64,000 nt of DNA, from the NCBI GenBank assembly GCA_000182565.2, contig KQ257454.1; one strand, given 5' to 3'. Below are positions 1-64,000 of the stretch, in pieces; position 1 is the stretch's first letter, and every line of letters starts with the position of its first letter. The position numbers and the translations under genes were made by a program. This DNA comes from Spizellomyces punctatus DAOM BR117 (lineage: Eukaryota). Below the pieces are notes generated by a model. The model was not told the DNA's origin, made no database searches, and saw only the letters and a list, made by a program, of their open reading frames with translations.

Positions 1-190
1 CGTAGGGTAAGAATGGGTTTCGCTTGTCGGCGACATAGCCATCTGGTTTCTTGGTAAGAGATGGTGCGAGGCGGATTTGGAATGCTATACCGTGCGTAGG
101 GTGGATGTGGAGTTGAGATGGTATGAAAAACAAATGAGACGATGCGAGGGCTTTCTCGAACGCTGTGGTGATCTTTTGGCCAAGTGACAT
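1..190 (-). CDS. ATP adenylyltransferase / Ap4A phosphorylase (Apa1/Apa2 family), N-terminal part, runs off the window
   Basis: Not in the ORF track. Manual translation from the ATG at 190 gives MSLGQKITTAFEKALASSHLFFIPSQ...FQIRLAPSLTKKPDGYVADKRNPFLPY. The A-L-A-S, F-x-I-R-x-A-P-x-L-x-K-K-P and NPFLPY motifs match the N-terminus of ATP adenylyltransferases. Confidence 0.75.
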   Translation of the reverse strand, partial: MSLGQKITTAFEKALASSHLFFIPSQLHIHPTHGIAFQIRLAPSLTKKPDGYVADKRNPFLPY

Positions 191-278
191 CTGGAGCAGA
201 TCTTACCCGCAGCGCGGAATCGACGGGACCCTGAAACTTCACAAAACAACAAACACGAGCGCGAATGACCTCATCCTT

Positions 279-292
279 GTTGACATGGCAAC
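279..292. promoter_or_regulatory. RFX X-box-like palindrome GTTGACATGGCAAC in a divergent promoter
   Basis: One mismatch to the perfect X-box GTTGCCATGGCAAC. Lies between divergent start codons at 190 (-) and 395 (+). Confidence 0.45.
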
Positions 293-394
293 ACCCGATG
301 TTGGAAGGCCAGATGACCTTTCCTTTGGGCTTGACTTTTCTTGACTTTGATTTTTGCAATCTCCCCCCATCTTTCACCAGTTGACAGCTACAAA

Positions 395-745
395 ATGGCC
401 CTCCCAATAGACCGAACTCAAATCCTCCGACTTTACCGACGTCTCCTTTCGTCCTCACGGTAAGAACCTGTTCTTGCATCCCATAAACACTGCCACCACA
501 ACAAAACTAAATTGTTCTTGCATACCAAAAGAACCCTCCGATACACAGACCAAGACTACTTTCGCTTCCGTATCCGAGAAGCATTTCGACAAAACCAGGA
601 TGTCACGGATTCGGCAAGACAGGAGCGACTTTTCAAGGTATGTTACTGGTGTCATGCTTGTTATTTTGGATTATGGGTGTTTATTGTTGAACTTTTTTAG
701 AGGGGCGTATTTATGTTGGAGAATGAGCGGGGTGGGTTGGTATAG
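395..745 (+). CDS. 71-aa LYR-motif protein, L0R8F8/AltMiD51 (MIEF1 uORF microprotein)-like mitoribosome assembly factor
   Basis: Exons 395-459, 532-637 and 701-745 are joined by GT-AG introns. Product: MALPIDRTQILRLYRRLLSSSRTLRYTDQDYFRFRIREAFRQNQDVTDSARQERLFKRGVFMLENERGGLV. It has the LYR motif, the LRYTD signature and the downstream F-R-x-N. Confidence 0.85.
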
Positions 746-1231
746 GTGTGCGCAAAGAATGTCTATGAGGATATCAAAAAGCATGGTTGAGAGCAACCAT
801 CGTTGGAGTGGAAATGGTGCTTTTCTGTGTATATTGGGACTTGGGCAATGTAAATAGGACTTGTTTTGTTTATGTGGAGTAGTTCATTGGTGGGTCTTTC
901 GTTGAGGCGGGACGGTTGCGAGTCTGCAACAAATGGCCATGTCATGTTTCTGTGATGTACAAAGAATCACACATGTATGATTGTTCTTTAAAAAAGCGGA
1001 TGCATTGTGGTAGATTCACCTCGTCATTGAATGCAAACCGTCTATCAGACGAATCAGATATACCATCATATCATAACCTTCATGCAATACCCAACATTTC
1101 AACGTTCCGGTATCCACAAAGCCCAATTTCATCCACACAGCAATTCTCATAGTTAAACGACACCTACTACCGACCCACCTCTTCGACGCTACTCGCCGAA
1201 GATGTATCCGAGGAACCCCCAGTAACCTTTC

Positions 1232-2601
1232 TCAAATGCGCTTCCCGCCCCATACGTATATCCACCTCATCAAAGATTTCCACACAGAGTCGAGCAGCTG
1301 CGGCTTGGGCCAAACCAAACATCAAGGGTCCAACCCAGGGTATCGAGAGACAGAACCAAAACGGGAGCGTAAAACCGGCAATGATGGGTTCGTTCCGAGC
1401 AAGCCAAGCTCTCCGCTGGATAAAAACACATCAGCACGCTTCAAAGAGATACATTAAAATAGAAACCAAAGAAGCACTACCTGACTAGAATTAAGCTGAG
1501 ACCGACACAAGTACGGTTCAACCAACTCCCGCTCTAGGGCTCTGAACCCCCATATTCCCCTCAACATCGGCCCCGTTACGAATTTCCACCAAGGCGGTGA
1601 AATCAGCCCCGCGGCACACATCCACGCCGCCCGATAAAACCCGACTGCGAATCCCAGATATGTAAATGTCGCTGCTGGCCAGGCTAGCAGCCCAAGAACA
1701 GGGACCAAAGACGCAATATAAATCACTGCGAGGATGATGATGCGTTTCGCGTATCGCTTGAGGTAGGAAAGGATCCGAAGTGTCCATGATCGTCGTCCTT
1801 GCTGTGTACTCACAGACCCAGTGAGCGCCGAAAAAGCCGATCGCTCCACAGGCATCGGTTCATCTAGCACCCTCGCAAATCGCATGACAAACCTCGCTTT
1901 GGCACTTGGTAATGCCAATTGAAGCGTCAATCCCCTCAACGCCTCAAAAAACAATCTATCCAGCGGCTCTGGCCATGCATATCGAAGTAAATACAACCCT
2001 GCATCAGGTGTAACAAATAGAAACCATTTGACTACCGCATCCACATTATCCATCATCCAATCAAGAATCCCCGTCACAGTCGGTCCAAAGACGGGTTTCA
2101 CAAAGGTTTCAGAAAAAATATGGAGAAGGCGGAATGGAAAGAATACAATATGCGTCGTCGCAAACAGGACGCCCGTGACGAGGATGAGATATCCAAAAGC
2201 CTTATACAGCGTCTTACGTGTCCGTGGTGTGCGAAGGGTGGAAATACAGCCCTGGTAAGCTAAATTGAGGCCATTTAAAATCGATGTTGCGGACCATTCG
2301 TGAACTTGGGGTGGGTAGAGGAGGGGAAGTGGTGAGGTGGGTGATAGGAGGGACTGGAAGTAGGCGACGACCTGAGGGAAAGGGATTGACGGTGGATGCA
2401 AAGTATTTGGAGGCGGAGATGTGCTTGGAGATGAGGGTGGGGGTGCAGGTTCGACGGTATCTCTATTATCGCCAGATTGCTGTTCTGTTGGGAAGAAAAC
2501 GTTTTAAGGTTCTAGTCTTTATACTTCCCATGCCGCCGTTTGTAGGGTGAATGAAGAATATCCCCCACATTGCCGTATCGACAAGGACGCCTACCTGGCA
2601 T
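1232..2601 (-). CDS. UsgS/EI24-like multi-pass transmembrane protein
   Basis: ORF 1454-2401 is extended by a probable 7-nt first coding exon (ATG CCA G at 2601, gtaggc donor) and a last exon RRAWLARNEPIIAGFTLPFW...GLAQAAAARL...RI* with stop at 1232. Several TM helices; motifs LD.LF...L and L.REL.EPY..R. Confidence 0.7.
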
Positions 2602-2927
2602 TTCTAACATGTCTAAAATACGTCTATAATTCAGTCCGTAGCCCTGATGGGGAAATGGCCTTTACCGTCGTTCGTCAAAAGAAATGGCCCAAAACCAACC
2701 CCCACACGACGAGATCACCCATTCGCCTCCTGTTTCCATATCAACAACTTGTCACACCCGGCAAAATTGGGAATAATTCTTTGCGTCCACCGAGTTTCGA
2801 ACCCTCTGTCTCGTCGCGCATGTGGCACAGCACTTTCGGACCTTTCAGCTTGTTTGCTTGGGGAGAGTTTTGACAGCTGTTGCAGGAAACCGCTGGATTG
2901 CAACCTCTCCGTACCCAGCCTCATTTT

Positions 2928-3027
2928 NNNNNNNNNNNNNNNNNNNNNNNNNNNNNNNNNNNNNNNNNNNNNNNNNNNNNNNNNNNNNNNNNNNNNNNNN
3001 NNNNNNNNNNNNNNNNNNNNNNNNNNN
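2928..3027. other. Assembly gap (100 N)
   Basis: Run of exactly 100 N, a typical placeholder for a gap of unknown size. Confidence 0.99.
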
Positions 3028-5068
3028 TTCTTGCTGATCCTGGCCAGCGGGTGTTACGCAAGAGGACGGGGGAGAATTTTGTGGGGAGGAGGGTGGAACA
3101 TTGTCGGGTTGTCCAGCTGGGTGTTTCGTTGTAGTCTGCGGTAAATTGCCAGAGGTTATGGCCCTGCTCGAGTGACCACACAAATTGTTGAACCAACCTT
3201 CATCACTACTCAGCGGCGACAAAATCCCTGGTCCAGTCTCGGGCTCGACATTCTCTCGCTCCTCTTCTCCCTCTCCAGCGTCACTTCCTTCCTCTTCGTC
3301 TTCATCCTCATTGGCTTCTTCTTCACCCTTTTGTCCCAAAGGATTCTCCCAGGTGACACGACCTTGTGGCAGGATGTAGGGAACATGGTGAACCCAGTTG
3401 GCTGGATCGATAAGCTGCTCTGGGGAGAGACTTTCGAATTCGGGGTTGATGATAATATTTTGGGGCTCTGATGGGTAATGTGAGCCAGGCAGAAAAGGTG
3501 GAACAAAGGGTATATTGACTTACGTGGATTTTCTTCATCCTCGTTCTCATCTTCTTGGTCAAATGTATAGTATCCGGACGGACTAACGACCGTTGCGGCG
3601 GAAATGCGCGCGATTTGACAGCGGAGATATTGAGCTTCGGTGTCGTTGAAGGGGGGGTAACTGACGATCTGTCAACACATTTTTAATACATTTCTGAAAG
3701 AATGTTACGGAATTTGCTTTTCTGAACAACTATCGGCACCTTGTGATTCAAGTCCCCGGTGAAAAACTTTCGAATTCGACGGGAAGCTTGGAGTTTCTCG
3801 GGGATGACGTCCGGAAGACGGGTCCAGGGGCCTCCAGCTGCATGGGTGAAGGGTTAGTCCTGTTCATCCACATTGATAGCCAAGAATCGGCATGTGCAAA
3901 AACAAACGACACGCACCGTAATTACAGACGTAATAAACGTATTTATTTACGCCAACCCTTTCCTCTCTCGGAAGCGGAATGACGGGCTTCTCTTTACGCT
4001 TGGGAACGTCCTCATCCTCCTCGGCTTCCTTCTTTTCTTCCGCATTTTCTTGCACCTCTTCTTCAACTTGAGGCGCATCCTCATCCACAGCACCTTCCTT
4101 CAATTCACCTTCAATGATGAGATAATTCGCTTTTGCACCCAGTATCTTGCCCCACAAACGGACGGACTGGAGGGGTTTACTCGTTACAAGACTCTTGAGG
4201 GAGAGAAAGAGCATGAACGTTTCTTCTTTCCCAAGGGAAACCTAGGTGAATTGTTTAACGCTGCCCAAATTTCTTGAATGTCTTTAACAAAATTGTGTTT
4301 ACCCCAGCCCATTCCCATAGATTGGAAAGGTCCATAATATCCGGAATTTCACCAAACGCTTCAGGATCCCCAGGTTCTTCCAAACCCGATTTCTGTAGTA
4401 ATATCAATGTTTACAACCAACTCCGTTGATTCACCTTTAAATACAGTCATACCTCAAACAGCTTGACTTGAGCCGCTCCAATTTCATTGGCAGGAGCAAC
4501 TTCTGACGCTTTCTTTTTGTTTTCACAGATTAATTGTCAAAAGGTGCTTGGAGATGCTTTAAGAACATTGTAGTCCACTTACTTGAAAAGCTCCTGGGGC
4601 ATTAGGCCGGTCCACCACAAAATGCGATCTCTTGATATCCGCAGAAAGAGTCTCAAAAGCATCTTTAAGTTTAACCAGCAGTTAATTAAATTTTCTAGTA
4701 GAAGGCTCGGAATCTTTGGCAACAGAAGGAAACCACCCACCAACTACATTCCCCGGTCTAGTCTCCAAAATCCTCACGATAACCTCGGTCAAATGGTCAT
4801 ATAGATTTAAATTGCTTTTCTCGCTCTGCGTCATCAAAAACGCCTTTGCGAGCGCCAGTTCGCTGCCTTCAGGAAGACGGGATGCAGGAGGTATGTAAAA
4901 GTCTTTGCGGTCTAGGAAGGGGTGTTGAGGTGGTGCAGCAGTTGTAGGTTCAGCAGGCGGGGTAGGCTGTGCTGGCTGCTCTTCCTTTTCGACTTCCTCT
5001 GGCGGGGCCGAGGGCGTGGGTTCCGGAATGGGCTCGGGAACGACGAGTTCGACAGGATCTTCCTCCAT
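3028..5068 (-). CDS. Flagellar radial spoke head protein (RSPH4A/RSPH6A/RSP4-6 family), multi-exon, C-terminus lost in the gap
   Basis: [34 protein letters not shown] (dimerisation N-terminus), [87 protein letters not shown]. Confidence 0.92.
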
Positions 5069-5726
5069 GATTTGGTGATTTCGAGTAGGAAGAGACAATT
5101 TCTCCTAGTTTCTCGTTCTCTCTTGCCAGAGTCGGTGTTGGTATAGATCTTTCAAGAGTTTGCTATTAATTAGTGTTGGATGACAGGTTGGGTAAGCAAT
5201 ACGCGCTCTTTCAAGCTCCGACCATCACTAATGATCGATCATGAACGCCAACATAAGTTGGGCATTTTCAATATGGTCTGCGAGTGAGATACATAAAGAA
5301 TTGGGAGCATATATCTCTGGATTCTGCGATACTTTGCATGAATTGGATAAAAGTGGAGTGCGTAGAATATACCGTCCAGGACAAAAGTCGAGATAATTTT
5401 CCTTACAGAATGAAGAGGCCCCACTAGTGAGATGAGTAATTAGCATTCTTGCCACAGTTATATACGACCGTCAATCTGTCGATTCATGGTCTGATTGGCA
5501 AGGGAGTTCACGCAAGTTGATATGCTGAACTGCCATTCAATGGACCACATGCCGCGACGACAGAAATTGTTAGTTGAAAACATTGCGCTTCTGTGCAAGT
5601 GATCAAACCTAGGTGCCGATACTACATATTTGGCACCCACAGTGTGTCGCAAAGCTAACAAATAAAAATATATATTGCATATAAAATAGCTCACACACAT
5701 ACTTTCATAACGAAACACATGATTCC

Positions 5727-6185
5727 TCAACGAAGAAGACCACCTTCCCGATAATATTCAACCACCTCCTTCACCTTTTCCGCTGCGGTCACACATACTC
5801 CCACAACGGTCTCAAGAGCATATCCAACCACATATTCACCCGTCTGCTTTCCATCATCGAACGCGCCTTTTACTTCAGGAGTTTGAATCCTGTCCAAGGC
5901 CCGCGTCAAGACATGTTCAGCGGATTTCGATGAACGAGTTGCGGGGGCTTCATCCCGTTTCTTTTCTTTTGGTGGTTGATGGCGGTGGATTTGGGTTTTA
6001 GGATTTTGACGCTGGGCATGAGTCGTCGCGTTTTTCCCAGTTAGAGTTGGGAGTGCGGAGAGACCCGTTTCCACTGGGGCTGGGTTGGGGTTCAGACCGT
6101 GTTGAGCGGCTTCAATGGGAGTTGGAAAGTCCGTTTGTGCGGTCGTTGAGAGTGGGGTTGGGTAGGTTGCCGTTGCCGTTGCCAT
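5727..6185 (-). CDS. Hypothetical 152-aa protein, single exon
   Basis: Clean ATG-initiated ORF with a Thr/Pro-rich N-terminus and an amphipathic C-terminal helix. A TATAAAA lies about 70 nt upstream (minus strand, about 6254-6260). No family recognised. Confidence 0.6.
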   Translation of the reverse strand: MATATATYPTPLSTTAQTDFPTPIEAAQHGLNPNPAPVETGLSALPTLTGKNATTHAQRQNPKTQIHRHQPPKEKKRDEAPATRSSKSAEHVLTRALDRIQTPEVKGAFDDGKQTGEYVVGYALETVVGVCVTAAEKVKEVVEYYREGGLLR

Positions 6186-6898
6186 CTGTTACTTTGGGTA
6201 TGTAATCGGTAACGATGTTGGGGGAAAGGATGATGAATCTTCAAACGTACGCCTTTTATAGAAACGGTGAGAGTCGTGTCCAAAGGGGAAAAAAGGGCCG
6301 AACCCAAGGGGAAGAAACCTCAGGTATTGGGAGGGCGGAATTTCAAGCGCGTGTGTGGCTTGGCGGATTTCGTAATGATTGCATGTGAAAGGGGTGAATG
6401 TTGACGGGCGTGTATTCGATTGGATTCTTAGCCCCTCGTCTTCATGCTGTCGAGGAGACGGCAGGAAGCGTCGAGAACGTCGAGAACATTTGGGGAAATG
6501 ATTGTATTGAAGAGTAGCGCAAAGAGTATTTGTACTGTGCAGGAGCAGCATGTCGTGGCGCGTCCAAAGGCACCCAGGGGACACTTCAGGGTGGTGCCAG
6601 ACTGACCTGCATGGCAAGCGTCCTGAGCACAGAAAGCCTTATGTGGAGTAAAATGATGCTTTTGTGCACTCAGGGCGTCTTTCTGTTGGTACATGTCGCC
6701 AGGGATGCAAATGTTCGACAGATACTTTGTTATTCATGTCAGAACAAAGGAGATTCAAGAATATACGCCTGGCATCTTTGAACCAATAGGATTTACCAAA
6801 TGTACAAAGTCAAAGACATGCTCGTGTCCCCCAGTAACCCGAATCTGACAACATGACATTTCACACCAGGCCACGTCGTTTCCGTATATCTCTATAGC

Positions 6899-9694
6899 TC
6901 ATGTCGGTGTCGAAGGATAATGATAACCATTTTGCATATAAAAGCACATGTATCTGCGGAACAACAAGATACAAGTTATAACGAATCATGATCGGAACTG
7001 CAGAAAAGAGTCATACCCAGTTCCTGCGGAGACATCAGACTGATTTGCAATCGTAACATTGTGATCGTCAAAGGCGAACCACTGGAACCATATTCTTAGT
7101 ATCTGAAAATCGGTTCCTGTAACTCTACCTGGATTTCATACCTGTCCTCGCTCTCGTGCATACGTGGTATAATGTCCCGTTTCCAATCGACCAGTATGAT
7201 TCACGACGGCGAACAGAGAATATTTGTAGGAGGGAATGCCATCCCTGAAATGAGCAGATAACCCATAAATACACAACAAAGTTCGCTAAGAGATTTCGCT
7301 TCAATTCTCACATTGAAGACTCTGCCAAGTTTCTGCTCGTCTTTTTAGTAGTTGCAGAACCAGGTCGTAGCTTGTGACGAAGCTTCATAGCTCGGGTGGT
7401 GTAAGGAGTCATGTCAAGCTCAGCTGGTACCCGGACAATAGTCTCAATCTTGGAAGAACTCGAGGACTTTGCTGAATGCTCAAAACGCTGACAAATATAC
7501 ATGTGAGCTGAGGTGCGCGCCAATACGTGGGTATATATTGCGAGGAAGATACCTTTAGCTGGATGCTCAATACTGGTGGCAGCTTTTTAATGGAAATTTG
7601 CTTCGTGGCTTCCTGTTATGATTTAATGGATTGGTCACTTGCCCCACACGGTGCGGTGCATAAACAGCCAGGATGTACCTTGCTTTCCTTGCAGTGACTA
7701 CAATTGTACTCGAGTTTCTCTGGGATAGTGAACCTGAGGCAAACGTACTAGTCAGCAGTGGATAAGCTTGGTTGACGAGAGAATGGGACAAACTACCTCT
7801 CCAAACATTCCCCCAGCGTACAGGTATCAAGGGGATCATGCATCTTGTGCTTCGCGCCTTTTTTCGCTTCTGAAGTCTCTTGCACTCCATTTGCCATCGG
7901 CTTGCGATTACGCGCATCAGATGCATGAACTGCTTGCACTACTTCGGCAGCAGCTGCAGCAAGTTTGGCAGCCGATTTTTTTGCGGTTCCATTTGTGACC
8001 CTTCCTGATCCCGGACGCCGCTTTACTTCGAGGGACATGTCAATGATTGGATCGTAGGCTGTGGAGACATTATGGCACGCTGAGCAGGTTACGTCTGATT
8101 GCAGTAATCCTGAGAAAGTTTGATGTATGACACAGCGGCATTCCTGGTCTTCCATGTCCTGGGCTAGATACAGAGTCAGTTTTGCATAGCTCTGTTGCCC
8201 TAACATTGGCGCTACGCACCTGCACAGTTGTTATGTATTTCATTCGCCAGCGAGATGAAGAATTCGTGCGCGTCCTGTTGTGAATATCCGGCCATATGTT
8301 TTTGCGACATCCACATGGCATTGAGAAACGCCGCAGGACCATATGGTTTTGTCTCCCCGCTATAAAACTGTATGGGCTCTTTCTGTGAGTAGCCATGCTC
8401 AGTCAAATCCCTAATTTCATGTAAAAACCAACCTCGTGAAACACAAGATCCATCTGGCATGCCATACAGTGCTGGTCCCGTTTGGGGCACAAGCTTCGGT
8501 TATGCCTGTCGCTCAGGAAATAGCATCTGAGCACTGGATTGTGTATCATCGCTTGAAGAATGGCGTTCATGAAGCACGTATTTCCCAGATTGTGGCAGCC
8601 TCGTAGTCCTATGCACGAGCCGCAGAGTTGGTAACGATGCGCATCATAGATGGTCATAGTCTCGCGCAACCAACCAGAGCATCTCTGTAGCTTGGATCCG
8701 CTCAGTATTGTTTGCACCTCCAGCGTGGAAGGAGTCCAATCGAAAAAGCGAAGCCGTTTGGCATTTGGCTCTGTGAAGTGATGGACTGTTGGCGATAAAT
8801 CTTATAATTCATCGTTCGATGTGCGCTCACCTTTGATTCTAGATATAATTCTATCCATTCGCTCTTGTTCCGAATGGAGTACACGCTCAAGATCTAGATC
8901 GTATACATAGTTCTTGCATTGGGAACAATATATATTCCCTGTCAACCAGTCCATAGCTAACGGTCGGATATAAACAAAAGTGTTGGCGTCAGTAAAATAA
9001 CACCCATTCTTTCATCAGCCCAAGCCTCACATACAATCACCGACAAACTCACCCAACGTATGCCCAGTCTGATTCATATGCTCCTGAATATGTCCACCGC
9101 GATAACATCCGATATAGACGCATCCCAAACATGCATGCAGTCTCGCGGTGGAGGACGTTGAATTGCATGTACCACAAATAGGCATTGGAAGCTAGTATTT
9201 TGACAATTCCGTATTGGAATGGCGAAAAAAACGGAACAAGTAAAATTGCGGGCAAGTTCGTCAGTTCCATTTGATCAAATGCCCAGATCGCTGCGTGTCG
9301 CCTTCCATACCTGCTCCACATAATGTATTTCCTTATCAATCCATCCCAAACTTCTCTTCCTCTTCTTTCCACCAGATGTAGGTGTCTCCTCATCATCCAA
9401 TCGGCACATAACTTTAAATTCTTTATTCTTCCTATTGATATGCAAATGCCCACGGTTGCGATACGACAGTGCATATCGGAAGCAGCTACGGTAATTACTG
9501 ATTAGTTCTTGTGCAGCTGGGGATAGATGATGTGGAGGGTAATGTGAGGATGCAGGCGGTGTTTTCACTGCGGCGAGATGCGGGCATCCATGGATATTGG
9601 CACCGTCGGGAGACCGGTGAAGGGCGTAGGGCGAGATGCAAAGGGGGTCTGGGCCTATATTAGGACGGCTTGGCTTTCTGGACCCTTTGGGCAT
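6899..9694 (-). CDS. UBP8: Ubiquitin-specific protease of the SAGA DUB module (Ubp8/USP22)
   Basis: zf-UBP domain (CGTC...[12 protein letters not shown]...HIQEH...H), Cys box [56 protein letters not shown], His box [14 protein letters not shown], final exon YMCFYMQ...*. Confidence 0.93.
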
Positions 9695-9820
9695 GGTAAT
9701 GTGCGAGGTATCTTGTAGATGGGAAGCAAAATGTGCCGTTTACAGTTGATGCCAAGGTCGGGTGCAGTTGGGAGATTCCTGCTTACGGTGCAGGTGGAAC
9801 TACGATGTCATCCCGTGTCT

Positions 9821-9834
9821 ATTTCCATGGCAAC
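9821..9834. promoter_or_regulatory. X-box-like element ATTTCCATGGCAAC in the UBP8/SLX9 divergent promoter
   Basis: Perfect ATGGCAAC half-site with a near-palindromic partner, inside the ~200-nt divergent intergenic region. Confidence 0.4.
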
Positions 9835-9895
9835 AAAATAGCCTTGCTCCCCCACCAGCAGGCGAGTTTGCACTTGCCAGATCTGCCACATCGAC

Positions 9896-10710
9896 ATGCC
9901 CAAATTCAAAAGAGAACGACAGCGGTTCCATGCCAAACCAGTGGACATGGGTGCATCTGCCATGATGGTAGATGCCCCTGTGGTTCACAATCCTGCCACC
10001 AATGAAGAACTCATCACCGTCCACAGAACCATGTCTGCTGTTCCCGCCTTGTCTGAAGCAGACATTTTCGGTGCTGTTGGAAAAGTACGTAACAGCCCGA
10101 TCTGTCCGTTCAAGGTCAATAGTTTCTTTTTTTGCTTACATCCTGCAAGTAGCCTGCGGACACTACAGGGCAGACCCAAAACGAGACTTTGGCTCGGACA
10201 GGAGAAACGGCTGATAACACAGTGCTTAAAAAGAAGGAAAGGCGACAACAGCGACATGAGCGCTGGCTGCAGAGTAAGCGGCGTTTTGATTATAATCCTC
10301 CTTGATTGCTCCATTAAGCAAAAGCGTAGAGCTCGGAAGTGTTTACATGTCCAAAACGTCATCCAAAAAGAAGAAGGGACAAAATGTCGGTACTTTGACA
10401 TTGGACACAATAAAGGATATCCTGCCATCTGTTCTGGAAGAAGAGTCTCCAAAAGCAAAGACCGATGTGGCCCGGAAGAAGAAGGCAAAGCCAGTTTCTC
10501 AAAGTGCACGACAAGCAGCCGCGTACGTGTGGGGTGTGCGACCGACTGATATACGTATGGGCACTCACAGCGGTTTTCTCGCTTTTCAGGGTTAGCGAAA
10601 TTGTAAGATTTCAAAAAGTTCTCCAGCATCCTACATTCAGAAACAACCCTATAGCGACCATTCGACAACATCTTCAGAACACTATTACACCCGATGGGAC
10701 GTCAGCGTAG
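9896..10710 (+). CDS. SLX9: Ribosome biogenesis protein SLX9/FAM207A family
   Basis: MPKFKRERQRFHAK start, KKKERRQQRHERWLQK, and C-terminal EIVRFQKVLQHPTFRNNPIATIRQHLQNT, the SLX9 signature. Three short introns. Confidence 0.85.
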
Positions 10711-11012
10711 CTGTCATGTTCACGCATTTATTTATTACCTTTTCTGTCCTCCGTCTTCTGTAACATGGGGTTTTTATGACCTCCCATCCAACCACCGTGC
10801 GTCTCTCAAACGTGTATATATATCAGTAGCTTTTACTTGACGTGAATATTATTATTTCTATATCGACGTTATGGTACATTTATGTGAAATTGAGTACATG
10901 CTCATGAGGTCGCTGGGGTTTCTGAAGTGTCTTTGAGGGAGTTCGTATTTGTGAACACTGATATTCCATGTACTCGTACGTTCGGGGAGGCAACAGGACA
11001 TGCAGAAGGAAA

Positions 11013-11789
11013 CTACTCGTAGTAACATCCAAACACGATTGCCACAGCAAAAAGCGTCGCCTGCAATTGAGAGAACATGAGACTTCCCTAAAATGGCATG
11101 CGAAATATACGTCCGATCGACTCACATTCTTGAAGGAGACAGAGGCATACGAATCCGTGGTGGTATCCCATAATGCGCGTGAGGCAACTCGAATACCTTG
11201 ACCCTTGAATTCACCGATTGTAACATCCACTACAAACTTGTAGCGCTCATAATCTAGTTCTACATATCCAATCAGCCCTTGACGATCATAGATGCGGTGT
11301 AGACGACTCAAGTAACATACTTTTCACGGCAGCAAGAATCTCATTCGAAATGGTTTGACACAATACGGGCACTTGTTCGCTGTCGTACTTCACTTTGGTC
11401 AAACTTTTTTGAAGGATTTCTTCTGTCAGTCTCCGGACTTGTCCACTTTGAAACCTGTATCCAAGAATGTCAATCAAAGCCCAAAGCACCGCCCATCTCC
11501 CATAGCAATGTCCATCATACTTTCTATCCGGCTTTGTCTTATAGGTATTCTCAAAGACTACGGCATTTACGGGTGGAACCTGCTCCTCCTGCATCGTCCC
11601 CCTGGTCAAATTCGTCCTCGAACCATGTCGAGATGCGAGAAGGTTGCTCCGCGATCCAAGAACTTGTCGCGAGCCGCGGAGGCCTGAACTGGGTGCTGTA
11701 CCTGGGGCACTGGCGTGAGTTGAATGCTGCTCACGGTTGCTTCCAGCAGAATGCGGAGGATTATCAGATGTCTCTTCGGCTGCGGGCAT
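11013..11789 (-). CDS. Tctex1-domain dynein light chain (TCTEX1D1/D2-like, ciliary)
   Basis: Spliced product contains FENTYKTKP, YDSEQVPVLCQTISNEI, RYKFVVDVTIGEFKGQGIRVASRALWDTTTDSYASVSFKN and LFAVAIVFGCYYE*. Confidence 0.9.
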
Positions 11790-11990
11790 ACTTGTAAATG
11801 TTTTTATTCTGAGAGTTAGGATGTGGATTAATGGAACCAGTTGCGAGCAAAAGCGTGTTCGGGCGATGCTTGCGTAAGGAGATGATATTGATTTATAGTC
11901 AATTTATAGTCATGACTCAGCATGATGACGATGTCGGCGATTTCCAGCTTTCTTACTTTCCACACTTCCAGCTTTTTCATACCGACAATC

Positions 11991-13444
11991 ATGTCAGATA
12001 CACGCCCAGAAGCACTTAATTCCACCTTTTCCAATGACCCGCCCAACCTGGAACCGGATTCCGAAGACGACGATCACGCACCAGAAGTTGGGCGAGACAG
12101 CAATGGTGCGCCAAGATTGTGAAGCTTGGCGAAAGCTTATCTTTGCCAATTATTTTTCTGGTATTCTTAGAGGGCTTTTTGGACAACGTACCTGACGATA
12201 CAACGGTATAAATGTCAGTTCATGCAAAGGGTTGTACTTGAAATGTCCTAAAGGATTGACTCCAACAGGAGTTGGACCTCATCCATGAACGCATAACAAC
12301 TCTCGAAGGACTTGGGTTAGAGCGATTACACCAACTACAGGTTTGTCACTCGTTGCGTTTATTTCACTTTTTATTGTAATTAAATCAAACGGCAACACTT
12401 TAAGCGGCTCAGCTTGCGCCAAAATCTTATTACAAAAATCACGGACTTGAACCATCTCACGCAACTGGAGGAACTCGACGTGTACGATAATCGGATTACA
12501 AAAGTAGAAGGTCTTGATCAGTTAACAGCGCTGACGTGGGTTCTCTCAACTCTGTGGACGCTTTAAGTATGGCCTGGTATTGATTGCGAGATATAGATCT
12601 CTTGACCTGTCCTTCAACAAAATTCGACATATTGAGAATCTTGATACGTTACTCAACGTCACGGACCTGTATTTTGTCGCAAACAAGATCTCACGCATTA
12701 CAAACTTGGGGCATCTTGTCAATTTGAGAAATCTAGAGTTGGGTGCTAATCGTATACGTGTAAGTCGTTTAAAATATCGAGTGTGATCTGGCAAAGTGCT
12801 AAATACTAATATTGGGTACAGACGATTGAAAACCTTGATAGTCTTGTCAACCTCGAACAGCTATGGCTGGGCAAGAACAAGATTGTGAAACTGCAAGGAT
12901 TAGATAACTTAAAGAATTTGAAAATCCTTAGCATTCAGGTTCGTATTGCACGTAATCCCCTCCGTTGCCTCATTATCCTAATATTTTGTCACAGAGTAAC
13001 CGGATCACCAAACTTGAAGGTCTGAGCAACCTTCATAACCTCGAGGAGCTCTATATAAGCCATAACGGAATCGAAAAGATTGAGAATCTGGAGATGAATA
13101 CAAAATTACGGGTCTTGGATGTGGGAGCGAATCGGATCACCGATTTGGAAGGCGTACATCATTTGGACGCATTAGAGGAGCTTTGGGTGTGTTTTATTTC
13201 TCTCCCGACTTTTGACGTCTGCTTTGCAGGGAGATTGATAATTTGGCATCTTTAGGCAAACGATAACAATCTATCTTCATTCGAGCAAATCGAAACTGTT
13301 CTTTCGGACAAACAACACCTCACCACCGTGTATTTTGAGCGGAACCCACTCGAAAAGGAAGCAAAGGCCACGTACCGATTAAAGATCAAGACGATTTTAC
13401 CGAGGGTGTTGCAGATTGATGCATCCATGGTCAGGGCTGCCTGA
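11991..13444 (+). CDS. SDS22: PP1 regulatory subunit Sds22/PPP1R7 (LRR protein)
   Basis: ELDLIHERIT, LRQNLITKI, LDVYDNRI, LDLSFNKIRHIENL, LYFVANKI, LELGANRIR, LWLGKNKI, LSIQSNRI, LYISHNGI, and the LRR cap TVYFERNP...YRLKI...QIDA. Confidence 0.93.
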
Positions 13445-13669
13445 TTCAGTTGGTTTCGTACTGTTTATATAGGAGGCGAGAGATATAGATATTTTTCGCA
13501 GTGTAGAACGTAACATTTGTTACAGAGTACATAGTATATAGGTTTCCAAGATAACCAAAATGGATCTGACTTTACATGGCCATTATCATAGCCACATGAA
13601 CCAGTAGTATCCTCAAAGAAACCAATCCCTTTCATTAAAAGAAAAAATGGTATAGCAACCAAATACCAA

Positions 13670-15350
13670 TCAACTCATCACGATCATCAACCATGCCAAA
13701 AATATTTGCACCCCGGCTACAAGGAAGAGAAATTGAATTCTTCTTTGTCGCGTAGGCTGGTCAATAGGGTTATAGCCTTCGGGGAGCATAATGTACTTGA
13801 GGGTTCGGAGCTGTTGTAATAGATTACTTAGAAGCTCTAGTAATGTGCAACGCAAGTGGTTGACACTTACTGTGAAAAAAGCTAGACACCCCATACTATA
13901 TGCGAAAATGCCATAAAATGCCCAATTCGCGGGTAAAAAGATTTTCACAATCAGGGTTGCGATAACCCTATTCATCTCATCAGAACACCTTTTACCATAA
14001 TGAACTGAGAACACGCTTACATACCCAATAAACTTATATCCACTGTACGCAATCAGGTCCAAGAAGGGAACTTCGGTTGTCACATTCAAGAGGTAAAATC
14101 CGAGCTTCAGAAACAAGACCTCGGTAAATACAATGAAGAAGGCAGTGGTGCCTGTCATTCCTAGGATATCTGGTGAAAAGCTACAAAAAAGTAAAGTTGA
14201 GTGGATTGGCCTCGTTTGACGAGACAGGAGAACTAGACCTACGATTTGGACAGTTTGCGATCCACTTGTGTTGGATCGCTTTTTGATGCCGCACTTTGTA
14301 ATCCCAGCCGGACGCCCACAAGGAGAATATAGGTCACAAATGACATGACTGATGATCAAGGATATCAAGGATACATGAACAAAATGACCAGTGTTGGAGG
14401 TTGTCAGCTGTTCGTACTCACCGGGAATATACAAGTCGGGTGCATTGAGATCCTCTCGAGGGGGTTTGTATCCCTCCATCGCACCATTCTGCTCAGATCG
14501 ACGGACCAGTCTTGTCCACGACTACTCAAGGTCTGTCAATACAGAAAAATGGACTCTGCCGCGGTATAGAACGTTTCTCTCACCTGATGACGAAATGGGA
14601 AGAGGAGGAGACGGATCTTGTTGAAGACATACGAGTTGCTAACGTTAAAGTAGTATTTCAAGTGTGGTACGTTGATCCAGCGATTCCACTATACGATGCT
14701 ATCATGAGCACTCAACACGCCTCCTCATCGACTCTATAATGACAGTGACCCACATTTTGATTCAGATTCTCCTGAGCCTGCTGTAAGGCCTTCCCACCCA
14801 GCTGCATACCCAGCTGCCCCGCTGCACTAGTCTGAAACTCGTTGATGAAGTTGCTCCCAAAGTAGTTCTGTTGGGAAGGTCCTCCCATATGTTGTCCGCC
14901 CATGTGCTGCGAAGCTTGCGGTTGGTTCATATTGTTCACGTACGCATTGGATGCTGAACCTCCCACACCAAAACTCCCTTGATGCATCCCTCCCGCTGGC
15001 CCAGGTGTTCCCCTAGGCATTTGTTGTGCCTGGAAGCCGCCAGTTCCTCCCGCACTGTACGATCCCTGGTGTGTTGGTTGTCTATGATATGGTTGCGGTG
15101 CGTAGCCTAGCGTGGCACTCTGAGCAGGAGGGAATTGAGCACCGTACCCGGATTGCGAGCGGTTGGCCTGAATGGGGGCTACCCGTGGCCCACCCGCTGC
15201 ACCTTGTGGTTGTCCAGTTGGAAGCTGTGGCGAGCTGGAGAATGATGTTTGGGGAGTTGTGAAGCCGACGGGACGTTGAGGATGTTGTGGGACGGGTGCT
15301 TGGATGGGGGGTGGAGACCATGAGGGTGTTGGTGGGCCACTGTTGTACAT
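13670..15350 (-). CDS. YIF1: ER-Golgi transport membrane protein Yif1
   Basis: P/Q-rich N-terminus, LKYYFNVSNSYVFNKIRLLLFPF, PPREDLNAPDLYIP, FSPDILG, DLIAYSGYKF, and several TM helices. Confidence 0.93.
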
Positions 15351-15469
15351 TGTGGTTAACGTTGAACCAGTGGACGCGATGAAAAAACAAAATGATTCGC
15401 CTGTGATGAGAGATTGATGTCGTGAACTTTTAGCGACGTGTCGAGCGGCCACTCGCCTTCCTTGTTACT

Positions 15470-15479
15470 ATCACGTGAC
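15470..15479. promoter_or_regulatory. RTCACGTG E-box (bHLH, Cbf1/USF-type) upstream of YIF1
   Basis: ATCACGTGAC lies 120 nt upstream of the YIF1 ATG. Similar RTCACGTG motifs occur at about 33563 and 46194, upstream of other genes. Confidence 0.3.
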
Positions 15480-15653
15480 TCTCATCCATATTTCTGCTTT
15501 CCACCCGAGTTTATCAATATTCAACCAGTGCTCTCTGTTTATGCCTTTTACTCCATTATTTCTTACGGCCTTTTATTCAGGACTTTAATAAGTACATACG
15601 ACTACATATAATAAAAATTATGTAAAGAAAAAATACTGACGATGTACACCATC

Positions 15654-17333
15654 TCAGAGAACGCTCAAAATCGTTGCAACAACGCCGGCTGCAAGCGTCA
15701 CAATTCCGGCTTGCAAAGAACCTGCACCATTTCCTTTTGTGTTGGAGTTTGCGCTGCCAGAACCGCCACCGGTTTTGTTGACGGCATTGAGGGACGCGGG
15801 ATCCAAATTGATTGGCCGGGCACTGTCATTCCATTTGCAGGCATCTGACGTGCAGAGGCATTTGCAGCCGACAGGGTCCCACCAGAGGGTGTCGCACGTG
15901 GTTGGGAGACGGCAGCGTGTGGATGTGCTCTGCGGTGATGGATTCGCCAGACTAGGATAAGCCGACGGGCAGCCGTAGCATGTCTACGTAAATTATCCTT
16001 TAGTCATGCTAAAGCGTAGACTTCATACTCCGTATTATGTCCTTACCCTGAATGGGCCCTCTGGTGGGTTGCAGGCCTCCGGCGCAGCATTGCCGGTTCC
16101 GTTACCGCCCAGCCCATTGCAGATACCAGTCGGGGGCGCTGGGTTGGGTGTGCACGACATGTAAGGTTGCGCGCCCAATTGAGACGCGGGAACAGGGTTT
16201 TTCATATATTGAATCAGCTGGGCGCCCGTTACCATCCACGTATCAGGTCTCGAGAGTGCATAATCCAAGAATGCTGCAATGGCCGCGAGTTTGGCAGTCC
16301 CGTCTGGAACAGAGGGAGGGACGCCTTTACCCAGCCAGATGGGGTGGACGTACACACCAAATGGCGCCTTTTGTCCGTTGTAGTGCTTATCAAATGTTGC
16401 TTTGTAATCGTTGGTGAGTTGCTCTGGCGTAAGGGACTGTCCTGTTGTGAGCAGGGATGTCACTGTAACCTAACGACAGATATGCACTCACCGGGGCAGT
16501 CGGAAGTGGATCATTGAAAGGATCCATGAGGTGCTGCTTTCCATCCGAACCCACGAAACCATACATGGGAATTTCCCACAACCCTTTTGTTTGCATGGTT
16601 TGACCACAAAGGTTGATAATGCCCAGACAATCGTTGACAGTGCCATAGTCAAGGGTGTATGGCCAGACGGCATCAGAATCAAAGGCCGACATGGAAGTTT
16701 CATACTCGAATCCCATCTTGGTCAGCATTTCCAGAGCATCCTTTGTATAGTTCAAGAAGGGAAAGCGGAACCCAGTAATTTTGCCCAACGGGATACCGGC
16801 CAACTCGTTGACCCACTTGCGCATGCCCTCCACTTCGGCATAAGTGCCAGTGAAAGGAGGTGTATGCGTGATGGTGTGATCGGCCACTTCGTTCCCCTGC
16901 GCATACCACTGTGTGACGAGGAACGGGTCGCTAAAGTTGACTTGAGTGTACCACGTCGATTTGACAGTACATCCGTTGGGATTTTTGCGGTTCAATAGAG
17001 ACTGTGCCTGCTGCCAAGTTGCTAATAGAAAAGTGTGTCAGCACGAGCATAATGATACCTTTGGTAAATGAGTATGTTTACCTTCTTGAACGGCATCGTC
17101 AAATGTCAACAAGAGAAACTGAGGGGGATTGGCAACGGGAGGAGCCAAACTCGCACAACGACAAGCGGGCGGCTTGCAAGCATTTGGGTCGCCTTGATGG
17201 GGAAGACTCAACGTGAATCTCCAAAATGACAAACACTCGCCCAACCGTTCTACTTACAGTTGTAGTTTGACAGCTGTGCGGTTACGACCGAAGACGCCAG
17301 CAAGGCAAGAGCGAGAGGACGCATGGCAACCAT
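15654..17333 (-). CDS. Secreted, probably GPI-anchored CE4 polysaccharide/chitin deacetylase
   Basis: Signal peptide MVAMRPLALALLASSVVTA. C-x4-C-x3-PACRCAS, LTFDDAV (motif 1), NEVADHTITH (motif 2), GFRFPFL (motif 3), GLWEIPMY, APFGVYVHPIW. Cys-rich domain, G/S linker and hydrophobic C-terminal tail AGIVTLAAGVVATILSVL*. Confidence 0.88.
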
Positions 17334-17642
17334 AATGAAAAGAATAAGAAGCAAGAACCAGTACGAGATCTAGTCTAAAATAACAATAAAACGATGAGGT
17401 TAAAAAAGAAATGCCCTTGCCTTGGGCGACGGACCCCCGCTGTGGCAAAGCACCCCCACACGGCGTGACGAGGGATCCTGTAAACGGCCGTTCGCGCCTC
17501 CCTTTTTTATTAATTCTTTTAAAGAACGTTCTTTGTCACATGACATATATTCACAACTGTGCCTTATTTTAGTGGCACAGTCATTGTGTACCATGCAGCA
17601 TCGCATTGGGCATTATCACTCTTGTTGAAGTCAGATACCCAA

Positions 17643-19358
17643 ATGTCCAAAGGATTGGGACAAGATGACTTTCGAAAACTGTTGGCGACTCCACGCTCTG
17701 TGCTCCAGCAAACACCGCGGGCAGCGCAAACACCTCGACAGACCCCCAGGGCCACCAAGGATGCCGATGGGTTCGCCCAACCGGCACCAGTGAAGTCCAA
17801 AAAGAAGCTCTGGAAACCTCCGAGCAAAGAAGGCGCCTCCCAGTCTGACAATGGGCCAGGGTATCGAGACCGAGCACGAGAGCGAAGAGAAGGAGCAAAT
17901 CCAGACTATGAGGAAACGGAGCAAATGCTGGCAGTCTTGAAAGCCAGTGAACAATCCCAAAACGCTGACCGGACCGAAACCGATACAAGTCTTTCCATTG
18001 AGCAGAGCAAATATCTTGGCGGTGATGCCAAGCATACTCATCTAGTGAAGGGTCTTGATTATGCGCTGTTGGAAAAAGTCCAACGAGAGTTGCAACAGAA
18101 AGATGCTGAAGAGAAAAAGGAAGAGGAGGCAATACAGTATGTTGAGCAAATCCACGGGGACGGTGGTTCAAAGTTCAACTCTACGTTTGCGGCAAACATT
18201 TACGAATTGGCGGTCAAAAAGGCAAAGGTGCAACCGCCGCTTCGCAATGAACTCTTTATACCGGGAAGGCTGGCCTTTGCTTGGGAACTGGGAACAATTG
18301 ACGAAACGGGAGATTACATAGGAACGAGGGATATTCCCACATCGGTAATGCGAAGCAGGGCCGATGTAAAGGGCTACGACCGAAATTTTACCATTTCCGG
18401 TAGCGATCTGGTGATCGAAAAGGTCGCCTCCGTCGTGGCGTACTTGAGAGAAGGGAGTGGCACGGCTGGTGCTAATCCCAGCGGAAAGCGGCGAGTGAAA
18501 CGAAAGGACAAGGAGAAAGGGCAAGCGCAAATTGAAAAGGTAGAGGAACCTGGAACCGCTAAACAGGCCCAGACTGAGGAAGAGGACATCTTTGCAGACG
18601 CAGGGCGGGAGTACACTTTTCAAGTGGAGGACCGAGGGCGTAGACCTGCCGATAGGGTTGTTGGAATGGGCGAATACTTTGACAGTGCTGCTGTCCTGAT
18701 GGAGGACAACAAGGAGGCTAGTGATGGGATGGACCTGGACGTGATTGGCCCGGAGTCTGGTAACGCCTTGTCGACAATTCTTCAGGAAAGCGCAGGAATG
18801 CTGGACTCACTACAAGGGGATGGGGCTGCGAAGAAAATGGTTGGATCGTTACAAACCGCGGGCGGAGCAAAAATGCCAACCGACTTGGAGCAACCTTCCA
18901 CAGGATCCACAACTGGTCACAAAAGGCAACACTCGGACCTTCTTCCTGCATCCGCTTTGGATGATGTGCAAGAAAACCATCTCGCTGATCTCGCCGATCT
19001 CGACGACTCTGCAAGTGACGCGGAAGGAGCCGATTTGAATCAGATGGACTTGGGTGTACGACAAAACAAGCGAAAACAGTTGACTCGCTTCGATTTTGAT
19101 ACCGATGAAGAATGGCAAAAGTACAAGGATAAGCAAGTGCATTTACCAAAGGCCGCCTTCCAATTTGGCATCAAAGCGAGTGACGGCCGACAGAAGTCGG
19201 GACGAAAAGGGGGCGAAGGATCTGGCAAAAAGAAGAACCACGACGCAAAGTTGAACCGTGAATTCCAGCAGTTGAATAAGGTCTTTACGGATAAGTACGG
19301 AACTGGGCTAGAAGATAGCGGTGGTGGACGTAATAAGAAGCAGAAGCGTGGAAAATAG
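17643..19358 (+). CDS. RED/IK (Smu2)-like spliceosomal protein, single exon
   Basis: LGQDDFRKLLATPR, YRDRARERREGANPDYE, SKYLGGDAKHTHLVKGLDYALL, RNELFIPGR, FDFDTDEEWQKYK...LPKAAFQFGIK. Confidence 0.93.
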   Translation: MSKGLGQDDFRKLLATPRSVLQQTPRAAQTPRQTPRATKDADGFAQPAPVKSKKKLWKPPSKEGASQSDNGPGYRDRARERREGANPDYEETEQMLAVLKASEQSQNADRTETDTSLSIEQSKYLGGDAKHTHLVKGLDYALLEKVQRELQQKDAEEKKEEEAIQYVEQIHGDGGSKFNSTFAANIYELAVKKAKVQPPLRNELFIPGRLAFAWELGTIDETGDYIGTRDIPTSVMRSRADVKGYDRNFTISGSDLVIEKVASVVAYLREGSGTAGANPSGKRRVKRKDKEKGQAQIEKVEEPGTAKQAQTEEEDIFADAGREYTFQVEDRGRRPADRVVGMGEYFDSAAVLMEDNKEASDGMDLDVIGPESGNALSTILQESAGMLDSLQGDGAAKKMVGSLQTAGGAKMPTDLEQPSTGSTTGHKRQHSDLLPASALDDVQENHLADLADLDDSASDAEGADLNQMDLGVRQNKRKQLTRFDFDTDEEWQKYKDKQVHLPKAAFQFGIKASDGRQKSGRKGGEGSGKKKNHDAKLNREFQQLNKVFTDKYGTGLEDSGGGRNKKQKRGK

Positions 19359-19801
19359 TTTGGATTCCGATTAATAATTGAGAAGTCTGTTGCCCCAAAA
19401 TGCTCATGTAAACCATTCTACACAAACACTGCACGGCGTCGTACATTTATCAGAGTAATTTTGAAAAGCCCTGGATCACGGCTACATGTCTGCTGACGTA
19501 CTATTTAGTTGTCTTCTACACCCAAATGTGAGGTTAAGGTCAAGCTAATATTATACAATCCATAACTATTTAGGACCTCCCGTTTTCCTGTGTGTAGTAC
19601 GATCCTTTTGCCGCTTGAAATAAGCTCCCAGACGCGGTCTGATCATACTGGGGTAGTGGAATGGCATAGCTCTAACAGAGGTATCCACCTCAAGCGTGCT
19701 GAGCGAATATGTCATACATACAAGAAAAGTGGGTATATTGACACAATTAAAGTGAACATGCCAAAATACCTGAAGCGACTGTAATCTCACATTCTATAGC
19801 A

Positions 19802-20997
19802 CTAGACTAAGAACTCATCAAAATCCAGCTTTTCACTAAGTTCTGCGGGAGGTGTTGGATCAACCTGAGAAAGCTTCTCCTCTTGCGTTATGGAAGTCGT
19901 ATCCCAACTATCAACGAGCTGACTGCCTAATCCCATGGTAGAATCAGTCGTCGGCAAAGTCGTGGTATTGGACGATAGACTAGACATGTCAAAACCGCCC
20001 ACATCCAAACTCTCCATTCCGAATCCACCCAGCTCCATTGGAGATGAATCAAGCGAGCCCATGGAATCACCAAACATGTCAAAAAACCCTTGGGATTGGC
20101 TCGCCAACCCCTCCCCTTGTGCAGGTAGCGCGGTATCACTAAGGCTAGTCATTGCAAGAACATCCCCGCCGAGGCCGCTATTTGCACTTAAATCATCCAA
20201 GATTCCATCCAACTTTGCGGAGGCCTGCACCGGTGGTAGAACGTCTAATACCAAGTCCATATGCGACTCCGTCGGTACTTCAGGTGCGACGCTATCTCTG
20301 GAGCTTAATACAGGTGACAAATTAGGAATTCCGTCTGCTCCTGTCTTGTGGGGGTTATCGTCCACGTCATCCAATTCTGCATAGTCCTCATCTACAAAGC
20401 GACGGGGAGGGGCCCGACTAGCATACTTTTGTATCAGAGACTCGTCACGATACGAACGGGAGAGCGCCTCGGTAGTCGATGAGGAGAGGTCGACAAGAGT
20501 GGAATGCCAACGCGTTAGCAAGGATGTATACTGGGCGATAGCTGTTGACTTTTGTGTGATATCTTTCTGCAAGTGGGAAATTTCCTATCATATACATGAG
20601 CTTTGTTATCTCGTATGTCTTCATATACAAAAAGTGTGCCATACGTGCTGTAGAACGGTGGTCTCGTCGGACATTAGCTGCAAGCGGTATCGAACGAGAT
20701 CAGACCGTAGCGCGTTCATATTATCGCGGAGGGATTCCATTGCACTTTCCAGCGCTTTTCAGACGTGAAAAAGTGCATCAGATTAGATAGCTTACAGAGC
20801 TTTTTAGGCCTGTCTGTCTCCTGAAAGACGTGAATTCCGTTGTAGTCACCTTCTGGCTGCTGGCGGCTTGAGTTAGACTCTACCAAAGGACTAATTCCCG
20901 TGTTGAGCAGGCCAGACCGAGCACTGGCCAAAGTTGCCTGGGCCCGCTCCAACAAAGCCGTCATGCTTCTGGGTGTGGGATATGGAACTGTGGTCAT
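19802..20997 (-). CDS. Probable Mediator subunit MED28-like protein with a long acidic low-complexity tail
   Basis: Exons 20997-20796, 20754-20645 and 20584-19802 give 364 aa. Spliced core: LESAMESLRDNMNALRSDLVRYRLQLMSDETTVLQHEISHLQKDITQKSTAIAQYTSLLTRWHSTLVDL. This resembles the MED28 coiled-coil core as recalled from memory. Confidence 0.6.
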
Positions 20998-21063
20998 CGT
21001 GAGTAATGAATTAATGTGGAGGAATGCTCATCTGGGGACATTTAGGCTGAGGTTACCGGACTT

Positions 21064-21077
21064 GTTGGCATAACAAC
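21064..21077. promoter_or_regulatory. X-box-like element GTTGGCATAACAAC in the MED28-like/SCAI divergent promoter
   Basis: GTTG-N6-CAAC 14-bp imperfect palindrome between divergent ATGs at 20997 and 21315. Confidence 0.35.
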
Positions 21078-21314
21078 CAAGCCAGCGCGTAGGGGCTGGG
21101 GAAGCGCGCTCTGCAACCTACAGTGCCGGGGTTGTCATCCCACAGACTAGGAAGCGGAGACTTCTTTTCAACTCTTCTGCTCAACCAAAGTGGAATTCTC
21201 AGGCGGTGTGAGAAGAAATTTCAGCGAGACTGCGCACAATAATTACTACTTTTAATACGCGCAAGCATCGTACAAATCAGACTTTGAACATTTTTCGGTC
21301 GTGTACGCAATACA

Positions 21315-24110
21315 ATGGCAGATGCCATCGACGGAGGCCATCTCGGCGAGACGGAGCATCAAGGACCGCTAGCAGCTACCAGCAATTCAGACCATGCAGC
21401 GTTTTCGCCCGGCAGCGCTGACCCAAACGTTGTCATTGCTCAAGGTTAATTTCGTTTCCTCAACCTGACCCGGTGCACCGCGTCGCTTGTTGCTTATGGT
21501 TGCTACCTGTAGAGTTCCAGTACTTGGTGGAAAAGTCGCAACAGCTCTTTGCCGGTCTTAGGTATGCAACCCGAGATGCGAAACCCATATGTATGGTTGT
21601 GATGCGAACGACAATTTCTTAGGGATGTCCCACCCACTGGCCGAAATTGGCAGCCATACTTTCAGCGTACCTTTGAGGTGCTGTGTATTTTGTGCAATCT
21701 TTTGACATGATGTATATATCTTGCTGATTATCAGTATATCGCTACTGATTAGGTATACCAAAAGCTATGGAAATTCCAACAAATGCACAGGTTGCTGTCG
21801 TTATCGTCTGTTTCGCATATGTGGTAACAACATTGGCTGAAACATCGTATAGATCCATTCTTGAAAACAAGGAATATTACGGACTCAAGAGATGGGAAAT
21901 TGGTGAAGTGGCGTCGAAGATTGGCCGTAAGTATGCAGGCATACTCCAGTCCAATTCTTCCATTAGTTGAATAACGCTCCTCACGTTGATTACAGAGCTT
22001 TACTATCACTACTATCTTCGCACGAGCGAAACCAATTACCTACATGAGTCATGTGTTTTCTATGAGGCCGTGCGCAATCGACAATATTTTAAGGACGTAC
22101 TGGAGGCGAATAAGTGAGAGTCGTTTATGGTATCAACTCCATGAGCCGACGGGAACCTGATCTTCTCTCTTCTGTAGTCCTGCGCTGGTTATTAAAAAGT
22201 TGCGATATTACGCCCGGTTCATTGTCGTGTGCTTGTTCCTCAACCGATATGATATGATACGAAAGCTAATGGAAGAGCTCACTGCGCTCGTTGATGAGTA
22301 CACAAAAACTTTCAATCCAAATGACTCGGAGTGGAATGTGGTGTTGTCAGAGATATCGACATTCTTAGAGGTAGCCAGTTGAACATGGTGGTGGTATTCT
22401 AGGATGCTTGATGTTGATAAGGCATTCTGTACCCTGAAGGCTCAGAAGAAAACCACACCCGTTGATCTTGACGGCAACGCGTTGATTGCGCCAAGCCGGT
22501 TGCAAGTGGAAAGGACGCCCAAGTACGACAAGGACGGATCAACGCGGTTACGATTGCAAGAAGCGATCCTTGTGGGAAATTATCAAAATCAGGTAATGAT
22601 GGAGAAGTGGAACTTGCATCCCGGTAAATACTAACTCAAGAAATGGCGATGTGGTTGAAATCGGATCTGTAGATCAAATTTTCAGAGTTGACCCTTGATA
22701 TGTACAGGCTGTTACAGTCATTGGAGCGTGAACCGACACTGCTGGCAAGCAGTGGCAGGAGAGGTGGTCCTAGTGACGATGCGGCTGCAGGGGACAAGAA
22801 AGAAGAGGCCCATAATGATGAAGCAATGAAGCCTCCGGGTGTTTCTGGTGGTAATGCTGTTGGTGGAGACAATGCGGCTACACGCAGAACCAATCCCCAC
22901 AAGTATCTATTATATCGACCGACATTTGCCCAGTTGATGTATTATATTGCAACCACCTTCAAGGTTTGGCAAGTTCAACTCAGTAACAATATGGACTCTA
23001 TCAACTCAATGCTATTCTCCAGGACATCTCGGATAATTCAGCGTTGCTGCTATATCTTTCTGCCGACGGATCAAAGCGGGCAGTGAAATCCGACCAGGGC
23101 GATTCTGGTAAGTCATCCAGTATCTAGTTCTGGTCATTTCTGGATGACCTTAATGTTCCGTCCAAGTTTTGTCATCTGGCTATTCTGGCGGGGTGGCTAC
23201 GGCGGTGAATGTCAAATACGCACGCAAATCTCCAGAGAAGGCAGAAGCTGAACAAACTCCCCTTATTCACTGCCTGCATCCCAACGACTTGATTCCATTT
23301 ACGCGCAAACCAATGTTCGTCATTGTTGATAGTACCAATAGTATCGCCTTTAAGGTGCGTTCATAAACTTTCTGGGAGCCAGCCGTGTGACACAGCTGAT
23401 CTGACGTTCGTCCATATCTTAGGAATTCCCCAAGGTCTTTGGTCAGCTGTTGGTCTTTCTTATGAGTCCGACCGAGTATCCAGCATCCATCAAAGGTAAA
23501 ACGTTGGAGTAAACGCACGATAAAGTAACACCTCAATAACGCCCATGTATGCAGATAATACGCAAATAGGCAGTCTCTTCACCCTCTTCCTTCACGCCCC
23601 AGTAAAAGCATTTGCGTTCATCTCGGATTTGACAGAAATCGCAAAGGATGTTTGGGAGAAGTGCATAGCTCAAATTTCAACCGTCGAGACCATTATCGGC
23701 GACTTATTTGACAAGGAGCCTGCTCTAGGTAAATTTCATAGAATGATTTAATTGTTTTATATTTCGCGTGAAAACTAATATCCCTCTTTCATTTTAAAGA
23801 TAATACATATAAACGCTTTCTTCAAGACGACTTTTTGCGACAGTTCTTGATACGATATGTCTTGTGTGATGCATTGCTTCATGCACATAACAGCTTCAAG
23901 GATCCTCAGGTAGTATTATCTGCGGCTTCAGTACTTCTCACTAGCTAATATGACGCTTCTCAAAACCAGCATTTCCCATCGTGTTTCCCGGCGCTTGTAC
24001 CCACGATCGCGACAGCACCTGAACTTACCAGCAAGCTTCAAGAGTTGACAGTGATGGCTGGTGTAGCTAATTTGTACACAATTGCGGCGCCGACTGATGC
24101 TCCACCGTGA
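21315..24110 (+). CDS. SCAI: SCAI (suppressor of cancer cell invasion) homolog, many exons
   Basis: EFQYLVEKSQQLFAGLRD, FQRTFEVYQKLWKFQQ, YGLKRWEIGEVASKIGQLYYHYYLRTSETNYL, KKLRYYARFIVVCL, KFSELTLDMYRLLQSLEREP, NPHKYLLYRPT, PFTRKPMFVIVDS, GSLFTLFLHAP. Confidence 0.93.
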
Positions 24111-25120
24111 TGTGGAATGGTTGGCTTATATAGATCTTTAGTTTGCGATGAGTATTCCAAAGTGCTCTTTTGTGTTTTGTTTTTCTGAAAACGTGACGAA
24201 GTGGTGCGATCAGCGAATACACAATCTTGTTTTTTTGTTGTAATTTAATGGTTGTCTGAAGTGTTATAGCGGCGTCTGTTCTGTTTTCGGTATCTCGCTT
24301 GATGTTGGCTGGGGGTCTGAGATATATTACAGCTATTGCGAGAAGCTTGTGAATCATCAATTGTGTTCCGCCGGGGTAGTAAGTAAGCCCTTTGCCTGCT
24401 TTCCCGTTGTTCTATCTAGCATATGTGTGGTCGACATGGTTTAATGGCATTAAAAACAGCTCGAGTATGCTTGACGACGCAAGTGCACTTCGGGCAGCAC
24501 GGCCCATGTGTGATGTCGAAAAAGGACTATGAGATCTCACTCTGGATAGCTAATCTAATCGGGAAGATGGTGGTAGGTGGGCACACATTTCCCTTGGCCA
24601 TGACAACAACGTAGTGGCAACAAGATCAATCACAGCAGATCCATATAACAGGTCTTTTTTTGCAGCTTGCTATCGCATTTAGTGGGATGTGCAAAGTAGA
24701 TGATTGCCATATGTATTCCACTTGGGACAACAACTCACATCTGCGTTTGTCTGCGGATCTTAAGTTTTCAAAAAGGTTACTGGTTCGTTTCGTCCGCAAT
24801 TGCTAAAACAAAGTGGTAATCATAGTTTCATCGCAGGTTTGTTTATATTCTAAAAGACCTATTTCACGTCAAGGCTTACACGACGTCCATGCATGGGGCC
24901 CACACACCAAAATGTTGCTTCTGTAGTATACAAGAATCTGCACGAAAGGCTTGCATTCTACCTGGACACAAAAGATAAGAATATGGCGCTCCTTGACTAG
25001 CATTTTGGTAATAGAAACCGAAGTTGATCGAGCGAATGCCAGATGGGTGAGGTAAGCCACGTCCCCGCCACCTCCGCCATGCCATCCTTCCAGATCTTGC
25101 AGTGAACATCACACAATAAA

Positions 25121-26412
25121 ATGTCTGAGGACATTTACACATTCCGCCATTTGCAAGACAATGAGGTCGACGCTTTCCTCAATCATTTGGTGTCAGTCTT
25201 TTCGTCGCGGCCTGGTGGTGTACCGAAAGGCCTTTTCGCGGACCATTTTTTGAACGATCCCGACCGTGACCTTGAAGGCATTCGCGTCGCGGTTCATCCC
25301 GGAAATGCGTTGAAGAAGGATGAGGTATGGCGGGGACTATACTATCAATGTTCAGAGCAGTTACTTGTCGTCGAAAGCCGTTATTCACTACTGCGTAGAT
25401 TGTGGGAACAGTTCGTGTCTACCGTCGCACGCTAAACCTCGGTCCTTTTGGTAAACTCTCGTGCGGCGCGATAGGCGACGTTGGAACGTCTCCAGCTCAC
25501 GGTGGCAAGGGAATCGCCTCACGACTCATGCGAGAAGCAGAGGCGTATATGATCGATCGGGGCATATCCGTAGCTGTCCTCCACACTGGATCTGCAGCAA
25601 AGCTGTATGCCAAGCTTGGATGGTGTACCTGCCCGATGCGGATGAGTACCTTGTCCTTTGAAATAGGTGAACTGAAGATCGGAGTAGAGAAATGGATGCG
25701 GTATGCGCGACCCGTGAATGTCGAGCGCCGAGCAGATGTTAGTTTGATGCGACTGCTACATGAAAAATTTGCCCCCGTTGGCAGCTTTGTTCGATCTGAA
25801 GCGTACTGGAGGGAGTGGGTGAGCGCAGATCCACAGGACACCCGGCGGAAACTTGTCAGACATGTTTTGGAAGCAAGTGTAGACGGAAAGGTTGTACAGG
25901 CATACATGTTCCTGGACATCTCAACACTTGCGGTGCAACAACTTCTGACGTCGGGGAAAGCGGAAACCCCCGTGGTTTCAACCGTACGGGAGTTCTTTGT
26001 GGGTCGTGTTGAAGGGGGTACTGTATCGACTGTACCACGAGAGCAGTTTGTTGGAATATTTGGCGCGCTGCTCTTGGCTGGTGTCAATACCATATTTGAT
26101 GAGAGCATCATTGTTGATTCCATGCAGCTAAAAGTCACCTTCCCGGCCATTCTGATGCCAGAAGCTGCCATGGATGCAATCCGCGATGCTGATTTGTACG
26201 ATTGGTTGGCACCACAGAAACGAGTTTTTTACGAAGACCTGGGGTGGATGTGGAAAGTATTGAGGCCATTCGAGTTGGTCTCCCATGAGGAAACATGCAC
26301 CATTACCTCCAACGAGGAATTGGTTCAGAAACTGAAAAATCCCATCAGCATCCTTTCAATTAATAGCGGTCCGATTAACCCCTATGGATTCCTGAAAACT
26401 GACGACTTTTAG
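25121..26412 (+). CDS. GNAT-family (Eis-like N-terminal domain) acetyltransferase, two exons
   Basis: Intron at about 25326-25399. HFLNDPDRDLEGIRVAV...IVGTVRVYRR...GAIGDVGTSPAHGGKGIASRLM (acetyl-CoA motif A)...LYAKLGW, followed by FVRSEAYW. Confidence 0.85.
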
Positions 26413-26605
26413 AATTAGCCTAAATGTCCACATAACCACATTTAGTTTAGCTTCATGTACATACGCTAGGTTGAATTGAATTATATTTCGTAAACGATAA
26501 AAGTATGTCTATATATTTGCACTCGTCAAATCCGTCTATGTTCCATGTCCGCGCCATCAAAAGGATGATGCTAGCGGCTTTATACAATAAGCAACAAACC
26601 GCCTC

Positions 26606-27865
26606 TCAGGCTTGCTGCAATTTAACTTCCTCCCCATCGTCTCCAGTTCCTCGTCCACGTGTCCATGCTGCAATCTTTTGTCCATACACAGCGGGTATCA
26701 GGGCCAACGCCGATATGCTCAGCAACTTCAGGACGACATCAATACTTAGGATGTCGGCAAAAGAATTGAGCTGGCTTAAAGTAGCGGCGGCTTGAACACA
26801 AATATAATTATACGGTATCAGGCCTATTTGCACATGGAAATGCAGTTAGCGGGCAGTCGACAAACTCGTTGCATGCGAGAGTATCTTTCCAAATACATAC
26901 CAAAGAATATGGAAAGGAAGAATGGCAGAATCGGTACGCCAACAAATGGACTCGCCATATTAAGAAACCTGTCATGAAAATCATAAGTCACATTGCTATA
27001 CGCCTTCTGCTCAATAAAGATGATCACGAACCAATTTGGAGAAAAGGGAAAGAGGCGCAAAAATAACAGATAATAGAATAGATTTCCTTTCTCCCGGTTT
27101 GTTTCTACCCTTCGCTTTAGGTAGTTGAGATTCGACCGGGCGAACCGTTCCACGATCAACTCTCCCAGGAGATATTGAGAAAGCAAATACGAAAATGTCG
27201 ACCCTACTGCTGTAAGGAACGATACGAGAGGGAAGGCCCAAAAACCATACAAGACGCCACCGAGAATATTCTTTCCGTGCGGATTCAGTACATTTCTAAC
27301 GAAATGCAAGGTTGATAGTGCATCAACTTACCATCAAGGCCGACCCGGGGACCGCAAACGTTTGCTTAAACACGAATACGGTAGTGAACAAAATGAATAC
27401 AGGCATAAAGTGCGCTGCAGAATATGATTGTCTGCAAAGAGCAAAACACCAAAGAAATTGACCAATATTAGCGATCCGAACGAGTGACAGCTGATAAAGC
27501 TCGGCTGATACGTACAATAGAACTGATTGACTCTTTAGATCGTCGAGGCTCCTTGGAATATGTATGTCATCCTCTGTGGCTGGCAGATTAACGGCAAGAC
27601 GCCAAATGACAAATGCCCAGCCAAAGAGGACACCAGCGAGCATGCTCAATCGGACAGTGAGGAGCGATCGCTTGCCAGCCCTTCTTCGATTGTTACGGAT
27701 ATCAGCGGGACCAGGAAGTAGCATTTCGTTCTCTTTCAAAGCTTGGGGAAAAGGAGATGGTGCAGATGCCGGACGGGTGTCAAAAAGGGATGGTGCGGAA
27801 ACGTCGATGGCAGAGTCCTTTAAGGCGGTGTATGATGCTCGTCTTGCAAGCTTGACACCGGCCAT
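26606..27865 (-). CDS. TMEM41/Tvp38 (DedA/VTT, SNARE-associated) membrane protein
   Basis: IPRSLDDLK, FKQTFAVPGSALMNILGGVLYG, LTAVGSTFSYLLS, YLLFLRLFPFSPNWFLNMASP, GLIPYNYICVQA. Confidence 0.9.
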
Positions 27866-28871
27866 TGCGGGTTACCGATAGTGTCGAACGCGTTGTGCGC
27901 TGCAGCTTTGAAGCTGAGGGCAGAATGGCAGTGTATATAGTATAGAGATAGGACGAGCTGCCACTGCGCTTCCTGATGTACCATCCACAAAGGGGCGATG
28001 CAGGTGTAAGCTATCTCACGAGAGGGTATTTCAATAATGCCCAGTAGGAAATGTAGAATAGAAGGTTGACGGATTGCAGTAATACTGAAGGGCTCTTTAA
28101 AATAGAAAGCGAAATTGTATGAGGTTTTCGGAGGAGGATGCAAACCCAAATGGGAATCGAGTCAAAACGCTGATCTCACCCTTTCTTCAAAACTGTTTTT
28201 CACTCCGCTCTTCCAGTCCCGGGTTCAACGTTCTTCCTTTTCCGGTGTCGTTTCTTCCTTTCAAAGTTTTAAGCGCGCGCCCTCCAAAAATAAAAAAAAA
28301 AACACGCAAGGAAAACGTGAAGGAAGGAAGGAAGCTCGTCGGCCTGTGAAAAACTCCCCTCAGCCGGGGACTCCGATCAGAGCGCGCTGGATGACGTGTA
28401 AAAATTGTTATGGCAACCCGTGGCACAGTTCAGCATTTCAGCCGCTCGTTGCATCCCAACGCATTGCCAAAAGGCATTGCAAAACGATGATGGATTCTAA
28501 ACGCTGTCCATCCTAGAGCAATGGCCAAGTTTAACGGAAAACTCTTGGGTTCATGTGTTTAACATTATAAAGGTCCCTAAAGTTGCGTCCCCTATATACA
28601 TGGTTTTATAGTTTGGAGATTTTATTAAAGACTCCTACCGTTTGTATTCAAACGTCCCGCGGCAGTAACCGGACACGGTTAACAAGGGCGATCTTTGATT
28701 CGTATTGATAAGGATACAGTTGAAAACGGTAATGGAGAAAATCGCTGGCAACAGACGGTTTCCCCTGCTGGACAGCACCAACCTATGTATCTCGTTGGTT
28801 TAGATAGAGTTCTGATGAAATGATGCACATTGCCTTGCATATACCTTATTTACGGATGGTAACTCGTTGCT

Positions 28872-29845
28872 TCAAGGAGCAACCTGCTCCTCCAAGTCCT
28901 CCGGTTGTTCCGGAACGACACTTGTCGTATTGTATGGATCGTTTGCACTTCTCGATACGGAAATCCCGTATCCCTTTAACAGCCGCTTGATCGAGATCAG
29001 AAATACACAAGCAAACGTCATATGGAACGAAATGGTGGTGTAGCTCGCTTGAATCAATACCCTGCTCAGAGGAGTTTCCGCTACTCCACTAGCTGTATTG
29101 AAAATATAGACTATCATCGCTGTCCAACTCATTAGCACGAGGCCGACCATGGCGGAAATCGTTCGAATGTGCAGGCGGTTGTTGTCATCGAAATGTTCCG
29201 AGCGGGTCCCGCTTTTCAATTTCCGCAAGCGTATATACGTTAAAGAAGAGAGAATGGTGTCGGCAAGGAGAACATACAAGGCAAACACTGCGTTTGCAAT
29301 GCTGATGGCCGAACTGAGAGGATAGGGATCCGCTGAATCGATTGGCAGAGTACGTTGGTAGATCTCGCATGTCACTACTGTGGCGAATGTCCCCGTGAAG
29401 ACAACCAAGGTTAACTAGACAAGGGGGATGCACTATTCATTTTAGTTCAATCAAAGGACATTTGGCAAAAACGATAACTTACCCCGATCATCAACATGTC
29501 CCAGAAATTGCTATACCATCCCTGATTCACTAATCTGAAGCGAAACAGTAGCAGAAGAACATGTATCAAAATGCCCACCAAAAAAAACCCATCCGTGATG
29601 ATATTGAGTATTTGTTGATACCGGATATCGGATAGGCGGAAGGCACGGCAGATGTTCATAATGGTGAACATGAGGATAAGAACTTGTTCGATCGCAAGAC
29701 CCAAAGTAAACACTGTGATTTGACAACAAAGCCGCCAACACGTGTATATGCAATTGCATGCTTGAACAACGACCGCTATAATGGCGAGTACCAAGAGTGC
29801 AGTGTCGTATGGTGGAGGGAGCGGATCCGTGGGCGATAAGCTCAT
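28872..29845 (-). CDS. Orphan ~7-TM membrane protein (GPCR-like topology), two exons
   Basis: ORFs 29447-29845 and 28872-29408 are joined by a gtaagt..tag intron. About seven hydrophobic segments, LLFRF at the end of TM3, D-x-I-L-S in TM5, and a short acidic tail. Confidence 0.6.
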
Positions 29846-31796
29846 GATCCGAGGTCGGCCTGAATGGCAACCTGCAGGATCCCCGGAAGAGACGACGGGG
29901 CACGTACTCAGAACCTCTTCAAGAACCGCTGAACGCTGTCGTCAGCATCGATCACGGGTAGTTGACATGCAAAAATAGCGAAATCTTCTTTGCGACGTGG
30001 ACCCGAGTATTTCGAATGGCCAAATACTGATATACTGATATACGAGGAACTCTATTTTCCAGTTTGGGTTGCTCAAGCAATAATCTGGTAGTATATCACC
30101 ATAGCAAGAGGCACGAACGGGGGTGCCTGAAGTGGCTGGCAAACTCCGGCAACTATTCAAATCACAGTGCACTGCATTCTGTCTCCCAGTGGAGTTTATT
30201 TCTGATGAAGGGTCGCCCTGGGGGTATACGTCATCAATAGCACAACCGGGAAATAAACTCGGAGTTTGCAACGAGTCTGGCTTGTTACAATCTTGTGAGG
30301 AATGACACAAAAAGAAATCTTTTGTAAACCTGCGCAGGCATATCCGCCGTCGATTTCCAAAAACGCGAACTCGAAAAGCCGACAATGTCTTTAGAAGATC
30401 GATGAGCTCTTTTGGGACACACAACGTCGCTATTCTGAATACTAAAGTATTTACAAATGCGAGAGACAAGCTGCACGGATCTCATGGCGGGTTTTCTTGC
30501 AGAATCACGCCATACTGTAGACATATTCAGGACTTTTTCTCGATGCATATGCAAGGATTACACCTTTCATTAAATACAAAGGTTAAGAAGATAACTCACA
30601 TGTTGATCAGTAACATCATCCTAATGAGATGTTAAATTGACACAAGATTTAGGCAACACCATGAAATATATTGATAACGTGGTTAGTATCCAGTTTACCA
30701 TTATTAATGGAGTACCTCTTAATAATAGACGCAAACGAGCAATAGATTCTTTGAGGGAAAACCTTTACAATTCAGATATCATGATACCGACCACAAGGCT
30801 ATATGAAATACTTGTATATATCTCAATCAGCACTGTGAATAACGATAACAAGCCTCGTTTGCCAGATCCCAGGAAACCGGCCGTAAAGGGGCCTCTTCCC
30901 TGAACTTAAATGTTAAACATATCATTGGAACTGAAAAACAGTTTACCTGCGCAACTGACCCAAAAAGCGACGCGAGCATCGGTGCCCGTGACCACTTTTT
31001 GAAGTCCCTAGCCCTAGTCCTCGGAAAGCCCGGGCTATGCTGTCCTGATAGATTGGCGCTGGGGAGGAATGGAGAAATGCCAGTGTGTCACGATGTTCGG
31101 CAACCTGAAGGCTGATGTTGCTAAAAAGATGGACCAGCGGCTATGAGGTGTGCGATATTCAGGGGACGTATGAGCCTATTAGTCCTATTGATTGGCATCT
31201 TTGTATTACACTAGCAGAAGAGGCCGGCGTCACGATCATCATTATTAAAAGAATAAACGACCCCACTCAGGATTCTGCAAAACCACCAATGTACTAGCGC
31301 CTTCGCGCCTCAACCCCGTCATTTAGGAATAGGGATCTAGATATACCTTTAAAGGGAGCGATAGGTGTGACATGAGAGAGCGGAGCAGTTTGACCTAGAG
31401 CAGAAGCAGGCGGGATATAACAATAATTGTGCATATATTGAATGGATTTATAGGCCCTGTACTGGGTATGAATGGGTAGAGTAATGCTGCATCAAATTGC
31501 CGTAGAATATCCAACGGCCAAATAACAAGGAAAAGCCAAAGGAAAAAGTCCGTCGGACGGGAGAGTTTGTCAGCATTGCGTAATCAAATCAGAATGTGAT
31601 TCGTGTCTCGAAACGGCCCCTTCAGTGTGCTGTCAACAACCGCGCCCTATTTTCTCTTGCTCATTTCTCATCCCTTGCGCCAATTAAAAATTCTGAATCT
31701 TGCCACGAAGCTTGCCCGTACTCGACTGCAAGGCCCACGTACAAACCTCTACTAGCCCGTTTTATATAAGACCCGTTTGGGCATTCTATTGCAAAC

Positions 31797-32798
31797 ATGA
31801 TGCATCAACGCCCGCCGACTTCGCCTCACGCATTCGGTTTCCGTCCAACTGACTCTCCTTTGCGCAGCAGTCGTAAACGGAAGCCGTCCTGGGACGACGA
31901 TGCAGGCTCTCCGGTCATGTCAGGACTGGGGTCTCCGTTCTCTCCTTTGACACCCTCGAAGAGGTTTCGGACCGGACCGTTGGACCAGACTCTTTTTCAA
32001 AGATTGCAGGCCATGCACAACTCGCACGAGCAACAGCAAGTGCAACCTAAAGAACCACAACAGCAGAACATCCCCCTTCCAGTTGAACGTTTGCTGAGTA
32101 GCTTAACGAAAGACCAGCTGGTCGGAATCATTTCGTCTTTAATTCAAAAACATCCTGTTCTCCAATCGGAAGTCTCCGAACTCGTCCCCCGCCCAACGCT
32201 CGCTTCTGTCGCTGCTCTGCTAAATCAAGCTGAAAAGTCGCTTGTGGAGGCCTTTCCATATTCTAAGCTTGGCCCAGAACGGTCAGACTACGCCTTCAAC
32301 CGTGTCCGGCCGCAACTCCAGGAAGTTTTACAGCTTATAATGCACTACCTCGATCACTTTGTCCGATCCGATTCATACCCATCATCAATGCACCACGATT
32401 ATCCTGCAACAGCATTTGGATACTTGCATCTTGCCACTGCATTGACGCACCGTCTTCCTGTTTGGCAAAATGATATTCACAACGAAGAAACGAAAGGGCA
32501 ACTCTACGCAAGACTGGGCAACGGATGGAGAGCAGCGGTCACCGAAGTTGGAAAATTTGTAAAGGAAGGAAAAGTATACGGAGCAGCTGCGGTTGGGGAA
32601 TGGGCCAGAAACTTGCATCAGCACTCTGCAGAGGTGAAAGGCGCATACGGTTTCGGAGAAGCTTTTGAAGAGTTCAAGAGTCATTTGGGTTGGCTGATTG
32701 GTCTATATCCGGCTGGAGAGGATTCTTCTGGTGCTCAAGGTCCTATGACCTTGAGTGGGGCATATTTTGCTGCCTTTCCCATGGCGGCGGTTGGCTAG
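31797..32798 (+). CDS. STS1: Nuclear proteasome tether Sts1/Cut8, single exon
   Basis: Bipartite NLS RKRK...KRFR, LPVERLLSSLTKDQL...HP.L, PRPTL, FPY...SDYAFNRVRP.L, HRLP.W. Confidence 0.9.
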   Translation: MMHQRPPTSPHAFGFRPTDSPLRSSRKRKPSWDDDAGSPVMSGLGSPFSPLTPSKRFRTGPLDQTLFQRLQAMHNSHEQQQVQPKEPQQQNIPLPVERLLSSLTKDQLVGIISSLIQKHPVLQSEVSELVPRPTLASVAALLNQAEKSLVEAFPYSKLGPERSDYAFNRVRPQLQEVLQLIMHYLDHFVRSDSYPSSMHHDYPATAFGYLHLATALTHRLPVWQNDIHNEETKGQLYARLGNGWRAAVTEVGKFVKEGKVYGAAAVGEWARNLHQHSAEVKGAYGFGEAFEEFKSHLGWLIGLYPAGEDSSGAQGPMTLSGAYFAAFPMAAVG

Positions 32799-33766
32799 CC
32801 ATGGTTGGGAGGATTGATTCGTAGACATGTGTAGATTGCGGTGCAAGGATGTTCATCATGGAATACGTATTATATTCGTGTACACGTTTGTTGATGCTGA
32901 GCTGCAGAGTTCATCCATTATCATAACGTTACCATCTACTTAACCGTCCTGCATGTCCACACACCCCACTGAAGGGCGATCAAGGCGGTCCCGCCCTGAC
33001 AATCTCTTTTTTAAACTCTTCAAAATCCACGTCCGTCCACTTTTCTGTTTCATTGGGAACTTGATAGTGGGCGATTATTTATACAGGACTCGAGAACGAC
33101 GAAAAAAATGCCCAGATTCATCACCCTACCTGTCTCAAACTCGTCGATGGAGGGTATATGTTCAGGGGGTATCTCCAAATCTGACGCATACTGGCATGTC
33201 AGGTTGCCAAAGTATGACCAACGACCCTGATAAAAACAGAAAGAAACAATACTAACCGTCGTCCGGGAGCACTTCGGTAGCCCAAGAAAAGTCCTCTCGA
33301 CTCAACTCAAGGATGGCGACATTTCCGTGTACATGCACTTGATAATGCCCGTCGGACTGCGCGAGAGACAGTTAGCGAAAGCTTTCAGGTAGAGGTCACT
33401 TAACGCTGCGGGTGGATGGGAGGCTTACCATACTACAGACGGGATCTGAGTCGTCTGCGGTACAACGTACTGCTGCCCCGTGGACAGGTAGGAGTTTAGC
33501 GCAGGAACTCGTTCCATGCTTACAAGACAGTTGAGGTTTGGGAAGTTGCTTGCATCTTCAGCATCACGTGTCGCGTCGTCGTCGTCTACTAAACTCTTCA
33601 GCGAATTCCGTCCTGTTGCTCACCTTGCAGATTTCTGCACTTTCTCCAAAGCTACATTCCTTTTTGAGATCCTTTCCTAGTTCGTTCTATCAGACACCTG
33701 TAGACCGCAGCGTCGCAAGCGTAGCGATCTTCCTTGATATCACCGGTTAAAGTATAGATCAGTCCC

Positions 33767-35165
33767 ATGGCGACCATCTCAAAACGACAACTGGATGAGA
33801 CACTAGCCGCTTTCGAGACTACCGTGTCCGGTGCCGATGCTACTGTCAAACTCAAGGACGATAAATTATTTGAGCGACTAAAAACCTTTAAAATATCCTA
33901 CTTTGTTTTGCATTTTTGGCCCCTGGCTCGTTGTTCAGTTATATGTAAAAGTGCTTAACTCTTCTTTACGAAACTACTTGGTTCGCAAAGTCAGATGATC
34001 TTTCTGCACCTGTCTGCGCCCGTTACGGATGGATTAACAGAGGATTAGAGACATTATACTGCCCAACGTGCGAGAACACGCTTGTGTGCGAGATCCCGGC
34101 AGAGGCGTCTCCAGAGGAAGGTTCGTGCAAAGATATTCCCATGCATACCCTGCCATGGGTGTGCCGATGTCGGTACAACCCACATCCCTGGGGTATACTG
34201 CTATTGCAAAATAATGAACAAAGATTCGCATCCGTAGTGTTGGCAAAGTCGAAAGAATACCGAGATAATCTGTTAACCGCCCATGGAGAGTCCTGCCCTT
34301 GGGCAATCCATCACTTGGATGGTATGTCATTTGATCGTCGCATGGGCGGTATGCGACATCTGATGGCCCTTGCACCCAGACACAGCATATCGATTGCCGT
34401 TGAGCTCTCCAGCGCATACCATCCAAGCATTCCGCAATCGGTACAAGGCGTTGTCACAACATCCACCGTCAATACCCAAAATCGTTTTTAATGAATCACA
34501 AGCTGGTAGATCTGTGAGTTGTCCCATAGCAGATATCGGCAGTCATGTGGAAGCTGATCCTTCGTTTTCGTTTTCAAAAGGTCAATGTCGATCTTTTACA
34601 TCAGAACTTGCACGTCGATGGCGACGAGTCAGAGGAGCTAACGAGGAGCTGCATTCTATTGGCATTGTTTGGGTGGGAATTTCCTAACGAGCAAGCTACC
34701 GATTTCCTTCAATGTCGACTGTGCGCGAGAATAGTGGGATTGTGGAACTATGATCATATTGTGACTTTAACCGATGCGGACTCTGCCGATCGCCGAAAGC
34801 GAATAAAGGTGGCACAGGATATCAGCGTGGAATTGCCGTCGCACTTCGACGTTTTGTGGGAACATAGGTATTGATCACCATCCAGCACATATTGAGCGAA
34901 ACTGACGATATGCTTTGGTGGTAGGTCATATTGCCCATGGATATGTACTCCGCCCGGAAGTGGTCAACAGAAACTGGGATGGATCGCAACACTTGATACT
35001 GTGTTGTCAGCAGGGAAACCAAACCGTTTATTGGCCCATATGCCTCCACCAATCCCAAAGGTAAGCAAGGATAATCAAAATATTAAATTATACGGAGACG
35101 CTACAGTGCAAACGCCCAACACACACAAGGTCACCCGAACAACGACTGCACTTGAATCAGCATGA
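33767..35165 (+). CDS. zf-C3HC protein (ZC3HC1/NIPA, Rsm1/Pml39 family)
   Basis: Spliced RLKTFKETTWFAKSDDLSAPVCARYGW...CPTC...AHGESCPW; second module LALFGWE...CRLCARIVGLW...FDVLWEHR..CPW. The first intron is AT-AC. Confidence 0.88.
33893..33969 (+). other. U12-type (minor spliceosome) AT-AC intron
   Basis: 5' splice site ATATCCTA, branch TGCTTAAC at 33952-33959, 3' end TTTAC. Removal restores the frame and the conserved W-F-x-K motif. Confidence 0.82.
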
Positions 35166-35269
35166 ACACCATATACGCATTCTTCCGTACTACAGGAAAC
35201 CCTTCGACTCGGCATTTGTACAATGTGAAGTAACCATTCTTTATCAAATCATTTTTTATGATTGACTTT

Positions 35270-36628
35270 TTACCCCTGGGGCTGGATCTGATGTTGTTGT
35301 TGCTGTGACGCTTGATTTTGCTGTTGCTGTTGGTGGTCACTATGCGATTGTTGAGCCTGTTGGGCCTGCTGAGCTTGGTGTGCTTGTTGCAAGGCTTGCA
35401 TTTGGTTTTGCAGCTGTTGAAGATAATATTGATGTTCTGCGGTCGAAGCCTCTGTTTGTGCGTGATGTTGCTGTTGCTGTTCTTGTGATGATTGGCTTTG
35501 ATGTTGCGCATGCTGGACATCCTCTTCGTGGTGGGCTTGGGCTTGTGAAGACTCCTCATCTCCGCCTTGTTGTTGTCGGATCATCTGCAGGCCCACCTGA
35601 TTACCCTGTTTCTCATTCGTGAGCTTGATTTGTTCATGTCGAGCAGCCTTGCAGAAAAACCCCTACCTGTGGATTCGCGAGCTGATATGCGAGCAACGCT
35701 TGCTGCTGTTCTGGAGGAAGACTCTAAAATGTACAAACAAAATGTTCAGCTCCTTTCAGAAAAGTCTTCAGTGGAACACAATTGATATTACCGCAAGGTA
35801 TTGTGTGGGATTCTGATAATATGCATACGTGGCCGGAAGATCCTGGTAAAACTCTGCGGTTGAGCGGACGATTGGGGTCTGTCGCAACTAATAGAAGTGC
35901 ATACCTTCATGACAGGCTTATTGATCTCATCGCGTGGTACTATGTCGATCAGAACTGATTTACGTCCGAAATTAGCATGAGGTTACACCTGGAAATCATC
36001 TACAAATGATCATATTCTTACAATCATACATATCCGCCTTGCTGATTGCCGTTGCCACATCGCTTTTTTGTAATGTTCGTCGTTTGTGTTCCTCCGTATG
36101 AATCCATGACCGCATCGTGAGTTCAAGTATGAATATCTCGCATGCTTTAGAAAATATCATTGGGGCTTCCGCACTAATCATCTGCCACGTCCATATGTCA
36201 ATGTGGATTTAAGGAAAGACCGCAATAGATTGGCGTTTCAAGAGCTTACCATAGTCTAGAGACGCAAATGGTGTGAGTAACACTGGAAGCGAAGAAAGAA
36301 TATCCGAGTCTTCACTAGGCATCACCTTTGCATCTTCATCCGCCTTCATGACCTTCTTTACTCTAGCTAAAGGGAGTTGGTGGAACTTGAAATCCAACGG
36401 GCCGTGTTCAATATCCGCAATTTGTTGCTACAAAAGACAAAGAGTCAGACCATCTAGTTCAGGTTCGCACCGCTTCGGGTTGTTTGCTCAGGTTACCTGC
36501 CAGAATGACTGCATCATTTCTTGTATTTGCTGTGACGTTGCTGTACTCGGTCCTCCCGCTGCCCCTGATTGGTCTGAACTACCCTGCCCACCATCGCTAG
36601 ACGAGTTCGTTGGTGCTTGGTCGGTCAT
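35270..36628 (-). CDS. HAP5: CCAAT-binding factor subunit NF-YC/Hap5 with a Q/H-rich tail
   Basis: FWQ...[61 protein letters not shown]...[12 protein letters not shown]. Includes a probable 6-nt micro-exon at 36250-36255. Confidence 0.93.
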
Positions 36629-38081
36629 GGTGTTGGTAGTGATGTTGGCAAATCACGATCGAAAGTGCAAGCGCACCTTGCCCTGAGGACGAAGGGAGGC
36701 GTGGGACTTGAGGTTTGTGTGACAGAAACGTGACTTGACTTTTTAGGGTTTAATTGCTTCTGGGCCGGTAGCCAGACTACTGTAACTTTAACTGTAAAAT
36801 TTCAAACATTCCTGGGATAGTAAAAGTATATAACTAGATAAAAGCAATTGAAGAGATGCTGGAAAAGTTTGTTTCCTTGCAGCTGAGTTGCGCTTAATAA
36901 CGACGAGGACCTGAGACCCGTAACGACAAACGACAGCGAAAATGCTAGGATTCTGAGCATATTCTAGCGATGCAAAAGATACATCGCTCGATATTTTTCG
37001 CAGGAAAAACTCATCTTTAGATCAATATAGTGTCAAGAAATATCTGATAACTCCATACAAAGACAGTCACGAACATGTTTGTTGCAGTCCAAACCATCAT
37101 GCCAGCGATGCACCAATCTAAGGGATGAGTTCTGCATAACTTGAAAGGACTGGCTAGATGCATTATCATTGTGAATTGGATGACAAATGCCATGTGAGTC
37201 GCTTGCCATCACTCTCGCAGCTTTTTCCACGGCTTCATCATAGCGTTGATAGCTTCTTCATCGTCTACAAGTAACTTGTAGTTGTATCCTATGTTGAATG
37301 CTGATTGTCGCCATACGGCCAACAAGATGGGTGGTGTCATTGGTATCAGCAAAGGTTCTTCTCATTTTCCAGACATTTCACTATTCTTGACAACATCTAC
37401 GTAAAAGGCTATGTCTCCATCAGAGCACCGTAGTCGAAGCGAATTGATGAGCAGTTATGACAGGAATCTAGCACAAAGGGAACCATCTGGACATGCAATG
37501 AGGAATGCAATTACAGGGACCGTTCCAGCAACAAATTCATCTTGGACCCTTGACATGCCGGTTGACAATGCATCTTGGATGCTGAGTGTCTGGATTTTCT
37601 AGTCTCTAAATTTGCTATTAAATGACTCCCTGACTGTGTGAGTTGGATGGAGCTGAGTTTAACAATATTAGCAATAGCGCTGAAGTGTCCTGAGCAGCAA
37701 TTTACATTGGTTAGTTGACTTGCATGTTACTAGTTCATATGCGCAATTTATAGTGCGTGGAGTGAACCCTGCAAACGCAATAGCATGGCAAGGATGTAAG
37801 GCTTCCTCGGGACGATATGCCGAACAAAGAGGGAGGCCCACAACCCGCACTCACGGCATTGACCTGTTAAAAGTCCGTACCTTGGGTGTGCCTGCTCGTA
37901 CCAGCGAGGGTCCGCGTTCATGACGAGGTGAAGGTCCCCAATTCCCAAACCAAACCAAAATGCATTGGTTCTATTCCAAGAAACCGATATTAGGCATTCG
38001 ACTCACAACATTGGACGTTGCCATAGAAACAACACTCCGAAATCTTGACCCAGAACTGTCTTGAGATCACCTAGAACTGAA

Positions 38082-39986
38082 ATGGCATTTCTTACACGGT
38101 CGGCCATGTTAAGCTTAAACCGATGTCGGTCAGCGACACGGCTGTGCCGTACGGCGTCAGTCTTTGCTTCAAAGACACATGTCCGGTCACGCCCTGCTTC
38201 CATGTCAACACAAGCCGCAAGTGGATCGACAACCCGACGAGGGGCGACAGTACGTAAACGAGAAGAGCACTTTGGGCGATAAGAGCTGGTTTCTCTTTCT
38301 TGGAATTCAGTTTGTAATGTCTTTGGTGTTAAGGTTATTCCGAACGCGAGCATGCCACGGCCCTCAGGATTTCCGTCAATTGCAAAGGAGTCTAAGGCGT
38401 TATTGGGAGAGTGGACACCGGTAAGGACGAAACCCCGCGCCGTAGAAAAAGCCAACCTCAGAACGCAACGGGACTTTTGTTGATGCTTTTTGCCCCTCTC
38501 TCAGAAAAAGGCAGCGCCGGCCAACGTGGGGGAGGTTTTACAGTTCCCTGCCTCGTGCTCGAGTGCGACAAAGGGAGCGATTCCAAACTCAGTTGAAAAA
38601 GGAGTATGTTTTGTCCGATTGGAGCAAAATCTTTGTATTTGGTGTGCCCATGTTGACTTTGGTCATTTGGTATTAGAAACAGTCCGCATTCATGCTTCGG
38701 CAATCGACTCTGGATTTGATTGCTGAGGTGACCCGGGAGGCAAATCAAGCGACCTGCAATCGCGTGATGACACTTGGTATGCTTCATCAAGTGAAACATT
38801 GTGCACTCGCACTTTCTCACTGCTTGGGCGGTAGATGGACCCAAAGGTGTGGGCAAAAGTGTCACATTGCTCCAAACCGTGAGCCATTTTCGCAGCGAAG
38901 GATGGATAGTGTTGTATCTGCCACAAAGTGAGCGTCGTTGGGTTGAATATTGATTCGTGGGCTGACAGTGGATCGTTTGTAGCTGCCAATTGGGTCGATG
39001 GAAGTGAACCATTCGAGCCAGTCCCCGGAACTAAGATGTTCCGCCAGCCACAGGCCGTTGCTCGCACATTGCAGCAATTCCTTGACCTCAACCCTGATCT
39101 CACCAAGGTGATCCGACACACATACAGCTGCAGTTAGATTGATGTTCGTCCAGTTAACTGTTGTTTCTTTAAGCAGATAAAGACCGCGGAAGGACAGACT
39201 CTTGCACAAGTGGCGGAGACCGGTGTCCGCGAACCCGAAAAGGCCCAGGAATCTCTAGAGACGATACTTGACACTCTATCCAAAGAGAAAAACCGCCCAC
39301 CAGTGCTAATAGCAATCGACCAGGTCAACAGCTTCTATAGTAAAACTGCCTACTTTGATGCGCAGAGCAACCCTGTCCTTGCGAATCAGCTTACTGCTGT
39401 CGATGCTTTCGTGCGGTTCCTCAATCGCACACGGCCACTGGTGGGTAGCGAGCGACTTTGGTGCAACATTTGAAATAGACCTTCTAAGCCACACTGTTTC
39501 CTTTAGTCAAAGGGAGCTATCCTCTGCGCCGTTGATCAAAGCGACACCCAACTCCAATCCCCCTTCCTTGAAGTACTCCTTTCCAATAGCCCTCAAATCC
39601 CATCATCCCCGTCATCCCAACCTATAGCCGCGAACCGCAGATATCAAGATGTCACATCAGTGGATTCGTTTGGAGTTCTCTTATCCGATCGGCTGGCTCC
39701 TGCTAGTTATGACCCGTTTGCCCCTCAAAGTGAATGGCATCCAAAGAGTCTGGCGCGATTCAATATACCGGGGTACAATAGATTCGAGGTCGCTAGTATC
39801 CTTCAGTACTATAAAGACGCGGAAATTCTCAAGAATGGTGGGTTGCAAGATGTGTTTTTTCTGTTAGTATTTAGTACTCATCCGTGTTGTTTAATAGTTA
39901 AATTGACAAGGGAGTATATCGAGAAACAGTTGGTGCTTACTGGAGGGAACGCCTTGAAACTGTACAAACGATGCCTGTCATTCTAA
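38082..39986 (+). CDS. RSM23: Mitochondrial small ribosomal subunit protein mS29 (Rsm23/DAP3)
   Basis: R/S-rich presequence, P-loop DGPKGVGKSVTLLQ, GWIVLYLP, FRQP, PPVLIAIDQVNSFY..T.Y, YDPF, C-terminal LTGGN. Confidence 0.88.
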
Positions 39987-40215
39987 AATTTCGTGTCATT
40001 CACATATTATCAAATAGAGATGCATTATCATTTACATGCGCATTCTAGTTGCCATGGACATAAATAGGTTTGCGAAAAAGGGGGAAGAACGAAAAACATG
40101 ACAGTGCAATCCCAAAAATCCGCAATAGATATCAATGTACACAAAATAAATATGACTATGTATCAAAATGCTCAACCTTCCGTTATAATCCTAAAAAATG
40201 ATTCTGGTACCGAGG

Positions 40216-41751
40216 TCACCATTTGACAGCCAAACCGCTCACATTCGTCTTTTCCACGGCTCTATACCCAGTATGTAACATTACCCGCGCCTTTTCCGTC
40301 TCTTCACCACCCAACCACTCTTGATACAAGACTCCAATCGCCGAATTGGCCTCTGGGAACTGGACACCTGCCTTATTTGCCACCCACCGATACGCTTCCT
40401 CCGTTCTGGCCACCCAGTCTCTAGACGCGGACGCCAAATCGTCATCAGGTTTAAGCTGTCCACCTCCATTGATACATCCCGAAGGACACGCCATGACTTC
40501 CACAAAATGGTAATCGCTGGTAGCTGTTGGACGACGTCGAAGAGATGAAGTGGGTTTGAGTTTTCGGACAAGGTTTTGAATGTTGCGGAATCCGTAAGCA
40601 GCGGCGAATTTGAGGACGGGGGTGGGATCGTTAGGGAGGGTCAAGGTGTATTCTTTGAAGTCAATGTTTCGGCCGGCACGGACTTGAACGCCGTTTCGAC
40701 CGAGTTCAACGTCTTCCAGTGTCAAGTTGATTCCATATAATACTCGAGCTGCGTATCGGAATATGTAGGAAAGGTACCCACCCGATGATGATCCCTCTGT
40801 TCCAGCCAACATGGGGATACCAGTGTCATGTGACGCCACAGCCTTTGTAAAGAGACTCTCTACCTCTGCTTCTGGGACATGTCCGATTCCCAAGCCCTGC
40901 TCGCCAAACATTTTTTCCACCTCTCCAGTCGTAATAACGCAATCCACGTCCCGAGTAGAATAAATCTCGTTATAAAAGTCTTGTCGGGAGGCTTCCAGCT
41001 TTTTATCGTAACACGGCATGACGGAGACATGGTACACCTTGTCAGGCGTCAGCCCTATTTTGGACCCCAAGTAATCCTTGACAAGCGATCCCATGACTTG
41101 TTGTGGTGATTTCGTCGTATCAATAAAGGGAAGGATGTAGTCGTGAGTTTTCTCGGCATAGCAGATCCATCCTGGGCAGGCACTGGCCAACATTGGGAGT
41201 ACGCCACCGGTAGCACGATGCTGTCTGTATCTCCGAACAAACTCTTTGGCACTTTCCAGTAAGGAGAAATCTCTTGAAAAGGCGGTATCGAAAACGTAGT
41301 GAACTCCAAGAAACTGCTTAAAGAACCACAACAGTCGCATGTGAACCTGGAGTGGTGTCAGATTGTATTTTGCTGCTATGGAAGCACGAGACTGAGGGGC
41401 AACGGAAACGACAATGGTTCGCACGTCATTGGGGCGGCCTTGAGCTATCGCCAGTTTATTGGCAGTGAGGATCTCGTAGAGTTCTTTTTGGCTTTGCATG
41501 GTGATGAGTACACTTTCCGCTGATGTGATACATCCACTACATGCCAGGCAATCATTGAGTGATATGCTGGCGGTCTCGAGCTTGGTTTCTCCTCCATCTT
41601 GCCGTACTTCATAGTACCCGCCTGTATCGTCAACTCTGATCTGCGTCCCTTCAGTGGCAGTCTTTTTGATCTCGACTGGCTTGATGCATGCTTGTGATGG
41701 TGTGATAAAGTCGTTGAGATCCGTCAACACCACTGCTCCCGAGAATCCCAT
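40216..41751 (-). CDS. NAR1: Cytosolic Fe-S assembly factor Nar1/NARFL (CIAO3), single exon
   Basis: MGFSGAVVLTDLNDFITPSQACIKP, ISLNDCLACSGCITSAE, SACPGWICYAEK, VMPCYDKKLEASR, YGFRNIQN, VEVMACPSGCINGGGQ, C-terminal W. Confidence 0.96.
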   Translation of the reverse strand: MGFSGAVVLTDLNDFITPSQACIKPVEIKKTATEGTQIRVDDTGGYYEVRQDGGETKLETASISLNDCLACSGCITSAESVLITMQSQKELYEILTANKLAIAQGRPNDVRTIVVSVAPQSRASIAAKYNLTPLQVHMRLLWFFKQFLGVHYVFDTAFSRDFSLLESAKEFVRRYRQHRATGGVLPMLASACPGWICYAEKTHDYILPFIDTTKSPQQVMGSLVKDYLGSKIGLTPDKVYHVSVMPCYDKKLEASRQDFYNEIYSTRDVDCVITTGEVEKMFGEQGLGIGHVPEAEVESLFTKAVASHDTGIPMLAGTEGSSSGGYLSYIFRYAARVLYGINLTLEDVELGRNGVQVRAGRNIDFKEYTLTLPNDPTPVLKFAAAYGFRNIQNLVRKLKPTSSLRRRPTATSDYHFVEVMACPSGCINGGGQLKPDDDLASASRDWVARTEEAYRWVANKAGVQFPEANSAIGVLYQEWLGGEETEKARVMLHTGYRAVEKTNVSGLAVKW

Positions 41752-42629
41752 TCTCAAAGAACTCTTTTCAAAATGGGTATCTGGTAGAAACAAATGCCTG
41801 CCTACTCGCCCTGGATTTGAAATCTTGGCTCAAAGGTGGTGACACAAAATACTCATGCTTAGGTTATGCTCATGTCAGCCAGCTTGGTACATTTCCCGCT
41901 CATCTTATGGCCATAATGTACTTTTTATTTTTTTTTCCTTTTGGGGAAGACGAGACGGCGTCAGAAGCCATTTGGGGGTTTCAAAATAGTTTTGACAAGC
42001 AGAGTTGTGTGTGTCGGAGAGCGTGCGGTCGTCGGCCTTGCGTCGTCTTTTTCAGATCTTCAAAACTTGCAAGACCATTCGTCAAAAGTAAAAGACAAAA
42101 AGGTTTGTCAACTAGAAAGTTCCCGGGTCGTCGTTTGAATAAAAATTAAAATAAAAATAAAACAATTTTTGAAACATTGAACAAAACTACCCGCACAGGG
42201 ATTCGATCCCTCCCTTTGAAGACAATGCGGGAACGAAAGCACTGCGCAAGCAAAAAGGCGGCCAAAGTCTCCCTCCGCCCGTCCCTCCGTCTAGCAGAAA
42301 ATGAAGACTTTTTAAAAGACTTTTTTCTTTCTTCCAAAAGCAGTTTTCTAAAAAGCATACGAACGAAACGTCCAAAACACAAAACAAAAATCACATTCCC
42401 CGTCTCTAAAATCAAAAATCAACAATAAAAAATATAAAAGTCTCATCCCCACAGTCCTTCAATATCACTAATAAAAATTCCCCACAAGAAAATGTTTCTC
42501 CCTTTGACAAGTAGCCACACATTAAAGCAATATAAAAAAAAAACACAACCGAGTATTTATGTGGCGACATCAACCAGAGTTACCCCCTGCCAGCAATTAC
42601 AACCTCATCGCCAAAGTTTCCTTTGGGAT

Positions 42630-45512
42630 TTAAATCATGTTGACACCATTGTCTTCCATACCTCCTCCGCTGCCGCCGATTCGCATCCGGGCTTTCCCAC
42701 GGGGAGCTCTAGGTCTAGGTGTTAAAAGCTTGGTTACATCTTCTATCCGCGTAGCATACGGAGCAAAGAGCGGCCGAATCTCTTCCGGAAATGCAGAGTC
42801 AAAAATTGTGGGATCCACAGAAGGGTTGGATCGGAGGTATTGTTGGATAGGGACCATCCCAAGTCTGCCGAGGATACCCGCAGCTCGCCATGTTCCGCTG
42901 CTTCCGCCACTGCCCCCACTCATGGACGCTGACGTCGTCGTCGTAGTTGTTCCAGATGCTGTACGCACATGTCCTCGGCCAGGCAAGCTGCCGTTGCCTT
43001 GACCTGGATTGGCACTCGGTGTTGGATCTCGTGAAACATTGGCCGCGGGATTACGCATGTAGCACCACAAATGTTCGACTGGAGGTAGGCCTTCCTGGAG
43101 AGCGTCCATCCTTGCCCGCGCAATGATTCGCCGTAAAAGCTCAGCAGTGATTCCGTTGGGTGTCGGATCTGTGCCACGATCTGCTGAGGGAATCACCAAC
43201 ATGGCACCGTCTCTTAGTCTCCACAAGATGGATATAAACGAAACCATCAGCCTTGACGGGGAATCGGAACTCGAGGACGCCGATGATGATGAAGACGCCG
43301 ACAGTGTGCGACCAACATTTCGGTCTGCTGTCCCGCTTCCACTGCCTCCGTACGGTCTTGGGGCAGTAGCACCTGTTGCTGAAAGCGCCGCTCCGTAATG
43401 GGATGCTTTTCCCTTTTTCCCACCTCGGCCGCGTCCCGAAACCGCCGTGGACATCCACGCAACCGCAAGGAGCATCCTGGCGCCTTCTACTCTCGAGGTT
43501 AAAATATTTTCTGCCTCTTTCCACGCGCGTTGAAACCGAGAAGTAATCCTTTCCCACGTTGCAACCATTGGCAAGCTCTCCATGACGGTCGGCACACCAA
43601 GATTAGTCATGAAGCCATCTTCATACACTTCTCTCAACTCTGTTAGTAGAGGCTGCATGGCAGCTGAACCAGTCAGGTACTGTGGTTGCTGGTATGCATT
43701 TGAGTTAGAATTATGTGGAGCTGGCATTATGACTTCGTCTGGGATACGCCAGCATCGAATATCAATTGGTGCTCCTGGGCCAACACGGAGGTGTGACAAG
43801 CTACAGGTTTTACGACCTAGAGGGAAAAGCTCGACAGGCCGCCATTTTCCAGTACGAAATGTTCCTCCGCCACCGCATTCTGTGCACAGGGCATACTTGA
43901 CTTTGCAGCTATAACATAAAGTCAGCGATCTCATCTCGAACGCGTCATTACTTTTATCTCCTCACCTGGAGCAGACGACTTCAACTTCAAAGCTGGGCTC
44001 TACCCACTCTTGGGTTCGGGCAATCGGACTTGTAGAAAGAGAGCTGTCCTCTCGCTTGTCACCATTGGAAGATTCTCGCTCAGTGTCAAACGGCGCCCTT
44101 ACACCACCTGATCCAATCCTCCTCATGCATACATCGCAATCTAGTTCGGCGCCGGGTCCATATGTCTGGACGCGTTTTCGTCGCCTACGCGGCGGAGGAG
44201 CGGCCGCTGTTTCTACTGCAACGTCCTGCCCAAACTCACATTTCATACACCGAATGTCGGCCACATGGGGAGTGGAAAGGAATTCTGGCGCACCATGAAG
44301 GACCAAGGTTGCAACGTGGATATTGCAGCGGCCGCAATACGCATTTTCTTCAACACATGTCTTTTTGCGACGAGTCATGGAAGAGGTGCTCAATTGTGAT
44401 GGCGCTGGTGGGATGGATGTTGAGGTTCCTTCGGCGGCCGGTGGCAAGGCCAACTGATGGGAAGTAGAAGGCATCCCAAATTCAGATTGATGCGAATATG
44501 GGTAATGTGATGAGTAAGATCCATGATGCCGCTGGACCTGCGTCTCAGGATACGCTGGCGGGTATGGCGTATGACGGTGATGGGAAGATGTGTATCTCGC
44601 ATGGGAACCGCCGCCATTCTGCTGCATGTCAATGGTTGCCATTCCGCCCAAAGAATGCGGCAAAGGACCGTCATGATATCCTCCTACCTGGCCCTGTCCG
44701 TGCCCATTACCAACAGGAGGCGGGTAAGCGTCCCGATAATCTAACCGTGAATATTGGCCTTGCGATGGTGGAGGTGGAGGAGGTGGTGGTGGACCTTGAT
44801 TGTACATTCCGTATGGAGGAGGCGCTGATGGGCTTGACAAGCCTGCACTCATGGTTGAGTTGAGGGGAGTCTGTTGGGGAGAGTACATGACAGACTGTGG
44901 TACGGCATAGTGTCGTGAGTGACTCTCATGTCGGTGGTGTTGCTGCTGCTGTTGCTGCTGCTGCTGTTGTTCGTGGTGATGGTGATGTTGCGATGTTTGT
45001 TGATTCGCAATTGACACATGCGACGGCGGCTGATGTGACGGATGGTGGTGGGAAGTGTGAAGTTGATGTTGTTGTTGTTGCTGCTGCTGCTGTGGTTGTG
45101 GCGGGGGTTGTTGCTGTTGGTGTTGTTGAGGTGGCTGTGCATACGAACCGTGGGGTGGCGGATCCGACGGGTGATACCACTTGGACGGCTCAACGGGATT
45201 AGAGGAAGGGGAAGGCTGCGCAGCATAGTGGACATAGGATGACGACGAGTATGGCAATGGCGCTGATGGCGATGAGGAATAGGAATTGTGCTGCTGCTGC
45301 TGTTGGTGGTGGTGGTGGTGTGGGTGATGATGTTGCGAGTAAGCGGCGTGGTGATCCTCTGTTGAAGGCAATGGCGGCGCCTGGTGTGGATGACCGTGAG
45401 CGTTCACGTCGGTCATGAACGAGCGGTCGTGGTAGGAAGGATGGTGCGGAATGAGGAGGGATGAGGATGAACCTTTGCCAGACACGGGCGCGTGAGAAAG
45501 CCCGTCGTCCAT
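42630..45512 (-). CDS. Uncharacterised protein: H/Q/P-rich N-terminus, multi-Cys zinc-finger region, possible GNAT-like C-terminal domain
   Basis: Two exons (intron 43909-43965). Cys pairs CGRC, CMKC, CDVC, CSSC, CTEC and C-x3-H; motif CTECGGGGTFRTGKWRPVELFPLGRKTCSLSHLR. Confidence 0.8.
44938..45128 (-). repeat. CAG/CAA trinucleotide tracts encoding polyQ/polyH
   Basis: (tgc)n/(tgt)n runs on the + strand within the zinc-finger gene. A further (CAG)n tract lies at about 46333-46361 in CFAP69. Confidence 0.85.
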
Positions 45513-45644
45513 AATTCCCTGGTTGGTGATGTTGTATGTCTTTTTTTTTGTATGTTTACGGCCACACAGGTAAAGCTTTGTCAGCGATCCCTTCAAGCCA
45601 ATGCCCCGTTCTCGTCTCTATAAATCTTTTACTTTTTTGGCTTG

Positions 45645-45728
45645 TCGTCTTGTCGTCGTCGTCGTTTTGTCGTCCTTCGCCGTCGTTCGTCGTTCGTCGT
45701 TGATCGTCGTCGTTGATCGTTGGTCGTT
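45645..45728 (+). repeat. Imperfect (GTC/TCG)n simple repeat in the divergent intergenic/5' UTR region
   Basis: gtcgtcttgtcgtcgtcgtcgttttgtcgtccttcgccgtcgttcgtcgttcgtcgttgatcgtcgtcgttgatcg. Confidence 0.6.
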
Positions 45729-46317
45729 ATCACCTTGTTCCTTGTTCAGTTTCCCGTTGATGGGAAAATTCCCAAAAACTCGTTTCTGGGCGTTTGGTTG
45801 CCTGGGAGAAAAAAAAAACAAAATCCAAAAATCGTAAAGCGTGGGAATAAAAACGACCATCTCCCCCTTCCTTCTCTCGCCCTTGTCGTCTCCTTCTCCT
45901 TCCGCCAGTCGCCAATCGCCCCCAATTTCCATTTCAATTACCAAATTCCTATTTCCATATCTGTGCCACTTGTTTGCCACATTTGTGCCACAATGGATCA
46001 CGTCACCAAAGAATTTTGTGCAAATTTTTGCATCAGCAAATTCTCACTGATGTTGTACACTTATCTGTTCGGATCAATTGGTCGGAAGCTGCTGTTGTAC
46101 GCATACCGCTGTCCGGCTCCGGTTCTCATGGACTGTGCCTCCCTGTCTGTCATCACCAACGTTCCCACGGATGTGTTCTTTCCACGGTTAAATGTCACGT
46201 GTGTATCAGGTGAATTTCATGTGGGTATCATGTGAATGTGCTGAGCTCATCAAGACTCCGTTTGTCTACTTGGTTGTGTTCTTCGCACAGGATTTACACT
46301 GGCGCCATTCTCCAAAG

Positions 46318-49300
46318 ATGATGGTGCAAAAGCAACAACAGCAGCAGCAGCAGCAGCAGCAAGTGCTGCCAGCCGCACGGAGAAGAATGATTAAAAACCT
46401 CATGCCGAGTTTTCTTCATGACAAGGAGCCGGTCACAAAGACTATCGAGTGGGAGCGCATCATTGACTGTTTGCGGTCAAGACACATGATCAACATGTAC
46501 GATCGCCATACAGTCATTTTAGAGAGACTGGCTCAAGTCCTTGCTGATGGTGTGGTGAGTGTTACTTGACAAGAGCCCCTCAACCGTTGATTATCGGGTG
46601 AAGAGTCACAAATGAGTTTTGCGTAAAAGATCGCATGAAACAGAGCATGTCGAAATCTCGTTGATCTCGCTCCCTGCTACGTTCTGGACTCTTGGTACTT
46701 GTGTCACTCATATCCTCTTTTCTCAGCCGTTGAAGCACATGGAGCCCCTGGCACACGTCTTGTCGCTGGTCAAGGAGCGCATCATACAAGGCGGAAAGGA
46801 TGTACTCTGCAAACCCCTCTGCGGTCTGCTCGCTGTCCTCCAACATTCCCTCATCGACGACAGGGGCGACAAACCCTTGGATCAACTTAAAAAAGACTTG
46901 CAGCAATTGGCCAATCGTGTTGGAGATTTAGTCCATGTTCATGATGATAAAGTCACTGAGCACGCCGTTGAGGTACTGTACAGGCTCTGCGGTGGACCTC
47001 GCACCGATCCCCCAGTGTCCGAACACAGAATTATAATGTTTCCGTGGCTGCTGGACTCTGTTTCCCTTCCGCCCTCGATGCAAGATCCAGCGTCCGTCGC
47101 ATCACACGGCTCGGATGACCGATATCACGAGACAGAGATGGAGCTCTTGGAGCTCCTGGCAGAGGCGTGAGTTCCGTACATGCGTTTTGCTGCTTTTTCT
47201 GTATACCACGCATCTTGGCTGATCCATCTCACCTTGCACAAAACAAAAAGAGACTTGATATCACACTTGACCACTGCACTGCAGATCAACCATCGCACAA
47301 GCTGCCAGTCTGATACGCTCCGAACCCTGCGTCGTCTCTCCTTGTCCGACACTTGCTGCAAGCAAATGGTTCAGGGTTTGTTTATCTTCCAACTTCACGC
47401 CATCTGGCAACGCTGCTGATTAACCCAGAAAAAAACACAGAAGGGACACTCAACCTCTTGACACAAATCGCCCGTGACAGTACCGACGACGTCAAACTTT
47501 CCATCATCACAGAAATCCTATGGAACGCCCTCGAGAGTTCACACACACCCCTCATAGCCGAAGCACTAAGTGCACAAAACAACATCAACAACCTCCACGC
47601 CATCTTCAAGCGCGAAAGTAACGCACGACGCGACGTTGAAAAGGAATTGAGAAACGAGTTAGTGATCGTATGTACGGATATCGCTGTTTTTGCGTCGGAA
47701 GGGCGGTTTGCAGCTTTTCGGCAGAGTGGATTCTTGGCGACGGTCTGCGCGCTCTTGATGGGAGAGGAAATGGAAGGACGGAATAAGGCGATGCCCAAAT
47801 CCAGGATTCCCAGGTCGTCGCCTGTCCCTATCCCATCGTCTAATGACCATGCTTTTAAGAAGCATTTGTTGACTCTGACAATGGTGTTGTGTGACGATAT
47901 GGGCGTTCTAGAAACATTCCTAGAGGTGTGATGCTCTTGTCCTTGTTTGTATGTTCGCATGGTTCTCACGTTGAGTCTCCCGAGAGTAGAACGGGCTCCT
48001 AGACTTTTGTGTAATGTACCTCGACTATGACAGTCCGAATCCAGCCATCTACCGTTGGTCCCTCCGACAAATAAAAGGGCTCCAACTACAGGTAAGTCCA
48101 ATCTCCGTTCACGCGCCGCCCTTCTTTTCGTCTTTCTATACTGATGAACCACACCAGATCCTCACTCTCCTTCAAAAAATCTTACCAAAATCCAACACAG
48201 CGGATCCGACTATTTACGACACCCTCCTCGCTTTTCTCAAAACGGCTCTGGAAAAAGATGCTCAAGTCCGACCACACACAGGTCTACCAAACCCGACGAG
48301 CGATCCCGTAGGTCTCGTCATGTCCGTTTTGAGGTTGCTGATTGTGTTGGCGGAGGCGGAGACTGAAAGTAGACAGCGATTAGGCCAATTGGGGATATTC
48401 CCCGTTGTGAATGGCAAGTCGCTCTCCATTGCTTACCAAACGATCTCCAAACAGGTCATCTAACCTTCATTCCATAGACATTCTCTCTACGCCAACACAT
48501 GCTCCCGAAACCCACCGTACTGCGCTTCTCCTCCTCACCTCCCTCTGCCAGTTCGCACCCAACCGCTCCACCTTTGGTCAAATCCCGCAAAGTATCCCAA
48601 CTCTAGTGTCATTCCTCTCCTTCCTCTCACCAAGCACCCAAGAAACCAACAGCATTCACCTTTCCACCATCACGGCTCTCTGGGCCGCTATCCCATTCTG
48701 CCCTCTGAATGAAAAAGCCTTTTTAGAAACGGACGGGCTGTACCGGTTGTTGGATCTGCTGGCCGAGAAGCGTCAGACGCGGGAAATACGAATGTGCGGA
48801 TTGGGCTTTTTGTGTGATTTGTTGGAGAATTCGGTTGTCAAGAGGTTCTGTGATGAGTGGAGAGGTCGTGAAGGTGGATTGGTTGGATTGGCGGTTGAGT
48901 TGTGGGTTTCGGAGGAAAAGTTTTTGGAAGGTTTGCTAGTGTGTCATGCGTTATTTAAACGAATATTTTTATTGATCATTCTGTCGTTATCACATGCAGT
49001 CCCGCAAGGCCCGCAAGGAACAGTTTTTCCAGACGACCGTAACCCGCTGGAAGGCGCACATCCCCAAAAGGTACGCACAGCTTTGCCGCGTCATATATAC
49101 TCGTCCTGGCGAAACTAAACTATCGCATTGCACCAAAAGCACACGACTTTTGCCCCAGTAATAGATGAACTAACTCAAAACCTCCGCGCAAAGCTCTACT
49201 CACTCCTGACCCACATCCAACCCATCGATACCAGCACACTTTCGCCGCATATCCAAATCAAACTCCCCCTCATCGCACGCTACCTTGATTTTAAACTCTT

Positions 49301-49816
49301 GGACGTGTATTCGACACTCGAGAGATCACTTCAGGTTGACGGTATACGCCCCACTACACCCGATCGAGAGTGCATTGAAGTCGTCGGAGAAGTTCAGAGA
49401 GAGAAGAAGCGGATGGTACTGGAAGAGCAAAAGGCAGTTGTTGAAGGTTTTGGGCAGGTTGGTTTTTGTTTTGTCCGTGAATTGCTTGCAAAGGCAGTTC
49501 ATGATGCGATTTGTCGGTATGTCGAATGCAGAAGGTAAAACAGCAAGACCAAGAGTTTTACGAAACCATCAAGAAACGAGAGGAGATGAAAAAGATGGCA
49601 TCCGCGGCCGAGGTAGGGGCTTTTGCCTTGTCAAGCGTGCACTTGCAACACAGCAAGAATTCCCACCAACTTGTCCTGCAGTCACGCCGTCCCCGCCTTC
49701 CTCAACTTCCCGCAAAACTGTCGACAACAAAACGGCACCACCACCGCCACGCGACCTACACAACCCTTCCCACCACCTCCACAGCCGACCATTTACCCTT
49801 GACATCCGGCCACTGA
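46318..49816 (+). CDS. CFAP69: Cilia- and flagella-associated protein 69 (ARM-repeat), multi-exon
   Basis: YDRHTVILERL, EILWNALE, KELRNELV, FKKHLL, WSLRQIKGLQLQ, FLETDGLYRLLDLL, LGFLCDLLEN, LWVSEE, NLRAKLY, YLDFK, GIRPTTPD, and a C-terminal coiled coil. The 5' end is approximate. Confidence 0.82.
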
Positions 49817-50660
49817 ACGAGGAATCTGTCGACAAACCAGTAGAGTATCTTGCCAGAGAGAGACAAGTCTTTGACACGAGCAATGGATTCGATGTAGATG
49901 AGCTTTGGAAACGGGAGGCCAGGGATGATCTTTTTTGTTGGTTTTTGATTCGTTGTGGTGAGAGGTTGGCCAGATGTGCAACAACATGGAAAAGAGTACG
50001 TTACCCGTGGCCAAAAACTCAACAAACAAATGGGGACACATGTACCCGGTCCATTGCATATGACCTAAACATGTAGAGTTCAGTCATGGTACTCTATTTG
50101 CGACAGATCTGCGGTGTGACAGCCTACCATATCTGGTTGGATCCTCCACAACACCCAAGCTGCGCCTACACAGGCTTTTGCAAATGAAAGAATGGTACTT
50201 GACCATGATTGTCCCACCTCTCGGCTTCGCGGAATGGTCTCAATCGTCCACTAGAACAAACAGCTTAACGGAATGATCAATATAAGAAAGTGTTTGCAGT
50301 GGACATACATCTTTCCTGGACTCTTCTTTTGCAATGACTTTTGCTCGGCTACCCGAGTCTGTTTCAGCGACAATGTAGCATCGGGGTGTAAACTGCTCAA
50401 GTGGTAATGTCCGCGTGAGACGGAGCATCTCGGTCGTGTGGCCACCTTTTTGTAAACACAGTGTTTGTTGGTTTTTCGATTAATCACGTTTGGAAAGCAG
50501 AAAGCTAGAAAGCTCTCCTGAACATACCTGAACCCAACACGATGCATAATTTACATGAGCGTAACCGACGCGAGGACCGGTTTGGACGTCGACGGTAGGG
50601 GAGTATCCACCAGATCCGCACCAACGCAAGGATCGCGACACATGTAATCGCTGCCAGCAT
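49756..50660 (-). CDS. ALG14: UDP-GlcNAc transferase subunit Alg14
   Basis: N-terminal TM, IVLGSGGHTTEML, YIVAETDSGS, IPRSREVGQSW, NGPGTCVP, IYIESIARVKDLSLSGKIL..FVDRFLVQWP. Confidence 0.93.
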
Positions 50661-51040
50661 CGTTACGGTCGTTGGGACGTGCGAAACTTTCAAGCGCTCG
50701 GCAACCCGCGAGAGAGCGTAAGCGGCGCAGCCACACCGCTCAGTGCCATTTAACCTAAAAAGGCAAAAATGACCAACGACTGAGTCAAGCTGCCGTCAAA
50801 GGTCAAAACGACTCTTTTGGCTGTCGTCCTTCGTGCCCTTTCTTGCTCATCTTGTTTCCTGTAGTTTACGAACAAAGGAACTTTTGAAAAGGTGGGTAAA
50901 GATAATGCAACGTTTTGAGATGGGCGGGTGATTGATTTTCTCGAATGTTTGTTTAGTCAGTCGTATTTATCTCGGAACCGTCCTTCTCCACGTGCAGACG
51001 CGCCAGTCAGGTTTCCCATCACATCTCCATCAACGAAACC

Positions 51041-52352
51041 ATGAAGGCACTTATTCTTGTTGGCGGTATGTAGCCATGTTTGAAGGGATGAGACAGTTCG
51101 GTGACATCGAGCGGGACGAACAAAAGTTTTCTGACGCTTGCCTAACACCCACTAGGTTTTGGTACGCGTCTGCGCCCCTTGACCTTAACGCTTCCAAAGC
51201 CTCTGGTGGAGTTTGCCAACAGGCCAATGATTTTGCATCAGATTGAGGCACTGGTCAAGGTACTGTTTTGCCTCACCCACCAGCACGTCTTTCACGCGTT
51301 TCTCACAAGTATGCTTTCTCGCGCTCGTATCTTCGCAGGCGGGAGTAACGGACATTGTCTTGGCGGTTAACTACCGTCCGGAAATCATGGCGAACTTTAT
51401 GAAAAAGTATTCAGAAGAATACAAGGTCAATATCACATTCTCCATCGAGTCTGAGCCTCTCGGAACGGCAGGGCCTCTTGCTTTAGCACGTGACGTCCTT
51501 GCGAAGGACTCTGAGCCATTCTTTGTTCTAAACTCGGATGTGATCTGCGACTTCCCCTTTCACGAAATGGCGGCTTTTCATAAAGCTCATGGAGGGGAAG
51601 GCACGATTCTTGTCACAAAGGTCGACGATCCGTCAAAGTACGGTGTAGTTGTCAACAAGGGCACATCATCCGTCATTGAGCGATTCGTTGAAAAGCCCAC
51701 CGAATTCGTCTCAAACAAGATCAATGCCGGTATTTACATCTTCAACCCGAGCATATTGAATAGAATTGAGCCACGACCTACATCCATTGAGAAGGAAATC
51801 TTTCCCGCCATGGCACGGGACTCGCAACTCCACACCATGGACCTCCCTAATTTCTGGATGGATGTTGGACAACCAAAGGATTATTTGACGGGAACAGGTC
51901 TCTACCTCACGTCTCTTTCAAAGAAAGAGCCCGGCCGATTGGCGTCCGGTCCAGGAATTACTGGCTTCGTTCTCATCCACCCCTCAGCCAAAATTGGACA
52001 GGACTGCAAGATTGGACCAAATGTTGTCATTGGTCCGGATGTCGTTCTCGGCGATGGTGTTAGAATGAGCAAGACAGTGATTCTAGAAGGTGCACAGATT
52101 AGAGATCATGCGTGGTTGCAGAATACGATCGTGGGGTGGCATAGTACTGTAGGGCGTTGGGCTAGATTGGAAGGTGTCTCTGTTTTGGGAGATGATGTCC
52201 ATGTGGCTGATGAGGTATGTATTAGGTTTCTTTACTCATAGGTCTAGCTCCATCTAACGATCTGCGTCATTTAGGTCTACATCAACGGTGGATGCGTCCT
52301 CCCCCACAAGAGTGTCAGCAGCAATATTGCCGAACCGTCCATTATTATGTAA
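51041..52352 (+). CDS. PSA1: Mannose-1-phosphate guanylyltransferase (GDP-mannose pyrophosphorylase)
   Basis: [79 protein letters not shown], left-handed beta-helix tail, VLPHKS...IIM*. Confidence 0.97.
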
Positions 52353-53848
52353 AGAACCCTTGTCCTTAGAATAGTCTTACTGAAACCCGCTTATAACTAA
52401 AAAAAAAAATACCTGCAATGTCGCGGCACTTTGCTTCCTATGTGTTGTGTCATTGCCGCTGACTTTAGGTAGCTCAGAGGAGTTGCTAGCAAGAGAGAAC
52501 CTTGGAGAACAGAAACATACCTGATTCCGCAGCGATTCGGATTCCTAGAACCCCAATTGGTATTTGCCCCGTAAGACTCCTCTACCCTCGACTTTTTTGT
52601 TACAAGCTCGCCTTTCTTGCTGTTTCCACCCAATCACTTCAAAAGACATTGTAATTCGATCTGTCAAGCTGTTCAACTTTCTTTCGAGATTTAAGGAACC
52701 TTACTCAGAACTACGTACCCGAAGCAAGTAGCACTTTCTAGCAAAGCTTTGCATGCCTCTGGAGAAGGAACTGGATAATCGATATCCAGCTTCCTGTAAG
52801 AGGTTGGAATTCCCATTCACAATCACTCGTATTGGTGTGTGCTGGACTTCCCGCTCAAACTCAACAGAATAAGCAGCTTAACTAGAGCTAGCTTACAAAA
52901 GCACAGACCCCATCGCTGCCGGAGATATGGCCTTTTCGTCGCTTGAGCTTTTTGCCAGTCGTGTGGTATGCTTACTACCTTATTCTTGTACAGCAGGCAT
53001 AGCTTGTCCAATGCACCGACATTCTGAGGCTTTTTAAGTTTGCCCTTCAAATGCTCCCATATCATTACAAGTGCTCACTACATGTCTTGACATGACAGAC
53101 AGCCATGCTAGACTTTACAACTGCCTGCCAAAATGCTCGAACTTACGTCTGATTAGTACCAACCGCAGTATAAAGCTCTTGAGGTAAGTGATGATATCAT
53201 ACAGGTCCCATCCATACAAAGTAGTACAAATGGTGGAATAAATGGAAGGTAGATGTGACGGTCCCTTCATTCCCAATTCCACGTTTCTGTGGGCATTTGA
53301 TGTGTATTGAGGTAGGTAGTAAGTCATGCTGAAGATGAGTGTGGTCGGGTCGCTCGCCATGATGATGCTGACAGATTTTGGGAGGAGCGCAATCGGGTGT
53401 TTCTTTTCCTGGTTTTTCCTGAGAGATTTAATTGCATTGGCAGACGTACAAATTCATCCCAGTAGAATACATCAGATGATGAAGCTTGCATGTACGCCAC
53501 TTGGGAATCACACAATTGTATTGCAATCCTCAGCCTTCCAACTTGAGTCTCGCATTGTAGCGTTGCCAGAGGAAAGGAAGAGTGGCTTGTCCTTTTTAGA
53601 CTACTGCTCTACACAGTGGCCGGCAATTGGACAGTAAAGATCAAGAGAGTGGTAACTCACGAGATAAGTCTTCTACACAAGACACCAAAGCACGACAAAT
53701 TGGTCCTGTCGAGTTGCCAGTCTGTAAACCTTTGGGTCCAGGTTTGACGGGAATCATAACTTGCCAGGTCACGGTTAGGAGTACATGTATTTCTCCCAAG
53801 CTCAAGCAGAAAAAAAATAATCTGTACAAAGTCTAGAATCCTTCCCAA

Positions 53849-55782
53849 TCAATCCCAAAACCTAATAGAAAGAAAAGAGTGACACACAGGATCAGCCAAG
53901 GCTTCTATCCTTCATTCAAAGCAACCATGAAACTTACTTGATAGTTCCATCCCAGGAGCATGTAAATAGTTTACTCGTCTCATGGGGATGCCATTCCGTT
54001 CCAATCACCACCTTATCGTGCGCCTTAAACTTTTTCAACACCTTGCACGTTTTCCAGTCCCAAAACCATACCCGGCCTTCACTGTCCCCGCTCGTTACGA
54101 ACCGGCCGTCAGGGGAGAAAGAGGGTTGACAGGCGTATCCGGCGACAAGGTGTCCTCGGAAGGCTTTTTTGCGGTTCATACGGAATCGGTCGTGCGCCGA
54201 ATAGACGACGATTTGGTTGTCAAGGGATTGGCAGGCTAGCCATTTCTCTGGAATAGAGTATCAGTATCTGCTCTATAGGTTAGGAAGAGACCAATCACTT
54301 ACTGTTGGGATGCAGTGTTACTGCAGGCATGGAATGCATGCTCGGCTCCGCCACATACTTTATCACCACCGGAATATCAAACTCCCATGCTCGCAACGTC
54401 TTATCATCACTTGTCGTCACGAACCGTCGATTCTCATCCACAAAGGTAATAGTGTTCACGGCTCCCAAATGCTGGTCATATTCTTGAACAACCTCCCCAG
54501 TATTAATGTCAAACTGGTAAATCTTCTTATCTGCACATCCCGTCAAAAACAAGTGTTGTTTATCTTCGTCGGGGTTGAATTTCACACAGTAGGGTATGCG
54601 CTTGGTAGAAAATGTCGATATGCATTTGCCCGTTTCAGTGTCCCACAGCTTGATCCATTTATCGTAGCTGGCCGACAGGAAGCGGGTTCCATCATTGTTG
54701 AACGTGATGTCACGAACGGCTTTGGAGTGGCCCATAAACGTTCGTAGGCAGCGTCGTTCGTGATATACGTCCCAGAGCTGTTAAGCAGTTGGGGAGGAAC
54801 GCATTAACCATTTAATTTGAGTGATTTACGAAGATGATATTGGGATTTACCTTCACTTTACCATCCATACCAGCACTGAGAAACAAATGGGCGCTTTGTG
54901 GAAACAGTCGAATGGCGTTGACTCCTTTGGTATGTCCTGTCCATGTGTGAATAAGGGTTTTGGGAAGGTAGCAATCCTTGATGCCCGGCTCGGCCAGCAG
55001 ATCCACATCCAGATCGTTCGGTACGTGCATGTACGTTCGTCCCAGATAATCGCGCTCCTCTTTGCCATGGAATATCGACTTTTCTGTTCCAGGTTCTACT
55101 TCCGCGTTCTTCTTCTTTGTTGGCTCTACGGTACTCAATGCTTCTGCCGCCGCTATTTCCTCTTCTGTGGGCCCCACTGGTTCTCCGACATTCTCGCCTT
55201 CGTACCCCGCCCAAGGCCCTGCGTACCCGTCCACAGATGATGGGTCACCAGCAGCCTTTCGCTTCCGCTTCTCTGCCCGACTCGCTTTTGTTGTTTCATA
55301 CACTGTGGCGCCGTTGCGTTGAGCCAGCTTGGTAACGTCCCCGACAAATCGGTCCCCGTTGCTGTCTGGATCAACTGCGTAGCCAAAGTTGTCGAACGTT
55401 CTGGACATTGCATCAAAGTGGTGATCTGACATGTTATACTCCTCAATATAGCCTATGATGGTAGCAAAATATCAGTATGGACAACTACGCTCATGGACTG
55501 CTGTTCTCAGATCTCACCTGTAAGTACATTCCGATTTGGTGCTGTCGCCTGAGTAGCAAAAGGATTCTGTGGGCCCTGTACCGATCTCGAAAGGTCTGTG
55601 TACGGTATATTATGTGCGATTTCTTTTGTGGTCAGTCCGGGTAGATAGTTGTATGAATCGAGATCGTGTGTGGAGACTTCGGGCGCCGCGCTGATTTTCG
55701 TTCGCTTTATCGTGCTTGGAGAGTACGATGGTTCGTCGTCCGAGCCATATTGGCCAAACATATCCAAAGCGCTAGAAGACAT
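53849..55782 (-). CDS. CDC40: Pre-mRNA splicing factor Prp17/Cdc40 (WD40)
   Basis: [75 protein letters not shown]...WDGTIKFWD*. Confidence 0.96.
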
Positions 55783-56081
55783 CCTGCCAAAGGGAGTCTT
55801 TTGGACCGTGCAAAAGATGAGTTTTCCAAATGATGAGCTGCAGGGCACCAGACAAGCAGGTGAAGCGATCTTCCTCGTTGCGTAGTTACGAGTGGCACCG
55901 TGACTAGCAGTTCCGTTCCACCCACGAATAACCATGGCCGAATCGACCGTAATCAAATGGGCTGCATTTCAGATTCAACGAGCTGCATACTGGCGAGATT
56001 GCACGCGGGTAGGCAGGGACCCTTTCCTTCCCTGCACTTTTGAGACATTTTCCTTGACAATACAAGCCGACGGACTCGACT

Positions 56082-59000
56082 ATGGACAAGCTACTTCCTA
56101 AACTCGGCGTATACCGTCTGAAAGACCTCATCAAGGCTATTCGGGCGTGTAAGACCGCCGCAGATGAACGTGCAGTCATTGCCAAAGAGAGCGCCTTTCT
56201 GCGAACGAGCTTCAAGGAAGAAAACGTTGACATTCGACATACTAATGTTGCTAAATTACTCTATATCCATATGCTGGGATATCCCGCCCATTTTGGGCAA
56301 ATCGAGTGCTTGAAGTTGGGTAAGCATCGTGAAGATGACTAGCAGTGCGCGTTGAAATAGGCCGCCGAAGGGGAATATAATCGGTTTAATGCAATTTTGC
56401 TGAGAAAGTCTTTGCTCCGGAGTATCAACGCATAGTTTCTTTCAACTGACTGATTATTTTGTTATTTCTGACAGTTGCATCACCACGATTTGCGGATAAG
56501 CGATTAGGATACCTGGGAATCATGCTTCTACTTGATGAAAACCAGGAAGTATTGACGCTTGTAACGAACTCGTTGAAAAAGTACGTGGTGATGAATGGAC
56601 ACTTGTTGATGCTTTGGTATTAACCGGAAATCCTGTTTTCAGCGATATGAATAGTTCGAACATGTTCGTTGTGGGATTGGCGCTTTGTACCCTAGGGAAC
56701 ATTTCATCGCCTGCCATGTCGCGGGATCTTTCTGGTGAAGTTGAACGGTTGCTGGCGAGCTCGAATACTTACATACGAAAAAAGGTTGGCACGAGGGTGT
56801 ACATTGCTGGCAATAGCAGAGTCGCTTACGAGATATGGCCAATCTTGTCAATTAGGCGGCATTGTGCGCGCTTCGAATTGTTCGAAAAGTGCCGGATCTA
56901 CTGGAAAACTTCCAATCACGAGCGAAGAGCCTGCTTAACGAGCGAAACCATGGCGTGCTACTCACCGGAATAACGCTGTTGACGGAAATGTGCAAAATGA
57001 GCGAAGAGGTGACGACTGATTTGCGCACTGTACGTAACACTGAGTCATTTCCTGGGGATGTTTGCCAAGTCCTGACTTTGTTATTTTGTAATCAGCATGC
57101 TGTTGGAACTCTTGTGCGACATTTGAAAAATCTCGTCACGGCTGGCTTCAGTCCAGAACATGATGTCAACGGCATAACCGATCCTTTCGTGCAAGTTAAG
57201 ATCCTCCGGTTGATGCGCATTCTTGGGAAGGGAGATGCGGAGGCAAGTGAAGCCATGAACGATGTCCTTGCTCAGGTTGGTGATCGCTACTGGGCCTTTC
57301 CAATCCGATACAATTAACTTGACTCTCGATACATCAGGTGGCTACCAATACCGAGGCATCAAAAAATGTGGGAAATGCGATCTTATACGAGGCTGTATTG
57401 ACAATAATGGATATAGAGAGCGAGAGCTCTCTGCGTGTATTGGCTATCAATATTCTTGGGCGATTCCTTGCAAATCGTGACAATAATATTAGGTACATGG
57501 CGGTGTCCATGTTCACTGGAAACCGTTGCTAATGCAGTTCTTCCATTCTTTAGATACGTGGCATTGACGACCCTCACCAAAACATCACAAAATACTAGCA
57601 CTTCCGACTCCTCCGCTCTGCAACGTCATCGATCGACCATACTGGACTGTTTACGGGATGCAGACATATCCATCCGACGACGTGCTCTCGATCTTTCTTT
57701 CTTCCTGATAAACTCTCAAAACATCCGTATCCTAACACGAGAGCTTTTGAGCTTCCTTGAGATCTGTGAAGGCGATACCAAGAATTCCGTTGCGACACGG
57801 ATATGTGATTTCGCTGGTCGGTATCGTCCTAACAAGCGGTGGGAAGTTGATACGGTTTGCCGAGTTCTTCGCGTGGCGGGTGCATTCGTGGATCAAACAG
57901 TTGTGAATCACTTTGTCAAGCTCGTGACAACGTCTCCAACAGAACTACAACAATACGCAGTGCGAAAACTTTATAACACAATGAAAAATGAAGGCGAGAA
58001 GGCATTGGCGCAAGAGGGACTTGTGCAGGCTACTGTATGGTGCATTGGAGAATATGGCGATGTGCTAGTGTCTGGTACTGCCGGAATTTTGGGTGGTGAC
58101 GATGAGGAATTGGCTCAGACCGGAGGAAATGTTGACCCTTCAAGTCAGAATGACTACCAGGTGGCGCCGAGCGAACAGGAGGTTGTGGAAATGTTTGAAG
58201 GTCTTCTGAGAGGTCCATTTGCCACGGATCTGGTGAAGGAATACTCAGTGACGGCTCTCGTCAAGTTGACAAGCCGCTTCAACCAGAGCAGTGCGATTGA
58301 GTAAGCTTGCTCTCGCCCATTTTCAACCAACCGTGCAACAATGCTGACAATGAGAACAGACAGATCAAGGCCCTGATTAGCAAGTACAAGGTCAACGTTC
58401 AGCTGGAGCTGCAGCAACGCTCTGTCGAATACGCACAGCTTCTTCAGCTCGATCGGGATGCAAGGTGAGAGCAGGGAAGGTTTGAATGATGCTTTCTCGC
58501 TGATTCACATGGAACCACTGCATAGGGTGGCATTGTTGGAACGGATGCCAGTCCTGGAAAATGCTGCCAAAGAGGAGGCCAAAAAGGGTCTTGGTGTACC
58601 CACCATTGCAGGTACATACGCGCTAGTTCCATACCGTAAAATGATAGCTAATTGAACGTTGGTGTTGGGACGTTAGAAACAGCTGCGGTGAGCAACCAGC
58701 CAGATCTTATGGGAGGCCTTGGTAACGATCTACTTGGCCTCTCTGTGAGTGGTGGGGCCAACGCTCCTGCCAAAGCAGATGATATCTACAATCTCGTTTT
58801 TGGCGGAGCACAGGACGGAAAGAGTGCGGGAGCAGCAGCTCCAAAGTCCAATGTAGGCGCTATGAAAGTTGGGATTCTCAGAGGTTGCATGCTGACCGAT
58901 TTTTACAATTTTAGAACATCTTGGATCTATTGGGCGATATTGGCTTGGGTACAACGCCAGCCGCACCCGCTAAAACCACCTCGAGTTTGGGACTGGGCTT

Positions 59001-59701
59001 GGCTCCAGCTCCAGCTAAATCTGCCCAATCTGCTAATGATCTTCTCGGAGATCTATTTGGAGGATCCGGGATTGGTGCTTCTGTGGCCCCTAGTGTCCCA
59101 AGCGTCACATCACCTGTCTCCAAAAATGCTGTTGATCCATTGGCGGATCTCTTTGGAGGTAGCGGGTTGGCGAGCATCGCGCCTGCACAATCAGCGGCTC
59201 CAAAATCATACGTAGCTTATGACAAGAATGGATTCCGTGTTTCATTGTCGGCAACTCGGGATTCCAATGGACAGGGTGCGCCTCTGAACGTCCAGGCGGA
59301 GCTGAATAATGTTGGAGCAAGTGCTACATTGACCGATGTGGGAGTTCAAGTAGCAGTGCCAAGGGTAAGACAGTGATTAAGGCTCGCTACATCAACAATT
59401 CATATATAATACGTGGAATTCTTGTCCAGAGTCTTCAAATCACCATGTTTCCTCAGACTTCCACCACAATACCCATCGGCAGCTCGGCTACCCAAAACAT
59501 GAGAGTAGAAAACCCGACAAAGGTATAATCCTGCGGCCCATGTATCTCAACTGAAGTTTTACGGTGATGGTAACATGGTTTGTTCAATCTCTGCAGATTG
59601 CCGTGAAGATGCGACTGAAGGTTGTATACAAGATTGGTGGTCTGCAACAGGTAGAAGAAATTGTGGAGTTTTCGCAATTTGATCCAAGTCTGTGGGCTTA
59701 G
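56082..59701 (+). CDS. APL4: AP-1 adaptor complex gamma subunit
   Basis: [77 protein letters not shown], hinge with DLL motifs, gamma-ear QVAVPRSLQ. Confidence 0.97.
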
Positions 59702-59865
59702 GGGATGGCGACAATTGCGTTGAGGAACGGGGTCCAACTATCGTCTTTCCATATTATATCAAAAATACTAGAAGCCGATTGCATCTATCAGTTTGTTGCC
59801 GAAGCATTCTACGACTTTCATAGCTAACCTATATATTCCCCGACCATCCCCAATTGTCGGCACAA

Positions 59866-61293
59866 TTACAGCCCTCCTGAATCCGTTGATATCTGCCTGA
59901 TGTCCTCTTCCACAGTGGCAATGTCGCGCATGATGGCAGAGTAGGTTTTCACGATACGCGCAAACTCGTCACCAACATGTTCGTACTGCACTAATTGGAT
60001 ATCAACCTCGCGAAGACGCTCGGCAAGTCGGGCCTTCACCGCATCTAACGATGTTCTTCAATTTCTGGGGTGAGCTCCATGATGGGAAAGACGAGGAAGA
60101 CGGGAAACAGTCTCTACCTTGTTTGGCGTAAGACGGGCGCTTGATCACCCTCTGCCATGCTAAGTGTAATTTCTGCTTTGAGGCATCTATATGCACATAA
60201 AAACAACCGTTGTAGTTGCCACTATAGAACGGAGCAGTGACATGGGGCTACATACCGCATCTTAAGATATATGTTATCTATGATCGCCGAGAAATAGTCT
60301 TCCAAGGCTGCCCGTTTCTCCGGCTCTAGTTGACACTTATATCGAAGGATGACAGTCCAGAGATTTTGCATCAGCTTCGACCATTTCTGGCATTAAGAAG
60401 GTATTATGATAAACTGTGAGTATCAGTGAAACAGTACTATACTGACCTCGAAATACAACTTAAAAGTGCAAGCTAGCCGGACGCGGGTAGCCATCGCCTC
60501 CTTCTTCTTTTCATTTATCCGCGTAATTCGGGCCTGTGCAATTGTAGCTAATCCGCGGGCTTTAGCGGCATCTAGCTTAGGATCTTTGGAATGGCGTATA
60601 TCTCAGTCAAAATTGTTTGGGAAAACAAGATACAATCTGTTTACCTGTTCCTGTCTTCTGCCCGTACACGCAGCGAGATAGAAATTGACACTTTTTAAAG
60701 AGTCTGTGCTCCACTTCGTTTAGAAGCAGTTGGTGGAGTTCCGGAGGTACCTGATGGCGACATGCTCAGTATACTCTACTCTGTTGCAGATCCACCTAAC
60801 GAACGCACTTGATCTACTGCAGTTCGATGCGATAATTTATCCCACCTCTCACTGTCCATCCCGAGTATGGTTGGCTTATCCACTTCTTCATCCGAGTCCG
60901 CCTGTAGTGTTTCATGGACCTCCGCGGAAGCTAACAGGTTGCTGAGCGGCTCCCAAAACTGATGACGACGTAAGCGAACGAAGGCACCATTTTAACGTAC
61001 AGCAAGCTCTCACCAAGGCGTTATCCTCAACATTTCCGTCCTGTTCAGGAGTATCCGGGTCCAAGTTCAAAACAATGTCCGTGACCTCGTCGTACAGTAT
61101 TTGTTGCTCCAAAAACGCTCTTTTGGCTGCTAATAAGGAGGCATTCTGAAAGTTCCCCATGAGCAGGTGAATAATGAAATACATTGCAGGACTAGAGTTA
61201 GCGAGTTTATACCTTGGGTGAGTGCTCCTCTTTTGGGATTTCTTTGGTGACCAGACTGACGAGTACCTCTTCGTGGTCGATCTCGCGAACCAT
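59866..61293 (-). CDS. HAUS4: Augmin/HAUS complex subunit 4-like protein, about 8 short exons
   Basis: Mostly invisible in the ORF track. Spliced segments: AKRAFLEQQILYDEV, TILGMD, LLLNEVEHRLFKKCQFL, AAKARGL, EDYFSAIIDNIYLKMRCLKAEI, LVQYEHVGDEFARIVKTYSAIMRDIATVEEDIRQI. The start codon is tentative. Confidence 0.7.
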
Positions 61294-61889
61294 GACCTTC
61301 CCAGTGTTTATGGCATGCGGGGATGGTGGAAATCACTGAACTCTAGATAATACAATCTAGCCGTCCTTCTGTGTTGATGCTCAGGTCATCTTGGACCGAA
61401 AGCAACAGTGCACGTGTCATCAAACTGTTGTCCAGTGGTACGGACATGCTCATCAACGGACAAGTAGCGAATAGCGTGTCGTATTCTTGATTGGAACATA
61501 ATAATGGTCCTTCGGGGGAATTTCCCTTACGATTGTAGGCCCGCTACACAGAAGAAGCTATGACTAGGGAGCACATAAGCCAGCAGGAGAATGTTTAACC
61601 AAGAGAGTTCATCACTCCCGTGGTCACTTGGGCCCCCAGCTTGAAGCATACCCAAGTGGCCAAGACTCCAAAGCGTACTTGCTGTCAGCCGATGGTCAAG
61701 GCCACTTTCCAAATCTTCTGGTCAGAATAGAAGTGGCCCCGTCCAGTGTGCTGCATGTTGAGAGTCTAGTTAATAGAGGCTTTTCTACGTGTATTGTTTC
61801 TCGTCACGTCAGCAACCAGCCGATCATTGCTTAGTCAATCATCAACGTCAGAGTTTCCAGGCAGGACGTTCGAGTGTAGCATATTCACG

Positions 61890-62392
61890 ATGAAACTGCT
61901 AGAGTCCATTGCTTCAACTCTGATGTTTGCAGTTGCCGTTGACAATGGTGAGCGGCATAAGCGATTGCTGCTGGTCGTCTCCAGATTGATTGACGTTGCG
62001 GTCCATGTGCAGTGACCAGAGCTCTTTCATCCGTACCACCTACCATCACTGAGCCTCCCTACCGTCCTACAGATCCTAGATGTTTCGATCCGAAAAGATT
62101 CCCTCCATCTGTAAACCAGTCTCGTCCCATAATGTTTTTGGATGGTCAATGGCATATCGGGATTTACACCGGTACAAAACTTTTTTATGAATGGGTGCCG
62201 TATTGTGAAGTGGTACCCATGGAACATGCGCCAACCCGGGGGAAATTGCCGCATCGGTTAGCCAAGAAGGTGGAAGATGTACTTGCAAAGATCGAGGAGA
62301 CGAGGAAAAGATTTGAAGAAGCTGCGGCAAAAGAGAGAACAGCTGAAAATGCCAGCACAATCGCCTTGGAGCGCGCAATATATTCTATTTAG
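61890..62392 (+). CDS. Hypothetical small protein, two exons, possible signal peptide
   Basis: ATG at 61890 (MKLLESIASTLMFAVAVDN) splices via gtgagc..tgcag into ORF 62012-62392, which has a Pro-rich region, an aromatic beta-rich segment and a C-terminal coiled coil. Confidence 0.45.
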
Positions 62393-64000
62393 CAGCGCAT
62401 TTTTTGTGCTTTTTTTTGTCATATACTAGTAGCAATTAATCCCACCTTACACTATAATTCCAATGCTTCGTAAGCTACCCACCAATGCATGTTGACTTCT
62501 TCTCTCACTCTTTCTCAGTAGGATTTCCTGCTGGTTTGACCTTGCTCAGGGTTATGTGGCAACTTTGCCCTTGCCTCCGCCACGTCTCCTTGCAGTACGA
62601 TTAGATGAGTAGCATGTGCTTGCTGGAAGTCTTTTCCGGTCTCGTCCATGAATTTGTACCAAGGGAAGATAGGAAGACAGAAGCACAAGCTTCATCCGTT
62701 CATCCAAGGCGTACGTGAAGCCGACTTTCTGCTCTATGAAGATAGTTTCGCTAGAAAATCTCTTTAGGTGAATCCGCTACCCTAAACATATTCGTCTCTT
62801 TTCCTTTGCAGTTCTGCTAGAAGTATTGCTATTGATAGCTGCCTTGCCTTGCAATCCTGGCTTTGAAGACGGAACTGTCCAGTTCGGCGAAAATTCTTTG
62901 TTTTTTGGATCTCTTAGTCAAGGACCGGATTGTCTGAGTTGTTGTCTTCGGCAGCACATCGTGATATGCGCGCCTGTCACTACGTGTGAAGGGTTATAAA
63001 CGCAAAACCCCGAGATGCTAGTAGAACCACAGAAAAGGCTAGCACATGTTGAGGAGTCAACCGGCGTCTGCAAAAAGGCAGGCAATAGATCCCACATACC
63101 GTGACACCTACGTAGTTCAATATATGATTACGGGCATAGCTCCAATGCCGACGATTGCACGCCTTGCTCACTACCGTCGAGATAGTAGGACGATGGACGC
63201 CAACAGGGACGGCTTACTCTACACTAATGTACACCGATACCTCTCTACCACCAAATGATATCCTCATTGCATTATAGGTCTGTAACAATGACATGCTCTA
63301 CAGCTATTCAACGACGATCCCCACGACCAGCGATGACGCTCACCATATCATATCTCCACGGCAGATGCCTAGATATGTAAAATATCGGGAAGGCTGTCCT
63401 CTTCATGACATCTGCGAAACGACAACCCACAATTTTCAGAGTCGGTGTGACACCTATTTAACTTGTTAACCCCATTCCCAGCATCTCCATATTTGCGCCT
63501 GACACCTCTAAATTTACTGTGTACTTGCGCATACAACATTTCATTAGCTAGTGCTTAGCATTTGACATGTTGTGTCATGCTCAACTTGCTAACGAATACC
63601 TAGCCTGAGGATGTGCCTAGGCTGATTAAGATGTTAGATGGAACATTATTTAATATCAACCATGTATCATGGCATAATACAATCGGTCTGACAATAAGAC
63701 ATATTTTACTTTCTACTACGTTCGCGTCAAAATATAAATCGCGGATGTGATCATAAAGCCCAGAAGGCCAATGACAAATTAACACGAGTTATCGCAAGTG
63801 AAATTGATGCAAACAATAGCCGGCCTAGATGACCGATAACAGAATGCACCGCTGTCAAAACGAGGCACATGATGTGCCGGCCATTTTGCATTGATGGTAT
63901 GCGCAGGACTGCAAATGCCTGTCTCTCTGTCCAGGCAATCCAAGTGTCATGGTCAAATCTACCCTGCAACATTACCAAAAGATTTGCTCACCCAAAGTAT

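Follow-up and report, generated by a model that had tools for sequence, protein, structure and literature searches.

A very probable U12-type AT-AC intron in the ZC3HC1/NIPA-family gene SPPG_03651 of Spizellomyces punctatus, and the same codon boundary in orthologous loci

U12-type introns carry a branch site of consensus TCCTTRAC located about 10-15 nt from the 3' splice site, and they are devoid of a long polypyrimidine tract. U2-type AT-AC introns, for their part, have neither the ATATCCTT 5' motif nor a branch motif near the 3' end. The consensus of the U12-type 5' splice site, RTATCCTT, is given in PMC2846911. Minor snRNAs were reported in Spizellomyces punctatus in 2008 (PMC2396436), and a 2023 study attributes to this species minor introns together with many or all of the minor snRNAs (PMC10639083); the main texts of these two reports do not name the gene SPPG_03651.

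The intron described here comes from the same species as these published minor introns and snRNAs, and we consider it very probable that positions 33893-33969 constitute a U12-dependent (minor-spliceosome) AT-AC intron, the first of six in SPPG_03651, a gene of the ZC3HC1/NIPA family in S. punctatus DAOM BR117. It resembles the U12-type AT-AC introns found in animals, in plants and in early-diverging fungi by its /ATATCCT start, by a TCCTTAAC-like branch motif whose distance to the 3' end is about 11 nt, by its termini and by being a single minor intron amid ordinary GT-AG ones in one gene. It departs from the U12-type consensus by one mismatch per motif (A at +8 and G at branch-motif position 2). 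With 77 nt it is very short among U12-type introns, a length that fits the 57-117 nt of the other introns of the gene. Its likeness to U2-type AT-AC introns is limited to the terminal dinucleotides, the ATATCCTT 5' motif and a near-3' branch motif both being present.

Gene structure and splice signals

The window, i.e. the whole 64-kb stretch of DNA that was analysed, has a G+C of 0.42-0.53, consistent with the 47.6% reported for the genome (PMC4991717). Within it, SPPG_03651 encodes a protein of 317 aa with a zf-C3HC and a NuBaID_C domain, and its exons, introns and splice signals are listed in Table 1 together with the orthologous loci discussed below. Introns 2 to 6 are plain GT-AG introns in which U12-type motifs are absent.

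Table 1. Features of SPPG_03651 in the window, and metagenome loci grouped by the state of the same codon boundary
Feature	Location	Strand	Remarks
Exon 1	33767..33892	+	codons 1-42, ending ...RLKTFK; P0001 residues 1-42
Intron 1, very probably U12-type AT-AC, 77 nt	33893..33969	+	removal gives the deposited protein
5' splice site ATATCCTA	33893..33900	+	7/8 to RTATCCTT
Branch-site motif TGCTTAAC	33952..33959	+	7/8 to TCCTTRAC
Exon 2, ETTWFAKSDDLSAPVCARYGW..., start of zf-C3HC	33970..34120	+	PF07967, 2.7e-09; 100% identity to P0001
Intron 2, U2-type GT-AG, 117 nt, GTTCGT...TAG	34121..34237	+	protein mapping
Exon 3	34238..34321	+	spliced translation
Intron 3, U2-type GT-AG, 58 nt, GTATGT...CAG	34322..34379	+	protein mapping
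Exon 4	34380..34513	+	spliced translation
Intron 4, U2-type GT-AG, 67 nt, GTGAGT...AAG	34514..34580	+	spliced translation
Exon 5, NuBaID_C (second C3HC finger)	34581..34867	+	PF08600, E = 2.4e-08
Intron 5, U2-type GT-AG, 57 nt, GTATTG...TAG	34868..34924	+	spliced translation
Exon 6	34925..35060	+	spliced translation
Intron 6, U2-type GT-AG, 69 nt, GTAAGC...AAG	35061..35129	+	spliced translation
Exon 7 with TGA stop	35130..35165	+	spliced translation
U12-type signals at both ends, AT-AC	L006 (74 nt), L020 (473 nt), L051 (873 nt)		
U12-type signals at both ends, GT-AG	L047 (135 nt), L054 (886 nt)		
U12-type signals at both ends, 3' end apparently AT	L021 (297 nt), L062 (1015 nt)		L021, ATATCCTTT...AT; L062, GTATCTTTT...AT
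U12-type branch motif	L016, L059, L065, L048		donor not located in the available DNA
U2-type GTAAAT...AG, 47-58 nt	L005, L019, L036, L050		
Interrupted, class not assigned	L055, L057		

Intron 1 is in phase 0 and has a G+C of 0.36. The ATG of the gene occupies 33767-33769 and the AAA of codon 42 closes directly 5' of the intron, exon 2 opening with GAA ACT ACT TGG TTC GCA AAG. The presumed branch A (33958) and the last base of the intron (33969) are 11 nt apart, and the 10 nt TCTTCTTTAC follow the branch motif and close the intron. In the unspliced frame (ORF 33758..33958), a TAA is encountered within the branch motif itself, at 33956-33958. The 5' splice site, the branch motif and the branch-to-3' distance are those of U12-type AT-AC introns. 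An earlier note on this DNA, made from the letters, had proposed this class for the intron; re-reading of the sequence found all its letters and coordinates correct, and the 5' site, branch site, spacing and termini all agree with its proposal. The G at position 2 of the branch motif would mismatch U12 snRNA, unless the U12 of S. punctatus differs.

The peptide of exon 2 is 100% identical to a public protein, P0001 (“uncharacterized protein SPPG_03651”). On exon 2 alone (33970-34119), zf-C3HC (PF07967) is found at 2.7e-09 over profile positions 17-56, a value reaching 1.1e-13 on the longer frame, NuBaID_C (PF08600) is found on a later exon, and both domains are precomputed for P0001. The ZC3HC1/NIPA family assignment put forward in the earlier note holds, both Pfam domains being present; some relatives go under the name “Nuclear-interacting partner of ALK” or “zinc finger C3HC-type protein 1-like”, and membership is attributed here from domains and similarity.

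When the seven exons are spliced, exon 1 ending at 33892 and exon 2 starting at 33970, the translation is equal to P0001 over all 317 residues. The deposited sequence reads ...RLKTFK/ETTWFAK... (RLKTFKETTWFAK; longer stretch RLKTFKETTWFAKSDDLSAPVCARYGW), which means that the public model already makes this junction; P0001 derives from the gene model and is not independent evidence of it. Elsewhere in the gene, intron 2 contains no stop in the frame of the exons, so that an open frame of 180 codons (33949-34491) continues across introns 2 and 3, and retention of intron 2 would add 39 residues to the SPPG_03651 protein rather than truncate it.

Coding context of the junction

The significance of the splice motifs was evaluated over the whole window, where the two strands together carry 19 copies of RTATCCT. 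The conjunction tested associated RTATCCT with a branch motif having at most one mismatch from TCCTTAAC, whose A had to lie 9-15 nt before an AC or AG end matching the 5' site, for a length of 40-600 nt. It is found once, at intron 1, none of the other RTATCCT sites of the window having a matching branch site and end. In 300 first-order Markov simulations its mean was 0.82 per window, and 49% of them contained at least one; the motifs alone are no rarer than chance, the difference being not significant. The argument draws on the coding context and, independently of it, on the orthologues.

A word-index protein search with the whole SPPG_03651 protein recovered only the protein itself. Using HMMER against 1.84 billion representatives, 959 relatives were retrieved at E <= 0.001, of which the best 150 were used. 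They provided 124 homologue segments, each made of the exon-2 match with 30 residues upstream and 45 downstream, P0001 being excluded. In 116 of these 124 segments, R-[LV]-x-[TS]-[FY]-x is followed by three residues and an invariant W, ungapped across the junction, and the removal of exactly the 77 nt of intron 1 rebuilds this conserved motif in SPPG_03651 as R-L-x-T-F-x / x-x-T-W-F-A-K.

An HMM built from the 124 segments was then used to score 2948 exon-1/exon-2 junction pairs, all frame-keeping and stop-free. The AT-AC pair 33893-33969 obtained 91.5 bits, within 0.8 bit of the top of the 2948 pairs (92.3). Each of the 15 top-scoring pairs listed removes 77 nt and is offset from 33893-33969 by no more than a few bases, and the five that outscore the AT-AC pair end in TA-CT, CT-AC, CC-AA, TC-AA or AT-GA, with no splice-site pair among them, leaving the AT-AC pair as the only high-scoring junction with recognised splice termini. 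The best GT-AG pair, 33905-33951 (47 nt), scored 77.9 bits. This margin of 13.6 bits and the spacing common to 116 of the 124 segments bear out the claim of the earlier note that excising the 77 nt gives the zf-C3HC family motif, which is restored without a gap.

These scores bear directly on the alternative of a U2-type GT-AG intron across the gap, either 33905-33951 or 33905-33990 (86 nt), the latter being the alternative named in the earlier note. Both pairs are frame-keeping and stop-free; the first would insert ISYF...CLTLLY and the second would swap ETTWFAK for ISYF. However, they score 13.6 to 22 bits worse than the AT-AC pair, the second (69.4 bits) also removing the invariant W46, their donor GTTTTG is unlike those of introns 2 to 6 (Table 1), neither pair is used in the deposited model, and U12-type signals are found at the AT-AC site in orthologues. 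A GT-AG intron at this place is accordingly very unlikely.

The same codon boundary in orthologous loci

A degenerate DNA pattern for W-F-x-K-P-x-x-L-S-x-x-x-C-A-x-x-G-W gave 67 metagenome loci. In 50 of them, which are intron-less (7 with a one-codon shift), the ...TF-x motif is read continuously with the downstream frame; in the other 17 the interruption falls precisely nine bases upstream of the W codon. U12-type signals are present at both ends in seven of the 67 loci, four more have the branch motif and four are of U2-type, the near-duplicates among the loci (L059/L065 and the four U2-type ones) reducing the number of independent cases. In the seven loci with signals at both ends, RTATC[CT]T stands right after the ...T/S-F/Y-x codon and the 3' end is preceded, at a distance of 9-17 nt, by a TCCTTAAC-like motif. 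They share with intron 1 of SPPG_03651 the same boundary (in phase 0 and three codons upstream of the invariant W) as well as the 5' and branch motifs. They differ from it by lengths ranging from 74 to 1015 nt, by switching between the AT-AC and GT-AG subtypes and, for some, by an apparent 3' AT. The comparison of intron positions among orthologues that the earlier note had suggested speaks in its favour, the U12-type introns sharing an identical codon boundary.

These loci have diverse affinities. The exon-2 peptide of L051 is 88% identical to a ZC3HC1-like protein of Amphiura filiformis, those of L016, L059 and L062 match a Porites “Nuclear-interacting partner of ALK” at 90-93% identity, that of L021 is 79% identical to a ZC3HC1-like protein of Mercenaria mercenaria, and that of L006 is 63% identical to a C3HC protein of Cladochytrium replicatum. 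The deposited proteins of Porites (...ETFT/PFTW...), Amphiura (...ETFK/IFTW...) and Mercenaria (...YTFS/PLTW...) agree with the inferred junctions.

The apparent intron end of four coral-like loci (L016, L059, L062 and L065) and of the bivalve-like L021 is AT, neither AC nor AG. As read from these sequences, these ends (GT...AT in L062, AT...AT in L021) are candidates for non-canonical minor-intron termini. The four loci with a U2-type intron (L005, L019, L036 and L050) belong to a very AT-rich organism, the G+C of the intron being 0.04-0.18, and their intron looks like an in-place conversion from U12-type to U2-type.

That U12-type introns occur in chytrid-, coral-, brittle-star- and bivalve-like loci argues for an old minor-intron position common to fungi and animals, and intron 1 of SPPG_03651 would then be an inherited, ancient minor intron rather than a new one. 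The chances appear evenly balanced that the full history was that of an ancestral opisthokont minor intron, kept from chytrids to coral, echinoderm and mollusc relatives, with flips among AT-AC, GT-AG and 3'-AT forms, one AT-rich lineage having turned it into a U2-type intron and most sampled loci being without it. If so, its long retention could tie the expression of a nuclear-basket and cell-cycle protein to the activity of the minor spliceosome. The conservation pattern at this boundary is tidy, as expected of minor introns, and one site in one gene, being U12-type AT-AC, U12-type GT-AG, U2-type or intron-less according to the lineage, gathers the textbook fates of minor introns.

The orthologues also inform on which spliceosome is involved. 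AT-AC ends by themselves do not settle this point, and a rare known class of AT-AC introns is spliced by the major (U2-dependent) spliceosome. A category of “Other AT-AC introns” is among the entries tabulated in PMC2846911. For intron 1 such a mode of splicing is highly improbable: ATATCCT is the motif pairing with U11 and U6atac, the TCCTTAAC-like motif lies 11 nt from the 3' end, contrary to U2-type AT-AC introns, and the orthologues alternate between AT-AC and GT-AG yet keep RTATCCTT and the branch motif, which is the U12-type pattern.

Predicted splicing, transcripts and gene models

The splicing steps proposed for this U12-type intron are taken by analogy from the established mechanism of its class. 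U11 snRNA would pair with the 5' ATATCCT and U12 snRNA with TGCTTAAC, bulging the A at 33958; U4atac/U6atac-U5 would then join, U6atac taking the place of U11, and two transesterifications would ligate 33892 to 33970. A transcript retaining the intron would have its frame ended at the TAA of the branch motif. The working minor spliceosome that the earlier note had deduced for this genome agrees with the published reports on S. punctatus, as far as their main texts describe it (PMC2396436, PMC10639083). An Rfam search of the 64-kb window returned 0 matches at the gathering score, a result which is uninformative at that scale.

About 6 in 100 of the RNA run X8, which bears the same species label, was read over 33300-40300, with 1174 reads placed and a coverage concentrated at gene ends. 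The depth is about 1.25 over 33768-34001, too thin to show junctions, and no joint is listed there, be it 33892>33970 or one of the two GT-AG alternatives; only two joints are listed from this run over 33300-40300 (33356>33429 and 39836>39897). A contig of run X2 covers 33782-35180 and is collinear with the window, introns included, and as such is uninformative on splicing. Retention of the 77 nt as part of a broken gene, or of one whose translation restarts downstream, would fit with the lack of junction reads across 33892/33970 at this depth but is exceedingly improbable, since excision of the 77 nt leaves both flanks encoding the conserved family motif in a single frame, the remainder of SPPG_03651 is intact with both domains present, and the retained sequence would stop the frame at 33956-33958.

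The gene models of S. punctatus were obtained by combining predictors with RNA-Seq (PMC4991717), and this use of RNA-Seq makes transcript support for the AT-AC junction likely. The earlier note had anticipated that predictors restricted to GT-AG introns would mis-model this gene; this does not apply to SPPG_03651, whose deposited protein uses the AT-AC junction, and may apply to relatives. The closest relative among the matches listed (39% identity), P0002 (SmJEL517_g01975 of Synchytrium microbalum), has an ICLHV insertion at residues ~43-47 (alignment columns 88-92), exactly at the exon 1/2 junction and missing from the other 8 aligned proteins. Judging from the alignment, this insertion would be consistent with a gene model in which a non-GT-AG intron went unrecognised. 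Eight of the 124 segments break the ungapped spacing (P0002, P0140, P0064, P0007, P0076, P0056, P0148 and P0149), P0140 being without the V-x-T-F-x stretch altogether, and some of these eight homologues may be mis-modelled at the same intron. The comparison is of practical use in flagging orthologues that are likely mis-modelled, such as the S. microbalum protein with its five extra residues. S. punctatus is transformable in the laboratory, and this clean, short and well-supported AT-AC intron could serve as a fungal reporter of minor splicing.

With its junction present in the public gene model and minor splicing in this species in print, intron 1 is in that sense already known, correct but ordinary, and has little weight as a discovery. 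In the main texts searched, no minor intron is mentioned for genes of the ZC3HC1 or C3HC type. More specifically, “ZC3HC1” has 0 occurrences in the main text of PMC10639083, the per-intron lists of which would be supplementary, and C3HC is absent from the main text of PMC6959997.

Other observations concern the neighbourhood of the gene. The first of the two joints listed from run X8, 33356>33429 (4 reads), skips 72 nt (33357-33428) with CT..AC ends, corresponding to GT..AG on the minus strand, and the second, 39836>39897 (20 reads), delimits a 60-nt GT..AG intron on the plus strand (39837-39896). GTATCCTT at 39796 sits in RNA-covered sequence, and none of the joints listed from this run starts there. 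Most of the RNA depth of the region, up to 54 on the minus side at 35172-35405 and overlapping the 3' end of SPPG_03651, falls on a convergent minus-strand gene (34938-35662) with a Q/H-rich low-complexity stretch (ORF 35270-35662).
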